This document shows, one piece after another, positions 1 through 64,000 of a stretch of 64,000 nucleotides of DNA. The position numbers were made by a program, and so were the translations under genes. Source of the DNA: Methanothrix sp. Lineage in GTDB: Archaea; Halobacteriota; Methanosarcinia; Methanotrichales; Methanotrichaceae. Position 1 is the first letter of the stretch. The number at the start of each line of letters is the position of its first letter. The stretch is from contig OY821645.1 in the NCBI GenBank assembly GCA_963682135.1, positions 2,144,001 through 2,208,000 on the forward strand. Reading direction: 5' to 3'. The notes under the pieces are model-generated. The model worked only from the letters and a program-made list of their open reading frames with translations. It did no database searches and had not been told where the DNA came from.

Positions 1-1
1 G

Positions 2-1378
2 ATTAATAAAACCTCTATTAACGCTTGGAATGGCAAAGGCAATTCCCTTCAAAAGCTAAATCGCACCCCTGAAGCTGCCATTGCCTATGCAAGAGCTAAA
101 GACCTTGATCCGAATAATAGGAAAGATGCCATATCCATTTCGTTTTTAGTTGTCTATATAATGATATTAATAGTAGGATGCTATTTTTCTAAAAAGTGTG
201 TCATTTCTACTGAAGTGATAATATTCGCCATGAATCTGCTGGGATTCTTATCTTATTGCTGGATATTATCGGGTTTATATGACTTTAAATCCGTAGAATT
301 GTTTTTACTTTATGGTTTTTTAGCAAGCGCGGTTACTATAATTCTCTGGGCATCATTGGGCGTTCCCCTGGATAATTTATGGCTGAGGTTAGTCGATTCT
401 TTCTCTGTATCCAGGCAAAAGAGCTGTATCTCCCCCCAAATAGAAAAATCAATCTGTTTCATAGCCATAATTACTTATGCCGCTATTTCCAGCGCATTCT
501 ATCTTCGTTCGGTTGAATCTGAAGGAGGCACGCTATACTTGCTCAAATCTGCATTTGTCTTGATATTCTTGGTTGATTTGGCAATTACGCTTCCATCAAT
601 AATTATAAAGCTTATGTCGATATATATTGATCATGATACGCGTAACCTTTTTCTTATCCTGCAATTCGGGTATCTGTCCATAAATGCCCTGCTTATATCG
701 GTAATTCTTTGGGTTTTTGGAGTCAGTCGCGAAGTCCTAGACGTTTCTTCTTTGTTCCAGTTAATCATTATTCTTTTGCTGGTACTTACATTTCTATTTC
801 CCTACCTATCTGGATGGCAGCGCGAGAAAAAATGGCGTGAATTATTGTTAACGACGCGACATGCTTGGATCGAAGAGTTGCTGGACATCTGTGAGTTTCC
901 AACTCCATCACTATATCCCTCGAGACTTAAGACATTCTTTGATAAAATCAAAGATTATAAAGATAATTTCGAGAGAGATGCACTAATAAAAAATAATAAA
1001 AAATATATTCGCGATATAAAAACAAAGAGCTGTAGAAATATTTACGATGTAGCAATCAGAAGGAATGATCCCTGCACCAGCCATCAAGATTTCCTGAATA
1101 AATTCCAGGAGAATCTACAGGAGTTTTCAACCCAAATAGAGACACTAAAGGCTGATCAAGCCGAGATAACAAAATTGGGAGGCACTTACGCAAATCTATA
1201 TCGCACAAGGAAGGACGAAATTGCCAAAATGATTGAAACGGAAAGAAACTCCAAGCCCCTTTTATGGATTGGCTTGACATCTTTCCTTACTACGATCTTG
1301 GCTGCTTTATTGACCCAAATTGGGGCCTGGCTGGTTCCAAATATTATTCGGCTATCCCCATTGAGTTCGGGGACTTGA
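2..1378 (+). CDS. TPR-repeat multi-pass membrane protein, 5' end outside the window
   Basis: The frame of ORF 161..1378 is open back to position 2 and reads INKTSINAWNGKGNSLQKLNRTPEAAIAYARAKDLDP (TPR-like). About 6 hydrophobic segments, a helical soluble region and a C-terminal TM follow. AT-rich. Confidence 0.7.
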   Translation: MNKTSINAWNGKGNSLQKLNRTPEAAIAYARAKDLDPNNRKDAISISFLVVYIMILIVGCYFSKKCVISTEVIIFAMNLLGFLSYCWILSGLYDFKSVELFLLYGFLASAVTIILWASLGVPLDNLWLRLVDSFSVSRQKSCISPQIEKSICFIAIITYAAISSAFYLRSVESEGGTLYLLKSAFVLIFLVDLAITLPSIIIKLMSIYIDHDTRNLFLILQFGYLSINALLISVILWVFGVSREVLDVSSLFQLIIILLLVLTFLFPYLSGWQREKKWRELLLTTRHAWIEELLDICEFPTPSLYPSRLKTFFDKIKDYKDNFERDALIKNNKKYIRDIKTKSCRNIYDVAIRRNDPCTSHQDFLNKFQENLQEFSTQIETLKADQAEITKLGGTYANLYRTRKDEIAKMIETERNSKPLLWIGLTSFLTTILAALLTQIGAWLVPNIIRLSPLSSGT

Positions 1379-1541
1379 TTAAGAGCAAATATATATCGCG
1401 TAGAGACTTAATTCGCGAGGCAAGAATGATATCTCACCACCCCGTAGCAATAATCGACCCGATATCGAAGAGAATCGAGTCCAATATCCTTGCTTTGGAG
1501 GATGCAGATGAGCTGGAGAGGCTGGAGAAGATCTGCTGCAA

Positions 1542-2531
1542 ATGATCCTCAGACCATTTGATCCCTGGAAGAGCCAGTTATGCACCTGCCCGTCCAAGTT
1601 GAGCCTGAATCCCTACACGGGATGTCCACATGGCTGCCTTTACTGCTACGCCTCATCTTACATCCCCCGCTTCACCGAGTGCCGCCACAAGGCCGATCTC
1701 TTGAGAAGACTGGCCAGAGAGTCGTCAAAGATAAAGCCAGGCACATTGGTCGCATTGTCTAATAGCTCCGATCCCTATCCGCCCCAGGAAGAAGAGCTGC
1801 GGCTCAGCCGGAGATGTTTGCAGATCTTAAAAGAGCGTGGTCTTTGTGCCCAGGTGGTGACCAAATCGCATTTGGTAGCAAGAGATGCAGAGCTTCTTTC
1901 CGAGATGAAGGCCTGTGTGGCCATAACCATCACATCGCTAAGTGAATCTATCTGCTGCAAGCTGGAGCCGGGAGCGCCATCACCGGCGAGACGTCTTGAA
2001 GCTATGGCGAAACTGTCGGCAAAGGGAGTTGCAGTCTCGGCCAGAATAGATCCTATCATTCCCGGCATAAACGATACAGAGATCGAGCAATTGGCAGCCG
2101 CGGTCTCACGGGCGGGAGCCTTGCATATTACCACCTCGACTCTTAAGGCCCGACCGGAAGCCATGAAAAAGATCATCTCCGCCTTTCCCCTGGAGGGAGC
2201 GACCTTAGAGGGCCTGTTTGCCCGAGGAAGCAAAGTTGCAGGAAGCCGCTACCTTCCCGAAGAGATGAGACGCATTTTGATGCAGAAGGTAAAAGAGAGT
2301 GCACGACGAGAGGGCGTGACGTTCTCCACTTGCCGGGAAGGATGGGCAGGGGTTCCGGGAATAAGCTGCGATGGATCTCATTTATTGTCTGCAGTTGGCA
2401 ATCGTGATCATAATCCCCTTATTTCAATCGACGAACTAAACCATAAAAATAATACAGAGGGACAGGGACACAGCCTTCGGTTTTGCTGCCGGCCCCCCAT
2501 CATCAGCCCCGCCCATGAAGAAAGGGCATAA
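1542..2531 (+). CDS. Radical SAM protein, SPL/Rv2578c-like family
   Basis: LNPYTGCPHGCLYCYA (CxxxCxxC), SSDPYP, VTKS, RIDPIIPGIND. Confidence 0.85.
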   Translation: MILRPFDPWKSQLCTCPSKLSLNPYTGCPHGCLYCYASSYIPRFTECRHKADLLRRLARESSKIKPGTLVALSNSSDPYPPQEEELRLSRRCLQILKERGLCAQVVTKSHLVARDAELLSEMKACVAITITSLSESICCKLEPGAPSPARRLEAMAKLSAKGVAVSARIDPIIPGINDTEIEQLAAAVSRAGALHITTSTLKARPEAMKKIISAFPLEGATLEGLFARGSKVAGSRYLPEEMRRILMQKVKESARREGVTFSTCREGWAGVPGISCDGSHLLSAVGNRDHNPLISIDELNHKNNTEGQGHSLRFCCRPPIISPAHEERA

Positions 2532-2682
2532 ATTGCGATGCGGTCCCTTAATTGTGGTCTTAGCCCATGAAAGTCTATTTATATGAAGAATAACTAGACT
2601 TGACGACAATTCTTCTCAAAGGGGAGGATGTTCAAACTACAGTCATAAATGCTATGCGCTAGAGGAATAGGAGGTATTCAAT

Positions 2683-3498
2683 ATGAAGAAAGTTTTGGCT
2701 ATCACTGTGGCCCTCATGATAGCAGCCATCGTTTTAATGCCTGCTTTGGGGTACACTAATCAAGCTGCAGGAAATCAAAATTATACTGCAAAATCAGGAA
2801 ATCCAGTCGAATACAGCTTAAAAACAATAAATGTTCCCGCCCACAACCTGACTCCGGATATGGTGGTAAACAAGTATTCTTTCAAGTCTGCGGGCGTTGC
2901 GAGCACCAGGATGCCCTACTCGTTCCAGCAGGGAGCTGCCTCACCATACTCCTTTAAACTGGTGGGTGTCGAGAACGCAGTTGCCCAGGGCATGAAGACC
3001 GTGAAGCCGACCGCTAAGCTGGGCAGCATGATGAAGGAAGCTGCACCTGTTAATGAACCAGTAGCCGAGGCCGCAGTTGCACCCGTGGCTGAGCCTGTAG
3101 TCGAGCCGCTCACCTTCTCGATTGAAGGAAAGGTAGTTGATAGCAATCAAACCGGCTTGGCCGGCTGGACCATGAACCTGACAAAGGATGGAGCAGTTAT
3201 CAATAGCGTTCCAACAGCTGCAGACGGCAAGTTTGCCTTCCCAGAACTGGCTGCTGGAGAGTACACAGTCTCCGAGCTCCTCATGGAGGGCTGGAATGTT
3301 GTCTCCCCCGCAGAGGGAATGTCTGTCGTGAACATCACCGATGCCAGCGTGACCGATCTGGTATTTGTAAATCAGCTCGTGCCAGTTGTTGCAGCCGCAC
3401 CTGTGGTAGTCGAGCCCGTTGTTGCGGGAAACGTGACCGCTCCAGCCAATGACACTATACCCAGCAACGCTACCGCAGCGATCAATACCACTGTGTAG
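2683..3498 (+). CDS. Secreted/surface protein with SdrD-B/Cna-B-like domain
   Basis: Signal peptide; GLAGWTMNL...TAADGKFAFPELAAGEYTVSE motif; Ala/Pro/Val linkers; N-x-T sequons; GGAGGT RBS. Confidence 0.75.
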   Translation: MKKVLAITVALMIAAIVLMPALGYTNQAAGNQNYTAKSGNPVEYSLKTINVPAHNLTPDMVVNKYSFKSAGVASTRMPYSFQQGAASPYSFKLVGVENAVAQGMKTVKPTAKLGSMMKEAAPVNEPVAEAAVAPVAEPVVEPLTFSIEGKVVDSNQTGLAGWTMNLTKDGAVINSVPTAADGKFAFPELAAGEYTVSELLMEGWNVVSPAEGMSVVNITDASVTDLVFVNQLVPVVAAAPVVVEPVVAGNVTAPANDTIPSNATAAINTTV

Positions 3499-3518
3499 AA
3501 TCCTATCAATAAATAATG

Positions 3519-3552
3519 ACCCTGGCTTTCCAGGGCCCCTCATTTCTTTTTT
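3519..3552 (+). terminator. Hairpin plus T-tract terminator
   Basis: ccctgg-cttt-ccaggg followed by tttctttttt after the 3498 stop. Confidence 0.5.
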
Positions 3553-3615
3553 CGCTCAACCAATAATCTTTCATAGGTTGAAGGGCAATAAGGTATTGAT
3601 TTCAGGTTTTGGGGG

Positions 3616-3999
3616 ATGTTTGTGAAAACGAAAGCAATGTGCATGTTAATGGGCCTTTTTGCGCTAATACTGGCCGCACCAGTCTATGCATCAGGATTTT
3701 ACGGGTCAGGTCCCTGTGAAGCAAGAAATGCAATCGAAGCATACTGCATGAATCATGGAGGATGTCCTAAAGACGGATACTGCTATTTTCCGGACGGTAG
3801 CTTCTGTGAGCTTCGATCCTTTTACAATGGAACCTGCCCGGGAAGAGAGTACTACGAGCAGGCCATGTGGATGGCAGAAGCCTACCGCTTCCTTTACGAC
3901 GACGGGATATACAGCGCTCCTTACATACCCAACACGTACCCATACAATTATCCCTATTACTATCGACCAACCTATGCATCTGGATATGGCATGCAGTAA
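3616..3999 (+). CDS. DUF333-like secreted Cys-rich protein with Tyr/Pro-rich tail
   Basis: Signal peptide; AYCMNHGG...GYCYFPDGSFCE...FYNGTC pattern. Confidence 0.7.
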   Translation: MFVKTKAMCMLMGLFALILAAPVYASGFYGSGPCEARNAIEAYCMNHGGCPKDGYCYFPDGSFCELRSFYNGTCPGREYYEQAMWMAEAYRFLYDDGIYSAPYIPNTYPYNYPYYYRPTYASGYGMQ

Positions 4000-4109
4000 T
4001 TGTGGTGTAAATATCCAATAAGTGGAATAGATAGATAAGTGAAATGGAAAGTCGATAAATGAAGGAGGGGGTGAAAAATCGTCCCCATCCCATTAATCGC
4101 TTTGCATCT

Positions 4110-4769
4110 TCAAGACAGGATGTCACGCTTGAAGTTCTCGAAGCCGATCTCCTCAATGAACTCGCCCAGACGCTGTTTCTTGGCGTGGTCCTTGTAGTAA
4201 TTGATTATTTTATCAATTAACGAGAGGACCTCTTCATCGGAAAGATTCTCAGCCAGCATCACTCCCAGTCGAGGCTTGACACCGCTGCTACCACCGACCA
4301 GAAGCCTCCATCCTTTTGACATTCCGATCAAGCCGATATCTTTTACGGCCGGCTCAGCGCAGGAGTTTGCGCATCCGGATACGCCAATCTTGAATTTCCA
4401 GGGCAGCGGCATGCCATGATATAATTCATCCAGCTTCAAGCCTACTCCCACAGAATCCTGCTGGCCTCGCTTGCAGAAAGTGGTTCCTGGACAGATCTTG
4501 ATGCTTCGCACACATAGACCAATAGCGGCCCCGGCCTTCATTCCCAGATCCTTCCAGGCATCATCGATATCTTTGGGATCAATTCCAACGATGGCGATTC
4601 TCTGCGCGGAGGTGATCTTGAGAACTTTGGCGTTGTATTTCTCTGCTACATCGGCAATCCGGCGCAAACCGGCAGGATCTATTATGCCGCCTGCGATATG
4701 TGGCGCTATGGCATAGGTCTCTTTGTCCCTCTGCACAATTGCGCCCTTTTCCAGAATATCTTTAGACAT
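4110..4769 (-). CDS. Stand-alone nitrite/sulfite reductase-like siroheme-4Fe-4S protein
   Basis: QRDKETYAIAPHIAGG, ITSAQRI, CPGTTFCKRG, KFKIGVSGCANSCAE; start taken at MSKDILEKG. Confidence 0.85.
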   Translation of the reverse strand: MSKDILEKGAIVQRDKETYAIAPHIAGGIIDPAGLRRIADVAEKYNAKVLKITSAQRIAIVGIDPKDIDDAWKDLGMKAGAAIGLCVRSIKICPGTTFCKRGQQDSVGVGLKLDELYHGMPLPWKFKIGVSGCANSCAEPAVKDIGLIGMSKGWRLLVGGSSGVKPRLGVMLAENLSDEEVLSLIDKIINYYKDHAKKQRLGEFIEEIGFENFKRDILS

Positions 4770-4909
4770 GGTCTTGAGTTCACCAATTAACTGCACAGTT
4801 CTTCCCGGCAAAAAGGATTTCTCCATAACAATCAAGAAAAAGCGCTACGAGAATTAAGCACTGCAAGATTTAAAGCATCTGATTAGAAGAGAATATGCGT
4901 CACGAGGCT

Positions 4910-4964
4910 TGCTGATGAGGAGCCGTTTTTATGCACCCTTCGCGGGATCAAATCCTCATCAGCA
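4910..4964. repeat. 12-bp perfect inverted repeat
   Basis: tgctgatgagga (4910-4921) and tcctcatcagca (4953-4964), just 3' of chaB; probably a terminator or structured UTR. Confidence 0.6.
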
Positions 4965-4978
4965 TTGCTCTAAAGACA

Positions 4979-5284
4979 TCATGCGTGTGCCTTTGCCTGC
5001 GAGGCAGCCCCACTCGGCCTGCTCTTGCGGTGCCTAATGACATGGCGCGAGCGTCTTCCTGAGACCTCTTCGCTTTTTACCCACTCACCCGTCTCGTCGT
5101 CCTTCTCGTACTGCTCTTTCACGGCCGACCAGGCAGCTTCGTGAGATGCCTTCTCGCGATCTGCATCCTCAGTACTCTCTAAATCCTCCCAGCAGCTATT
5201 ATAAGCTTTCATGTAAAGGACCTTGGCGCGGCTGGGCAAATTTCGCACGCTCTTGGGCAGCTCGCTTATGCTCTCGAATGGCAT
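4979..5284 (-). CDS. chaB: ChaB family protein
   Basis: ELPKSVRNLPSRAKVLYMKAYNS...AAWSAVKEQYEK...WV; GGAGGTG RBS. Confidence 0.85.
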   Translation of the reverse strand: MPFESISELPKSVRNLPSRAKVLYMKAYNSCWEDLESTEDADREKASHEAAWSAVKEQYEKDDETGEWVKSEEVSGRRSRHVIRHRKSRPSGAASQAKAHA

Positions 5285-5377
5285 CAAATACACCTCCTGT
5301 TAATGTTTGAGCTTTTTAGTAACCAGCTTACTATGAAGATCCTGGTTAAAAGGTTTTGGGATCAATGGTGTCTGGGA

Positions 5378-6733
5378 TCAAGGAGGAATGAATACCATCC
5401 CTTCCTTACTCCACAGCAACCTCCCATCGTCACCCTTGACTGCCAGTACCTGTGCATTCTCAGATTCACCCAGATTGTAGACGATAAGATCCTGCTGTCC
5501 TTCACCGGTCAGGTCCGGGCCGGGCACGGCGTAGACCAGGCCAGAAAAGGATTGCTGCCAGAGCAACTCTCCATCATATCCCTGGAGCATGACGATATCG
5601 CTACTAATCGAACCGTTCTTTGCATACTTTATGAGATAGACTAATATTTTGTCTTGCCCGTCCCCGGTCAGATCTAACACCGGCATAGCCAGTGCAGGGC
5701 CAGCAAAGCTGCGGTTCCAGAGCGTCTTGTGCTCCTGGCCGTCTCTAGCTTCAAGTATGGTGGCAGTAATGTTCAGAGGGACTTCTTCCCCAGCTCCCTT
5801 GCTGGCAATCGATCCGTTCAATTGATAAATCGCAGCAATGCTGTCTGTCACAAGATCATCTGTGAGGTTGCCGGCAGGATATTCAATTGCCAGAGCACCG
5901 GAAAACATTCTCTCCTCAAGATTTGTGCCATTGGAACCGTTTACCCGGGCAATGCTGGTGAATATTCCATTGTTCATGCTGTCCATGCCGAATACGTGCA
6001 CCAAGAATTCAGAGGCGTTGTTCCCGCTAATATCCTGGACGGGATAGGCAAAGGTCATGGCCAACATATGAGATCTGCTCCAAATAACAGTTCCATTGCT
6101 GCCGCAAATGGCGGAGACGCTGCTGTAAGGGATGAAGCTTCCTGCAGCCAGGATTTCGTTTATCATGACATCCGTTTGGCCGTCGCCATTGAGGTCACCC
6201 GCAGTTTGGGCAAAGACCAGCGAGCCAGGATACTCTCTTTGCCACAAGATACTACCGTTGCTGCCGTTAAGAGCCGCGATCTCCGAATCAAAGGCTCCTG
6301 TGCCGGCATCACTGCTGATGTTCATGACAAGGAGGTCTGTCGCATTGTCCCCATTGAGATCAGTTGCAGGAAATGCCAGGCGGATGACTTCCGGTTCACT
6401 TTGCGTCTGTGAGTAAAAGTCGGAATCATAATAGTTGTCTGCAAAATCAAGATCGCTAAATGCGTATTCTGATGATTCGAGATCTGATGAACCTGATCTT
6501 GATGAGTCTCGCTCTGTGGAATTTAAATCTAATGAATTAAAGAATGATGAAACCATCTTGGATGAATCAAAGTCTGATGAATTAATGGTAGTTTGGTTTA
6601 ATGCAGTCTGATTTAATGTCGTTTGGTTGCTTGAATTCGTAGCCAGAAGATCATCAATTGATTCGGATCCGCTGCCCACTGCGACCCCCTGGGCCAGCAA
6701 TAAAAAGCATGCAATCAAATAAAAAACAGTCAT
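5378..6733 (-). CDS. FG-GAP-like repeat (Ca-binding beta-propeller) secreted protein
   Basis: Repeated DLNGD/DLTGD(E)GxxD motifs each followed by GxxGxxLW; signal peptide; Ser/Asn-rich linker. Confidence 0.8.
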   Translation of the reverse strand: MTVFYLIACFLLLAQGVAVGSGSESIDDLLATNSSNQTTLNQTALNQTTINSSDFDSSKMVSSFFNSLDLNSTERDSSRSGSSDLESSEYAFSDLDFADNYYDSDFYSQTQSEPEVIRLAFPATDLNGDNATDLLVMNISSDAGTGAFDSEIAALNGSNGSILWQREYPGSLVFAQTAGDLNGDGQTDVMINEILAAGSFIPYSSVSAICGSNGTVIWSRSHMLAMTFAYPVQDISGNNASEFLVHVFGMDSMNNGIFTSIARVNGSNGTNLEERMFSGALAIEYPAGNLTDDLVTDSIAAIYQLNGSIASKGAGEEVPLNITATILEARDGQEHKTLWNRSFAGPALAMPVLDLTGDGQDKILVYLIKYAKNGSISSDIVMLQGYDGELLWQQSFSGLVYAVPGPDLTGEGQQDLIVYNLGESENAQVLAVKGDDGRLLWSKEGMVFIPP

Positions 6734-6958
6734 TCTTATGTTTATTCCTCCGTCATATCTCCGATATAAATTCGTTTGCATGTTTATGAACCTTCGCTTC
6801 CTTGCCGGAAAAAGACAACTGGAGAATGGTCTTTGTGTGAGGGATCTTTTGAACTAAAAAGAGTAATTTGGCCGGGTAAAAGCTGTAAAGATCAGCAGTC
6901 CCGGCTTGATGCATGAAGATGCAATTTTTCCACTAGCCGCTTTTTCGCCTCGGATTAA

Positions 6959-7693
6959 TCACAATTTTTTCCTTTGGGCATCCATCGCCGCTTTAATCTT
7001 TTCCCGATCCGCCTTCATCTTCTCGGCAGGAGTCATCTTTGCTTTTACGACTGGGGCGGGTGTGGGATTTTCCTGGACCGTGGCTGTTGCGGGTGCGACC
7101 GTAGTATCCGCAGTATCCTCGCTGCCCTGGCAATTGCCTGGCGGCGTGACGCCTTCATTTACGATAATGCTCAAATTGCCCAAGAAGTTCGCCATCATAT
7201 TCGCGCTCATGTTTACATCCGTTAGGATCATGGCCACAGTCATATTGTTGGGCTGGTAAGCGATAAGGTTTCGATTTCCCAACTTTCCTAAGAGCGCCGG
7301 TCCTGTATCGGATTCATTATAAACGGTCTGAGCCATGATAGGATCGAAAGCTTCCAGATAAGGCTTCAACTCTGTGGTCTCCAGCTCTCTCTGAGGTGCT
7401 TCACAGGGATAGAGAAGATGCAGTTCTACCCTATTTCCGTCCAGCAGCATTGATGCCGCAACCTCTCTCCCGCCGGTATAATTCGATTCGGCCATGGTTT
7501 CCGGCTCCACAACTACCGCGGGGGGAAGACAGAAGACAAGTTTGGCATAGCTTCCCATCTCTGCTCCAGTGCAGACGTCTTTTTCCTGGGCGACCGCAAC
7601 AGAAAACACAGTCATAAGGCCAAGCGTAATGCAACAAAAGAGCAGCATCTTTCCAAGAGGCACCGATCTATCCTCCAATTTTTCAAATTTCAT
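6959..7693 (-). CDS. Secreted hypothetical protein
   Basis: Signal peptide, Thr/Pro linker, basic C-terminal helix; GAGGTG RBS. Confidence 0.65.
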   Translation of the reverse strand: MKFEKLEDRSVPLGKMLLFCCITLGLMTVFSVAVAQEKDVCTGAEMGSYAKLVFCLPPAVVVEPETMAESNYTGGREVAASMLLDGNRVELHLLYPCEAPQRELETTELKPYLEAFDPIMAQTVYNESDTGPALLGKLGNRNLIAYQPNNMTVAMILTDVNMSANMMANFLGNLSIIVNEGVTPPGNCQGSEDTADTTVAPATATVQENPTPAPVVKAKMTPAEKMKADREKIKAAMDAQRKKL

Positions 7694-7859
7694 CCAATCC
7701 ACCTCATTGCTAATTGTTTTATCTCCCTTACAAATTCTAAATATTTGTTTCCGTTTATACCTCTCAAACTATTTAGCCGTTTTCCAATCGCAGATAGAAA
7801 GCTCCGATATGATAATATACTTGAAATAATCTGTGTACAAATTTAGGATAAAAGAATGA

Positions 7860-8342
7860 GTGGAGGATAGAATAGTGAAGTCAAAATTAAAGGTGAAATA
7901 TTTTGTCGCAGCTTTGATGTTTTTAACCATAAGCGCCAGCGCATCTGTTGTCATAAACGAGATGGAACTGAATCCACCGGAGGGCGGGGTGGATTGGGTT
8001 GAGATTTACAACCCGGATAACGAGAGCGTGGACATCAGCGGATGGATGGCAGAGATCACCGATGGAAGCTGGGTGGGAAAGCTCCCCGCTGTGCCCGCCG
8101 GAACCATTCTGCAGGCCAAGGGGTTTTATGTCTTCAATGGCCAGTCTTCCTGGAATCATAATGATGGCGGATATGCCACACTCTACAGCGCATCCGGAGA
8201 GGAAGTGGACAAAACGGCCAACCGGCAGGACTCCATGAACAACGACTTCACCTATGGCAGGCACCCGGATGGTCACGACACAAATGCTGATGGTGACTGG
8301 GGCCTGGGTTCCGCCACCAAGGGCGAATCAAATATACGCTAA
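7860..8342 (+). CDS. Lamin tail domain (LTD) secreted protein
   Basis: VVINEMELNP...DWVEIYNP...VDISGW, TYGRHPDG. Confidence 0.85.
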   Translation: MEDRIVKSKLKVKYFVAALMFLTISASASVVINEMELNPPEGGVDWVEIYNPDNESVDISGWMAEITDGSWVGKLPAVPAGTILQAKGFYVFNGQSSWNHNDGGYATLYSASGEEVDKTANRQDSMNNDFTYGRHPDGHDTNADGDWGLGSATKGESNIR

Positions 8343-8363
8343 TATGATGGGTGTGAAAAGAAA

Positions 8364-8834
8364 ATGTTGCTTAAATCAGAAATCGGAATCAAGGCACTCT
8401 TAGCCTTCTGCGGCCTTATGGCCATCTGCGGCCAGGGCATGTGCGACGTGGTTATCAATGAGTTTGAGCTAAGCCCGCCCGACAACGGCACCGTGTGGGT
8501 AGAGCTTTACAACACGGGAGATGCAGCCGTGGATCTGACCGGCTGGACGATCAATATCGTCGACAAACCCTGGGAGGGGCCCATCCCCCTGAAGGGCAGC
8601 ATCGAGCCCAAGGGATTCGTGGCTTTTGACGGTCAGGATACCTGGACTGCTACCGGAAACGGAACCGTATTTCTCTACGACGCCACCGGCGCTGAGGTAG
8701 ACAAGACATCCCAGCAGAGCGACAACTCTTATAGCGACTTCACCTATGGTCGCCTCCCGGATGGTAAGAAGACCGATACCAGGGCAGACTTTGCCTTCAT
8801 GATGGCCAGCAAAGGCAGGTCCAACGTCCGCTGA
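8364..8834 (+). CDS. Lamin tail domain secreted protein (tandem paralog)
   Basis: VVINEFELSP...WVELYNTG..VDLTGW, TYGRLPDG. Confidence 0.85.
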   Translation: MLLKSEIGIKALLAFCGLMAICGQGMCDVVINEFELSPPDNGTVWVELYNTGDAAVDLTGWTINIVDKPWEGPIPLKGSIEPKGFVAFDGQDTWTATGNGTVFLYDATGAEVDKTSQQSDNSYSDFTYGRLPDGKKTDTRADFAFMMASKGRSNVR

Positions 8835-9014
8835 GCCCGGGCCTGGTACAAGGTGAGATAGACCATTACCTGAGACCATACATAGAACTTCTCTGGCCCA
8901 CCCGGCTGAAAGCAAGCCGAAACGGCCAGATGAACATTTTTTCCTGGAAAGATCAATCAGATCAAACAATGCAAAATGCCTTAAAAAAATATAAGAAATG
9001 GTTTGCCAAAGCCG

Positions 9015-9878
9015 TTAATTCATTTGCAGAGTGTAATGAGTATCCTGATTGAAGTTCTTCGTATGCTCATTCTTGTTGATGATGCCGCCCATGCCGTCCC
9101 TCTGAGAGATGGTGATGGTATGAGTCTTGCCGCCACCTATCGTTAAGCTGGCTATTCCGTCCAGGGATCCATCGCTGTTATCGTTACAGAAAAATACACC
9201 GTCCACAAAGACATCGTAGCCCTTGATTCTTTGAGATTTTATGGTAACGAAAGCGTCACCCATTGAGATAGAATTCACATCCAATGGTGAGAACGACGGC
9301 TCGCTTTGCCTGGGCAGGACATCCAGGATAAGGGCATTGCCCGGCTCGCTTGCTTGGGCAAGCAGCATGAAGAGCCTGCCGGTCACCTCCGGCGTCAGTC
9401 TGAGCCGATAGTAGCCGGCCAGGAATTTGTGATTCCAGTGTTTAGTTGTGTTACTGGCATAGGATACGAGATAGATATCGCCACTGCCGTCTCGAGGAGT
9501 GCGCACTATCAGGTCGACTGCTTCTCCAGCCGTGACCTGCCCATAACGGCTCCAGACTGAATCCTTGGCAATCCATAGCTCGCTGAAAAGTGGCGCACAA
9601 GCACTGGAAACATAATCGGAGTAGTTAAGCTGCCTCTCACCCAGGAGGATGGATTGGGGCTCATTGCCGCTCAGGTTGAAGTATATTGGATCGGATAGGG
9701 TGGTTACGCGATTTTCCTGTGCACCATTTGCCAGGGAGACCCCCCCAGGTTCCGTCCAAGGCTCCTCTGTCCAGACCGGATTTCCCTCCGGCATTGCCCA
9801 GGCCGAGAGTACCAATAGCATAAAGAATGTTGAGGCGAAAGCCGCGCCCCAAAGATATTGATAGTGGTTAGAGCGCAT
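9015..9878 (-). CDS. Secreted hypothetical protein
   Basis: 287-aa ORF with signal peptide, directly downstream of the argS stop; PEGA-like YDVFVDG segment. Confidence 0.65.
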   Translation of the reverse strand: MRSNHYQYLWGAAFASTFFMLLVLSAWAMPEGNPVWTEEPWTEPGGVSLANGAQENRVTTLSDPIYFNLSGNEPQSILLGERQLNYSDYVSSACAPLFSELWIAKDSVWSRYGQVTAGEAVDLIVRTPRDGSGDIYLVSYASNTTKHWNHKFLAGYYRLRLTPEVTGRLFMLLAQASEPGNALILDVLPRQSEPSFSPLDVNSISMGDAFVTIKSQRIKGYDVFVDGVFFCNDNSDGSLDGIASLTIGGGKTHTITISQRDGMGGIINKNEHTKNFNQDTHYTLQMN

Positions 9879-11591
9879 TTACATCGTCTCTAGAGCATCA
9901 ATGCCCAGGGTATCCAGGGTCGTTCGCAGGGCATTGCGCGCTGCCCCGGCCAGGGCGAGCCTTGCCTGGCGCAGCCTCGGCTCGGCGTCCAGCACCGGGC
10001 TGTAGCGGTAGAAGTGGTTGAAGCTCTCCGCCAGCTCGCGGGCGTAGGTGGCCAGTTGATGAGGCTTCAGCTCACGGGCGGCTCTGTCGATGACCAGATC
10101 AAACTGTGCAATCTTCTTGATGAGGGCGATCTCGTTTTCGCCGGTGAGCAGATCGGCCTGGACCTTGACCGCCCCCTCCTGGCCCGCGTCTCCCCTGCAC
10201 AGATCTTCTCCCTTGCGCAGGATGCTGCAAGCGCGGGCATGCGAGTACTGGATGAAGGGCGCGGAAAGCTTCTCAAAGTCCAGGGCCTGCTTCCAGTCAA
10301 AGGTGGTAGCCTTGTCAGGGGAGACTTTGACCACGTCGTAGCGCACTGCTCCCGTCGCCACCTGGGCCGCCACCACTTTCAGGAATTCCAGGCTCTCCTC
10401 CGGGCGTCTCAACCGGACCTCTTCATAGGCCTGTTTCTCCACCTCATCGAGCAGCTCATCCGCAGAGATGAACTTGCCCTTTCTGGTGCTCATTGAACCG
10501 GTGGGCAGGGAGACGAACTCGAAAATGACCACCTCAGGTTCGCGAACGCCCAAAAGGCGCAGGGCGGTGCACAGCTGCCCGGAGACCAGCTTGTGGTCGG
10601 CACCCAGAACATCCACGGAGCGGTCCGAGTTCAGGGACTTCCAGCGGTGGTAGGCCAGGTCGCGGGTGATGTAAAGCGAGGTTCCGTTCGCCCTCTTGAG
10701 GACCATCTTCTTCTCAAAGCCGTGGCCGGTGAGATCGAGCTGAAAAGCGCCCCCCTCGTATTCCGTGAGCCCCGTCTTCTCCAGTTGGCCAAGAATCTCT
10801 GAGACATCCCCCTTTCGCACGAACTCCGATTCCCAGTGGTAGCTGTCGTGGCGGATGTTCATGCGGTGCAGTGTCTGTTCTATGCCGCCAATGGCGTACT
10901 TGATGGCGCTCTGGATCTTGGCCACCGTCTCATCGTCGCCCGCCTCGTAGCGCTGGATAACCTGATCAGCCTCATCCCGGATCTCGGGATTGGTTTCCAT
11001 GAGACGGTTGGCGGCGATGTAGACCTTGGCCACGGCGTGGTCGGCCTTGCTGCCGTCCAGCTGGAAGTGATCGCAGCCCACGACCACCATGGCTTCCTGG
11101 CGGCCCATGTCGTTGACGTAGTACTGGGCGTCCACAGTGCAGCCTGCCCGGCGCAGGATGCGCACCAGCGTGTCGCCGATCACGGAATTGCGGATGTGGC
11201 CCACGTGCAGTGGCCCGTCGGGATTGGCGGAGGTGTGCTCCACGATGACTCTTTCGTTCATGCGGCCGGTCCAGGCGTTGTCTGCCAGGGCCTGCTGCAA
11301 GACGGTCTCCAGAAACTTCCGGCTCATGAAGAAGTTGAGATAGGGGCCGGAAAGCTCCACCTTTTGCACATAACTGAAATTCTGGCCGATTGCCTGGTGA
11401 ATCTCCCTGGCAATGACCACCGGACTTTTTTTCAGCAAAGGCGCCAGCCGGAAGGCCACGGACGAAGCCAGGTCGGCATGAGGGCTCAACTCCAGCCCAA
11501 GATTGTTTACTCCTTCCTCTACCTTGAATTCGCAGGAACTGAGGGCATCGCGAAGAAGCCCCTCAACCTCGCCTAGAAAATCGAGAAACAT
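9879..11591 (-). CDS. argS: Arginine--tRNA ligase
   Basis: EHTSANPDGPLHVGHIRN (HIGH), MSTRKG, QYSHARACSIL anticodon domain. Confidence 0.97.
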   Translation of the reverse strand: MFLDFLGEVEGLLRDALSSCEFKVEEGVNNLGLELSPHADLASSVAFRLAPLLKKSPVVIAREIHQAIGQNFSYVQKVELSGPYLNFFMSRKFLETVLQQALADNAWTGRMNERVIVEHTSANPDGPLHVGHIRNSVIGDTLVRILRRAGCTVDAQYYVNDMGRQEAMVVVGCDHFQLDGSKADHAVAKVYIAANRLMETNPEIRDEADQVIQRYEAGDDETVAKIQSAIKYAIGGIEQTLHRMNIRHDSYHWESEFVRKGDVSEILGQLEKTGLTEYEGGAFQLDLTGHGFEKKMVLKRANGTSLYITRDLAYHRWKSLNSDRSVDVLGADHKLVSGQLCTALRLLGVREPEVVIFEFVSLPTGSMSTRKGKFISADELLDEVEKQAYEEVRLRRPEESLEFLKVVAAQVATGAVRYDVVKVSPDKATTFDWKQALDFEKLSAPFIQYSHARACSILRKGEDLCRGDAGQEGAVKVQADLLTGENEIALIKKIAQFDLVIDRAARELKPHQLATYARELAESFNHFYRYSPVLDAEPRLRQARLALAGAARNALRTTLDTLGIDALETM

Positions 11592-11720
11592 GGGAACACC
11601 AGTATGAATAGTATGTTTATCGATAAATAGGATGAGGCGATATAAGCATTACGTCATGCACAGTCCTTTCTAGGAAAGTATATGATGTTCGGCGACTTAC
11701 ATTAATGATGAGGTTTTACC

Positions 11721-12947
11721 ATGAAACTCTTTGCAGTTGTTCTGATACTTTTGTTGTGCGCCCCTGCCCTTGCCATCTCTGATGAGGCGAACGGGGTCGA
11801 AGCCACCACCGCCATTACCCTGCCTGTAGACTCCGTCACCATCTATCCGGACGGCCTGATGGCAGTGAAACGAACGGGGAGCCTGGATGTGACAGACGGC
11901 GTGCATAAATTTGTGATCAATGTTCCTGAGAAGGCCGAGCTAAGCTCAGTGCTCCTAACCGTAAGCAACGCGAGCCAGGAACGGGTGGTCTACGATGCCA
12001 ATCCCGTCTACACCCTGAACATCTCCGCGCCGGGATCGCAGAATTTTGACCTCTCCTATCTCATGTACGATGCCGCCACCTGGAAGCCGGTCTACGACCT
12101 GCACCTTCTTCGTGACTCTGTATTGGTGAAGGCCAATGCGGTGCTGAGCAATCGCGGCGGAGAGGATCTCAAGAACGTGCGCCTCAAGCTGGTAGCGGGC
12201 CTGCCTCTGGGAATCGAGCCATTTCTAGCCAAGGCCGCGCCCCAGATAAATCAGCGATATGCTGAAGCCGCCCCCATGGCAGCTATGGACTATGCAGCCG
12301 CGCCAGCGCCCGCCTCGGGAGAGCTGGAGACGCTCTACATCTTCGAGCTGGAAGGGCGAAAGGACCTGGTCATGGATAAGGAGATCGGCTTTCCCCTCTT
12401 CGAGGAAAATGCGCCCCTGGTGAGAATTTACACATGGGATGCCTACAGCCAGGAGGAAGGCCCGGCCAAGGAGGAGATTCGAGCCAACAACACCATGACC
12501 AGTCCCTGGCCGACGGGAAACGCTCTGCTCTACAGAAATGACGAGTACGTCTCCACCATTGAGATGCCCTACACTCCAGCCGGCACCAACGCCTCCATAG
12601 TAGTGGGACCCTCTGCCGATCTGAAGGTGGAGCGCAAGCTCTTCGACTACAATAAAACCGAGAACATTAAAGTGATAGGCCGGGGGCAGGGCAATCATAC
12701 AGTGAAAGAGACCATTGAAGCCTGGACCTATAACCTGAAGATCAAGAGCAACCTGGACCGAGCGGCAGCGCTGGAGGTAACGGACAGCAAACCCCAGGAG
12801 GCCGTGATTATCTCCGTCACGCCCAAGCCTGCCGAGAGCACAGCCACCAGCCTCAAGTGGAAACTGCAGCTTGCGTCCCGGCAGAAGATGGCTATAAATT
12901 ACACCTATCAGGTAACTACGACGGAGAGCCTGGATCGGGCATATTAG
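11721..12947 (+). CDS. DUF4139-domain secreted protein
   Basis: VDSVTIYPDG N-terminus, SYL..ATWKPVYDL, NRGGEDLKNVRLKLVAG, C-terminal LKWKL..INYTY. Confidence 0.8.
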   Translation: MKLFAVVLILLLCAPALAISDEANGVEATTAITLPVDSVTIYPDGLMAVKRTGSLDVTDGVHKFVINVPEKAELSSVLLTVSNASQERVVYDANPVYTLNISAPGSQNFDLSYLMYDAATWKPVYDLHLLRDSVLVKANAVLSNRGGEDLKNVRLKLVAGLPLGIEPFLAKAAPQINQRYAEAAPMAAMDYAAAPAPASGELETLYIFELEGRKDLVMDKEIGFPLFEENAPLVRIYTWDAYSQEEGPAKEEIRANNTMTSPWPTGNALLYRNDEYVSTIEMPYTPAGTNASIVVGPSADLKVERKLFDYNKTENIKVIGRGQGNHTVKETIEAWTYNLKIKSNLDRAAALEVTDSKPQEAVIISVTPKPAESTATSLKWKLQLASRQKMAINYTYQVTTTESLDRAY

Positions 12948-13153
12948 TTTCAAAAATTTTCTTTTTTATGTCCCTTTTTCTGATAGCTTCAGATAAATCC
13001 GTTCATCTCCTGGGCCCGCTCGAGTCTCAGGTGCCTGCGTCCTTCCGTTAACCTTCATTTAGCAGACCGCGAATCACATAAATAGGATGATGGATGAGTT
13101 CGTATTCATCTTCGATAATTCGCGGATTGTTATCAAGGGGGCAAAAAAAGAAA

Positions 13154-13444
13154 ATGCAACTTACAGGAATAATTAAAAAATCGGGAGATTGTTATGTGGC
13201 ACTGTGCATTGAGATCAATGTATCCAGCCAAGGAGAGAGCATAGAAGATGCGAGGAAAATGCTGCAAGAGGCTTGTGATGAGTATCTCTCCTATATGAAG
13301 GATGAAGGGCTGGAAGATGATATAAAATCAGTTCCTATGGACATTCTACGTGAATTTCTTATGGATGACGTCGAGTGCGTAAAGCCGTCTTCGAGTTGGG
13401 TTTATTCAGAAAGCATAACCTTTGAGGTTTGTGCCAGTGTCTAA
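13154..13444 (+). CDS. hicB: HicB-family antitoxin
   Basis: YVALCIEINVSSQGESIEDARKMLQEA. Confidence 0.85.
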   Translation: MQLTGIIKKSGDCYVALCIEINVSSQGESIEDARKMLQEACDEYLSYMKDEGLEDDIKSVPMDILREFLMDDVECVKPSSSWVYSESITFEVCASV

Positions 13445-13673
13445 GAAAATCCCACCCATGTCGAGCCAGAAACTTATCAAGCTTCTCAATCAAGGCAATG
13501 CCAGATTCGTCAGGCAGAGCGGAACCAGCCACGCCATCTTTGAGCGAGAGAGTGATGGGAGAATGTACAGAACACCTGTGATTATGGCCAAGAGCGATCT
13601 TTCATCTAAATATGTAAAACTCGTTTTGCGTCAGTTGGGCTTTACAGATGCAGAAGTAGATGCGCTTATTTGA
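13437..13673 (+). CDS. hicA: HicA-family mRNA interferase toxin
   Basis: KLIKLL...FVRQSGTSHAIF...VLRQLG; GTG start overlapping the hicB end. Confidence 0.8.
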   Translation: MSKKIPPMSSQKLIKLLNQGNARFVRQSGTSHAIFERESDGRMYRTPVIMAKSDLSSKYVKLVLRQLGFTDAEVDALI

Positions 13674-13731
13674 AATGTGAGATATTTAGTCCGCGCGAAA
13701 AAAAAATGATCGGCATAGAGGGCTTTAGCGT

Positions 13732-14196
13732 CTAATCCACCTGCACCCTCTGCGCGTTTATAACCACGAGTTTAGGAAGATGAACCTCCAATATGCCGTC
13801 CTTGAAGGTGGCTTTCACCTGTTCCGGCTTGACCTCTATGGGCAGCTTGATATCCCGCTTGCGGCCCATTGTGCCCATCTCCCGGCGCAGATATTTTCCC
13901 TCTCTGGGAGTGGTCTTGGCATCGACATAGAGGCTGTCCTCCGTCACCCGCAGATCGATCTTCTCCTTGCTGGCACCCGGCAAAGCCACCAGGACGATCA
14001 GCTCATCGTCCGCCTCAATGAGATCGATAGGGGCAAGATCGCTGCTCTTGACCTCGCTAATCTCGCTGCTCACATCTCCCAGGATCTTCTTGGCCGCTTG
14101 GCTCGCCTGGCTGGACATCCTGGCAGCCTCAACGGCCGCCCTGCCGATCACACGTTCCAGATCGCTGCTCCCTGAGGTATCGGATTTCATGATCAA
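13732..14196 (-). CDS. Small heat-shock protein (Hsp20/alpha-crystallin)
   Basis: PIDLIE..LPGASKEKI...KATFKDGILEVHLPK. Confidence 0.9.
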   Translation of the reverse strand: MIMKSDTSGSSDLERVIGRAAVEAARMSSQASQAAKKILGDVSSEISEVKSSDLAPIDLIEADDELIVLVALPGASKEKIDLRVTEDSLYVDAKTTPREGKYLRREMGTMGRKRDIKLPIEVKPEQVKATFKDGILEVHLPKLVVINAQRVQVD

Positions 14197-14212
14197 AATA
14201 ATGTCATTGCCA

Positions 14213-15514
14213 TCATAAAACCTTTTGCTTTATCCTCGATTTTCCAAGGAAGCGGCCATATCCCGATGGGACGAGAAAATCTCCATCGTAGACTACCTTG
14301 CCCCGAACCAAAGTCATTTGGGGAAAGATGGCATCTTTTCCCTCAAAGGGCGTCCATTCCGCCCGGCTGTGCAAACGATCGGCATTTATCTGCGTGACGG
14401 ACTTGGTATCGAAAATCACCAGATCGGCATCCTTGCCCGTCTCAATGGTCCCCTTACCGGCCAGGCCGAAGATGCAAGCAGGCCTGCGGGCTGCGGCATC
14501 CACCAGCCTCTCCAGGCCGAGCAGGTTTCTTTTCACCGCAATGAGCATCATGGGCAGCATGGTCTCCACGCCCGGCACCCCAGCCGGCGCTTCCCAGATG
14601 TCATCCTTCTTCTCCTCAGGCAGGTGCGGCGCATGATCCGAGGCCAAGATATCGATAGTCCCTGATCGCAGGCCCTGCCAGAGAGCATCGTTGTCCGCCT
14701 GGCGTCTCAAGGGTGGATTCATCTTCAGGTATGAGCCCTGTTTTTTATAATCCTTGATGTTGAGCAAAAGGTGATGAGGTGTCGCCTCACAGGTCACTTT
14801 TTTGCCGTCTCTCTTTGCCTTTGCTACCCTTTCCAGACCCAAGGCCGAACTGAGGTGGCAGATGTGCAGACGGCTGGCCCAACTCAGACACTTGTCTATG
14901 GCTACCGCCTCGGCTGCCGCAGGCCGTGCCTCGGAATAGACCTCTGCATCATGCCGACCCAGGAGTGAAGCGGCCAGCTCTTTTATAATCAACCCGTCCT
15001 CGGCATGAAGGGTAGCCAGCATTCCTGCCTGCTCTGCTTGCACAAGGATTTTCAAAAGCCGCTCGTCGCTGTGCTCATAGGAAAATATCTCGCCTATGGC
15101 CGTCGCCCCGGCTGCCGCCAGCTCATCGATATTTCCAGGCCCCCCATTAAGGCAGAAGTCTACCAGAGAGCGATGGCGGGCAATATCCAGCTTCTCTCTA
15201 AAGGATCTGGCGTCCAATGTACGGGGAGATGTGTTGGGCTGATCGATTACCGTGGTCACCCCACCAGCGGCAGCTGCCGCCGATCCGCTGGCCCAGTCCT
15301 CTTTGTAATTGGGCCCAGGATCACGAAAGTGCACATGAGCATCGATGGCACCGGGCAGAACCAGCATGCCCTTCGCATCGATTCTCTCCTCGGCTTGGTG
15401 GTCTCCGCCCATGGCCGCAATTCGTCCATCTTTGATCCAGATGTCTATGCTCATCTGCCCGTGGGCCGTAAAAACCCGGCCGTTCTTAACTACCAGATCA
15501 AAGTTTATATCCAA
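14213..15514 (-). CDS. pyrC: Dihydroorotase
   Basis: PGAIDAHVHFRDPG, EATPHHL, KMNPPLR, SDHAPH; probable TTG start at 15514. Confidence 0.9.
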   Translation of the reverse strand: MDINFDLVVKNGRVFTAHGQMSIDIWIKDGRIAAMGGDHQAEERIDAKGMLVLPGAIDAHVHFRDPGPNYKEDWASGSAAAAAGGVTTVIDQPNTSPRTLDARSFREKLDIARHRSLVDFCLNGGPGNIDELAAAGATAIGEIFSYEHSDERLLKILVQAEQAGMLATLHAEDGLIIKELAASLLGRHDAEVYSEARPAAAEAVAIDKCLSWASRLHICHLSSALGLERVAKAKRDGKKVTCEATPHHLLLNIKDYKKQGSYLKMNPPLRRQADNDALWQGLRSGTIDILASDHAPHLPEEKKDDIWEAPAGVPGVETMLPMMLIAVKRNLLGLERLVDAAARRPACIFGLAGKGTIETGKDADLVIFDTKSVTQINADRLHSRAEWTPFEGKDAIFPQMTLVRGKVVYDGDFLVPSGYGRFLGKSRIKQKVL

Positions 15515-15980
15515 ACCTCCGCAGCAACTTGCGTCTATCCTCGACCTGGGCCGGAGTCTCCGCTCCAAGGGGCGAGAAGCCATCAATGACACCCATAATT
15601 CCCCGTCCTTGCTCCGTCTCGGCTACAACCACCTGTAAGGGATTGGCTGTTGCGCAGAAGATGCCGCAGACCTCCTGCACGGCTTTGATAGCGTTCAGGA
15701 CGTTAATGGGAAAAGCCCCCTTCATCAGCACCACAAAGGTATGCCCGCAGGCGAGAGCCAGGGAATTTCCTCTGGCAGCCTCGATGAGGCTTTCATCGTT
15801 GCCTTCCGTGCGCACCAGGCAGTCGCCGCTGGCCTCGGAAAAAGCGACGGCGAACTTCGCGAATGGGATTGTGCCCGCCATGACCTCATAGATATCCTCA
15901 GCCGTTTTGATGAAGTGACTTTGCCCTAGAATCAGATTCGCTCCTTCAGGAATTTTTACATCTACGATCTTTAGCTCCAT
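15498..15980 (-). CDS. Adenosine-specific kinase family (DUF355)
   Basis: NLILGQSHFIKTAED, FSEASG, CATANP, GVIDGFSP, FGYKL. Confidence 0.9.
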   Translation of the reverse strand: MELKIVDVKIPEGANLILGQSHFIKTAEDIYEVMAGTIPFAKFAVAFSEASGDCLVRTEGNDESLIEAARGNSLALACGHTFVVLMKGAFPINVLNAIKAVQEVCGIFCATANPLQVVVAETEQGRGIMGVIDGFSPLGAETPAQVEDRRKLLRRFGYKL

Positions 15981-16029
15981 CAACAATACCCTCGTAGTAG
16001 TGTTGTGTGCGGGCTGCAGACTTATACTT

Positions 16030-16308
16030 TTACTTATTGCGAAGTCCCTTCTTGGGCCCCACAGATTGCTTTGCCAACTGCTTGCTCTTCTTAGTAATAA
16101 TTGAAGAGGTTATATAGTAGACTACTATGAACAATATGGCAGAATATATCGCCATGCTGATCGATTCTATGATATTTAGCTTCAACAAAAAGTAAGAATA
16201 TGGGACATATATCAGTAGAACCATAATACCGGCAATAGCTGCCTGTTGCATCAGCGTATACTGCCGAAAGCGCAAAATAAGCTCTGTATAACTTGGAAAA
16301 TTCACCAC
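16030..16308 (-). CDS. Small 2-TM membrane protein
   Basis: Two hydrophobic helices and a basic tail; overlaps the upstream stop. Confidence 0.7.
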   Translation of the reverse strand: MVNFPSYTELILRFRQYTLMQQAAIAGIMVLLIYVPYSYFLLKLNIIESISMAIYSAILFIVVYYITSSIITKKSKQLAKQSVGPKKGLRNK

Positions 16309-17198
16309 GGGTCCTTCACCTCATCGACTCTTAGCATTCCTTTTCTGTTCATATAAAGCCTTGTCCACCAGAGATTTGATAGGGGCGCTAAAACCAGCAT
16401 ATTCACTATGCCGTTGAGCGCCGAGAGAGGAGCACCACTTATCTCCTCGCCCGTAGAAAATGCGCCGCTGATCATCTGCAGGCCCAGAGATAAAGCAGCT
16501 ACTACCAGCCAGAGAATTACCACATCAAACTTGTTGTAACGGAAAAAATTTGCGGATGCCAAAACAGCCTGCATAGGCCCCAGGTCCTCTACCACCAGGG
16601 CATAAGGCACGCTGACCAGAACCACAGAAAGGGCCAGGGCATAAAGTATGAAGAGGAGCAGGCCCACTGCCACCAGGCCAATAGCCTGCGAATCCGCCTG
16701 CAAAGACGTCACTCCCTGGGCCAGTGCCGGCAGAAGGAAGATCAGGCCGGCCAGTGTCAGCAATCCCAACAACAGGGTTGCCAGGAACATATTAAAGAAA
16801 TGGGTCTTTCCGGCGGACCACATGCTACCTGTATCAGATTTCCCCGTATCCAGAGCTTGCCTGGCCATGCCTATAGCCCCGGCTGTGAAGAATGCATTAA
16901 CCAAAGACAATACTAGGACCAGCACCAAGAAGATAACTGCGATCGGTAGGATCTTCTCCATCTCAAGATGATCCAAAGAGCCCTGCATCTGAGCGATCAG
17001 CTCTTGCATATTTTCATCATTTTGCAGCAAGGTCGCATTCATGCTAGCCATGGGCATGGAGGTCATAAAGATGGCCGCCAGGAAGGGCAGGGAGATTATC
17101 ATGGAGAGGAAAATGCTGAGCAGGAAGGGAATACATAGGTTTAGGTTGCTTCTCCAGATGCCAAATCCCTTGCCGATCAAATCTCCAATTTCTTCCAT
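16302..17198 (-). CDS. Multi-pass membrane protein
   Basis: About 6 TM segments, within the apparent PUA operon. Confidence 0.75.
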   Translation of the reverse strand: MEEIGDLIGKGFGIWRSNLNLCIPFLLSIFLSMIISLPFLAAIFMTSMPMASMNATLLQNDENMQELIAQMQGSLDHLEMEKILPIAVIFLVLVLVLSLVNAFFTAGAIGMARQALDTGKSDTGSMWSAGKTHFFNMFLATLLLGLLTLAGLIFLLPALAQGVTSLQADSQAIGLVAVGLLLFILYALALSVVLVSVPYALVVEDLGPMQAVLASANFFRYNKFDVVILWLVVAALSLGLQMISGAFSTGEEISGAPLSALNGIVNMLVLAPLSNLWWTRLYMNRKGMLRVDEVKDPW

Positions 17199-17202
17199 TT
17201 AT

Positions 17203-17685
17203 TCATTCCTCCAGCTCATTCCAGATCGCATCGCCCACGTGGTGCAGCGACTTTACCGCCTTTCCATCTCCCTTCATATCCGTCCCCGCTACCAGGGCCC
17301 GGCCTATGGCCAGAGGCTTTTGATACCTCTCCTCTACGATTACCACCAGGTCGCCGACGGCTATCTCCGGATCGGCTGAGACTATGCCTGGCTTCATGAT
17401 GTCTGCTCCGTTCACCACAAAGCGCACGGCACCTGCATCCACTACCACCAGCCTCTTCTTAGGGCTAAGTTCAATGGCACCCAGAACGGTAAAAAAGGGC
17501 TGATCTTCCACAATCATCATCAAAGGCCGACCATCTACGAAGATGAGATCTACTCCCTCGTCGCTTATCGCCATCTCCAGAGATGAGCGGCGCAGGCGAG
17601 AAGTGTCGTCCAGTAAGGGCTCTATCTTCGCAATTACCTTCCGAGCGTCGCTCCCCTTGAGGTGATGCCTGGATTTTATCTTCAT
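17203..17685 (-). CDS. PUA-domain RNA-binding protein (MCTS1/Tma20-like)
   Basis: VVVDAGAVRFVVNGADIMKPGI, GKAVKSLHHVGD. Confidence 0.9.
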   Translation of the reverse strand: MKIKSRHHLKGSDARKVIAKIEPLLDDTSRLRRSSLEMAISDEGVDLIFVDGRPLMMIVEDQPFFTVLGAIELSPKKRLVVVDAGAVRFVVNGADIMKPGIVSADPEIAVGDLVVIVEERYQKPLAIGRALVAGTDMKGDGKAVKSLHHVGDAIWNELEE

Positions 17686-17713
17686 GCGAGGGAGAATATC
17701 CCGATAGGTTTAA

Positions 17714-17995
<282 letters not shown>

Positions 17996-18005
17996 GGTTT
18001 TCTAG

Positions 18006-18182
18006 ATGACGAAAGGTACTCCTTCTATGGGCAAGCGCCACAAGAGTTCGCATATCCGATGCAGACGCTGTGGCAGCATATCGTTCAATTTCAAGAGAAA
18101 AGTGTGTGTCCACTGCGGCTTTGGCAGTTCAACTAAGCTACGCATGGGCAGTCACAAGTGGATGAGAAAGGCAGATTACTAG
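18006..18182 (+). CDS. rpl37e: 50S ribosomal protein L37e (not in the ORF track)
   Basis: Manual translation [40 protein letters not shown]...; conserved Sm-L37e order. Confidence 0.95.
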
Positions 18183-18192
18183 AGGCGTAAAG

Positions 18193-19611
18193 TTGCACGA
18201 TGCCTGCGGCGTTGTCGGGATTTCCTTCAATGAGACGGGCAATAATGTAGCTAAATCCATTTACTATGCCCTTTATGCCCTGCAGCACCGGGGGCAGGAG
18301 GCGGCGGGCATCTCAGTGCATGACGGCAAGGCCATACGCACCCATCGAGGGATGGGCCTTGTCTCAGAAGTATTTGATGATGCCCAGATCGCCCTGTTGC
18401 GTGGCCAGGTGGGCATCGGTCATGTTCGATATCCGACATCAGGCCGGTCATGCATAGAAAATAGCCAGCCTTTGCTAGTGAAATACAAAGACGGAGCTAT
18501 TGCCATAGCTCATAATGGTAATCTGGTGAATTCCTGCCAGCTCCGGGAGCATCTGGAGCAGTCGGGCGACATATTCTATTCTACATCAGACACCGAGGTT
18601 ATAGCTCACCTTTTTGTAAAAGAGCTCCTGCGCTATGATCTACAGGAAGCAGTGCGCGCCCTGATGCGTAAAATCGTGGGCTCTTACTCGCTTGTCTTTC
18701 TCTGGGGAGACACTGTCCTCGCCGTGCGCGACCCTCTGGGCATCAAACCGCTTTGCATCGGTGAGATCGATTCCGGCATCATGGTGGCCTCAGAGAGTGC
18801 CGCTATTGATACGCTTAATGGAAAGCTCATTCGCGATGTCATGCCCGGTGAGCTGGTAGTTATCAGGCATGGCGAGATGAAGTCGTATCAACTGGCCCAT
18901 CTGCCCCATCAGGCTCACTGCATATTCGAGTACATTTACTTTGCAAGGCCGGACAGCATCATGGACGGACGACTGATTTACGATGTGCGGGTGAACATCG
19001 GAGCCAATTTAGCCCGCGAGCATCCGGCTAATGCGGACACAGTAACACCCATCCCCGACTCAGGGATTACTCTGGCCGTGGGCTACCACCAGTGCTCAGG
19101 GATCAGCTACAGGGAATGCCTGATGAAGAACCGCTACATCGGCAGGACCTTCATCATGCCCGATCAGAGCATGCGAGAGACCGCCGTGCGCTTGAAGATG
19201 AATACCATCCGGCCCAATATTGAGGGCCATAAGCTGGTCTTGGTGGACGACTCAATTGTGCGCGGCACCACCAGCCGCAGGATCGTGGACATGGTCAGGA
19301 AGGCTGGCGCCGAAAAGGTGCATGTGCGCATAGGCAGCCCGCCTATCCTGGCGCCCTGCTATCTGGGCATCGATATGGCCAGCCGCGAGGAACTCATAGC
19401 TGCCTACAAGACCGTGGCGGGAGTGGAAGCGGTGATCAACGCCGACTCCCTGGGCTATGTGAGCCACAAAGGCCTGGTGAACGCGGTGGGCATACCCAAG
19501 GAGAACCTCTGCATGGGATGCCTGACTGGGCTCTATCCCGTTGAGATTCCGGGCGAGAAGTGCATGAAAGCGCAGACCAAACTATCGGAATATCTGGATC
19601 AGACAACTTGA
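18193..19611 (+). CDS. purF: Amidophosphoribosyltransferase
   Basis: N-terminal CG, LQHRGQEAAG, VDDSIVRGTT, Fe-S cysteines; TTG start. Confidence 0.97.
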   Translation: MHDACGVVGISFNETGNNVAKSIYYALYALQHRGQEAAGISVHDGKAIRTHRGMGLVSEVFDDAQIALLRGQVGIGHVRYPTSGRSCIENSQPLLVKYKDGAIAIAHNGNLVNSCQLREHLEQSGDIFYSTSDTEVIAHLFVKELLRYDLQEAVRALMRKIVGSYSLVFLWGDTVLAVRDPLGIKPLCIGEIDSGIMVASESAAIDTLNGKLIRDVMPGELVVIRHGEMKSYQLAHLPHQAHCIFEYIYFARPDSIMDGRLIYDVRVNIGANLAREHPANADTVTPIPDSGITLAVGYHQCSGISYRECLMKNRYIGRTFIMPDQSMRETAVRLKMNTIRPNIEGHKLVLVDDSIVRGTTSRRIVDMVRKAGAEKVHVRIGSPPILAPCYLGIDMASREELIAAYKTVAGVEAVINADSLGYVSHKGLVNAVGIPKENLCMGCLTGLYPVEIPGEKCMKAQTKLSEYLDQTT

Positions 19612-19616
19612 TTGGG

Positions 19617-20765
19617 TCAGGCCAGTCTATCCGGCCACACACCATGTACTACACCCAGCGCCCTGTCTACTGAGCCATGAACTCTGTCTGCTGAAAATCC
19701 ACAGAACAGGAGATATGCTTCCGCGTAATTTGGCACAGGCACAGACATCTGCTCCACAAGCATGACGGTCTGCATGATGGTAAAATCGCCCAGCTTAAAG
19801 GGAATTATTGCATCGGAAAAGAGCAGCTCAAAAATCTCCGGGCTTATCGGCCTTTCAAAGGCGGATGAAAAGGCCTCCAGAATTTCGCCAGTCCACTCGT
19901 GCTTCCTTCCTGCATCTTCATAGGGAATTATCACAACGCGCCTGGTCTTGGCGAGCTGCTCAAGCAGCATCTTGGGGTCCTGCTCTCCTTCAAAAACAAA
20001 ATTCAATTGATGCACATGCGGCATGGTAATGGGAACCTTGCTGGCTCTGATCGAGAACTTCACGTCCTTGAAAACAGTTGCTGCATCTTTTCCTTGATGG
20101 CCCACACCACTTCCGAACTCAATTGCGTTGGGAGACATCTTGACGATGTTTTGCGGGTCCCCGCTTCTGCGATCCAGGTTGCCCAAGACGGCCCGAAGTC
20201 CAAGCGGCCTCGCGGCCAGTACAGCTCTGCATAAGGAGGTTGTGTTACAGCTGGTGCATTGGATAAGTCTTGGAGATGCCTTGAGAAATCGATCGTAATT
20301 CTCCAGTCCGAAGAAGAACTCTCTTCCCAGATCTTCCTTTATCTTCTCCGCTATCCCGATGTTCTTCTCGGCCAAACCATTTAGTATATCGCCTCTCTGG
20401 GCACCGCCCATCAGCACCATGCTGCAATCGTGAGCTATGCTCGCTTCAACATAAGGTAGCTCCTGCCCTTCAGGAGTTCCAATGATGACTACATCCGATT
20501 CCTCAAAGAAATCGCCATAGCCGCCCACTATTCTGATCCCAAGGCTCTCCCAAGCGGCCCGGTCCCGTTCATCGGTCAAGAAGGCTCTTACATCGCACAT
20601 CCTTGTAAACTTGCGAAGCATGCTCTTGGCCCTGGCATGAGGACTGCGAAGCAGCACATTCATATCGCCGCCAATTCCTTCAGCTTCCTTGACTTGGTGG
20701 ATGGCAGGAATAGCCCTCTTGCTCTCTGTACCATCAAAGCCGACAATTCCAACATTCAATTTCAT
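19617..20765 (-). CDS. Divergent archaeal (type II) GAPDH-like protein
   Basis: SCNTT catalytic motif, RRSGDP, HQGKDA, VPITMPHVH; atypical nucleotide-binding loop. Confidence 0.75.
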   Translation of the reverse strand: MKLNVGIVGFDGTESKRAIPAIHQVKEAEGIGGDMNVLLRSPHARAKSMLRKFTRMCDVRAFLTDERDRAAWESLGIRIVGGYGDFFEESDVVIIGTPEGQELPYVEASIAHDCSMVLMGGAQRGDILNGLAEKNIGIAEKIKEDLGREFFFGLENYDRFLKASPRLIQCTSCNTTSLCRAVLAARPLGLRAVLGNLDRRSGDPQNIVKMSPNAIEFGSGVGHQGKDAATVFKDVKFSIRASKVPITMPHVHQLNFVFEGEQDPKMLLEQLAKTRRVVIIPYEDAGRKHEWTGEILEAFSSAFERPISPEIFELLFSDAIIPFKLGDFTIMQTVMLVEQMSVPVPNYAEAYLLFCGFSADRVHGSVDRALGVVHGVWPDRLA

Positions 20766-21088
20766 AGATCAATCACGAGGAGTATCTTATAGCAGGAATT
20801 ATTTTAAATTTTCTAGAATGTTTCATACAATCCTAAGCAGATATTCTGTCACTCTCGAAGCCGGGCCCAAGACTTGTTGATATCAGCAATGTGGAAGAAT
20901 TTGGTGTCACGAGCGTGGAAAGGTCTGGCCAAATATGTTATCCATTCGAAATTATGATCCAAATTTCAAATCTTGCTGGACAGTAAGGTGATAAATTAAC
21001 CAAATGATATATAATTCCTACATTTTACAATAACACACTACGGCCCATACTGGCATGAGTATAAAAAAGAAAAAATTTATTGATTTAT

Positions 21089-22381
21089 TCAAGCTGACTT
21101 CGGCGGTTTTACCATTACAAAAGCCACGACAATGCCCACAGCCGCCAGGACTGCCACGTACGGGAATACATTGACGTAGCCTCCCAGCATGTCTTTGGCA
21201 GCGCCTGCCATTAGGTTTCCTATGATGGCGCCAACACCGTAGGCGGTAAAGACCAGTCCGTAGTTTCGGGCGTAGTCCTTGGTGCCGAAATAAGTCGCCG
21301 TAGCTGCCGGCGCAATAGCCAGCCAGCCACCTAGACACAGCCAGAGTGCTGCGAAGGCAATCGTGTACATCGTGATTGATGCCGGATTAGTGTACATCAG
21401 CAGGGAAGCCGCGATGATGATCACATAGGACAGAATAGCCGTCCTGGGAGGCGTGAGCTTGTCTGTCAGAGTGCCGAAGATCGGTCTGCCCACAGCATTA
21501 CAGAAGGCGAAGGGAAGCACCAGATTTGTCAATGCAACCGAGATATTTGCCTCGGCAATTCCTGCATTGGCTGCTACTTCCAGGCCGGCGGGCTTGGCAA
21601 CGCCAATAGCCATAAGGCCAGCCAGTGCACCGATCACATAGCAGATCCAGAGGCCATAGAAAGCCTTGGTCTTGGACATCTCGTCCCTAGTGTAATCGCT
21701 CTTCTTTCCTCCAGCAGCTGCTGCAGGTGGCTTCCAGCCAGCAGGACACCATCCGGCAGGTGGGAAGACTAGAGTCATGGAAAGAAGCACAATAAGGATC
21801 AGAAATGCTATGCCCAAGATCTTCATGGAAGCGAAGACTCCCCCGAAGCTAGCTGATAGTATATCCGACATCTTGCCGGTGATGAACGCGGAGAAGCCGA
21901 AGCCCAGAAGGGTTAATCCTACCGCCAGGCCGCGCTTGTCAGGGAACCATCTAGCAGCAGTTGTAATGGGGCAATTATAGGCTATGCCCACACCAATGCC
22001 GGCAATGACTCCGTACAGGATCATAAGCATCATCGGCGAGGTGGCCGTGGACCCTAAGATCCAGCCCAGGCCGACGATAACGCCGCCCAGCATACCCACC
22101 TTTCTCGGTCCATATTTCTCAATGTATTTGCCTACCAACGGCATGGTCAGAGCAAAGAATGCCAGGGATGCGATGTAAGGAAGCGACATCTCCATGGCGC
22201 TTACGGTTAAACCAAAGCCACCATCAGCAACAGGAGAAGTAAATATCTTTTTTAGTGGAACGCTAATTATACTATAGGCATACACTGCACCAAGACAAAG
22301 CTCGATAATTGTTCCGATAATAATCAGCAGCCATCGTCCGGATTCGGGTGGCATGCCCAATATCTTCACATCATCTGCCAT
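21089..22381 (-). CDS. OFA-family (oxalate/formate antiporter-like) MFS transporter
   Basis: LGAVYAYS, GIAYNCP...RWFPDKRGLAVG, YFGTKDYARNYG; 12 TM. Confidence 0.9.
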   Translation of the reverse strand: MADDVKILGMPPESGRWLLIIIGTIIELCLGAVYAYSIISVPLKKIFTSPVADGGFGLTVSAMEMSLPYIASLAFFALTMPLVGKYIEKYGPRKVGMLGGVIVGLGWILGSTATSPMMLMILYGVIAGIGVGIAYNCPITTAARWFPDKRGLAVGLTLLGFGFSAFITGKMSDILSASFGGVFASMKILGIAFLILIVLLSMTLVFPPAGWCPAGWKPPAAAAGGKKSDYTRDEMSKTKAFYGLWICYVIGALAGLMAIGVAKPAGLEVAANAGIAEANISVALTNLVLPFAFCNAVGRPIFGTLTDKLTPPRTAILSYVIIIAASLLMYTNPASITMYTIAFAALWLCLGGWLAIAPAATATYFGTKDYARNYGLVFTAYGVGAIIGNLMAGAAKDMLGGYVNVFPYVAVLAAVGIVVAFVMVKPPKSA

Positions 22382-22784
22382 AAGTTACACACCTTTTTAT
22401 CTCAGAGTGTTCTCAATCAATACAAACAAATAATATAATAAGTATTACAACCATTAACTCTAATAATATTTCTCATTAATCCCTCCTTATTCTCTCCCTA
22501 ACCTTTGATGATTATTCAATGGCTTGGACCTAATTTTGTCTCTCATATATTTAAATTTGGCGGCAATTATCGCGATTATAGATTATAAAATTACACATAT
22601 CGCAAAAATACAGGAGTCAATTTGCATCTTATCCCATGCACATGCTTATGATCTAAAAAATTTGCCATAATCGCGCGAGATTATATATCGCTATCGACAA
22701 TGGCGAATAGATCCATTTGCAAACCATCGTTAATGGCAATCTCTTTTAAGGGGAATGGAGAATAACCGAAGAGGTGATGCTAAT

Positions 22785-23354
22785 ATGCTAAAGGCCAACC
22801 CCAAGACATCATGGAACAGCAATGAATGCATGCCAACGGTTGCAGCAACGGCCTTTGTGGATGAATCCGCAATGGTCATAGGTGACGTGCGTATCGGCGA
22901 AGAGGTTTACGTGGGCCCTTGCGTATCTTTGCGGGCGGATGAAGCCAATCCCATCATCATTGGCGATAAGTGCAATGTACAGGACGGCGTTGTCTTCCAC
23001 GGCCTTATGGGAAGCTCCATAACGCTGGGAAAACAGATTTCCATCGCCCATGGTGCCGTAATTCACGGACCCATGAAGATAGGGGATGAGAGCTTTGTGG
23101 GCTTCAACTCCGTGGTTCATGCCTCAACACTGGGCAAGAAGTGCTTTGTCGGCCACGCGGCAGCAGTCGTAGGCGTTACTCTGGCGGACGGCAAGTTCGT
23201 GCCGCATGGCGCCCTGGTTGATACGCAGGAGAAGGCCGATCTGCTGGGACCAGTTCCTGAGAACCTCAAGCACTTCAATGAGGAAGTAGTAGAGGTTAAC
23301 CGCGAGTTTGCCAGAAGCTACAGAGTCAGAAAGAAATCCTGCGTGGGCGATTAA
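22785..23354 (+). CDS. Gamma-class carbonic anhydrase (CamH-like)
   Basis: Hexapeptide repeats, LRADE, NVQDGVVFHG, IAHGAVIHGP (three His ligands); no signal peptide. Confidence 0.88.
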   Translation: MLKANPKTSWNSNECMPTVAATAFVDESAMVIGDVRIGEEVYVGPCVSLRADEANPIIIGDKCNVQDGVVFHGLMGSSITLGKQISIAHGAVIHGPMKIGDESFVGFNSVVHASTLGKKCFVGHAAAVVGVTLADGKFVPHGALVDTQEKADLLGPVPENLKHFNEEVVEVNREFARSYRVRKKSCVGD

Positions 23355-23469
23355 GCGCGGAGAACTTATTCGAAAATCTCAAATTAAATCCTTTTTTCTC
23401 CGTTCCCATCGGACAAGAAATATATACATCCCTAGCCCTAAGCCCCACTCTAACTTTAGGTGATTTATA

Positions 23470-24498
23470 ATGGCAAAGATCAAAGCTGGCGTCTTAGGTG
23501 CCACTGGTGCCGTGGGGCAGCGCTTCATTGAAGGATTGAAGAACCATCCCTGGTTTGAACTGACTAGCCTTGCCGCTTCGGAAAGAAGCGCGGGCAAGAA
23601 GTACAAAGAAGCCGCCAAGTGGCGCCTGGAGAGTGAACTTCCCGATGATGTCGCGGAGATGACCGTAGTCAACGTCGATCCGCGAGAAGTCGATGCGGAT
23701 ATTGTCTTCTCTGCGCTTCCCGCCGCAGATGCTCAGACGGTTGAGCCTGCCTTCGCGGCTGCGGGCATGGCTGTAGCCAGCAATACCAGCTCTTATCGCA
23801 TGGTGGAAGATGTGCCACTGCTCATACCGGAATGCAATTACGAGCACCTGGATCTCATCAAAGTGCAGCGGGAAAAGAGGGGCTGGGAGGGATACCTTAC
23901 CACCAACCCCAACTGCACCACGGTCATGTTCACCCTGCCACTAAAGCCGCTCATGAAGTTCGGCATTCAGAGCGTGCATGTGGCGTCCATGCAGGCCGTG
24001 TCCGGAGCAGGATATGAGGGCGTACCCTCCATGGCCATCCTGGGCAACGTCATTCCCTACATCGGCGGCGAGGAAGAGAAGGTAGAGACTGAGCCGCAGA
24101 AGATCCTGGGGCGCTTTGACGGCGAAAAAATCGTGAACGCGGAGTTTTCCGTCAGCGCCAGCTGCCATCGCGTACCGGTCATGGACGGGCACACAGAAGC
24201 CGTCTGGGTAACCATGAGAGATAATCCCACACCAGATGAAGTCAAGAAAGCCATGCAAAACTTCGATGCCGGCCTGGGAGATCTACCAACCTCGCCCAAG
24301 AAGGCGATCATCGTCAAGGATGAGCCGGATCGACCCCAGCCCAGACTAGATCGAGGCCGCGGCAACGGCATGGCCGTCTCCGTGGGACGGATCAGGTCGG
24401 GAATCAGGTTCATCTGCATGGGCCACAACACCGTGCGCGGCGCAGCGGGTGCCAGCATTCTCAATGCCGAATTGCTGGTGAAAAAAGGCCTGCTTTGA
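23470..24498 (+). CDS. asd: Aspartate-semialdehyde dehydrogenase
   Basis: [34 protein letters not shown]. Confidence 0.96.
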
Positions 24499-25460
24499 TG
24501 CTGATTGTTGCTTGGGAGGTGACGGCAGCCTGCAATCTATCCTGCGGCTACTGCCGCGCCTGCGCCTCCTCTCTGCCTGATGCAGATGAGCTTTCCACAG
24601 AGGAGGCACTTTCCTTTCTGGACAGCATTGCCGCTTTAAAGCCCATGCTAATTTTAAGCGGGGGCGAGCCCTTGCTGCGGCCCGATATCTTCCAGATAGC
24701 ACGCCACGGAAAAGCGTTGGGCATGCGTGTCTCTTTGGCCAGCAATGGGACCACCATTACACCGCTGGTGGCAGACGAAATTGCCGCCAGCGGCATCTCG
24801 CGAGTCAGCATCAGCCTGGACGGCGCGTCGTCCGAGAAGCATGATCTGATTCGCGGCGAGGGTAGCTTTCAGGCAGCCATGCGAGGGATAGAGAATTTGC
24901 GCGGTAAGGTCGACTTTCAGATCAACAACACCCTCACCAGCAAGAATGAGTCAGATGTGGCAGCAATCTTAGATCTGGCCCAAAGAGTGGGGGCCTGTGC
25001 CCTGCACTTCTTCTTCCTGGTGGCCACTGGCAGGGGCCGGGAAGCAGATCTCATCTCGCCGGAGCGGCAGGAGCAGCTTCTCCGAGAAATCGACAAAGAG
25101 CGAGACCTTCGGCCTTTGGAGGTGCAGGTCACCTGCGCGCCCCAGTACGCTCGCATAGCCAGGCCGGGAAGAAGCCGCGTCGGCGGCTGCCTGGCTGGCA
25201 AGAGCTTCGTCTTTGTCTCCCGAAAGGGCGATGTCTATCCCTGCGGCTATTTACCTCTGCAGGTTGGAAACATCAGGGAAAAGAATTTTATAGAGATATG
25301 GGAGAATGCTAAACAGCTCGTGGCACTAAGAGAGAGAAATCTCAAAGGAAAATGCGGACGATGCAGTTATTCCTCCATCTGCGGAGGCTGCCGGGCACGA
25401 GCCTATGCAAAAACGGGCGATTTCCTGGGAGAGGACCCGGCCTGCCGCCTGGAAGTGTAG
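24498..25460 (+). CDS. ahbD: Radical SAM/SPASM heme synthase AhbD-like
   Basis: AWEVTAACNLSCGYCRA, TCAPQYAR, GCLAG, CGGCRARAY; adjacent to ahbA. Confidence 0.72.
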   Translation: MLIVAWEVTAACNLSCGYCRACASSLPDADELSTEEALSFLDSIAALKPMLILSGGEPLLRPDIFQIARHGKALGMRVSLASNGTTITPLVADEIAASGISRVSISLDGASSEKHDLIRGEGSFQAAMRGIENLRGKVDFQINNTLTSKNESDVAAILDLAQRVGACALHFFFLVATGRGREADLISPERQEQLLREIDKERDLRPLEVQVTCAPQYARIARPGRSRVGGCLAGKSFVFVSRKGDVYPCGYLPLQVGNIREKNFIEIWENAKQLVALRERNLKGKCGRCSYSSICGGCRARAYAKTGDFLGEDPACRLEV

Positions 25461-25462
25461 CC

Positions 25463-25912
25463 ATGGATGAGGTCGATTTAGAGCTGCTTTCTGCCGTGCA
25501 AGACGGTTTTCCCATAACGTCCAGACCGTTCCAGGATTTGGGAGAGGCCCTGGGGCTGGAAGAAGATGAGGTAATACTGCGTTTGGCTGGCCTGCAGAAG
25601 GACGGACTGGTGCGCCGGATCGGGCCAATTCTTGATTTGCGCAAATTGGGTCGCAGCGGAATCCTGGCAGCTCTAAAGGTATCACGAGAAGATGCAGACA
25701 ACGCAGCGAGGATCATTAATGAATATCCCGAGGTCTCGCATAACTACCTGCGACCAGATGAGAGCGGCTACAATCTCTGGTTCACCGTGTCGGCCTCGGA
25801 GAAGAGAATCCAGGAGATATTGCAGGAGATCAGGACCAAGACGAGCAGAAAGATGCTTGTGTTGCCCACTGTGCGCATATTCAAGATCGGCGTTAAATTC
25901 GACATAATTTGA
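25463..25912 (+). CDS. ahbA: Siroheme decarboxylase subunit (AhbA/NirD-like, Lrp fold)
   Basis: QDGFPITSRPF, VSHNYLR, YNLWFT, FKIGVKF. Confidence 0.85.
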   Translation: MDEVDLELLSAVQDGFPITSRPFQDLGEALGLEEDEVILRLAGLQKDGLVRRIGPILDLRKLGRSGILAALKVSREDADNAARIINEYPEVSHNYLRPDESGYNLWFTVSASEKRIQEILQEIRTKTSRKMLVLPTVRIFKIGVKFDII

Positions 25913-26000
25913 TAATTTGATATACCAGGAAGAGCATCGGTTACATCGACCCAATGCCCGGGCGGCCGGGCGAGGCGGATAATCAAGGAGCGGATATATT

Positions 26001-26270
26001 ACGGCTAAACCGATTCTGATGGACTTTTATGCGGACTGGTGTGGACCATGCAAGATGCAGGGCCCCATCTTCGATGACCTGGCTAAAGACTACAGCGATA
26101 AGGTGGAGTTTAAGAAGATCAACGTGGATAAGGAAGGCGATCTGGCCGCGGAGAAGGGCATCATGGTTGTACCCACCATCATATTGGAGAAAGAAGGCAG
26201 AGAAGTGCAGAAGTGGATGGGCGTCACGACCAAGGAAGAGTTGATAAAAGCCATCAACAAGGTTCTGTAG
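26001..26270 (+). CDS. trxA: Thioredoxin
   Basis: DFYADWCGPC and VPT motifs; first ATG at 26019, but an in-frame ACG at 26001 gives (M)AKPILMDF. Confidence 0.9.
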   Translation, partial: TAKPILMDFYADWCGPCKMQGPIFDDLAKDYSDKVEFKKINVDKEGDLAAEKGIMVVPTIILEKEGREVQKWMGVTTKEELIKAINKVL

Positions 26271-26318
26271 AGAGACCCGAAATGCAAGCACGCCGCAAGA
26301 AGGGGAATTAGAAGGAAA

Positions 26319-27287
26319 ATGGCAGGAGGAGACTATTGCCTGGAGGCGGTGCGAAGGATTAACAGTCGGGGTGGCCTTGCACCTCATCTCTCCTTACGCT
26401 TCGACTCTCACCTCTTTTCCATAGATACCAGCCGTGCTCCCAAAGCCAGTGTGCAGCCCGATGCCTATCTCATAACTCATGCCCACAGCGATCATTACGG
26501 AAAGTCGGCCATGAACTCCCCGCAGGCCGTGGCCTCCGTGCAGACGGCACGCGCTTTGGAGATTCGCTATGATCGGGAGTACAAAGGCCGAACCTTCGAG
26601 GTTGGGAGAAGCATTATTGTTGATGATGTGAAGGTGGACACTCATGCTACCGGTCATACCATTGGATCGACCGCTTTTTCCTGGCAGACGGAGATGGGAG
26701 AGAAGGTGCTGGTGACAGGAGACGTAAAAGACTACCATCATCTTCCAAAATGCGATTTCCTGGTCTCGGAAGCCAACTACGGCGATCCCTATGATCCGTC
26801 CTGCATCTTTGAGGATGACCTGGCCGGATTTTCCGAAGCTCTGGAAGACGGGGCAAGCTTTGGTGCCTATGCCTTCGGCAAAGCCCAGCGGGCGGTGGCT
26901 CTCATGAGGGCCATGGGCTACAAGGATGAGATCGGCATGGACGAGAAGAGCCTGGTTCTGACACGAGAGCTGATGAAAGATGCTGCCGGGCCGCTCACCG
27001 AGGTAAATGGGGATATATCCAATGTGGTCACCCCCTGGAATTTGCACCAGGTGCATTGTCGCAATAAATACTTCCTCACCGGAAGAAGGGATACGTCTTA
27101 CCCCACCATTCAACTGAGCGATCACCTGGACTTTCGCGGCCTGATGAAGATGATCGAGCACGTCTCGCCCAAAGAGGTGCTGGTCTACCATCCCGCTGGA
27201 GAGAGGTCCAGCCTGCTGGCGCACCATTTGCAGGAGTGCGGCCTGGAGACGACATCGTTGGACCTGATTGAGAAGTTCGTGCGATAA
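26319..27287 (+). CDS. MBL-fold beta-CASP-type hydrolase/nuclease
   Basis: THAHSDH, GHTIGS, TGD, EANYG, FGKAQ, SDHLDF, VLVYH. Confidence 0.85.
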   Translation: MAGGDYCLEAVRRINSRGGLAPHLSLRFDSHLFSIDTSRAPKASVQPDAYLITHAHSDHYGKSAMNSPQAVASVQTARALEIRYDREYKGRTFEVGRSIIVDDVKVDTHATGHTIGSTAFSWQTEMGEKVLVTGDVKDYHHLPKCDFLVSEANYGDPYDPSCIFEDDLAGFSEALEDGASFGAYAFGKAQRAVALMRAMGYKDEIGMDEKSLVLTRELMKDAAGPLTEVNGDISNVVTPWNLHQVHCRNKYFLTGRRDTSYPTIQLSDHLDFRGLMKMIEHVSPKEVLVYHPAGERSSLLAHHLQECGLETTSLDLIEKFVR

Positions 27288-27306
27288 TCAGTTGGAGGCA
27301 AAGCAT

Positions 27307-28254
27307 TTGGTAGACCTCTTCGGCAAAAAGAAGCTGGAAGATCGCATTTTGGAGCTGCAGGCTCTATTGGCCAAGCAGGAGGGCGAAAAGGAGGAGCTTC
27401 TGCGAACCCTGGAAAAGCGGGACGAGAAGATGCGCAAACTCACTTCAGCCAATCAAGAAGCCAATTTAGCCCTTAAAGCTGCTGAGCAAAAGGCTGCCGC
27501 GATCTCTTTGACCTCGGCACCGGCGCAGGCCGTAACTGATGCATATGATGGGCAAAAGACAAAGGCAAGAAAGCTGAGCAGAAGAGAGATGCTCCACCTC
27601 CTGGAGAGGCTCAAGACCTGCCGCTCTCCCAAAGATGACCTCCTGGCATCATATTACCCAGGTACCGCTGCAGAGGACGACGCTATCCCTTCGCAAATCA
27701 AGAAGGCGGCTTCTGCCATCAAGTCCCGGCGAGGCGGAATAATCCTGCACAGTCCCCTGCTCTTCACCCTGCTGCTCATCCCACCTTTTCCCATCCAGGA
27801 GAGCCTTACTAGGGAAGGGAGCGCCTTTGTCCTCGATCCTCTGGAGGAGATGATGGATACACCCGTGCTCGTCGCCCTGGCCCATGCCGGAGAGACCTTC
27901 CTGGGGGTGGCCTTAAGCCACGAGGGCTTTCTGGCGGAAGAGATGGTGGAAAGCTCGGTAATGGGAAAGCACTCCAAAGGCGGGTGGAGCCAGAAAAGGT
28001 TTGAGAGGCTGCGTGAAGAGGAGATCAAGAGCCACGCAGATCTTACTGCGGAAAAACTGGCAGCCTTGATGGGCAAATATAAAGCCCTCCTCAAATATGC
28101 TGTGCTTTCCGGCGATGAGAGCCTCATTCGCCAGATCGCTCCCGCAATCGAGCTGCCGCTGGTAGAGAGAACGCTTTCTCACCACGAGGAACGAAAGACA
28201 AAGGAACTCTTGGAAGAGGTTTATGGCTTTACCTGTTATAGACTTGATATTTAG
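27307..28254 (+). CDS. Archaeal Vms1/ANKZF1-like (VLRF1) release factor homolog with N-terminal coiled coil
   Basis: GKHSKGGWSQKRFERLR signature; GGAGG RBS before TTG 27307. Confidence 0.85.
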   Translation: MVDLFGKKKLEDRILELQALLAKQEGEKEELLRTLEKRDEKMRKLTSANQEANLALKAAEQKAAAISLTSAPAQAVTDAYDGQKTKARKLSRREMLHLLERLKTCRSPKDDLLASYYPGTAAEDDAIPSQIKKAASAIKSRRGGIILHSPLLFTLLLIPPFPIQESLTREGSAFVLDPLEEMMDTPVLVALAHAGETFLGVALSHEGFLAEEMVESSVMGKHSKGGWSQKRFERLREEEIKSHADLTAEKLAALMGKYKALLKYAVLSGDESLIRQIAPAIELPLVERTLSHHEERKTKELLEEVYGFTCYRLDI

Positions 28255-28278
28255 ACCCATTTTCCGGAAGGGCGGGAA

Positions 28279-29118
28279 ATGAACGACCACACTGTGGAAA
28301 TGAAAGAGGGAGAGGGTCCGGAAGAGCTCGCCCGTGCCTGGGACTGGCATGTGCGAAGAAAAGCCGCCTGGAGCGCGGACACGCCTGAGAATATCCTGGA
28401 TGCGCTGGCCAGAGACAAGGTGCAATGGGTGAGGGAAGCCGTCGCCGGCAATGCCCGAGCATCAGCGCAGGCGCTGGCACGGCTGGCGGAGGACAGTTCG
28501 GGATATGTGCGGGCGGCGGTGGCATTGAATCGCCGCGCCAGCAGCGAGCTATTGGAGATGCTGGCGGCTGACGAGATGGTGGACTACGACTGCACTCTGC
28601 AAAAGAACCGTTATCTTGTAAAGGAGGCAGCGGCAAAAAGTCCGCAGGTCAATTCCCGGACACTGGACTTTCTCGCCAGAGATGCCGAGGAGCATGTCCG
28701 AGCGGCAGCGGCACAAAATCCCCTGCTGTCCGCGCAGTCGATGAGCAAGATGGTCAAGGATATTTTCTGGGAGGTGCGAAACAACATTGCCCAAAATCCG
28801 TCCACGCCTGAGGATTTGCTCATCTACCTCTCCGCCGACAGGATCATGGACGTGCGGGCAACAGCTGCGCAAAATCCCCGCACGCCCGCGCAGGCGCTCG
28901 CGGCTCTTGCAGCCGACAGGAGCTGGGAGGTCAGGGAAGCGCTGGCCCGCAACGAAAAGCTGGAAGGCAAGATACTGGATGAGCTTGCCGGGCACTGGTC
29001 CTGGATGGTGCGGGCGGCGGTGGCGGAAAATCCCAACACACCCGCAGGGACTCTGAAACGGCTGGCAGAGGATCAGGATCAGAGCGTTCAAAAGGCGGCG
29101 CGGGGGAGGATGGGGTAG
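28279..29118 (+). CDS. LRV/HEAT-like repeat protein
   Basis: About ten 24-aa repeats of LAxD....VRxAVAxNPxTP. Confidence 0.85.
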   Translation: MNDHTVEMKEGEGPEELARAWDWHVRRKAAWSADTPENILDALARDKVQWVREAVAGNARASAQALARLAEDSSGYVRAAVALNRRASSELLEMLAADEMVDYDCTLQKNRYLVKEAAAKSPQVNSRTLDFLARDAEEHVRAAAAQNPLLSAQSMSKMVKDIFWEVRNNIAQNPSTPEDLLIYLSADRIMDVRATAAQNPRTPAQALAALAADRSWEVREALARNEKLEGKILDELAGHWSWMVRAAVAENPNTPAGTLKRLAEDQDQSVQKAARGRMG

Positions 29119-29297
29119 GAGATAATGCCAGGCAATTCAATATGAAATAAAAGAAATCTATACCATTCAAATCAGCTTAAATCTTCTTTTAATCCTAAAT
29201 AATTAGCAGCTCTCTTTTGCTATTATTTTTAATTCGTCATTTAGATATTAAAAAAATTTCGGATATTGCAATAGTTTCTAGATATCAGCTTTTGTAT

Positions 29298-29528
29298 TTA
29301 TTCATTTTCTGGTTCTTCAACTATGTCCATATCCATAGATTCAGCCAGGTCATCGATCAAAGGCCCAAGCTTCTCCTTCATCTCAGGCTTCAGTTCAATC
29401 ATCTTAAAGAATATCAGCATCTTGCTCGACATGCAGATATCCTCAAGCTCTGCATTGATTCCTTCCAGGTTATCGTTGATGGAGGCAAGCGTTTCGGCGA
29501 TCTCTTTCATGGTTTCATCTTTTGACAT
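29298..29528 (-). CDS. Small acidic hypothetical protein
   Basis: 76-aa ORF with ATG start, co-oriented with the upstream cluster. Confidence 0.6.
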   Translation of the reverse strand: MSKDETMKEIAETLASINDNLEGINAELEDICMSSKMLIFFKMIELKPEMKEKLGPLIDDLAESMDMDIVEEPENE

Positions 29529-29593
29529 CTATCTAACACATCCCTTTCTGTCCTTTGCCAACTTTAGCAAATAATTGTATCTATGATTGCATT

Positions 29594-30163
29594 TTATTGT
29601 ACTTTCAACTTTATCGATTTTCCTAATGGATGCCTTGTTATGGCGCACTCCTTTAGATCCTGGCGCAATCCCTTAACTTCTAAGACGATCTCTTTTCTGG
29701 CATTGTCAATTTTGTCTGCGATATTTTCCTGCGCCCTGGCAATTCGATCCAGCTTTCCATCCATTTTGTCAAGCTTGCTATCCATGCTGCCCAGGCGCGA
29801 ATTTGTCTCCTTGAAGCCGCCCTTTACTACGACAATCAACTCTTTGAGGAATACCGTGGCTGTGTCCATCCGGGAGTCCGTCTCCCTATCCCCCGAGATC
29901 TTGTAGAATTCATCCCAGGCACCTTTCGGCTCGGAGAGCTGCACCTGCATATCTTCCACCTTGATCAGGGGATCATCCATTCGAATAGCCCGGCAGAACC
30001 TCTCCAGATCCGCCTTCTCACCTTGCGCGACCACCAATACTCGTTCGTCTGCTAAGTTCTTCACATATCCTTTAAGATCCAGGGTCCTGGCCATGGTTAC
30101 CACTCTGGACCGGTAGCCCACATGCTGAACCCTTCCCGATACTATTGCCGTGAGTTGGAGCAT
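29594..30163 (-). CDS. Acylphosphatase domain plus C-terminal coiled coil
   Basis: SGRVQHVGYR...GYVKN (catalytic R and N present); heptad repeat MDSKLDKMDGKLD. Confidence 0.85.
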   Translation of the reverse strand: MLQLTAIVSGRVQHVGYRSRVVTMARTLDLKGYVKNLADERVLVVAQGEKADLERFCRAIRMDDPLIKVEDMQVQLSEPKGAWDEFYKISGDRETDSRMDTATVFLKELIVVVKGGFKETNSRLGSMDSKLDKMDGKLDRIARAQENIADKIDNARKEIVLEVKGLRQDLKECAITRHPLGKSIKLKVQ

Positions 30164-30182
30164 TCTCTTGGGACTTGCATCT

Positions 30183-30704
30183 CTATTTATTTAAGGATAG
30201 CTTTCTATGAACTTTCGGCAGCGACTTGCAGCTTTCAGGAACCAGCGCCTCTTCTCTGCCAAGTTCAATAGCATCTTCCTGCGCTTCCAGATCAAATCCT
30301 GCCCTTTTCAACTCATGATTGGGTGTGCATACCTCCCGATCCAACCTCTCCGTTTTTGCAGGCGCATTCCGTAAATGAAATTCTATCATCTCTGAAGCTT
30401 CCTTGTCCGGCTTTATCTGCTCCTCTTGCCTGGGAAGGATCTTTTGAAAATCAATAAATTCCCCTGTTGGCTCTCTGTAGTCGATCAGAATCTCTTTGAC
30501 CACAATTTTTGCGTTGTCTATGCGTATTGCCCTGACGAATCTCGCCAAATCTTCTTTAGGTCCTTCGGCAATAATGAATGCTTTGCCGTCAGGAAGAATC
30601 TCGATATATCCTTTGAGGTCAAGGGTGCCGGCTAGGGTTACAACTATAGAGCTGTATCCAACTCCTTCTATATTTCCCGATACATGAGCAATAAGTCGCT
30701 TCAT
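30183..30704 (-). CDS. Degenerate acylphosphatase-like protein with C-terminal extension
   Basis: SGNIEGVGYSS...GYIEILPDG; ATG overlaps the M50 stop. Confidence 0.75.
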   Translation of the reverse strand: MKRLIAHVSGNIEGVGYSSIVVTLAGTLDLKGYIEILPDGKAFIIAEGPKEDLARFVRAIRIDNAKIVVKEILIDYREPTGEFIDFQKILPRQEEQIKPDKEASEMIEFHLRNAPAKTERLDREVCTPNHELKRAGFDLEAQEDAIELGREEALVPESCKSLPKVHRKLSLNK

Positions 30705-31351
30705 ATGATTCCAAAATATACCGGCAGCGCCAGCAGAATTGTAGGCAAGCCTACCAGCAGCCACACCATGCGGTTGCTGTCAAAGATCTTCTTACCGTCC
30801 AGGGGACCGATGGGAAGCAAGTTAAAGGCCGCTAAGGTGAGGTTGATGAACAAGGCGAATTTGGCTGCCATAGCAGCCGTGCCGCTTGATGGCGCAAACA
30901 ATAGTGCGAGAAAAAAGAATGCAGTTAAGATGATGTTGGTCATGGGCCCTGCCAGGGATATCCAGAGCGTCTCCTTTTTTATCTCTCTTTTCAGCTCCTC
31001 CTGGCCGAAGGAATCTTGCATATAGAATTCTGCTGTTGCAGCGGGCTTGCTTATCATAACTGCACCAGGCGCCGCGAAGATGAATCCGGCAAATGACGCG
31101 GCTACCGCGAACAACAGCCCCATCTGGTTGGCTCTGTACTCTGCAAAGTAGCCAAAGTGCAGTGCTACGAACTTATGTGCCATCTCGTGCAGCAAAAAGC
31201 CGGTACCTACACCCACTGTGATGATGAGGATAGTCTCGAAATCGGGAATTCTCTTCCCGTTCATCAGCACGGAAAAGGCAACAACCAGTGCTGCCAGCGA
31301 CAAAAGCAGATCTCTCAGCTCGGTGGAGCTGATGCGGTCAGCAATGCTCAT
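30701..31351 (-). CDS. Site-2 protease family (M50) metallopeptidase
   Basis: LLHEMAHK, AGPMTN, FNLLPIGPLDG. Confidence 0.92.
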   Translation of the reverse strand: MSIADRISSTELRDLLLSLAALVVAFSVLMNGKRIPDFETILIITVGVGTGFLLHEMAHKFVALHFGYFAEYRANQMGLLFAVAASFAGFIFAAPGAVMISKPAATAEFYMQDSFGQEELKREIKKETLWISLAGPMTNIILTAFFFLALLFAPSSGTAAMAAKFALFINLTLAAFNLLPIGPLDGKKIFDSNRMVWLLVGLPTILLALPVYFGII

Positions 31352-31383
31352 GCAAAATGGTTGCACGTGCTGACTATATCTCT

Positions 31384-31536
31384 TTATCCGTGAGTCAGGT
31401 AACCTAGTACTACCGCCAGCACGAACAGTACGGCCAGAAAGGCAAGACCATGCCAGGGTTGTATAGGGCCGCCTTCTCGTTTGCGTTTAGGTCTATTCTT
31501 CAGGATCTCTTCAGTCATCTTTTCCTGCTGCTTCAT
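31384..31536 (-). CDS. 50-aa single-TM microprotein (not in the ORF track)
   Basis: Manual translation MKQQEKMTEEILKNRPKRKREGGPIQPWHGLAFLAVLFVLAVVLGYLTHG; fills the gap between two co-oriented genes. Confidence 0.6.
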   Translation of the reverse strand: MKQQEKMTEEILKNRPKRKREGGPIQPWHGLAFLAVLFVLAVVLGYLTHG

Positions 31537-31577
31537 GGCGTCGCTCTTTTCTATCAGATCAAATCACCAGCCTTCTC

Positions 31578-31823
31578 TTACGCTATGATGCTTTTTATCT
31601 TTTCTTTTAGCCTCTTCTCGTCCTCTTCAGTGACAGGAATCTTGGCGGACATTGCGCATCTCTGGGGCATGGGGATCAGCTCATCTTCCAAGAGGTCGTA
31701 GTAAGCCTCATCAAGGCTGATCTCGTCCCTCGCGTATCTTTCTAAGATGGCTCTTATCTTCTCTTGTTTTGCCTTGCCGAGAGTATCTATCTTTTCCAGG
31801 GCCTTTTCTATCTGTTTGTACAC
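31578..31823 (-). CDS. Small hypothetical protein
   Basis: 81-aa helical ORF, LIPMPQRC motif. Confidence 0.65.
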   Translation of the reverse strand: MYKQIEKALEKIDTLGKAKQEKIRAILERYARDEISLDEAYYDLLEDELIPMPQRCAMSAKIPVTEEDEKRLKEKIKSIIA

Positions 31824-31928
31824 ACTTTTTCACTATTGCGAAGATTCATATTTATGCCTTATCCGCTCTCGCTTGTCCAAAGATATTTTATAGAAATTAT
31901 GACAGAAGCCTGGTGGGGGAAAGACATT

Positions 31929-32654
31929 TTGGCAGATGTGATTGATTACAATTTATATGGAAACGATATGCAGATCGTGGAGATAGAGCTGGATGCAGAT
32001 GAAGGCGTAAGGGCAGAGGCAGGAGCCATGCTCTATATGGATGGCGGGATAGAGATGCAGACATCCTCTGGAGGCGGGCTCTTCAAAGGCTTCAAGAGGA
32101 TGCTCACCGGGGAGAGCTTCTTTATAACCACCTTCTTGAACAATGCAAAAGACCGAAGAAAGGTGGCCTTTGCTGCCCCCTTTCCTGGAAGGATCTTGCC
32201 CATAGACCTGGGCGCGTTTGGAGGCAGCATTCTGTGCCAGAAGGATTCCTTTCTCTGCGCTGCACGGGGCATTGAGATTGAGGTAGCTTTCACCAAGAAG
32301 CTGGGAGCCGGGCTTTTCGGGGGAGAGGGTTTCATATTGCAGAGGTTGCAGGGCAACGGTCTTGCTTTCATTCATGCTGGAGGGACCTTGCTCGAGAGGA
32401 ACCTACAATCTGGGGAGATTCTCATGGTTGACACCGGCTGCCTGTGCGCTCTCTCTCCTGGCGTGGATTATGATATCAAGTTCGTGGGGGGCTTCAAGAA
32501 CGCCCTGCTGGGTGGAGAAGGTGTCTTCCTGGCCCGGCTGGAGGGCCCGGGAAAGGTGTATCTGCAAAGCCTGCCCCTCTCCCGTCTAGCTGACAGGATC
32601 ATCGAGGCCGGCAGGATGATTCATGTGCAGGCAGGTGGCCAGCAGAAGAACTGA
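31929..32654 (+). CDS. AIM24/TIGR00266 family protein
   Basis: DMQIVEIEL, AEAGAM, GGEGFILQRL, GPGKVYLQSLP; TTG start inferred. Confidence 0.9.
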   Translation: MADVIDYNLYGNDMQIVEIELDADEGVRAEAGAMLYMDGGIEMQTSSGGGLFKGFKRMLTGESFFITTFLNNAKDRRKVAFAAPFPGRILPIDLGAFGGSILCQKDSFLCAARGIEIEVAFTKKLGAGLFGGEGFILQRLQGNGLAFIHAGGTLLERNLQSGEILMVDTGCLCALSPGVDYDIKFVGGFKNALLGGEGVFLARLEGPGKVYLQSLPLSRLADRIIEAGRMIHVQAGGQQKN

Positions 32655-33046
32655 GCATAGAGAAGGCATACTGGAGTTTTAGCTCTTCTATTTTTTAAGG
32701 TTGGCAGTCGCAGGATGGTCCGCTTGGCTCATGCTCGGATGGCATTGTTGTGAAAAATGCTTGTGCATGGAGACTATTATTTTGCTTTGCATGATACTGA
32801 TTAGCATAGTCGGCTCTCAGATAGTTTTATATAGAATCTCAACCCAAGAGACCATCGATGAAGCTAAGCACAACTGTCTACTGCATCACTTTAAAATCCG
32901 GTTTAGAACGGACCTTTTTCTAGCCCTGGCTTTAGATTATCCCTTTTGATTAATGCGCGAACATTAATATTATCGCAAAAAAGGGGCGGATGCTGTCGCA
33001 TCATGAATTGTGAATTATATATTATTAAGTTCGGAGGTGACTCGCT

Positions 33047-33715
33047 ATGATGAATCGCACAATGAAACTGCTCCTGCTCTCGGACATATTCGTTCTGACG
33101 GGATTTGGGCTGATCCAGCCCATACTTGCCATCTACATAAACGATGGTGGCGTGACAGGGGGGACGATGATCACCGCCGGCATGGCGAGTGCCCTCTTCA
33201 TGCTCATCAAGTCGGTGGTGCAACTGCCCTTCGGGCATTATGTGGACAGCCATGCCGGGAAAGAGAGGTGGCTGGTATTGGGGACGCTGCTCATGGCCAG
33301 CGTTCCTATAATCTATCTCTCGGCAAACAGCATCTACCAGATCTACCTGGCAGAGGCGATTTATGGACTGGGCAGCGGCCTGGCCTACCCCACCTGGCTT
33401 GGCCTGTGGTCTGTAAATCTGGACCCTGGCAGAGAGAGCTTCCAGTGGTCCATTTACCATACATCTACAGGCATGGGGACAGCGGCCACGGGAGCTGCCG
33501 GCGCAGCAGTGGCCAGCCAGATGGGCTTTTCCGCTACCTTCATGCTGGCCGGGTTGCTGTGTATTTTGGGATGCCTGGTCCTTTTGGTCCTGGAGCGCAG
33601 AAGTGCCAGGAAAGCGGAGGATTTGGGGGGTGAGGCCCGTTTCCGTAAAAGAGGGATGGGCATTTTCCTATCCCGGCTGGGGGACTTCGGGCAGAAGGCC
33701 CCCTGCTCTTGTTGA
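33047..33715 (+). CDS. Half-size (6-TM) MFS transporter
   Basis: PFGHYVDSHAGK (motif A-like), GLGSGLAYPTW; GGAGGTG RBS. Confidence 0.75.
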   Translation: MMNRTMKLLLLSDIFVLTGFGLIQPILAIYINDGGVTGGTMITAGMASALFMLIKSVVQLPFGHYVDSHAGKERWLVLGTLLMASVPIIYLSANSIYQIYLAEAIYGLGSGLAYPTWLGLWSVNLDPGRESFQWSIYHTSTGMGTAATGAAGAAVASQMGFSATFMLAGLLCILGCLVLLVLERRSARKAEDLGGEARFRKRGMGIFLSRLGDFGQKAPCSC

Positions 33716-33806
33716 CGCGAACCCTTTTTCTAAAATATTTAGGTATTCTTCTAATAACGCTGATATAGCGGATTTGCTATGCTAATTTGCTGTGAGGAAT
33801 AATCTT

Positions 33807-34286
33807 ATGCAAATGAAAAATGTGCTGATGGCCGGTCTTCTGGCCGCGACCATTCTTTGTGTGGGGGCGGCTCTTGCCCAGGATTTCGCGCCACAGACCG
33901 GGACCTTCATCAAAGGCGGCGAGATGAACGGCATGTGTCGGCTTGATATCATCAACATTGGGGCGAATGATGCAGTAGCATACCTTAGCACCATGCAAAA
34001 GAAGGTCGTAGCTGCCGTCTACATTCGCGGGGGAGACTTCTTCAATTTGACGGGAATCGATGCCGGTAGCTATGAGCTCTACTTCAAGCAGGGTCAGAGC
34101 TGGAGCAACAGTACGGGAAAATTCGCGACCAATGCCACGAGCAGCCGCATGGAGGAACCTCTCACCTTTGAGACTCAGAAGACGCCGGAAGGAGTCCGCT
34201 ATACCTGGGGGCAGGTCACACTGGAAGAGGTGCCCGACGGTAATGCGGTTGTAGTTCCTGTGAGTGAGGAAGATTTTCCGGTTTAG
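33807..34286 (+). CDS. Secreted hypothetical protein
   Basis: Signal peptide; YIRGG...GIDAGSYELYFKQG beta domain. Confidence 0.7.
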   Translation: MQMKNVLMAGLLAATILCVGAALAQDFAPQTGTFIKGGEMNGMCRLDIINIGANDAVAYLSTMQKKVVAAVYIRGGDFFNLTGIDAGSYELYFKQGQSWSNSTGKFATNATSSRMEEPLTFETQKTPEGVRYTWGQVTLEEVPDGNAVVVPVSEEDFPV

Positions 34287-34368
34287 TCGATGAGCTTATA
34301 ATCGATGAGAATGGGGCATTTTGGCCCCACCGCAGTTATTAATTTTTATATAAAACTAAAATTCAATA

Positions 34369-34824
34369 TCATACAATATCGCAGACGAAGAACATCTTTC
34401 CCGTATCTCGCATCTCTTTAATGGGAATGCCCAGCTTCAGGCTCTCAAGCTTCACATGATCGGGGTTAAATGGATCCAAGCCGCCAACTCCCGTCCCAAT
34501 CTTAAATGAACTTTGGATTTTGCTGGGGGATTGAGCGGATGACGCGCCTGCCGTAACCAATGGTGCGACTCCAGCCATCTCGCTGATATCAGCGACTACA
34601 TTCGATTGCCCATTTACAGTGCTTAGATTCTGAGCGTCCTGAATTTCTGCACCAAGATTCAATGCTGCATCTGCAGGATCAATTGCAATTGTGGTGTTAT
34701 TCAGAATAGTGCTATTCAAGGTGGTGTTGTTCGCGGTAGCATTGGTCTGCTGAGCCGTCACGGCAAATGTAGCCGTCATTGCCAGAACCAGGATGCTTGC
34801 TAGATATATAAACTGCTTATTCAT
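34369..34824 (-). CDS. Secreted Thr/Asn-rich protein
   Basis: Signal peptide, clustered N-x-T sequons. Confidence 0.7.
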   Translation of the reverse strand: MNKQFIYLASILVLAMTATFAVTAQQTNATANNTTLNSTILNNTTIAIDPADAALNLGAEIQDAQNLSTVNGQSNVVADISEMAGVAPLVTAGASSAQSPSKIQSSFKIGTGVGGLDPFNPDHVKLESLKLGIPIKEMRDTGKMFFVCDIV

Positions 34825-34934
34825 GGTCGTCCTCAGGCGGTGATAATTGCCTGGGAGGATATCAAATTAACCATCACCAAAAAATATCCTGGGACCTGCC
34901 CCAGGAATCTGCCAACAATTCCGATGCAGAGATT

Positions 34935-35540
34935 TCAAATCTTATTGACGAAAAACGGCAGAGCACTCAGGTCCATTATTGTCTCGGCGGGCAGGCCGAT
35001 CTCGTAAGCTCCTTGAGCCAGGGAGTTGCCGTTGATTGAGAACAGATTGGGAGTTCTTCCGGTGCCGCCAATGGCAAAGGTGGTCCTTTGGGGAGATCCG
35101 ATTTGCATCCCACTGGATTGCAGGGCCGGGGTGACGGGAAGCGTCTCTACTGCGGCAGTGGCGTTCTCAGAAGGAGTGGCCTTCGTAGCTGGTGCCGTCT
35201 CGTTCTGAGGGGCAATTACCTCGATTGGGACGATTGGCGTCTCATTCTGGGCAGGAATGGCCTCAGATGCCAAAGCTGGCATAATTTCAGTAGAAGCGGT
35301 CTCATTTAGAGCTGTCTCATTAACCATCTCGGTCGACAATACGGGAGCTTCGGTCACGCTTTCATTTGCCGCCGCAATTATAGGTTCGCTTGTAGTGGCA
35401 TTAAATGTGGTGTTATTCAGCAACGTTGTGTTGTTCATGCTGGCATTATTCAAGGCCGTCGTGCTCTCCTGAGCGGAGACTGCAAGTATAGCAGCTAACA
35501 CGAACAGGACGCCTGCAAATTGAATAGATCGCTTACTCAT
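34935..35540 (-). CDS. Secreted Thr/Ala/Glu-rich protein (paralog of 34369..34824)
   Basis: Signal peptide, NNTT sequons, duplicated PxQNET repeat. Confidence 0.7.
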   Translation of the reverse strand: MSKRSIQFAGVLFVLAAILAVSAQESTTALNNASMNNTTLLNNTTFNATTSEPIIAAANESVTEAPVLSTEMVNETALNETASTEIMPALASEAIPAQNETPIVPIEVIAPQNETAPATKATPSENATAAVETLPVTPALQSSGMQIGSPQRTTFAIGGTGRTPNLFSINGNSLAQGAYEIGLPAETIMDLSALPFFVNKI

Positions 35541-35583
35541 ATAATTCCTCACCTTGATGGCATAGCCTGGTAGTTTATCAATT

Positions 35584-36339
35584 CTATGCTCTCATTATAT
35601 TGCCATTATCCTCAGCCCGGTTACAGCTATCGGTGGTGACAAAGCCTCCATCCTTGCGCCTCATCTCGCAGACGAGCTTGCCGTCTACAATGCGCAGGAT
35701 GCGGTCCGTCTTCTCGGCAAGTGTCATGTCGTGCGTCACCAGGATGAAGGTCTGATTGATCTTTCGGTTCAGCTCCCGCAGCAGGTTATAGATGAGGTCG
35801 GAGCTTCTTGTGTCCAGGTTGCCGGTTAGCTCATCGCCGATCACTATGGACGGTCCATTGGCCAGAGCCCGGGCTACGGCGACGCGCTGGTTCTGGCCGC
35901 CGGAAAGCTGATTGGGACGGTTGTCCCGCCGATCTGCCAGGCCAACCGCAGTGAGGAGTTCCAGGGCTCTCTCTTTAGCGGCAGCTTTGTCTTTCTTGGC
36001 GATGAGCATGGGCATCATGACGTTCTCCAAAGCTGAGAACTCCGGGATGAGGTGATGGTACTGAAAGACGAAACCCAGCTCCTGGCTGCGAAGCCTTGCT
36101 CGCTCTTCTGGACTGGCCCGGCTGACATCTATCCCTTTGAGAAATATCTGGCCTCGGCTAGGTGTGTCCAAAAGGCCGATCATATTGAGCAGTGTGCTCT
36201 TTCCGCTACCGCTGGGGCCAACTATGGCCACGAACTCGCCCGCCTTGATCTTGACGCTTACACCGTCTAAGGCCCTTACCTCCACGCCGTTTCCATAGAT
36301 CTTGCTCAGATCTTTGAGCACAATTATGTCGTCACTCAC
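35584..36339 (-). CDS. ABC transporter ATP-binding protein (LolD/MacB-like)
   Basis: GPSGSGKST, LSGGQNQR, DELTGNLD, VTHD. Confidence 0.92.
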   Translation of the reverse strand: MSDDIIVLKDLSKIYGNGVEVRALDGVSVKIKAGEFVAIVGPSGSGKSTLLNMIGLLDTPSRGQIFLKGIDVSRASPEERARLRSQELGFVFQYHHLIPEFSALENVMMPMLIAKKDKAAAKERALELLTAVGLADRRDNRPNQLSGGQNQRVAVARALANGPSIVIGDELTGNLDTRSSDLIYNLLRELNRKINQTFILVTHDMTLAEKTDRILRIVDGKLVCEMRRKDGGFVTTDSCNRAEDNGNIMRA

Positions 36340-37059
36340 TTATTATCGTCTCCACGTACCGTCTTCACGCGATCAAGCCTCAGGCGGGCAGCATTGAGCA
36401 CATCTGTCTTGCAGCTCTCACTTATCTATCATCAGCATATTAATATCCTTAGGTGATATTTCGGTAACATTCTTATGAACAAGAAGAGGACGGATGCACT
36501 AAAAGGAGCCATGGTTATACGCTTTGGCGGATTTGCGGCCATATCAGCTGGGCTGCTCTATTTCTTGGGGCAGGACTACTGGCAGGGGTGGTTATATTGG
36601 GCAGTTCTTTTTGCACCAATGTCACTCGTGGTTCTCTATTTTCTGAATAAAGATCCTGAATTCCTGGAAAGGAGGACGAGATACAAGGAGAAAGAACCGG
36701 AACAAGCAACGATTATCATGGTCGGAGCTGCGATTCTTATTGCAGGGATCATTGTTATCGGTCTGGACCAGCATTATTCCTGGTCGGCAGTCCCTGCTGC
36801 GGCGTCAATTTCGGCAGATGCGCTCTCTCTTATTGGCTATTGCATAATATTTCTGGCCTTTAGGGAGAACAGTTATGCCTCGCGGACAATAGTTGTTGAA
36901 AAGAATCAGAGTGTGATCTCCAGCGGACCCTACGCCATAATCTGTCATCCGATGTATCTTGGCTATCTGATGATGATGCTGGCCATGCCAGTTGCTCTGG
37001 GGTCATGGGCAGGAGTTCCCATCTTTTCTCTGTACATACCGCTCATCATTGCCCGCATT

Positions 37060-38384
37060 GTGAACTACCGCGTCCTGAAGGGCGCGGCTTCCCACTTCAT
37101 CGCCAATACTTGCATCACGGTTATGTGATGTAGTGGTTTTGGTTCTATGGGCGCTACGGGCTGTTCCATCCCTGTGATGAGTATGTTCCTGGAAGCATTG
37201 TAGTCTCTGTCACATGAGAATCCGCAATAAGGGCACTCATGTACTCGTACCGACAAATCTTTCTTTACGATGCTTCCACAAGCTGAACACCTTTGAGTGG
37301 TGTTCCTGGGATCTACTTTTATCAGCTTTCGACCAGCACTTTGAGCCTTGTACGATAGCATGAATATGAACTTGGACCAGGATGCATCATGGATGCTGCG
37401 ATGCATACTATTATTATGGCCTTTCTCTTTCAGACCAATGACCTCAAGATCCTCAACGCAGATGATATCAAAGTTATTCACATAGGTCCGAGATAACTTA
37501 TGAAGGAAATCGTCTCGTTGGCAGTTGATTCTTTTATGCAGCTTAGCGATTTTATCCTTGAGGAACTTATAATTATTCGATCCCCTCACTGCTCTGGCTA
37601 GCTTTCGTTGCAGTCTTGCCAGTTTATCAGCAGATTGCTCGCCACATCTTGGATTCTCTATCTCATTGCCAACGGAATCAACCACAAAGGAAGTCAAACC
37701 GACATCCAGACCTACTGCTTCTCCAGTTTCCGGTAACTGCTGTGGTTCCTGATCGGCCTGGACTATGGCGAACCACCTCTGGCCTTCTCTCTTGATTATG
37801 ACAGCTTTGATGCAACCTTCGATCTTTCGATAGATCTTGATCCGCATATCTCCTATCTTGGATAGATGCAAAATGCTGTGATCTTGATCGACCTTGAATC
37901 CGGATTGGTTGTAATTCAGGGTATTGTACCAACCATACCCTTTGAAGCGAATATGACCGATCTTCCGACCGTTCTTCTTTGATGTCGAGAGTCCTTTGAT
38001 GTTAGACCAAAGAGTGTAATTCACCATCTGAAGAACTTTAGAGTAGACGAGATTCAGCTTCGGATTTATGAGCTTCAAAGAAGGAATCATGTTCTGAGAA
38101 TCATAGGTCTTGAGCTTGATGCCTTTTCGTTTTGCTTCATTCAGGTCTTGGAGAAGCCGATTATAGAGCCACCTGCAAGCATCCAAATTCTCCGCTAACT
38201 TCCATGCAGTGACCTTGTTAGGGAAGATGGGATACTTGTAGCTGATCATCATAAATACAGATATGCATACTTAATATTTATATTAGTTGAGGGCAGCGCG
38301 AAAGTAATCATGGCAAAGGACTCCGCTTTCATCCCCACCTTGAAGGATGGGGACTTCCCGCTCTGTCCTTCGCAATCCTACCAG
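37060..38384 (-). mobile_element. IS200/IS605-family, tnpB-only (IS1341-type) element, 1325 bp
   Basis: Subterminal hairpins ccgcgtcc-tgaa-gggcgcgg (37068-37087) and ccccacct-tgaa-ggatgggg (38333-38352); right end ...TCAC on the minus strand; inserted 3' of TTTAA; no TSD; excision restores the host ORF. Confidence 0.93.
37065..38252 (-). CDS. tnpB: RNA-guided endonuclease TnpB
   Basis: HTH (YKYPIFP..CRWLYN), RuvC GLDVG / VEDL / DRDYNAS, Zn finger CSACG..CPYCG. Confidence 0.95.
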   Translation of the reverse strand: MMISYKYPIFPNKVTAWKLAENLDACRWLYNRLLQDLNEAKRKGIKLKTYDSQNMIPSLKLINPKLNLVYSKVLQMVNYTLWSNIKGLSTSKKNGRKIGHIRFKGYGWYNTLNYNQSGFKVDQDHSILHLSKIGDMRIKIYRKIEGCIKAVIIKREGQRWFAIVQADQEPQQLPETGEAVGLDVGLTSFVVDSVGNEIENPRCGEQSADKLARLQRKLARAVRGSNNYKFLKDKIAKLHKRINCQRDDFLHKLSRTYVNNFDIICVEDLEVIGLKEKGHNNSMHRSIHDASWSKFIFMLSYKAQSAGRKLIKVDPRNTTQRCSACGSIVKKDLSVRVHECPYCGFSCDRDYNASRNILITGMEQPVAPIEPKPLHHITVMQVLAMKWEAAPFRTR

Positions 38385-38809
38385 TTAAATGAGGAGAAGG
38401 TTCTGGCGAGAGATTTGCCCGGCTATGCCGAGTATCGGCGCAGAATACGGTATCGCTTGATGCCGGGAATTTGGTGAGGCCAGCTCGGGCGGCTCTGGTT
38501 TTGCAATCGATGAGTCGAATGGTGTCGCGAGCAGCTGCAGGGCGGCGAAATCATCTGACTTTCAGTATCTAGCCGTGCTTAGGATCTGCATCTTCCATAC
38601 CGCAATCAGGATAACAAACAGGACGATGAGCATCTTAAGAGCTAAAAGATATTCATTTGCCCCAGCTATGTTGAAGCCTGAAAGGAAATCTCCTTCGATA
38701 CCTACTGTCGAAATGCTTTCACCCCTTGCAATATATGCTGTTCATGATGAAATCATTTTCGATCACATTAAATTCAATTCCTCCCACCGATACTGTGCTC
38801 GTAACCCCT

Positions 38810-39030
38810 TGCTTCCAGTCCCTCTGGCCGCACGGTGAAGACCAGCTCAAAGTCTCCGCCCGCGCTCATCACCAACTCCTGCGCCTTCTCCTGCCCCACC
38901 ATCTCTACCAGGCCTGCGGCCACCGGCAGCGCCTCCTCTCGCACCACAAAGCCCACCTGGCTGCACTGCGCCAGGTCGAGAGTGAGAGCGCCAGGCCGTC
39001 GCTGTTGTCCATCATGGTCGTGACCGCCCG
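38810..39030 (-). pseudogene. thiL: Thiamine-monophosphate kinase (ThiL) C-terminal fragment, frameshifted
   Basis: RAVTTMMDNSDGLALSL in one frame continues as DLAQCSQVGF...SAGGDFELVFTV in another; N-terminal half absent. Confidence 0.7.
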
Positions 39031-39391
39031 CTCTAGCGAAAGCCTTATATCTCGGCAATTGACGTATAAGATGTTGGCGAAAGTCGATGGCCATCTTCCC
39101 TCCTACATCCAATTGACTTTCTCCTCCCTCCTTCTTATCCATCTTTCATGAGATCCATGTGCATATTAGTATTCAGGTTCTTCTGCTAAGGATTCTGCGG
39201 TTAGTTTCATCAGGCCTTCAATTATTTGATCGTCGGTTAAATCCTCATCGGAATTGATATCATGAGGAAGACAATCTTTTTGTATGCGAATTTCAGGCGC
39301 CAATACCTCAGGCATGCATGTTACTTAGGAGCCATATGTATATAAAGTTTGAATAATAAAGAAAAGACGCCAGGAACCCCTGTCCCGCCGT

Positions 39392-41524
39392 CTATCCGCC
39401 CTGCGCAGGCTCGTCCACCCCGCAGGCGGCGATCTTCTCAGCAAGCTTTGCCAGCACATCCTTTCTCATGCCGCCTACAAACTTGATCGATCCTACCACC
39501 AGGTGACCGCCTCCGGAGACGCCGCCATTGGGAATCTCCTCCATCAGCTCTTTGACCATCAGGGGAATGTTCATTTTCACAGCTTTGCTGCGCAGCACGG
39601 CAAAGTCCGGACCGTAGCCGATGGTGACAACGGGCTTTCCAGCATACTTCTTGCAGAGCCGATCGTGCACCTCGCCGGATGTCTTGCCGGGCGGAGGGAA
39701 GGTGAACTTGTGGGCGAAGTTCTCCACATCCAGCACATTCATGATAATGCCGTTGGGCAGTTTTGTGCTCTTCACATTGCCCATGCTGGCCCGCAGCTGC
39801 TCGTCAATGGCGGCATTGGCCTGCTCGCAGAGGAGCTCCACAATCCTCTGGTGTCGATCCAACCTGCCCAGACATAGGATATCGTTTATCATTCCTCGCC
39901 CGTCATTGAAGCGCTGCCAAAATGCCTCGTAGTCCAGGGCCAGAGCAATCTTCTTGAGGTCCTCATGGCTGTATTTGTCCTCAACCAGCTTTATGTAGGC
40001 TGACGCTTCCGGCGCTTCGCTTCTGTCGCCTACAGCCGATACAGCCGGAAAATGCCGAATCTTGCTCTCGACCGTGGGGTAGATCATGCGAGCGATTTCG
40101 GTGGCCAGCATGCCAGTGGTTAGACCGAAGTCGCCGCCGGCGTGCGCGGGATTGACATGAGCTATGAGAAACTGGTCCACGATCTTGTGAGGATGATGGT
40201 GATCGACGACCAGCATCTCCATGCCGTAGACCTGGGCCTGCCGCATGGCCGGAACATCCTCTTCCGTGGAGCCGTTGTCCATCAAAACGATGAGCGGCAT
40301 CTTCTGGCCATGCCTGGTCTGATCCTCCAGAGCATAGGTCAGATCCTTGGTCACATCCTCCAACTCGTAAAAGGGCGCTTTGCTGGGGGCGCGCCGGTAG
40401 TTGTGGTACTCGGCATCCGGCCCGCCAACCTCTGTGATGAGCGGCAAAATGGCCATCTCAATGGCGACAGCCGCCGTGATGCCATCGGCATCGGCATGAT
40501 GGCGCACCACGATGGGCTGGGACTTAAGGACCGCCCGGCGAATCTCCTTGGCCACCTGCTTCATGGCCGGCAAGAGCCTGGTCATGATCTCGCTCTTCAC
40601 CAGAAACTCGGTCTTCGAGGGCTCGGCGCGCAGGTCGATCGCCTGTTCAATCAGGTCTTTGACCATGGATGCCTCTTTGCCCCAGAGACGTTTCATGGAC
40701 TTGATCTCGACCTGGACCTGGTTGTTTCGCAGACTCACCTCTCCGATGACCCGCACCATCATATCGCTATCGATATCCGCGTAGGCCCGCACACCGGCCC
40801 TCTCAAAGGCGGCACAAAATACCAGACCGCTGTCATCCGCAATGGTGAAGATGGTAGGACCTCCCGTCTGCTTGACCTGGATGACCTCCCCCTTAATCAT
40901 GATCTGCTTTCCAACCCGGCTTTGCAGATCAGCCGTCTTGGATATCGGAAGCTCCTTTTCCACCTCAACAGTGTTGTACTCCTTCAGCTCTACCGGCTCC
41001 AGCTCGATATTGCCGTTCGCGAGAACATTTCGCACTGTGACAAAGATGCTCTCACCCACATCGGGCTTGCTCTTCAGATATTTGTTGTGGGCGAGCCCCC
41101 TCACGCTCTCGGAGAGATCCACAAAGGCCCCAAAGCTGGCGAGACCATTGACCTTTCCCTGATAAATCTCACCTATAACGATATCTTTGACATCGCAGGC
41201 AGGATCGAGAAGATGCACGAGCGGCTTTTTAGCACAGCGCTCGCATAGCTCTTTTTTACTGGAAAGCTTGGACTTGCACACGACGCACAGATACTCGCGC
41301 CCCAGACCGTGGCAAGCCGAACAGCTCTCTGTAACCGGCATCTTGCCAGAGCCCTGGCAGACGCTGCATTTAGTGGAGCCGCTATCAATAAGTTCTTTCA
41401 TATCCTTATCCGATGCCTCTCCCAGGGAGATGGAATCGGTCTTTCCGCTGCCACTGCAGTTGGGACAGGGCTTCTCTCCTACCACCAGGTAGCCCTTGCC
41501 CAGACAATTCTCGCACAGGTTCAT
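39392..41524 (-). CDS. Archaeal RecJ-like DHH phosphoesterase with DnaJ-type Zn finger, S1 and OB domains
   Basis: CxxCxGxG repeats, FGAFVDL (S1), HHADADG, VDHH, GGGH. Confidence 0.9.
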   Translation of the reverse strand: MNLCENCLGKGYLVVGEKPCPNCSGSGKTDSISLGEASDKDMKELIDSGSTKCSVCQGSGKMPVTESCSACHGLGREYLCVVCKSKLSSKKELCERCAKKPLVHLLDPACDVKDIVIGEIYQGKVNGLASFGAFVDLSESVRGLAHNKYLKSKPDVGESIFVTVRNVLANGNIELEPVELKEYNTVEVEKELPISKTADLQSRVGKQIMIKGEVIQVKQTGGPTIFTIADDSGLVFCAAFERAGVRAYADIDSDMMVRVIGEVSLRNNQVQVEIKSMKRLWGKEASMVKDLIEQAIDLRAEPSKTEFLVKSEIMTRLLPAMKQVAKEIRRAVLKSQPIVVRHHADADGITAAVAIEMAILPLITEVGGPDAEYHNYRRAPSKAPFYELEDVTKDLTYALEDQTRHGQKMPLIVLMDNGSTEEDVPAMRQAQVYGMEMLVVDHHHPHKIVDQFLIAHVNPAHAGGDFGLTTGMLATEIARMIYPTVESKIRHFPAVSAVGDRSEAPEASAYIKLVEDKYSHEDLKKIALALDYEAFWQRFNDGRGMINDILCLGRLDRHQRIVELLCEQANAAIDEQLRASMGNVKSTKLPNGIIMNVLDVENFAHKFTFPPPGKTSGEVHDRLCKKYAGKPVVTIGYGPDFAVLRSKAVKMNIPLMVKELMEEIPNGGVSGGGHLVVGSIKFVGGMRKDVLAKLAEKIAACGVDEPAQGG

Positions 41525-41629
41525 CCTGAAGAATGACGCACCTAAGGAATTTAGCTATTTTGCATTGGGTCTGGCGGATGAGCGCCAGAGATGGGGCCGA
41601 TTAAGACTAAATAAGATGCCAGATCTCCC

Positions 41630-42190
41630 GTGGGCATGCGAGTCGTGGTTTTGCGCATCGGCCACCGGCCGGAGAGAGACAAGAGGATCACTACCCATGT
41701 CGGCCTGGTGGCCAGGGCATTTGGAGCAGAAGAGATGCTTCTCTCCGGGCGCGATTCTCATGTGGAAGAGAGCCTGACCGATGTGGCGGAGCGCTGGGGT
41801 GGAGGCTTTCGGCTCCGTCCGGATGTCTCCTGGAAAGGAGAGACCGTGCGCTGGAAAGAGGCAGGAGGAAAAGTGGTTCATCTCACCATGTACGGCTCCA
41901 ACCTGCCCGATGTGATTGACGAGATTCGCGAATGTGAGAATATTCTGGTAGCTGTGGGCGCGGAGAAGGTTCCGGCGGAGATGTACGATCTGGCGGACTG
42001 GAATGTGGCTGTAGGCAATCAGCCCCATTCCGAAGTGGCGGCGCTGGCAGTCTTCCTGGATAGGCTCTTTATGGGCAGAGAGCTATACGATGCATTTGAG
42101 GGCGGACTTAAGATTGTGCCCAATCCACACGGAAAACAGGTTTTATATCCGGAATACTGCCCGGAAAAAAGTGAAGGGCAAGGGCCATAA
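41630..42190 (+). CDS. trm56: tRNA (cytidine56-2'-O)-methyltransferase
   Basis: LRIGHRPERDKRITTHV, HLTMYG, GAEKVP, NQPHSEVAALA. Confidence 0.95.
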   Translation: MGMRVVVLRIGHRPERDKRITTHVGLVARAFGAEEMLLSGRDSHVEESLTDVAERWGGGFRLRPDVSWKGETVRWKEAGGKVVHLTMYGSNLPDVIDEIRECENILVAVGAEKVPAEMYDLADWNVAVGNQPHSEVAALAVFLDRLFMGRELYDAFEGGLKIVPNPHGKQVLYPEYCPEKSEGQGP

Positions 42191-42202
42191 CCAAAAAGCA
42201 CC

Positions 42203-43345
42203 ATGAAAATACTAGTAATAGGCATCAACATTAGACACATTGCAGCCTCCGCTAGCCGGGCGGGCCATGAGGTCTTCGCTGTCGATTGTTACTGCGATGT
42301 GGACCTGGCGAGATTCGCAAAAGAGACTGCTAAGATGCCGCGCGAATGGACAAATGAGTCCCTCTCGTTTTATGTGGATAAGTTTCGCCCGGATGCCGTC
42401 GTCCTGGGACCGGGCCTGGAAGAAGCATCTGTCCGTACGGTAGTCGTGCTCAATAATCCTCCGGAAAAAACGGCCAGGGTATCAGATAAACTCTGGCTGG
42501 CCGGCTGGCTGGAAGAGAAGGGCTTTCCCTTCATAAAGACGCAGCCGCTCGATTCTCTGGATAATCCCCACTATCCCTTTCTGGTCAAGCCGCGCAAGGG
42601 TGCCGGAGGCGTGGGATGCAGAATTGTTGAGAAGGCAGCGCAGCTACAAATGCATGAGAAAGACCTCATCGCCCAGGAGCTGATCGTCGGCCGCCCCGCC
42701 AGTGTCTCCGTAATTGGGAATGGCGGCCAGGCGCGTGCCATCGCCGTCAACGAACAGCTCATCGGCGTGCCCTGGGCGGGGGCGAAAGGATTCAGGTACA
42801 GTGGCAACATCACGCCGCTCGCCCTCCCCCAGTGCGGAATAGAGCAGATGGCAGAAGAGATCATCTCGAAGCTGGGGCTTTTGGGCAGCAATGGAGTTGA
42901 TTTCCTGCTCACGGAGAAAGGTCCGGTTGTGGTCGAAGTAAATAGCCGTTTCCAGGGCAGCCTGGACACTGTGGAATTGTCCGGCGGGGTGAATGTGTTT
43001 CAGGCTCATCTGCAATCTTTTGGGGGAAGGATTCCCGAGCGTCCCGCCGCAGCGAGCTGCAGTGCAGGCAGAATCATCGTCTACGCCCCCTGTGACCTGA
43101 CCATTGAGACAGATCTGGTCAGAGACTGGACGGCAGATGTGCCTGGGAAGGGATCGCGAATAGCTGTAGACGATCCCATCCTGTCGATATTGGCCCGGGG
43201 ATCATGCCGAGATGATGTAATAGCCCAGCTAAAGACGAGAACAGCAATGCTCGGCGATCTGATAAAAAAACAGAATGCGAGATTACCAGGATACTACTCT
43301 GTAGAGCCAGTTGCTGACCAGCGTCCAGACCTTGACAAAGCCTGA
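42203..43345 (+). CDS. ATP-grasp domain protein (methanogen/C1-pathway type)
   Basis: KPRKGAGG, QELIVG, GSNGVDF, EVNSRFQGS. Confidence 0.85.
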   Translation: MKILVIGINIRHIAASASRAGHEVFAVDCYCDVDLARFAKETAKMPREWTNESLSFYVDKFRPDAVVLGPGLEEASVRTVVVLNNPPEKTARVSDKLWLAGWLEEKGFPFIKTQPLDSLDNPHYPFLVKPRKGAGGVGCRIVEKAAQLQMHEKDLIAQELIVGRPASVSVIGNGGQARAIAVNEQLIGVPWAGAKGFRYSGNITPLALPQCGIEQMAEEIISKLGLLGSNGVDFLLTEKGPVVVEVNSRFQGSLDTVELSGGVNVFQAHLQSFGGRIPERPAAASCSAGRIIVYAPCDLTIETDLVRDWTADVPGKGSRIAVDDPILSILARGSCRDDVIAQLKTRTAMLGDLIKKQNARLPGYYSVEPVADQRPDLDKA

Positions 43346-43468
43346 TCCTTTCTCCAGCTTTTTTTTGTCACTCTCGCTGTACTTTTTCCCATCCTTCATC
43401 CAAGAGTCCATGAAACTGGGTTTTTCGCGTTTGAATTTAACAATGTCGGTCTGCAGCGACCGCCCCAT
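43283..43468 (-). CDS. Small hypothetical protein
   Basis: 61-aa ORF, divergent from the RHH gene; overlaps the ATP-grasp 3' end. Confidence 0.45.
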   Translation of the reverse strand: MGRSLQTDIVKFKREKPSFMDSWMKDGKKYSESDKKKLEKGSGFVKVWTLVSNWLYRVVSW

Positions 43469-43584
43469 CGCAGATATCAGCTATAGGCAAACGGTTTCCG
43501 GCATCAGTATAAAAAGATAATGCTTGATAAAGATAATATAGCATAAGAGGAAAGGTATTGGCAGAGTTAGATGTTGGGGATTAA

Positions 43585-44133
43585 ATGAAGTCACCAGAGA
43601 GAATTACCATCGCATTAGATGAAGAAACAGTGGGTCTGTTCAAGAAGATGAAGGAAGACTTGGGCATGTCCCAGAGCGAGTTGATGCGAGAGTCCCTGAA
43701 GTTCTTTGGCAAACACAAGATGCTCTTCGAATTCGCCGAAGATAAGAAGGTTTACACCCATGCGGAAATGCTCTCTGCCGGAGAGCATGTGATCCTGGAT
43801 ATCGATCACTGGATACTGTTTCTAAGCTTTATTGAAACTCATCCGGACAAAGAGCGATTCTGGAATCTGCATAAAGAGGTCTGCCGAGCCCATGCAGAGC
43901 AATTCAAGCACAAGCTCCTCAATGTGGAGAGCATTTTGAGAAGGCTTGAGATCTGCAACCTATTCAATATGAGCAAGACCGGCAAGAGCGAGTTCACCCT
44001 CATCTTCGGCTCAGATGCCCCCAAGAAATTCGTGCGCATCGAGCTGGAGGAGATCTTTGCCGGCATGGGCTTCCTGGTTGAGATTAAGGATGACTTCTCA
44101 AAGCTGAGGGTCAAAGTAATCCATGATCTTTAG
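43585..44133 (+). CDS. Ribbon-helix-helix (CopG-like) regulator with C-terminal ligand-binding-like domain
   Basis: RITIALDEE...SQSELMRESL. Confidence 0.8.
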   Translation: MKSPERITIALDEETVGLFKKMKEDLGMSQSELMRESLKFFGKHKMLFEFAEDKKVYTHAEMLSAGEHVILDIDHWILFLSFIETHPDKERFWNLHKEVCRAHAEQFKHKLLNVESILRRLEICNLFNMSKTGKSEFTLIFGSDAPKKFVRIELEEIFAGMGFLVEIKDDFSKLRVKVIHDL

Positions 44134-44174
44134 CACCACTACCAATTTAAGGGATGAATAAGACTGGTTGATCC

Positions 44175-44660
44175 ATGGATCTCAAAGCCCAGGTGCAGGG
44201 ATTCATGGCCAGGAAAGAGGAGCAGCTTAGCGATGAGCTTGCCAGCAAGTACAGTGTTCCCTTAGCGGAGGTGGCAGACGTAGTAAATTCCTTTTTAAAG
44301 GATACCTACGGACCGGCGATAAGGCAGGCCCAGGCCATCGATCGCATGGGGGGGGGAATGGTGCTGCTCTTTATCGGCAGAAAGGACTGCAACATCTGCA
44401 AGAGATGCGAGCCTATTCTCGAGAGCTTTCTCTCCCAGCACACCGATTTGCAGCTGGTAAAACTGGATTATTGTCAGCCATCAGGTCTGCTCTATCATAT
44501 GATCCATTGTCAGAAGAATGGCATGCTTCCGTTGATTGCTTTTATTTTAAATGGTGCGATAAAGAAGAACTTTACTGGGGAGTGCCTTAACACGGAAGTT
44601 TATGAAAGATATTATAATGACATGCTGGCCGAATGCAGCCAAAATATATATGCTCACTGA
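44175..44660 (+). CDS. Thioredoxin-fold protein
   Basis: FIGRKDCNIC, MLP cis-Pro region. Confidence 0.7.
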   Translation: MDLKAQVQGFMARKEEQLSDELASKYSVPLAEVADVVNSFLKDTYGPAIRQAQAIDRMGGGMVLLFIGRKDCNICKRCEPILESFLSQHTDLQLVKLDYCQPSGLLYHMIHCQKNGMLPLIAFILNGAIKKNFTGECLNTEVYERYYNDMLAECSQNIYAH

Positions 44661-44687
44661 GGTTACAGAATTGCTGCGAGGGAGATT

Positions 44688-45356
44688 ATGACCTTAATCG
44701 TACTCAACTTCAAGACTTATCGTGAATCGACCGGCCCAGAGGCTCTACGCCTGGCGGAGATATGCGAGGACATTTCCCGGGATTATTCCGTGCAAATTGT
44801 GGTAGCGCCCCAGGTAGCCGATATACAGGCCATCTCTAAAGCCGTCAAGATACCAATCTATGCCCAGCATGTAGACGGGGTAGGCTATGGCGGCTTTACG
44901 GGCCATGTGACTGCCGCGTCCTTGAAAGCCGCAGGAGCGGCAGGATCGCTCATAAATCACTCTGAGCGAAGGCTCAAGCTGGCCGATATCGATGCATCCA
45001 TCACCGCAGCTCGTCAGGCAGGCCTGAAGACTATTGTCTGCACTAACAATGTGGCTACGACTCGTGCCTCGGCTGCCCTTGAGCCTGACTATGTGGCCGT
45101 GGAACCACCGGAGTTGATCGGCAGCGGCATTCCCGTATCCAAGGCCAATCCACTGGTCATCTCCCAGTCGGTTGATGCCGTCAAGAGCATTGCACCAGGG
45201 GTCGGCGTACTCTGTGGTGCAGGAATAACACACGGCGAAGATCTGAGAAGCGCCCTGGAGCTGGGATCGATTGGCGTCTTGCTCGCGTCCGGGATTATCA
45301 AAGCAAAAGACCAGCGCAAGGCTCTAGAAGATCTGGTGACGGGTGCCAGGAAATGA
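44688..45356 (+). CDS. tpiA: Triosephosphate isomerase (archaeal type)
   Basis: NFKTY, NHSERR, AVEPPELIGSG, CGAGI. Confidence 0.96.
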   Translation: MTLIVLNFKTYRESTGPEALRLAEICEDISRDYSVQIVVAPQVADIQAISKAVKIPIYAQHVDGVGYGGFTGHVTAASLKAAGAAGSLINHSERRLKLADIDASITAARQAGLKTIVCTNNVATTRASAALEPDYVAVEPPELIGSGIPVSKANPLVISQSVDAVKSIAPGVGVLCGAGITHGEDLRSALELGSIGVLLASGIIKAKDQRKALEDLVTGARK

Positions 45357-45622
45357 TCGCGGTGCACGTTCGTGTTTCGGGTCGAGTGCAGGGCGTTTTC
45401 TATCGCGCCTTTACTCAAGAGCGAGCACGAGCCCTGGGGGTTAAAGGATGGGTCCGCAACATTCCCGGCGGCGGAGTGGATGCAGTACTGGAGGGCGAGA
45501 GAAAGCAGGTTGGGGAGCTGCTCAAAGCCATGAAATCGGGACCCACTGGCTCCATAATCTTGGGGATGGAGTTCTCAGAGTTGGAAAGCAAAGGGTATGA
45601 AGACTTTGCGATAGAGTATTAA
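45353..45622 (+). CDS. acyP: Acylphosphatase
   Basis: SGRVQGVFYR, GWVRN. Confidence 0.92.
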   Translation: MIAVHVRVSGRVQGVFYRAFTQERARALGVKGWVRNIPGGGVDAVLEGERKQVGELLKAMKSGPTGSIILGMEFSELESKGYEDFAIEY

Positions 45623-45646
45623 TAATAATTTATAGGATGTGATCTC

Positions 45647-45817
45647 ATGCTTACCGTCAATAGATACAAATGCTGCTACTGTGGTGCCTGCGTCGGAGTC
45701 TGCCCGACATGCGCCCTGGAGTTAGTGGAGACTTGGCTAGAGGTCTCGGCAGAGTGTAAGGAGTGCGGCCTGTGCACCAAGATATGCCCTGTGGGAGCCC
45801 TAGGGGTCAAGGCATGA
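45647..45817 (+). CDS. 2x[4Fe-4S] ferredoxin (not in the ORF track)
   Basis: Manual translation MLTVNRYKCCYCGACVGVCP...CKECGLCTKICPVGAL; stop overlaps the GGR start (ATGA). Confidence 0.92.
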   Translation: MLTVNRYKCCYCGACVGVCPTCALELVETWLEVSAECKECGLCTKICPVGALGVKA

Positions 45818-46989
45818 AGTGCGACTTGATAGTGGTAGGGGGCGGTCCCGGCGGATCTATGGCTGCAAAGACGGCAGCTTCAGCAGGCCTTAAGGTCGTC
45901 ATGCTGGAGAAACGCCAGGAGATTGGAGATCCCGTGCGCTGCGCGGAGGGCGTCAGCAAGAGAGCCCTGTGCCGCATGTTGAAGCCTGAGCCGGAATGGA
46001 TCTCTTCCGAGGTAAAGGGGGCCAGAATCTATGCACCGGACGGAAGAAGCATCGTCATGTCCGAAGATAAGAGCGGCGACGAGGTGGGCTACGTCCTGCA
46101 GAGGAAGATCTTCGATAGGGGCCTCGCCATGCAGGCTGCAACGGCGGGAGCCAAGGTATTGGTCAAGACCAGGGCTTTGGGTCTGCTCAAGAAGGATGGA
46201 GTAATCAGTGGTGTGTCCGCACTTCGCATTGGAGAGCCCCTGCAGATCGAAGCGCCCCTGATCATCGGTGCAGACGGGGTGGAGTCCAAGGTGGGACGCT
46301 GGGCGGGCATTGATACCACTTTGAAGTTGCAAGATATCGAATCTTGTGCCCAGTTCCTGGTGCATGATGCATCCATTGATAACGAATACACAGAGTTCTT
46401 TTTAGGAAACAGCATAGCGCCTTCAGGATATGCCTGGTCTTTTCCCAAGGGCGAGAAGCTGGCTAACATTGGTCTGGGAATTCAGGGCTCGCGCTCCAAG
46501 CCTGGTGAAGCAGTGCGGCTGCTGCGGCAGTTAATGAAATCACGATTTCCCAATGGCAAGGTTGTGGAGATGGTAGTGGGAGGAGACCCCTGTTCCGGTC
46601 CCATTGACTGTGCAATCACCGATAGCGTGATGCTGGTGGGAGATGCCGCTCATCAGACCGATCCACTCACGGGAGGAGGCATTCTCAATGCCATGCAGGC
46701 AGGAATCATCGCCGGAGAGGTAGCGGCAAAAGCTATAGCTGCAGGAAATGTCCGCCGATCCGGGCTGCAAGAGTACGAAGACCGCTGGCGAAACGGGTTT
46801 GGCAAGGTTATTGCCAGGAGCTTCCAGTTCAAAGAGTTCTTCGTCAAGCTTACGGATAACGACATGAACCTGCTCATAGGATCTCTGGCCAAGGAGGACA
46901 TAACCAAGATGGACCTGCCGGACATGCTACGCGTTCTCTTCCGGCTCAACCCGAAGCTGCTCTGGGGGCTGAAAAGTCTGATAATTTGA
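45814..46989 (+). CDS. Digeranylgeranylglycerophospholipid reductase (GGR)
   Basis: GGGPGG, PVRCAEG, GYAWSFPKG, GDAA..TGGGI; ferredoxin-GGR pairing as in Methanosarcina. Confidence 0.92.
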   Translation: MKCDLIVVGGGPGGSMAAKTAASAGLKVVMLEKRQEIGDPVRCAEGVSKRALCRMLKPEPEWISSEVKGARIYAPDGRSIVMSEDKSGDEVGYVLQRKIFDRGLAMQAATAGAKVLVKTRALGLLKKDGVISGVSALRIGEPLQIEAPLIIGADGVESKVGRWAGIDTTLKLQDIESCAQFLVHDASIDNEYTEFFLGNSIAPSGYAWSFPKGEKLANIGLGIQGSRSKPGEAVRLLRQLMKSRFPNGKVVEMVVGGDPCSGPIDCAITDSVMLVGDAAHQTDPLTGGGILNAMQAGIIAGEVAAKAIAAGNVRRSGLQEYEDRWRNGFGKVIARSFQFKEFFVKLTDNDMNLLIGSLAKEDITKMDLPDMLRVLFRLNPKLLWGLKSLII

Positions 46990-47049
46990 TTTATCCCAAA
47001 AAGTAATACCCCGCAGCTCTGCTGCTGGGTATTACTTCGGATAAATCAA
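46986..47049. repeat. Long imperfect palindrome
   Basis: ttgatttatcc/ggataaatcaa outer arms, aagtaataccc/gggtattactt and gcagc/gctgc inner arms. Confidence 0.75.
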
Positions 47050-47326
47050 TCATTTATTTTTTTGTCGTATTATATACATAACTGCCATGAGGCAGGATAT
47101 TGCAGATAACATCTCAAATTCTGGCGTGGTTTGTTGCTCCGTCGCATCCTTGACAATTATTCGAGTATGTTGTATTCGTATACAAATATATTTTAAATAT
47201 GGGGGCATTTTGAGAAATAGCCAAAAATCGGGATATATATTAACGAACGCTTTGACTAATATAGTAACCCGATTTTCGTACCAACACTATTATCCTTGAT
47301 TGTATTATGCATTAAATCCCATATGA

Positions 47327-48241
47327 CTAATTCCGTATTATATAGCTGATGAGATATTTAGTTTTCTCGTCCAATTCTGCGGCCATAACCTCATAAATTT
47401 CAGGATAGCGTTTCATGCAGAATACCAAGAGATTTGCAACCCGATTTATATTATGTGGACAAGACGATGGCAATTCTATAATCCTGGAAAACATGTTATT
47501 ATGGATGGCCCCATATTGGAGCAATAATCCTGATAACTGAACTTTTGGTGCTAGTTCATTACCGACGAACAGTTTATCTAAAGCAATAAGTGCAGGCTTT
47601 AAGTCATGGCAAACAGCTAGGCCAATTTGATCTCCACTATAATGAGTTGCTCTCTCATAAGGGTAAAGCAATAAATTAAATATCGCAAATTTTTCTATAG
47701 AGTCTATTAATATACGTATATATGTAAACCTCAAATGTTTTGCTTTTAGATGACCAACGAACCGAGCAATTATCCAAGTTAATTGCAAAAGATTTGGATC
47801 ATCAATCATATCTTCCAACAACTCTGAATAAAGAATTATCACTTTCATCCTAAATAGTTTTATCAAAATACTGTTTACTTCTCCTTTATCTACTATATAT
47901 ATATCAATGTTTTCCGGATAATCAAGAGTATCTCTTATTTGATTGACTAGCAGATTTACTTGAGGAAAATTATCTTCAGAGACCTTAACGCTATTGCTAA
48001 TTAGCTCTGCCTTAAGGATCTCAGATAAAAACCAAGCTCCTAATATTATTGACCCAATTACTAATATAAGATAAGGTGTATACCATACGAGAGTGAGAAG
48101 CACAATTATCACTACAGCAATTGTCGCTAATGCTAATTTAAATCGTGATTCTTCTGTAGGATGGCATAAATCACTAACGTCGAGTTTCTGTTTCGCCGTT
48201 GGATTTTGTTCACCTTTTTCGAGCTTCAAATCTATCGCCAT
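47327..48241 (-). CDS. M48/HtpX-like membrane protein lacking HExxH
   Basis: Two N-terminal TMs, VKVSEDNFPQV, EVNS, IIARFVGHLK, YSGDQIG, CPHNINRV; AT-rich. Confidence 0.7.
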   Translation of the reverse strand: MAIDLKLEKGEQNPTAKQKLDVSDLCHPTEESRFKLALATIAVVIIVLLTLVWYTPYLILVIGSIILGAWFLSEILKAELISNSVKVSEDNFPQVNLLVNQIRDTLDYPENIDIYIVDKGEVNSILIKLFRMKVIILYSELLEDMIDDPNLLQLTWIIARFVGHLKAKHLRFTYIRILIDSIEKFAIFNLLLYPYERATHYSGDQIGLAVCHDLKPALIALDKLFVGNELAPKVQLSGLLLQYGAIHNNMFSRIIELPSSCPHNINRVANLLVFCMKRYPEIYEVMAAELDEKTKYLISYIIRN

Positions 48242-48898
48242 AATAAAAAAACACCTACTAATATTATATTTTCGTTATCAGTTAAGTGATCGATTCTTTC
48301 AGTTGTCATGATCATCATTATATATTTATCACACTAATTCATACTTATTTCATATACATATAATAAGGTTACGCTGTGTTGTTGCATAATTGTATTTATG
48401 TTTATTTAATAACTATTAACTTATTCTATGTAAATACATTGTGGTTGGCCCAAATATGATGAGAACCTAGTTGTGTGAGTCTAGGTTGTCCGCCAAAAAA
48501 GATTTTTTTTGCAGTGTGCCGAGTTTTCTGTAAAATTTCCTGCCACACATAACCTCGTAGGCTAATAACCTCAAAGAACAACATTCTGAACCCCATGCGG
48601 ATCACTGCAACTCATTGCAATTAGATGAGCTTCGAAATCCCAATCTCAATTTTTAGAAGAAATTTGACTTCTCGTTTATTGTTGAGAGCAACGTCAATTC
48701 CATCCTCAAAAAAATCGCGTATTAACGTGATCAGTCTTTTCATACTTATTTTCAGCACGCGATCTATTCTACCATTAGTCGAACGTATTGCCCAGTATTC
48801 GAAGTGTCGTTGCTCGCTATTAGAACGCGTCACAATGTACTCTGCGCAGCCATAATTCTGACGAGGCCCTAGCTATTTTCAGCACTGCTCAAAATTAT

Positions 48899-49447
48899 CT
48901 ACTCCAGTACCGATGTGCCGTCCGCCCTCTTGGGCAACCTTTCCAGGTCGAAGTGGACGCAAATCGTCTCTTTATCCGCGTCTATGGCTGCCACGCCAAT
49001 GTGAAAGATGTAGCGCATAGTTCTGCGTCCGTCCGGAATTTGCAGCTTATGTTCCCGGCGCAGCAGAATAGCACTGGCAGTCTGAAGAGAGGGACTGCTT
49101 TGCAGGAATAAAAGGCCGGGCAGGTTCAGGCGATGATGACTGGTAGTAGGATACTTCTCCCCAATTAATTCACCCAGCTCTTCGCGAAGGATGACAACCT
49201 GCATTTCGCCACTCTTCACAGCGATCTGCAGCTCGTCGGCATGTACCTGGTCGATGTGAGAATGAAGCGCATTGAGAATATAGCTATCCCCAAGTCCCCT
49301 ATTTTCCGGTGGCAACAACGCTTCCAGCTTCTTCATAAAGGGGCGCAAAAGAGGACTGGTACCTGCAAATAGAACACCAGGGAGGTTTCCTACCTCCGTT
49401 CGGGCCAGCTCATTTAGATCCTTCTCGCGGACCATTATGGATATCAT
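48899..49447 (-). CDS. Hypothetical protein
   Basis: 182-aa ORF with host-like composition and an upstream TATA-like sequence. Confidence 0.65.
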   Translation of the reverse strand: MISIMVREKDLNELARTEVGNLPGVLFAGTSPLLRPFMKKLEALLPPENRGLGDSYILNALHSHIDQVHADELQIAVKSGEMQVVILREELGELIGEKYPTTSHHRLNLPGLLFLQSSPSLQTASAILLRREHKLQIPDGRRTMRYIFHIGVAAIDADKETICVHFDLERLPKRADGTSVLE

Positions 49448-49898
49448 GATAATGCTATTTGCTATCTAGAATATATATATTGCAGGGTCGCCGAAATACC
49501 GATGGTTTGCTATTCTTAGGACATCAGGTAGCGGTGATATTCACAGCCATCTATTCCCGCAACAGGATAAATTTCTTAATAAATAATATTATTATTGAAT
49601 TTATGTTAATTCTTCCTAAATTAATTATTTAATCTAATTCTGATTTGAGATCGGTTAAGGCCCGGAAAGATCATCCCTTCAGTGCAACTCCATTAATGGG
49701 CATTTGGAAATTGCCACAAATATAAATTCTCAACCCAAGGCATTCAGGAGTTGATAGTCACCTAAATGTAAACGCTTCTTGCTTTTTAAGTTATTATCTA
49801 AAGTATTAGTCTAATTAAGTAAAATTAAAGATATTCCCTTTCAAAACAAATTATTTATATCATTAAGTATTTGTGACAAGAAAAATATGGTGACGATT

Positions 49899-50276
49899 AT
49901 GAAAGAGTCCACCGTAAAGATCCTGGATGATAAGGACATGGAATTTGTCGAAACGCTTCGATCCCTGAGCGTTCCGCGCAACGTTGCAACGCTCATAACC
50001 TTTCTGGCTAATGTGGATGAAGCCTCATCTCGCGAAATCGAGATGGGTTCCGACCTTCGCCAGCCGGAAGTAAGCATTGCCATGCGTACCCTGCGTGATA
50101 ACAACTGGATAGAAGAGAAAGAAATCAAGCGCGAAGGCAAAGGCAGACCAATGAAGGTCTATTCGCTAAAAGCAGGAATTGATTCAATCATCAAGCATTT
50201 TGAGGATGAAAAGCTGCACGAGTCTGCCCAGGCCATGGAGAGCATCCAGAGGCTGAAACAGCTAATTGCAACTTAG
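49899..50276 (+). CDS. Predicted wHTH transcriptional regulator (COG4738-like)
   Basis: SREIEMGSDLRQPEVSIAM, GKGRPMKVY. Confidence 0.85.
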   Translation: MKESTVKILDDKDMEFVETLRSLSVPRNVATLITFLANVDEASSREIEMGSDLRQPEVSIAMRTLRDNNWIEEKEIKREGKGRPMKVYSLKAGIDSIIKHFEDEKLHESAQAMESIQRLKQLIAT

Positions 50277-50308
50277 ATAAAGAAAATTGGGAGGGAAGTT
50301 AAGATATA

Positions 50309-50557
50309 TCACTGATGGGAGGGACTGGCTAGTACCTCCACCTCGATTTTTGCAGCGATATTGCGGCCAAGCGACATCTTCGAGCCGTTTACCTCAATTA
50401 CTATCGGCCCGCCAAAAGGCTGAGAGGCAATTTTGCGGATCTGCCTTCCTTTCCGTATGCCCATGGACTCAAACCTCTTCTCCCAACCGGCATCACTTAC
50501 TACCATGATCTCCAGGGCCTGATTGCAGGGTGCCTTGGTAAGCTCTATGTACCCCAT
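50309..50557 (-). CDS. feoA: FeoA-family protein
   Basis: RFESMGIRKG, PFGGPIVIEV, LGRNIAAKIEV. Confidence 0.85.
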   Translation of the reverse strand: MGYIELTKAPCNQALEIMVVSDAGWEKRFESMGIRKGRQIRKIASQPFGGPIVIEVNGSKMSLGRNIAAKIEVEVLASPSHQ

Positions 50558-50563
50558 TTCTAA

Positions 50564-51376
50564 TCAGATGCGCACGTTCACGCCCCTCTCTTTGAGATAG
50601 GCCTTGACGTTGCGGACATTCCACTCTCCGAAGTGAAAGATGCTCGCCGCCAGCGCAGCCGAAGCATCCGTTTTCTTGAAGACTTCCAGCATGTGCTCGG
50701 GGCTAGCGCAGCCTCCTGAGGCGATCACAGGCACGTTAACCTTTTTGGCCACGGCGTCTGTGAGGGGGATGTCGAAGCCATCATATGTTCCGTCCCGATC
50801 CATGCTGGTGAGAAGAATCTCTCCCGCCCCCAGAGATACCGCCTTGCTTGCCCAGGCGATGGCGTCGATACCTGTAAATTGCCTGCCTCCATAAAAGGAG
50901 CACTCAAACCAGCAAGGGCCTTGCTCGGTTTCTACAATAATCCTGCCTTCTTCCGGAGTATAGCGCCGCTTGGCATCTATGGCCAGTACGACAGCCTGAT
51001 TTCCATATAGATCGGATATCTCGCGGATCAGCTCCGGGCGTTTTAGTGCGGAGGTGTTCACAGTGATCTTGTCAGCCCCGGCATTGAATACCTCTCTTGC
51101 CTGCTCCACACTGCTTATGCCGCCGCCTACGGCTAAAGGTACAAAGACCGACCGCGAGGTCTCTCTAATGACCCCTGTCATGGTCTCCCGTCGCTCATGA
51201 GATGCAGTGATGTCCAAAAAGACAATCTCATCGGCACCGTCCTGATAATACTGGCCAGCCAGCTCCCAGGGGATGCCGGCATATCTTATCTGCTTGAACT
51301 CAATGCCCTTGACAACTCGACCCCCCGGCACACCCAGATCGCAGTCCAAACAGGGAATGATCCTTCTCGCTAGCAT
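50564..51376 (-). CDS. hisF: Imidazole glycerol phosphate synthase cyclase subunit
   Basis: [31 protein letters not shown]. Confidence 0.96.
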
Positions 51377-51975
51377 CTTATTGACCTCACAAAGTTCTCC
51401 AGAATTCTCAGACCCTTGGCACCCGATTTCTCGGGGTGAAACTGGGTGGCAAAGAGGTTATCTTTGCTCACAGCGGCCGTAACTTCCGTACCATACTCCG
51501 TGGTGGCGGCAATCACGGACCTGTCCTTCGGCAGGCCATAGTAGGAATGCACAAAATAGAACATATCTCCATCAGAGATTCCATCCAGCATCTCCACAGG
51601 ACGTTTGATGGAGAGGTCGTTCCAGCCCATCTGGGGAACCATCACACCTTCTGGCAGGTGCACTACCTTGCCATCTATCCAGCCCAGGCCCTTAGCGCCG
51701 GGGCTCTCTTCGCTCTCCTCGAAGAGCACTTGCATGCCGACGCAAATGCCAAGCATAGGCATTCCTTGCCGGAAGCTATGCAAAAGCGAACTCTCAAATC
51801 GTGAGAGCTGACTCATGCAGCTTCCGAAGGCCCCCACTCCCGGAACTACTATACCGTCTGCATCTTCCAGGTCATCAGGATCGCGAACGATTTTGGGATG
51901 TCCTCCCACATAGTCCAGAGCGTTGTAGATGCTGAAAAGGTTTCCCATACCGTAATCTACTATGACAATTGTCAT
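51370..51975 (-). CDS. hisH: Imidazole glycerol phosphate synthase glutaminase subunit
   Basis: DYGMGNL, PGVGAF, GICVGMQ, QFHPEKS. Confidence 0.96.
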
Positions 51976-52072
51976 CTTTGTTATCCTTCTTTCACCAGCT
52001 ATGATGCAATGACTGGAGATCAACTATATTGCTTTTGGGGAGGCCGCCTGAAAAGCTTTTCCTTATGCGGAT

Positions 52073-52150
52073 TTCATAAAAGTTATGAATCTTTCATAAA
52101 AATCTATTTATATTCGGATTGAATAATGAGCATTATGATAAGATCATAAT
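52073..52150. promoter_or_regulatory. Palindromic operator-like sites between hisH and glutamate synthase
   Basis: TTCATAA-aag-TTATGAA (52073-52089) and ATTATGAT-aag-ATCATAAT (52132-52150). Confidence 0.55.
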
Positions 52151-52308
52151 AGTTAAGAAAACTGCATTTCATATGGTAAAAAGAATGAATTGGGCAAAAT
52201 GAAGCCTCATAATGGTATACTTAGCTAACAGTATGTTTCTTTTTGTGCCAAATCATCAAATCGCAAATTGTTAATATTACAAATGTGAAAATATAAAAGG
52301 TGGCACTG

Positions 52309-53916
52309 ATGAATCTGAGAAGGCCGAACGCCAATGAAGCAACGGGGACATTCAATCGTTCTAGAGATGTCGTCCCCATGTCTGGAATTTGTACTAGATG
52401 TATTGATGGATGCAAAGGTGGTTGCGAGACCTGGCTTGCTTCCTTCCGAGGAAGAGAGGTGCTCTACCCGGGCCCATTTGGAGAGATGACGGCAGGAGCC
52501 GATAAGAACTACCCACTTGACTATTCTCATCTCAACATTCAGGGTTATGCGGTTGGCGCACACGGTCTGCCGGAGGGAGTCGAACCGGGACCGGACACAT
52601 CGATCTTTCCTAATGTGGATGTCACTACAGAATACGGCTGGTCAAAGAAGGTGAGGATGAAGCTGCCCATCTTTACAGGCGCTCTGGGGTCCACAGAAAT
52701 TGCCAGGAAAAACTGGGAGCATTTTGCAGTAGGTGCCGCCATATCAGGCATTACACTCGTCTGCGGCGAGAACGTCTGCGGAGTAGACCCAGAGCTGGTT
52801 TTGGATGGAAAAGGCAAGGTGGCGAAGTCTCCCGAGATGGATCGCAGGATTGAGACTTACAAGAAATTCCATGAGGGCTTCGGCGAAATACTTGTCCAGA
52901 TGAACGTGGAAGACACTCGCCTGGGTGTTGCCGAATATGTCTCAAGCCGGCACAATCTGGAAACCATTGAGCTGAAGTGGGGCCAGGGTGCCAAATGTAT
53001 TGGCGGCGAGATAAAGGTGGGCACCCTGGAGAGAGCACAAGAGCTAAAGAACAGGGGCTATGTGGTGCAGCCGGATCCCGGCAATCTGGAAGTACAGATG
53101 GCCTACAAAACAGGAGCCATAAAAGAGTTCGAGAGACATTCTCGACTGGGATTTGTATCCAGGGACGGATTCTTCGAGGAGGTGAGCAGGTTGCGGGATT
53201 TAGGCTTCAAGCGCATCACCCTCAAGACAGGAGCTTACAGCATGGCCGAGTTGGCCATGGCCATACGCTACGGTGCTGAGGCCAAGATCGATCTGCTAAC
53301 CATCGACGGCGCTCCAGGAGGGACCGGCATGAGTCCCTGGCCCATGATGAACGAATGGGGCATTCCCACCTTCTACCTGCAGTCTCTGGCCTATGAGTTC
53401 TGCAGCAAGCTCTCTCGAAGAGGCATGAAGATACCGGATATTGCCATGGCCGGAGGATTTTCCTCAGAGGACGGGGTATTCAAGGCCATTGCTATGGGAG
53501 CACCCTTTGTCAAAGCGGTCTGTATGGGCAGAGCCCTCATGATCCCGGGAATGGTAGGAAAGAATATCGGTAGCTGGTTGGAGAAGGGCGATCTGCCCAA
53601 GAGCGTCTCAAAGTACGGCAGCCAGGCAGAAGAGATCTTTGTCTCCTTAGAAGATCTCAAGAGCAAATATGGCCAGGAAATTAAGCAGATTCCATGGGGC
53701 GCTATCGGTCTGTATACCTATTGTCAGAAGTTCAAGACGGGAATACAGCAACTAATGGCAGGATCTCGCAACTTCAAATTGAGCACAATTTCCAGAAAGG
53801 ATCTCATGGCCCTCTCAGAAGAGGCTGCTTACGTATCAGGCATACCCTACGTCATGGATGCCTACCGCGATGAAGCGGAAGAGATTCTGGACGCCTGGAT
53901 CACAATAAGCGAGTAG
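52309..53916 (+). CDS. FMN-binding glutamate synthase family protein (stand-alone GltB FMN domain)
   Basis: ELKWGQGAKCIGGE, TLKTG, DGAPGGTG, MAGG..KAIAMGA; N-terminal CTRCIDGC..C. Confidence 0.88.
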   Translation: MNLRRPNANEATGTFNRSRDVVPMSGICTRCIDGCKGGCETWLASFRGREVLYPGPFGEMTAGADKNYPLDYSHLNIQGYAVGAHGLPEGVEPGPDTSIFPNVDVTTEYGWSKKVRMKLPIFTGALGSTEIARKNWEHFAVGAAISGITLVCGENVCGVDPELVLDGKGKVAKSPEMDRRIETYKKFHEGFGEILVQMNVEDTRLGVAEYVSSRHNLETIELKWGQGAKCIGGEIKVGTLERAQELKNRGYVVQPDPGNLEVQMAYKTGAIKEFERHSRLGFVSRDGFFEEVSRLRDLGFKRITLKTGAYSMAELAMAIRYGAEAKIDLLTIDGAPGGTGMSPWPMMNEWGIPTFYLQSLAYEFCSKLSRRGMKIPDIAMAGGFSSEDGVFKAIAMGAPFVKAVCMGRALMIPGMVGKNIGSWLEKGDLPKSVSKYGSQAEEIFVSLEDLKSKYGQEIKQIPWGAIGLYTYCQKFKTGIQQLMAGSRNFKLSTISRKDLMALSEEAAYVSGIPYVMDAYRDEAEEILDAWITISE

Positions 53917-53942
53917 CGGCGTCAACAGGAGTAGTCAATCGG

Positions 53943-53980
53943 GCATGGCAATGGAGTTAGTGCCATGCAGCATTTTTTTT
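53943..53980 (+). terminator. Hairpin plus T8 terminator
   Basis: gcatggca...tgccatgc followed by tttttttt. Confidence 0.6.
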
Positions 53981-54317
53981 GGTCGCACAATTCTATTCAG
54001 ATTTTTACCTTTGCGAAGCTGCCTTTCAAGAATTATCCCCGAAGACTATGCAGCATAAAGTTATTCATTAAGTTTTTTTATGAACTTTTATGAATTCGCA
54101 CTCTGAGGACAATATTTAAATTCAATGAAGTTATAGGGAGTATATGGCTCTCAGTAAATTTATCGATCGTAAAAGTTTAAATATGCCGACACTGCATTTC
54201 CGGCCCTCTTTGTCATTTATAAATTTAACTCAGAATTGTTATATAGCTAAGGGTGGACCATTGCCACCACCAGTCAAACATAAAGATTTGGGTAGATGCT
54301 AAACGGAGATGCAAAGA

Positions 54318-55565
54318 ATGTCCAAACCGAATCCATTTGAGATATCCCAGAAACAACTTGCTGATTGTGCTAAGATTCTGAACCTGGATGCAGGAGTGCA
54401 TGAGTTTCTCAAGCACCCCATGCGAGAATTCCATGTATCTATCCCGGTACGCATGGACAACGGAAGCATGAAGATCTTTCAGGGTTTTAGAGTTCAATAT
54501 AACGATGCTCTGGGCCCTTGCAAGGGCGGCATTCGATTCCACCCAGAAGAGACGGTAGATACAGTACGAGCCCTCTCTGCCTGGATGACCTGGAAGACTT
54601 CTCTTCTCGGCCTGCCCTTGGGAGGAGGCAAAGGTGGTGTCATCTGCAACCCCAAGGAATTGTCCATGGGCGAACAGGAGCGCCTCTGCCGAGGATACAT
54701 AGACGCGCTCTGGCAGAACATTGGCCCTGAAAAGGACGTTCCCGCACCCGACGTATACACCACGCCCCAGATGATGGCCTGGATGATGGATCAGTACTCC
54801 AAATACGTCGGATCAAACTCTTTTGGATTCATCACCGGCAAGCCGTTGTGCATAGGCGGCTCCTGCGGCAGAGGCGATGCCACTGCCCGAGGCGGCATGT
54901 ATGCTCTGCGAGAAGCAGCCAAGGAATTAAACATTGACCTGGCAAAGGCCACTGTAGCTATCCAGGGCTACGGCAACGCCGGCAGCTATGCTCACAGCTT
55001 GGCCAAGGAGCTCTTTGGAAGCAAGGTAGTTGCCGTCAGCGACTCCAAGGGCGGAGTATTCAATGCAGCCGGCATCGATGCCGATGAGGCGGCCCGCGTC
55101 AAGGCCCAGACCACAACCGTGGCCAATATTCCCAATTCCAAGAAGATCAGCAATGAAGAGCTTTTAGAGCTGGACGTGGACATTCTCTTCGCTGCCGCTT
55201 TGGAGAACGTCATAACCAAAGATAACGCAGGAAAGATCAAGGCCAAGGTCATTGTGGAGCTGGCCAATGGCCCCACCACACCGGAAGCTGACACCATACT
55301 CTTCCAAAACAAGGTACATGTCATTCCCGACTTCCTGGCCAATGCAGGTGGCGTAACAGTCTCCTATTTCGAGATGGTGCAAAATATCATGCGCTACTGC
55401 TGGTCCTTCGATGAGGTCTATCAGAAGCTCGATGAAAGGATGACCATGGCCTACCAGGGCGTCCTTGCAGCCTCCAAGAAGTACAATATTAACATGCGCC
55501 AGGCAGCCTATACCGTAGCAGTGTCAAGGGTTGTCGAAGCCATGAAAATACGCGGCTGGGTGTAA
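54318..55565 (+). CDS. gdhA: Glutamate dehydrogenase
   Basis: GPCKGGIRFHP, GGGKGG, DVPAPD, QGYGNAG, ELANGP, ANAGGVTVSY. Confidence 0.96.
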   Translation: MSKPNPFEISQKQLADCAKILNLDAGVHEFLKHPMREFHVSIPVRMDNGSMKIFQGFRVQYNDALGPCKGGIRFHPEETVDTVRALSAWMTWKTSLLGLPLGGGKGGVICNPKELSMGEQERLCRGYIDALWQNIGPEKDVPAPDVYTTPQMMAWMMDQYSKYVGSNSFGFITGKPLCIGGSCGRGDATARGGMYALREAAKELNIDLAKATVAIQGYGNAGSYAHSLAKELFGSKVVAVSDSKGGVFNAAGIDADEAARVKAQTTTVANIPNSKKISNEELLELDVDILFAAALENVITKDNAGKIKAKVIVELANGPTTPEADTILFQNKVHVIPDFLANAGGVTVSYFEMVQNIMRYCWSFDEVYQKLDERMTMAYQGVLAASKKYNINMRQAAYTVAVSRVVEAMKIRGWV

Positions 55566-57146
55566 AGAAAGCGAGACCTAGATCACAATTAGTTCAAAAC
55601 CACCAGCAGAGGTTCTTTGCGTCCCACCAGGGCGGCAAACCATAATAGGGGTGCAAAGACTTCTTATTTTTCTATGAGTATTATAGTAATAACCATTATA
55701 TATAATTGTCTGCAAAATAAATTAAATTTTTAGAATGGCCTCAAACTCGCACCTTCTCCTGCATCTCTTCCACTGCATCTAATGGCCGATGTGCTGCCAC
55801 ATTGGCGCTTTCCGGGCACAGATACATCTCATATGGCCTCCAGAGCGGCTCTTTGCAGGTCATTCTCTCTTCCACCCCTTCTTCAGGGAGGATCTGATCC
55901 CAGGGCTTCATGCACAGTGCGGCTGCGCCTGTCCTCGTCGCAACCTTTGCGGCCGGCATATACCTCTCCCAGGTTGTCCAGTTTCTAGCTCTCATTCACC
56001 TGTCACCGTATTCTATCTTCGTTCGATCCTATTTAACCATTTTTAAGAATCTTTCATAATTATTCATATCATATCGCGTATGAAAATCTTTTAGATTAAT
56101 AACATAAAACGTGTAGTTCCCTGTTGAATGGTGACCTGAAACGGCATGCCATGACCTTTCGGCAAGATCCGCATCTGTAACATCGATTATAGCATGCTTG
56201 CATCTAGTCAGTTCAATTAACATGGATTGGCTTCGCCTTCATCGCCCTGGCCTTCCGGCGGGCTTGTGCGGAATCCATCTTCCCGGCACCCCTCAGGTGC
56301 ACATTGCGCGTCCTGCCGCCCTCGCGCCAGGAGGCCATCGAGAAATTTGCCTAGTATGCGATGAGCAGCAAATTGCCTGTGCCTTTACCAGTTTTACAGC
56401 GGGAGAAATTTACAAAGGCTACAGCGCAAGGCATGATTCTGTGTACCTGTATTTTGAGAAGAAAAACATCATCAAGCTTGCCGAAATGTCTGATGTGCCG
56501 ACCCACGGAGAAATCGCTGTGCGAATGTATACTCCGGATCGTGATGTGTTCAATGATCACAGGACATTCTCGGTCGAGGGCATTTAGCTTGCCTCACAGT
56601 CAAAGGTCCTGCTTGATTGTGCTGGCCAGGGATATGCTGGCCGCGACCTCACAAAAAAACTGGTGGAAATCTATGGCCAATTATAAGCCGATTAAAAAGC
56701 ACCAAAAAAACGATGCAGAAACCTAAACCCGATTAGAGACATCAAAGAATGTATGGGAGAGCCTTCAAGATTTATCGAACCTGCATGATTTGAGGCCTCT
56801 CGGAGGCTCATATATATTAAAAGCATTTTTAAATATTTAAATTTAATTAAATCTGCATTGCCCCATTATTGAGGAAGGATATGGATCAAAGAATAACCAT
56901 TTACATGGTGAACTGCGCGCCGGAGGTTTTGAGTATGCATGATGCCGCTGCAATGCTGTAGGCCCCGTTCGCCGTCAGCGCCCACTGGGACGTGGGCCAT
57001 GCCCTGGTGTGCGAGCTGCTGATCGATAAAGGTTGAATCGCGGCCCTGGCCTCGCTAAATCGCGATGATATCATTATCCATATCAACCACGAAACTGGAA
57101 GCCCGAAAGAATAGTATAAATATTTAGAGTGGAATATAACACTACT

Positions 57147-57569
57147 ATGAGTGAAGCCCTGGACGGAATCAAAAATCAAGCCGGACCCTGTGGCATTGTC
57201 TGCAGTTCATGTCCCCTGGGAAGCGGAGCAGTTGCCGAGAGCGCAGGCAGAACGAAAAAGAACATTGCGGACTACAAGATTGCCATGTGGTCTCCATTTG
57301 TAGCGGGCGGAGAGGTCATCGACTGGGCTGCCGTGGATAGGGGCCTGGACTGGATGGAAAAGTACGCCGTTTGTGCCGGATGCGGGAATGGCGGTGGCCC
57401 GCCCGATTGTACTATCAGGATCTGTGCCCGGGATAGAGGGTACGAGCTATGCAGTTCCTGCCCGGATCTGGACTCCTGCACCAAGTTCGAATGGCTGGAG
57501 GGACACGGATCACAACTCAAAGAGAAGCTGAAGGAGAATAGCGGCTCATCCAAAGGGAATATATCATGA
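57147..57569 (+). CDS. DUF3795-like Cys-rich protein
   Basis: GPCGIVCSSCP, CAGC, CTIRICA...CSSC...C. Confidence 0.8.
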   Translation: MSEALDGIKNQAGPCGIVCSSCPLGSGAVAESAGRTKKNIADYKIAMWSPFVAGGEVIDWAAVDRGLDWMEKYAVCAGCGNGGGPPDCTIRICARDRGYELCSSCPDLDSCTKFEWLEGHGSQLKEKLKENSGSSKGNIS

Positions 57570-57624
57570 AAATGATGAACCAGATGCCCTGGGAGGCTTG
57601 AAGGCATTTTAAGCGCGATCGTTT

Positions 57625-58062
57625 TTATTGTCGGTCGCGTCCGGAGTAGACTGACGCCATAAAGAAGACCAGCCCCCCAATCGCCAGCAGCCCGATAAAG
57701 ATAGGTGCATATGGATATTTGTTTTTCGAAGCTGATGAGTCGGTCTGGTTGGACGATAATTGCGATTTCTCCTCCGGCACAGTCACCTCTTTTTCTATCG
57801 GCAGGGACATATTTTCCGGAATGGCGGATGCGCCTACTACTATCGTATCGAGCGGGACCTGCTCTTCCCTGTATTCCCCAGGCTTTGCATATTCATATCT
57901 TATATTTTCGTCCACCCGTTCCTTGCTGATGAAGTGTATGCCGTCCCTGGTGTACGCCGTCTTTGTCTCCTGAGCGGAGCCTGCAGTTGCCATCAAGGTG
58001 AAAAGAACAAATAGGCTGATGAAAAGGACGAAAACTGCTCTATATTTATGATGCTTGCTCAT
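57625..58062 (-). CDS. Membrane-anchored hypothetical protein
   Basis: N-terminal signal peptide and C-terminal TM. Confidence 0.65.
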   Translation of the reverse strand: MSKHHKYRAVFVLFISLFVLFTLMATAGSAQETKTAYTRDGIHFISKERVDENIRYEYAKPGEYREEQVPLDTIVVGASAIPENMSLPIEKEVTVPEEKSQLSSNQTDSSASKNKYPYAPIFIGLLAIGGLVFFMASVYSGRDRQ

Positions 58063-58121
58063 GGTAGAACACCTAGAAAAGGATTGATCGGGCCCCATTT
58101 TCGGGCCCTTTTCCTAAATAT

Positions 58122-59339
58122 TCAAATGTACTGTTGCACCAGCCCCTCGGGCTCACTCACATGGTTTCTCTCTTTGTGCAGTATCTTTATCGCTGCGCCC
58201 TCAAAGTCGCTCTGGTATATTATTGTCCTCTCTTCGCGAATGGCATACATGCCTGCCTCAGTGGACAGCGATTTTAAATCCGCACCACTCGAGCCCTCCG
58301 CCATATCAGAGATCAGCTTGAGGTTCACATCTTCATCCAAATTCATTCCTGAGGTATGGATCTTCAAAATGGCCTCACGTGCCTCCCGGCTGGGCATGGG
58401 TATCTCGATAATACGGTCGAACCGACCCGGTCGCAGCAAGGCCGGATCTAGCATGTCCAGGCGATTGGTGGCGGCAACGAGCTTGACCTCGCCTCGCGCA
58501 TCAAATCCGTCCATCTCCGCCAGGATCTGCATGAGTGTTCTCTGCACCTCACGGTCTCCGCTGGTGGCCCCATCCATGCGCCGCGCACCGATAGCATCCA
58601 GTTCATCTATGAAGATGATGGCAGGAGACTTGCTCTTGGCCAGCTCGAAGAGCTCACGCACCAGGCGCGCGCCTTCTCCGATGTACTTTTGCACGAACTC
58701 AGAGCCTACCACACGAAGAAATGTGGCATCGGTACTCTGGGCAACCGCCTTGGCTAAAATGGTCTTGCCGGTTCCCGGAGGCCCATGCAATAAGACGCCC
58801 TTGGGCGGCTCGATGCCTACAGCCGTGAAAAGGTCCGGACGCTTGAGGGGCAGCTCCACAATCTCTCTGATCTCGGAGATCTGAGTATCCAGGCCACCGA
58901 TTTGCGAGAACCGCACATCCGGAGCTTCCTCAATCTCCATGCCAAAGACCGCCGGGTCACGGGGGGAGGGCAGCACGCACATCACAGCAAAAGACTGCTG
59001 ATTCAAGCCGACCTGCGCGCCGGTCTTGATCTCCTCCTCGATGAACTGGGAGAGGCTGACCACGAACCTGGGGCCGGTGCTGCTCTTGACGATGACCCGG
59101 TTCTCGTCCAGGACATCTACAATAGTACCCACGATCATGGGACCTACGCGCAGACGCTCCAGCTCGCTTCTCAATTTGCGGGCTTCTCGCTCGAACTTGA
59201 GCTTCTGGTTCTCAATCAGCCGCTTTTCGCCTTCTACGCGGTCCTTCTGCTCTCGCAGCGCCAGATTGCGCTCTTCAAGCTGGCGCATGCGGTCCAGGAT
59301 GTAGCGCGAAAAGTCCGCGCCGGCCTGTGACTCATTCAT
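58122..59339 (-). CDS. pan: Proteasome-activating nucleotidase
   Basis: Coiled coil, OB domain, [29 protein letters not shown]-terminal HbYX (QYI). Confidence 0.96.
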
Positions 59340-59402
59340 GCCTTCTCCACTATCCATAATTACAAAGATTATTAAACTCCGACCCCTATAAAGGTTTCCG
59401 AA

Positions 59403-59900
59403 ATGACAGAGAAGCAATGCGAGATTTGCGGCGCAGAGATCTCGGGAGCACCCCAAAAGATCGTGATCGACCGCTCAACGATGGAGGTATGTAAGAGCTG
59501 TGCGCGCTTTGGAAAACCGGAAGACAAATGGTCTTTGGTTCCCAAGAAGATGGTTCCTGCGGAGAGGGCCTTCACCGTAAGTCGGCCCAAACCACGCGAC
59601 CATTTCAAGGACTTGGCAGAGCTGGTCCCGGATTTCGGGCGCAAGATAAGGGAGGCACGGGAGGGACTGGGCCTCTCTCCAGAAGAGCTGGGAGGGCGTA
59701 TCAAAGAGAAGGCTACTCTATTAAAGAAGATCGAGCGAGAGGAGATCTCTCCAGAGGATGGAATTAGGAAAAAGCTCGAGAAGGAGCTGAAGATCCAACT
59801 ATCAGATCAAGCGAGCGAGACTCGTGTCAAGTCCGGCAGCTCCGGCCGTGGATTGACTTTAGGTGATATTGCCAGCATCAAACGGAAAACTGAGAAATGA
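59403..59900 (+). CDS. mbf1: Archaeal multiprotein bridging factor 1
   Basis: CEICG...VCKSCARFG Zn ribbon, HTH, LTLGD. Confidence 0.93.
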
Positions 59901-60469
59901 TCGCCAGTGCAGCTCGCTATGTAATTGGTGGCGGTGTCATAGTATACCCTACCGAGACCGTTTACGGCCTGGGCGCCAATGCTCTTGATGAGCAAGCGGT
60001 GATGAGGGTTTTTCAGATTAAGAAAAGGCCCCTCTCCAAGCCCATCTTCTTGGCGGTATCCAACTTTGACATGCTGATGAACGTTGCAGAGGTGAGCCGA
60101 GATGATCTGGACCTTCTCGAGCAGCTCTTGCCTGGGCCGGTTTCCGTTCTGGTCAAGAAAAAGCCTATAGTGCCGGATATACTCACCGCCGGCTCGCCAA
60201 TGCTGGGCATCAGATACCCGGATCATGAGACCGCTTTAAGGATCATCGATCTGGCCGGACCCATCACATCCACCAGCGCCAACCGTACAGGCGCCCTGCC
60301 ACCCACGAGCGCAGCCTCCGTCTCCCCGGATATCCGAGATCGAGTGGACAGCGTTGTGGACGGAGGAAAATGCAAATACGGGCAACCCTCAACTCTGCTG
60401 GATCTGCAGAAACGAGAGATCATTCGGCCTGGCGCGGGACTCGATAAGGTAATGAAGGCGATATCGTGA
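59897..60469 (+). CDS. sua5: L-threonylcarbamoyladenylate synthase (TsaC/Sua5 YrdC domain)
   Basis: YPTETVYGL, KKRP..KP, TSTSAN. Confidence 0.93.
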   Translation: MIASAARYVIGGGVIVYPTETVYGLGANALDEQAVMRVFQIKKRPLSKPIFLAVSNFDMLMNVAEVSRDDLDLLEQLLPGPVSVLVKKKPIVPDILTAGSPMLGIRYPDHETALRIIDLAGPITSTSANRTGALPPTSAASVSPDIRDRVDSVVDGGKCKYGQPSTLLDLQKREIIRPGAGLDKVMKAIS

Positions 60470-61386
60470 AGGCCAGGATCAGAGACTTCTTTCTGACCAA
60501 AGAAGGATGGATCTTCGCTGTGGCAGACTACAGCCACCCCAATGGTCTTCGCTCAATGCTCCGCTATGTTCCCGATGCCGCAGGAGAGCGCGAGGCCGAT
60601 GGCAAGCGCTACCGCAAGATGGATTTCGATCCGGCCTATGAATTTCTCAGGCGAGAGCGACCGGATTGGGCCCAGGACCTGCATGTGGTTCCCCTATCGC
60701 AGGTGCAGAGAATTTACCCGCCGTCCGAGGGCCTTTTATCCGTAGCGAAAAAAGACCCAAGAGTTCGAAAGATTGCCGTCCTGCTAGCAGATGCAGGTGT
60801 GCCATGGGAGCAGATGGGCATCACCGGGTCTATGCTGGTAGGTCTTGACAGTCCCAGCTCAGATATCGATTTTGTGGTTTATGGCCCTCTTTGGTGGAAA
60901 GCCAGGGATATCGTGGCCCGGGCCAAGGCGAAAGGAATAATTGACGATCTTGACGAGCCCACCTGGAGGAAGATTTACACCAAGCGAAAGCCGGAGATCA
61001 GTTTCGAGGACTTCATGCGGCATGAGAAGCGCAAAGGAAATCGGGGCATGATTCAAGGCACCTATTTTGACCTTCTCTTCACTCGCGAATGGGACCAGAT
61101 ACAAGCGCAGTCTGCCGGCAGACCGGCTGGAGAAGGACTGATAGAAGCTCGAGTAACTAATGCCGATTTTGCCTTTGATAGTCCTGCCATCTTCCATCTG
61201 GATCACCCTGAGGTAAAAGAGATATTCTGCTATTCGCATACCTATGCCGGCCAGGCGCTGGCCGGCGAGACAATTGAGGCTAAAGGCGTGCTGGAAGAGA
61301 CCGCTCAGGGTCTAAGGCTGGTAGTAGGAACCACACGCGAGGCTCGCGGTGAATGGATCAGATCATTAACCTTGCTGGAAAGATAA
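60466..61386 (+). CDS. Archaeal nucleotidyltransferase (COG1665-like)
   Basis: GITGSMLVG...SDIDFVVYG (Pol-beta fold); C-terminal OB-like domain. Confidence 0.8.
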   Translation: MKARIRDFFLTKEGWIFAVADYSHPNGLRSMLRYVPDAAGEREADGKRYRKMDFDPAYEFLRRERPDWAQDLHVVPLSQVQRIYPPSEGLLSVAKKDPRVRKIAVLLADAGVPWEQMGITGSMLVGLDSPSSDIDFVVYGPLWWKARDIVARAKAKGIIDDLDEPTWRKIYTKRKPEISFEDFMRHEKRKGNRGMIQGTYFDLLFTREWDQIQAQSAGRPAGEGLIEARVTNADFAFDSPAIFHLDHPEVKEIFCYSHTYAGQALAGETIEAKGVLEETAQGLRLVVGTTREARGEWIRSLTLLER

Positions 61387-61421
61387 ATCAAGAATCTCAG
61401 TCATAATAAGAGGTCTTTTAC

Positions 61422-62936
61422 ATGTTGCAGGTTCGTCCCATTGATATCGAGATTGGTCAGCACAAAGTCATGCTCAACATAGCGGATGCCAGAGAGAGAG
61501 GTCTTAACCCCGGTGACCGGGTAAGGGTTAGAACAAAGGGTGCCTCGACCACCGCCATACTCGACACCACTCTGGAGATGGTCAAGGCTGGTGAAATAGG
61601 CATATTCACAGAGGCTCTAAAAGACCTGAAGAATCCCATAAATGTAGATGTTCTACCTGCACCCAAGCCCGCCTCTCTCTGCTATATAAAAAGCATAATG
61701 GATAAGAAAAAGCTCACCGAGGAGCAGATCCGGACCATCGTACAGGATATTGTGGATAATAACCTCAGTGAGATTGAGCTTTCTGCATACGTCACTGCCT
61801 CCTATATTCATAATATGGATTCGGAGGAGGTGTATTATTTGACCAAGGCCATGATCGATACAGGTGAGCGAATTCACTTCGACACCCATCCCGTCATGGA
61901 CAAGCATAGCATTGGAGGCGTTCCCGGCAATAAGGTCTCTTTGCTGGTGGTGCCGATAGTCGCGGCTGCCGGACTTCTTATTCCCAAGACCAGTTCTCGT
62001 GCCATTACCGGCGCTGGCGGAACCGCGGACCTCATGGAAATACTGGCACCCGTGGAGTTCAATGCCGAAGAGATCAAAGAACTCACTGAGAAGGTGGGCG
62101 GGGTCATCGTCTGGGGTGGAGCTACCAACATTGCTCCCGCCGACGACAAGCTGATTAAGGCTGAGTACGCGCTCTCCGTCGATCCCTATAGCCAGATGCT
62201 TGCCTCCATCATGGCCAAGAAAGGAGCTGTAGGCGCAGATGCCGTTGTGGTGGACATGCCGGTGGGTCCCGGTACAAAGCTAGCCACTTCCGAATCGGGT
62301 CGAACTTTAGCTAAAGACCTCATCGATCTGGGGGGACGCCTGGGCATTCGTGTGGAATGCGCCATGACCTTCGGCGGTTCGCCGGTAGGCCGAACCATTG
62401 GTCCGGCCGTTGAGGTACGTGAAGCCCTCAGTGTCTTGGAGAATAAAGAGGGCCCGAATAGCCTGAAGGAAAAGAGCCTCTCACTGGCTGGCATTCTGCT
62501 GGAGATGGGAGGTGTCGCCGGGCGCGGTGACGGCTACAAAGCAGCCGAGGATATTCTCACCAGCGGAAAAGCCCATAAAAAGCTCATGGAAATCATCGAG
62601 GCTCAGGGCGGCAACCCCCAGGTGAAGAGCGAAGAGATTGCAATTGGAGATAACTGTGAGGATATTCTAGCTCCAGCAGGAGGCTACATCGTGGCCTTCT
62701 ACAATAAACGGCTGGTGGAGCTGGCTCGCATGGCCGGCGCTCCCGCGGACAAGAAAGCAGGAGTTATCATCCACAGGAAGATGGGCGAGAGAGTAAAGAA
62801 GGGAGAGCCTTTGATCACCATCTGCTCCTCTTCAGATTGGCAGCTGGAGAGCGCTGTTAAGGATGCCAATAGGCAGATGCCAATCGTTGTCGAGGGAATG
62901 CTGCTGGAGAGATACCCCAGGATCACCGAGCTATAG
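61422..62936 (+). CDS. deoA: AMP phosphorylase
   Basis: N-terminal double-psi barrel, DKHSIGGVPGNK, KTSSRAIT, ASIMAKK. Confidence 0.93.
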   Translation: MLQVRPIDIEIGQHKVMLNIADARERGLNPGDRVRVRTKGASTTAILDTTLEMVKAGEIGIFTEALKDLKNPINVDVLPAPKPASLCYIKSIMDKKKLTEEQIRTIVQDIVDNNLSEIELSAYVTASYIHNMDSEEVYYLTKAMIDTGERIHFDTHPVMDKHSIGGVPGNKVSLLVVPIVAAAGLLIPKTSSRAITGAGGTADLMEILAPVEFNAEEIKELTEKVGGVIVWGGATNIAPADDKLIKAEYALSVDPYSQMLASIMAKKGAVGADAVVVDMPVGPGTKLATSESGRTLAKDLIDLGGRLGIRVECAMTFGGSPVGRTIGPAVEVREALSVLENKEGPNSLKEKSLSLAGILLEMGGVAGRGDGYKAAEDILTSGKAHKKLMEIIEAQGGNPQVKSEEIAIGDNCEDILAPAGGYIVAFYNKRLVELARMAGAPADKKAGVIIHRKMGERVKKGEPLITICSSSDWQLESAVKDANRQMPIVVEGMLLERYPRITEL

Positions 62937-62960
62937 AAATGGCGTTAGAGGGCATAAAAA

Positions 62961-63806
62961 ATGTTGGTCGCAATCACCTATCACGAGGATTTCGGAAAGC
63001 GGGGATTTAGCGTATTAAAAGAGAGAATCCAGCCGTCATTCGAGAAGCTCATGCAGTCGGGTCTGGTGGAGGGCGTTGATGTGCAGGTTTTCAAGGCAAG
63101 ACAGGCTCCACTAGAGCTGGTAGCTGCGGCCCACACCGCAGCCCACATGGCCAATATGGAGAGTGATCCATACAGAGAGGTGGCAATTCTCTCCGCAGGC
63201 AGCGTAATGATGGCGGCTGAGATGGTGGCCGAGGGCATAGCCCGCAGGGCATTTGCCTATACCGGGACAGCCGGACACCATGCCTCACGGGGCAGTTGCT
63301 GGGGCTTCTGCTACTTCAACGATGTGGCTATCACCATTCTGCGTCTGCGGCAGATGGGGCTGCAGCGCTTCCTTATCGTAGATGTTGATCCACATTTTGG
63401 GGATGGCACACGCGACTTTTTCAAAGACGATGCCGACGTATTTCATATTAACATGCACAGCGGCACCGGTGAGGAGCATGATCCCGTAAAAAACAATTAC
63501 GACATCGGCCTCACATTTGGTGGCAACAATGAGAGGTTCCTGGCAGCTCTGCACAGCGCCCTGGAATTGACCAAGGATTTTGACTATCAGATGGCTTTTG
63601 TCATCTTCGGCCATGACTCCCATCAGGATGATTATGGTGGTTTTAATCTCACCTTCGAAGCCTATCCCAGGATGACGCAATTAATAATGGACGCAGTGGG
63701 CGATAGGGGACTGGTCTTTGTGCTCAGTGGCGGCTCGTGTGTGCATGTGGCGGAAAAAGTAATTCCGGATGTTATTCGAGTCTTAGCGGGAAGGTGGCCG
63801 TCTTGA
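62961..63806 (+). CDS. Histone deacetylase-family amidohydrolase
   Basis: GHHA, GFCYFND, DVDPHFGDGT, GHD. Confidence 0.9.
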   Translation: MLVAITYHEDFGKRGFSVLKERIQPSFEKLMQSGLVEGVDVQVFKARQAPLELVAAAHTAAHMANMESDPYREVAILSAGSVMMAAEMVAEGIARRAFAYTGTAGHHASRGSCWGFCYFNDVAITILRLRQMGLQRFLIVDVDPHFGDGTRDFFKDDADVFHINMHSGTGEEHDPVKNNYDIGLTFGGNNERFLAALHSALELTKDFDYQMAFVIFGHDSHQDDYGGFNLTFEAYPRMTQLIMDAVGDRGLVFVLSGGSCVHVAEKVIPDVIRVLAGRWPS

Positions 63807-64000
63807 GGATGGCCTCCAACTGTTATCCCTGTATCCTGGACCGGGCCAAGTTCGAGTGCGATCTCGTCTTTTCCAGTGAAGAGGATAAGAAGGCGGCCAT
63901 GGAGGAGCTGCTGGATTACTTGGCTGGCCACAAGAATGGAGTGTCTGCATTGGTGGGAACGCAGAGAGAGAATATCATCAAGAGGCGCAGCGGAAATCCA
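63803..64000 (+). CDS. DUF89/ARMT1-like damage-control phosphatase, N-terminal part (runs off the window)
   Basis: Manual translation (M)RMASNCYPCILDRA...KRRSGNP: N-terminal CxxC and GxP(DPY) pattern; TTG overlaps the HDAC stop. Confidence 0.7.
   Translation, partial: MRMASNCYPCILDRAKFECDLVFSSEEDKKAAMEELLDYLAGHKNGVSALVGTQRENIIKRRSGNP

Follow-up and report, generated by a model that had tools for sequence, protein, structure and literature searches.

Results

A tnpB-only element lies within a methyltransferase gene

The window, a stretch of 64,000 nucleotides from the Methanothrix sp. contig OY821645.1, carries at 37060-38384 on the minus strand a 1325-bp element of the IS200/IS605 type, which contains tnpB, lacks tnpA, and sits within a methyltransferase gene. 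The source genome consists of a single 3.04-Mb contig with a completeness of 99.87%. The features of the locus, in window coordinates, are as follows:

36475-37059, plus strand: 5′ fragment of the methyltransferase gene, 195 codons, PEMT/ICMT-like (PEMT, 2.8e-07; ICMT, 1.2e-05), 92% identical to the orthologue
37040-37059, minus strand: right flank, predicted guide segment of the predicted omegaRNA, from analogy with ISDra2 and the match to the L044 empty site
37060-38384, minus strand: whole element, IS200/IS605 family, tnpB only, delimited by the empty sites L044 and L051 and two other full genomic copies
37060-37063, minus strand: right cleavage tetranucleotide TCAC, the last four bases of the element, as in 67/69 related right ends
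37060-37229, minus strand: expected omegaRNA scaffold zone within the tnpB 3′ end, with conserved predicted helices at 37060-37172
37064-37091, minus strand: right-end hairpin (37068-37087), flanked by a 4-nt spacer (37064-37067) and, at the 5′ foot, by GAAG (37088-37091), from the DNA fold
37065-38252, minus strand: tnpB, 395 aa, with D183/E267/D350 and zinc finger C322/C325/C340/C343, from Pfam, alignment to ISDra2 TnpB, and dN/dS
38271-38285, minus strand: possible archaeal promoter on sequence reading, an A/T-rich, TATA-like box that precedes the tnpB ATG by 19-33 nt
38333-38356, minus strand: left-end hairpin (38333-38352) with AAGT at its 5′ foot (38353-38356), from the DNA fold
38385-38389, minus strand: TTTAA, the target motif of the left flank, which is the TnpA cleavage/target site and the predicted TAM, from motif counts in left ends
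38385-38477, plus strand: 3′ fragment of the methyltransferase gene, 30 codons and stop, 97% identical to the orthologue C-terminus

Removal of 37060-38384 fuses ...GCC CGC ATT to TTA AAT GAG GAG, and the two fragments thus joined (36475-37059, 195 aa; 38385-38474, 30 aa) tile, with neither gap nor overlap, a 225-aa orthologue at locus L044 in a genome of the same genus (G010); the open reading frame of the 5′ fragment extends into the element as far as 37128. The Pfam matches of the orthologue to PEMT (112-204) and ICMT (135-203) both span the insertion point, and the 5′ fragment scores 31.3 and 26.0 bits for the two families, over the curated cut-offs, compared with 37.8 and 34.6 bits for the intact orthologue. 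The insertion severed the last 30 codons of what is predicted to be a PEMT/ICMT-like membrane methyltransferase gene. L044 and a second locus of the same genus (L051, in G015) read uninterrupted across the insertion point, and therefore represent the exact empty site without duplication; the first 18 nt after the TTTAA of L044 match the right flank of the element. Comparison with the empty site places the insertion point strictly 3′ of TTTAA. A sequence-only reading of the window had claimed that excision restores a 225-aa methyltransferase with no target duplication, and the junction, the orthologue tiling, and the read-through at L044 and L051 all bear this out.

Element ends and target motif are common to many insertions

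The element family is represented in the genome by three full copies, together with truncated and miniature (60-bp and 107-bp) derivatives, which have common ends and differing flanks. The flanks of the two other full copies (98% and ~90% identity) part exactly at the ends defined by 37060 and 38384. The sequence-only reading considered the insertion recent; this is doubtful because the nearest copy is 98% identical (~2% different, dS 0.068), and the third copy differs by ~10%. Two 60-bp mini-elements, located at separate sites, are identical except for one base and have a private junction variant in common, which points to movement after their formation; these single-hairpin elements retain only the AAGT guide, yet have the TCAC end.

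Terminal inverted repeats are absent from the element, and each end has a subterminal imperfect palindrome, both on one strand, as is characteristic of the IS200/IS605 family; the 132-nt gap between the left end and the start of tnpB contains no Y1_Tnp open reading frame. We take a tnpB-only derivative of this kind to be IS1341-type, a recognised subgroup of the IS200/IS605 family.

TTTAA precedes 9/11 left-end matches in the genome (the remainder being TTTAG and TTCAA) and 20/25 left ends in other Methanotrichaceae genomes (with three NTTAA, one TTTAC, and one degraded end among the others). TCAC terminates 67/69 related right ends, whose flanks part straight after it, and is the terminus of all full copies in the genome. 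Many independent insertions thus support TTTAA as the target motif and predicted TAM of the element. These counts confirm the earlier assignment of TTTAA to the left flank and TCAC to the right end on the element strand, and the comparison of ends and flanks among other copies, which the same reading had proposed, came out in its favor. In three RNA libraries, contigs of elements 90-99% similar cease matching at 37059/37060 and at 38388-38390, so that environmental relatives share the element ends and the TTAAA flank; the sequencing data (four runs) are contigs, mostly of relatives 90-95% similar from other organisms, from which strand, RNA ends, and expression are not readable.

Hairpin-foot tetranucleotides fit a guide/cleavage pairing scheme

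Both element ends fold as DNA into hairpins (left end, -6.9 kcal/mol, shuffle z only -2.29; right end, -7.9 kcal/mol, shuffle z only -1.95). At three pairs of the right-end stem, 9-10 of 58 related sequences have compensatory changes affecting both bases, and AAGT is retained in most related left ends; the upper stem of the left-end hairpin carries a G-to-A change in this copy relative to copy B and most relatives. The minimum-energy folds of both ends extend the pairing to the fourth tetranucleotide base, which leaves a one-base uncertainty in where the hairpin foot lies; our preference for AAGT, as opposed to the register shifted upstream by one base, draws on analogy and on covariation with a sister family. 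This sister family, which resides in the same genome and has boundaries set by two copies, combines AAGA with TTAT and GAAG with TCAC; guide and target therefore covary by one base between two families of one genome (AAGT/TTAA vs. AAGA/TTAT), which provides a small natural data set on how the tetranucleotides at the hairpin feet relate to the target chosen. The combinations AAGT/TTAA and GAAG/TCAC are consistent with the guide/cleavage scheme of IS608, for which we derived part of the pairing map ourselves from the IS608 sequences. The sequence-only reading had proposed the same fit, and both the folds and the AAGA/TTAT combination of the sister family agree with it, to within one base at the hairpin foot.

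The TnpB protein retains its nuclease residues

The tnpB product matches HTH_OrfB_IS605 (PF12323, 1.5e-06), OrfB_IS605 (PF01385, 2.9e-24), and Cas12f1-like_TNB (PF07282, 7.4e-25), all above the cut-offs, and its residues 8-358 match the ISDra2 TnpB structures 8bf8/8h1j with an E-value of 1.5e-37. In the alignment, D183, E267, and D350 occupy the positions of ISDra2 TnpB residues D191, E278, and D361, the last of which we take to be the third catalytic residue of that protein; and C322/C325/C340/C343 make up a CxxC...CxxC zinc finger. The RuvC acidic residues and zinc finger noticed earlier are thereby located at defined positions. Substitutions D191A and E278A yield dead variants of ISDra2 TnpB (PMC8612924). 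The dN/dS values among the three genomic copies are 0.20, 0.10, and 0.12. These results support the view that tnpB is maintained by purifying selection with its predicted RuvC and zinc-finger nuclease residues intact. An in-frame TAG in two sister tnpB copies was considered as a sign of a recoded or broken gene, and this was rejected: the TAG is their normal stop, through which the search had read.

A right-end RNA would lie within the tnpB reading frame

With its stop codon at 37065-37067, tnpB comes to within 5 nt of the element end, and any right-end RNA therefore lies within the tnpB open reading frame, in agreement with the overlap between the tnpB 3′ end and the expected omegaRNA zone that the initial inspection had pointed out. 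The consensus fold of a 58-sequence right-end alignment contains 30 pairs, 4 of which are changed on both sides (three in the right-end hairpin and the fourth from one sequence), and has a covariation term of only -1.12 kcal/mol. Several related copies in a preliminary right-end alignment were internally deleted, and the 58-sequence alignment was used instead. The right-end hairpin, which holds three of the four covarying pairs, is required as DNA by TnpA regardless. Mean pairwise dS over codons 356-395 is 0.205, vs. 0.36-1.00 in the other 40-codon windows of tnpB; this reduction near the end of the gene may be due solely to constraint on the right end as DNA. When the terminal 170 nt were folded as a single RNA sequence together with 20 nt of flank, the result was no better than shuffles (z -0.85), so that thermodynamics by itself is uninformative here. 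An Rfam scan of 36800-38600 gave 0 matches at E-values up to 1, which leaves the right end outside every curated RNA family, and a search of the rest of the genome for the TAM followed by the 16-nt guide, with up to two mismatches allowed, gave no match.

Contig depth in the RNA libraries is greatest near both element ends, and two contigs of run X16 extend just 29-30 nt beyond the right end. We considered both observations as evidence for an omegaRNA and discounted them: contig ends are unreliable, and the contigs derive from relatives 90-95% similar in other organisms. We infer the omegaRNA, the guide, and cleavage by analogy with ISDra2 and SisTnpB1; the geometry of the locus agrees with such an RNA, for which the reduced dS and the conserved predicted fold, with its little covariation, offer indirect support.

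The cognate TnpA is encoded elsewhere in the family

In 10/77 related loci, a cognate tnpA (140 aa, Y1_Tnp, E 3.3e-40) is found upstream of tnpB, preceded by the same left end, and the best TnpA in the source genome is ~35% identical to it. The earlier statement that TnpA must act in trans is therefore weakened, as the cognate TnpA has no close homologue here. As the family's own TnpA is missing from the genome, this copy is probably immobile at present unless a distant resident TnpA serves it. Two sets of resident elements were considered as the autonomous partner and rejected: five IS200-like tnpA elements, and an element with both tnpA and tnpB at genome positions 878056-879572. Their ends are different (target TTAT; right end TGAT in the IS200-like elements), and their TnpAs are only ~35% identical to the cognate protein. 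Since both the ends and the TnpAs differ to this extent, these resident elements are not cognate, and cross-mobilisation by their TnpAs is speculative.

Discussion

Our analysis suggests, with a probability of roughly 0.85 for the explanation as a whole, that the locus harbors an IS200/IS605-family element that is non-autonomous and carries tnpB only, with IS608-like ends, an intact TnpB, and a predicted RNA, guide, and cleavage activity. The anatomy of the element, its target motif, its empty site, its family membership, and the selection acting on tnpB are established. The RNA, the guide, cleavage, and present mobility we infer, and they can be accommodated in the following scheme: the element would have entered as single-stranded DNA through "peel and paste" by a Y1 transposase, immediately 3′ of TTTAA and with no duplication of the target; the hairpin-foot tetranucleotides AAGT and GAAG are placed for pairing, in the manner of IS608, with TTAA (within TTTAA) and TCAC, the respective cleavage sites; TnpB would bind an RNA derived from its own 3′ end and the right end, in which the next 16-20 nt of flanking sequence would act as the guide; and, upon excision of the element, TnpB would cut the TTTAA-flanked donor joint, such that a copy of the element is restored through recombination.

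An alternative explanation is that the element is a stranded fossil or a domesticated gene, immobile since the loss of TnpA, in which tnpB serves a host role, and not the RNA-guided protection of the insertion site, or is slowly decaying, and a functional omegaRNA is lacking. The missing cognate TnpA, the 2-10% divergence among copies, the lack of an Rfam match, the weak RNA-structure statistics, and the base change in the left-end hairpin of this copy speak in favor of this view. Nuclease-dead domesticated relatives of TnpB (TnpB-derived repressors), however, lose catalytic residues, whereas every catalytic and zinc-binding residue is intact here; the transposon ends are base-exact in nearly all related right ends; the low dN/dS (0.1-0.2) extends to all three copies, each within full ends; and the two 60-bp mini-elements appear to have moved after they were formed. 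We therefore consider a fossil or domesticated origin quite improbable, and retain the reading of a non-autonomous element with an intact TnpB.

Whether the family still moves in this genome is a separate matter. It is conceivable, if rather unlikely, that the full copies and the mini-elements, of which both the 60-bp and the 107-bp kinds seem to have moved since their formation, are mobilised, without a transposase of their own, by a resident TnpA of ~35% identity; this could work because end recognition is mostly encoded in DNA, through similar GC-rich hairpins with a CCTTCAGG-type loop and through guide/cleavage pairing. If this is true, the single-hairpin mini-elements, with AAGT only and a TCAC end, would need a cleavage logic unlike the two-guide scheme of IS608.

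That the interruption is an assembly artefact, with a repeat misplaced within the methyltransferase gene, is hardly credible: although the element is a multi-copy repeat and no one contig of run X1 spans it completely, two contigs of that run, of 17,974 and 653 nt, agree without a single difference with 36900-37087 and 38361-38500, respectively, and reach 28 and 24 nt into the element (overlaps shorter than the 31-nt rule for counting bridges), and the genome is assembled as one nearly complete contig. A search of the X1 contigs for the empty-site joint (37059-38385) found none, an absence that among contigs proves nothing in itself; the empty site that the sequence-only reading had suggested looking for in reads was seen at L044 and L051 and not in this run.

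ISAam1 TnpB, a bacterial protein that has been characterised experimentally and used in plant and mammalian editing, has a reported TAM of TTTAA, as predicted here; it is likened to our protein by description and differs in its bacterial origin and in being characterised. A published archaeal parallel is SisTnpB1, an IS200/IS605 TnpB of Sulfolobus islandicus REY15A, for which the TAM 5′-TTTAA was deduced from the conserved left flank, the guide RNA originates from the right end, and RNA-guided, TAM-dependent cleavage was shown by experiment (bioRxiv 10.1101/2023.03.06.531077). SisTnpB1 is likewise an archaeal TnpB associated with TTTAA, a likeness that we draw from its published description; it differs in that it comes from a thermophilic crenarchaeon in which the elements that define the TAM carry both tnpA and tnpB, whereas ours resides in a mesophilic-type methanogen lineage and has no tnpA in cis. 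With an archaeal TnpB and its TTTAA TAM already in print, the special standing that was initially claimed for this methanogen example is weak. When the literature was searched for TnpB in Methanothrix, Methanosaeta, or Methanosarcina, none of the matches listed named TnpB, which is not proof of absence from print.

In Deinococcus radiodurans, ISDra2 TnpB uses an RNA of ~150 nt, formed from the tnpB 3′ end/right end with ~16 nt of flank as guide, and its ribonucleoprotein cuts the donor joint beside the target motif (PMC8612924). The RuvC residues and zinc finger of our protein align with those of ISDra2 TnpB (PDB 8bf8/8ex9/8exa/8h1j), and the locus would follow the same logic; the differences are the TAM (TTGAT vs. 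TTTAA here), the presence of tnpA in ISDra2, and the tnpB open reading frame of our element, which, unlike that of ISDra2 as described, crosses the entire right end and stops 5 nt short of the tip.

IS608 of Helicobacter pylori provides the model for the element ends: tetranucleotides at the 5′ feet of its subterminal hairpins pair with the cleavage sites (AAAG with TTAC, and GAAT with TCAA), and a contact of T-4 with A+17 is described (PMC3201880, PMC5934647). In the reconstructed map, IS608 and our element share two relationships: guide bases 1-2 are the reverse complement of cleavage bases 1-2, and the fourth bases are complementary. Spacing and sequence differ: in our element, the left cleavage site precedes the guide tetranucleotide by 28 nt and the hairpin foot by 32 nt, compared with 19 nt to the foot in IS608; at the right end, cleavage-site sequence begins 4 nt past the hairpin, compared with 10 nt; the third guide base of the left end is G, compared with A; and this copy, in contrast to IS608, is without tnpA.

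In conclusion, we describe a well-defined natural TnpB locus, with its ends, TTTAA, guide-side flank, and sister-genome empty site, in Methanothrix, an environmentally dominant acetoclastic methanogen, where it could serve as a starting point for tests of an endogenous compact nuclease in this lineage. Set beside SisTnpB1, ISDra2, and IS608, the element leaves the knowledge of TnpB unchanged and is a clear, ordinary example of a family known from bacteria and from another archaeon.

Insertion and empty site

The studied element, a tnpB-only IS200/IS605-family insertion, lies within a PEMT/ICMT-like methyltransferase gene of a window that spans genome positions 2144001-2208000:

37060-38384 (-), element, 1325 bp
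37065-38252 (-), tnpB ORF, 395 aa, the sole long ORF of the element
38333-38352 (-), left-end hairpin, DNA fold, z -2.3; AAGT 5' of the hairpin
37068-37087 (-), right-end hairpin, DNA fold, z -1.95; GAAG 5' of the hairpin

A plus-strand ORF from 36475 matches PEMT/ICMT methyltransferases and meets the element at 37059/37060; its last 30 codons pick up again at 38385. The two fragments tile with 92% and 97% identity, and with zero gap or overlap, onto an uninterrupted 225-aa orthologue in the same genus (locus L044, genome G010), and the site is unbroken at the DNA level both there and in a second genome (L051, G015). The insertion is therefore exact and without target duplication, as the sequence-only reading had proposed together with the restored 225-aa enzyme. 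As the junction falls within the PEMT and ICMT matches of the L044 orthologue, loss of the 30 codons deprives the enzyme of a conserved C-terminal stretch.

Ends, target motif and copies

Read on the element strand, TTTAA closes the left flank and the element terminates in TCAC; a search of the genome (single contig, 3.04 Mb) and of 77 related loci from other genomes bears out both assignments. The genome holds two other full copies (98% and ~90% identical) as well as truncated pieces and miniature derivatives, and its 11 left-end matches are preceded by TTTAA (9), TTTAG (1) or TTCAA (1). Those of the 77 loci that sit in named public assemblies come nearly all from Methanothrix/Methanotrichaceae, which makes the host a Methanothrix-type acetoclastic methanogen. 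The left end could be scored in 25 of the 77: 20 follow TTTAA, three NTTAA and one TTTAC, the remaining end being degraded. TCAC closes 67 of the 69 scorable right ends and the flanks diverge immediately, the first flank base being G in 22, T in 21, A in 19 and C in 7. Contigs of 90-99% similar elements from three metatranscriptome runs cease matching at 37059/37060; on the other side, the match continues across the TTAAA flank up to 38388-38390. The target/TAM core is thus TTAA, and a T is strongly favoured as the fifth base, an assignment as solid as sequence alone permits.

Five loci from different assemblies (L068, L093, L114, L120 and L126) have a near-identical right flank after TCAC, beginning GTAGTTGC, which suggests that they inserted into a different repeat or belong to a composite unit. 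Two loci of the family (L077 and L125; TnpB 73% identical) lie on public contigs labelled as Dehalococcoidia MAGs, reflecting either mis-binning or cross-domain transfer; L077 bears the cognate tnpA (93.5% identity).

Nuclease and predicted omegaRNA

The 395-aa TnpB matches Pfam HTH_OrfB_IS605, OrfB_IS605 and Cas12f1-like_TNB, each over its curated cut-off, and residues 8-358 align with ISDra2 TnpB structures (E 1.5e-37). In this alignment D183, E267 and D350 stand opposite ISDra2 D191, E278 and D361, of which D191A and E278A are published dead variants (PMC8612924); C322/C325/C340/C343 form the zinc finger. The three genomic tnpB copies give dN/dS values of 0.20, 0.10 and 0.12, so TnpB has been under selection since the copies split. 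At least ten full-length tnpB-like ORFs of several families, 28-41% identical to this TnpB, are scattered over the 3.04-Mb genome; TnpB genes are therefore plentiful in this methanogen.

With 5 nt between the tnpB stop codon and the tip of the element, a right-end RNA would necessarily sit inside the ORF; the ISDra2 RNA is reported as ~150 nt plus ~16 nt of flank (PMC8612924). Mean dS among 19 intact relatives is 0.205 in codons 356-395 vs. 0.36-1.00 in other windows, and an alignment of 58 sequences yields a conserved predicted fold with 30 base pairs across the final ~113 nt. Both-sided changes occur at only 4 of these pairs: one comes from a single sequence, and three fall in the terminal hairpin, required by TnpA as DNA in any case. 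Rfam gave zero matches over 36800-38600, and the single-sequence fold of the last 170 nt plus 20 nt of flank is unremarkable (z -0.85 vs. shuffles). By analogy with ISDra2, we infer a right-end omegaRNA, whose guide would be the complement-strand flank from 37059 down to ~37040; this predicted guide matches the L044 empty site over the 18 nt following TTTAA. Elsewhere in the genome, the TAM-plus-guide sequence of each of the three copies finds no match, as expected if the target arises on excision only.

Hairpin feet and cleavage sites

In IS608, each hairpin foot has a guide on its 5' side that pairs with a cleavage site, AAAG with TTAC and GAAT with TCAA (PMC3201880, PMC5934647). In the map that we took from IS608 and partly reconstructed ourselves, positions 1-2 of the guide are reverse-complementary to positions 1-2 of the cleavage site, and the two position-4 bases complement each other; it fits both IS608 and the studied element (AAGT/TTAA and GAAG/TCAC), yielding three canonical pairs at either end of the latter. 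The right-end stem has both-sided changes at three pairs in 9-10 of the 58 aligned relatives. A sister IS200/IS605 family in this genome, with boundaries set by two copies, has the foot tetranucleotide AAGA where the left flank is TTAT, and GAAG where the right end is TCAC:

878056-879572 (+), sister-family copy, genome coordinates
1024975-1026135 (-), sister-family copy, genome coordinates

The one-base covariation between AAGA/TTAT and AAGT/TTAA is an independent check on the map. The guide/cleavage pairing of the sequence-only reading is accordingly upheld in outline, with a register uncertain by one base because minimum-energy folds pair the fourth tetranucleotide base as well.

One sister copy carries tnpA and the other does not; their TnpB is ~41% identical to that studied here. 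The sister tnpB ends just 5' of its right-end hairpin, and the studied ORF continues through its own.

Transposase supply and age

The cognate TnpA (140 aa, Y1_Tnp E 3.3e-40) is encoded in 10 of the 77 related loci, in the interval separating this left end from tnpB. Of the seven Y1_Tnp matches in the genome, five belong to IS200-like elements, one to a tnpA+tnpB element, and one is a fragment; none is the cognate TnpA, the best being ~35% identical to it. Resident tnpA-bearing elements have hairpins resembling those of the studied element, but target TTAT, and the IS200-like ones terminate in TGAT. The sequence-only reading had supposed that TnpA acts in trans; with no cognate enzyme and differing resident ends, that supply is not straightforwardly available, and the copy may be stranded. 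Its description as recent is doubtful: the nearest copy differs by ~2% (dS 0.068), and the left-end hairpin stem carries a G-to-A change.

The IS200-like elements (~728 bp, tnpA only, 95-100% mutually identical) follow TTTAT, end in TGAT and have a left-end hairpin very like that of the studied element. Their tnpA genes, in genome coordinates, are:

36224-36577
410374-410727
1037554-1037907
1232808-1233161
2467492-2467845

Miniature derivatives

Miniature elements outside the window (genome coordinates)
239832-239891 (-), ~60-bp mini-element
339400-339459 (+), ~60-bp mini-element
850530-850588 (+), ~60-bp mini-element
3020477-3020583 (+), complete 107-bp element
2579438-2579544 (+), complete 107-bp element
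24113-24205 (-), related left-end variant
3030366-3030459 (+), left-end variant, likewise
2515559-2515652 (-), left-end variant, likewise

In the ~60-bp elements, the first 43-44 nt of the left end are fused, at a point inside the loop of the hairpin, to the final 16 nt of the right end; all three are preceded by TTTAA and terminate in TCAC, and they retain one hybrid hairpin with only the AAGT tetranucleotide, lacking the GAAG guide for TCAC. Two of them are one base apart and have a private junction variant in common, and therefore probably moved as minis. The 107-bp elements share the first 20 nt and last ~35 nt of the studied element and add ~50 nt of internal hairpins of their own; both complete copies are preceded by TTTAA and end in TCAC.

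Comparison with known systems

The mechanism is supplied by ISDra2 and IS608 (PMC8612924, PMC3201880, PMC5934647). An archaeal TnpB, SisTnpB1 of Sulfolobus islandicus, has been shown to cut beside 5'-TTTAA (bioRxiv 10.1101/2023.03.06.531077); its TAM was deduced from left flanks, just as here. The studied locus is well specified, but belongs to an already known type of system.
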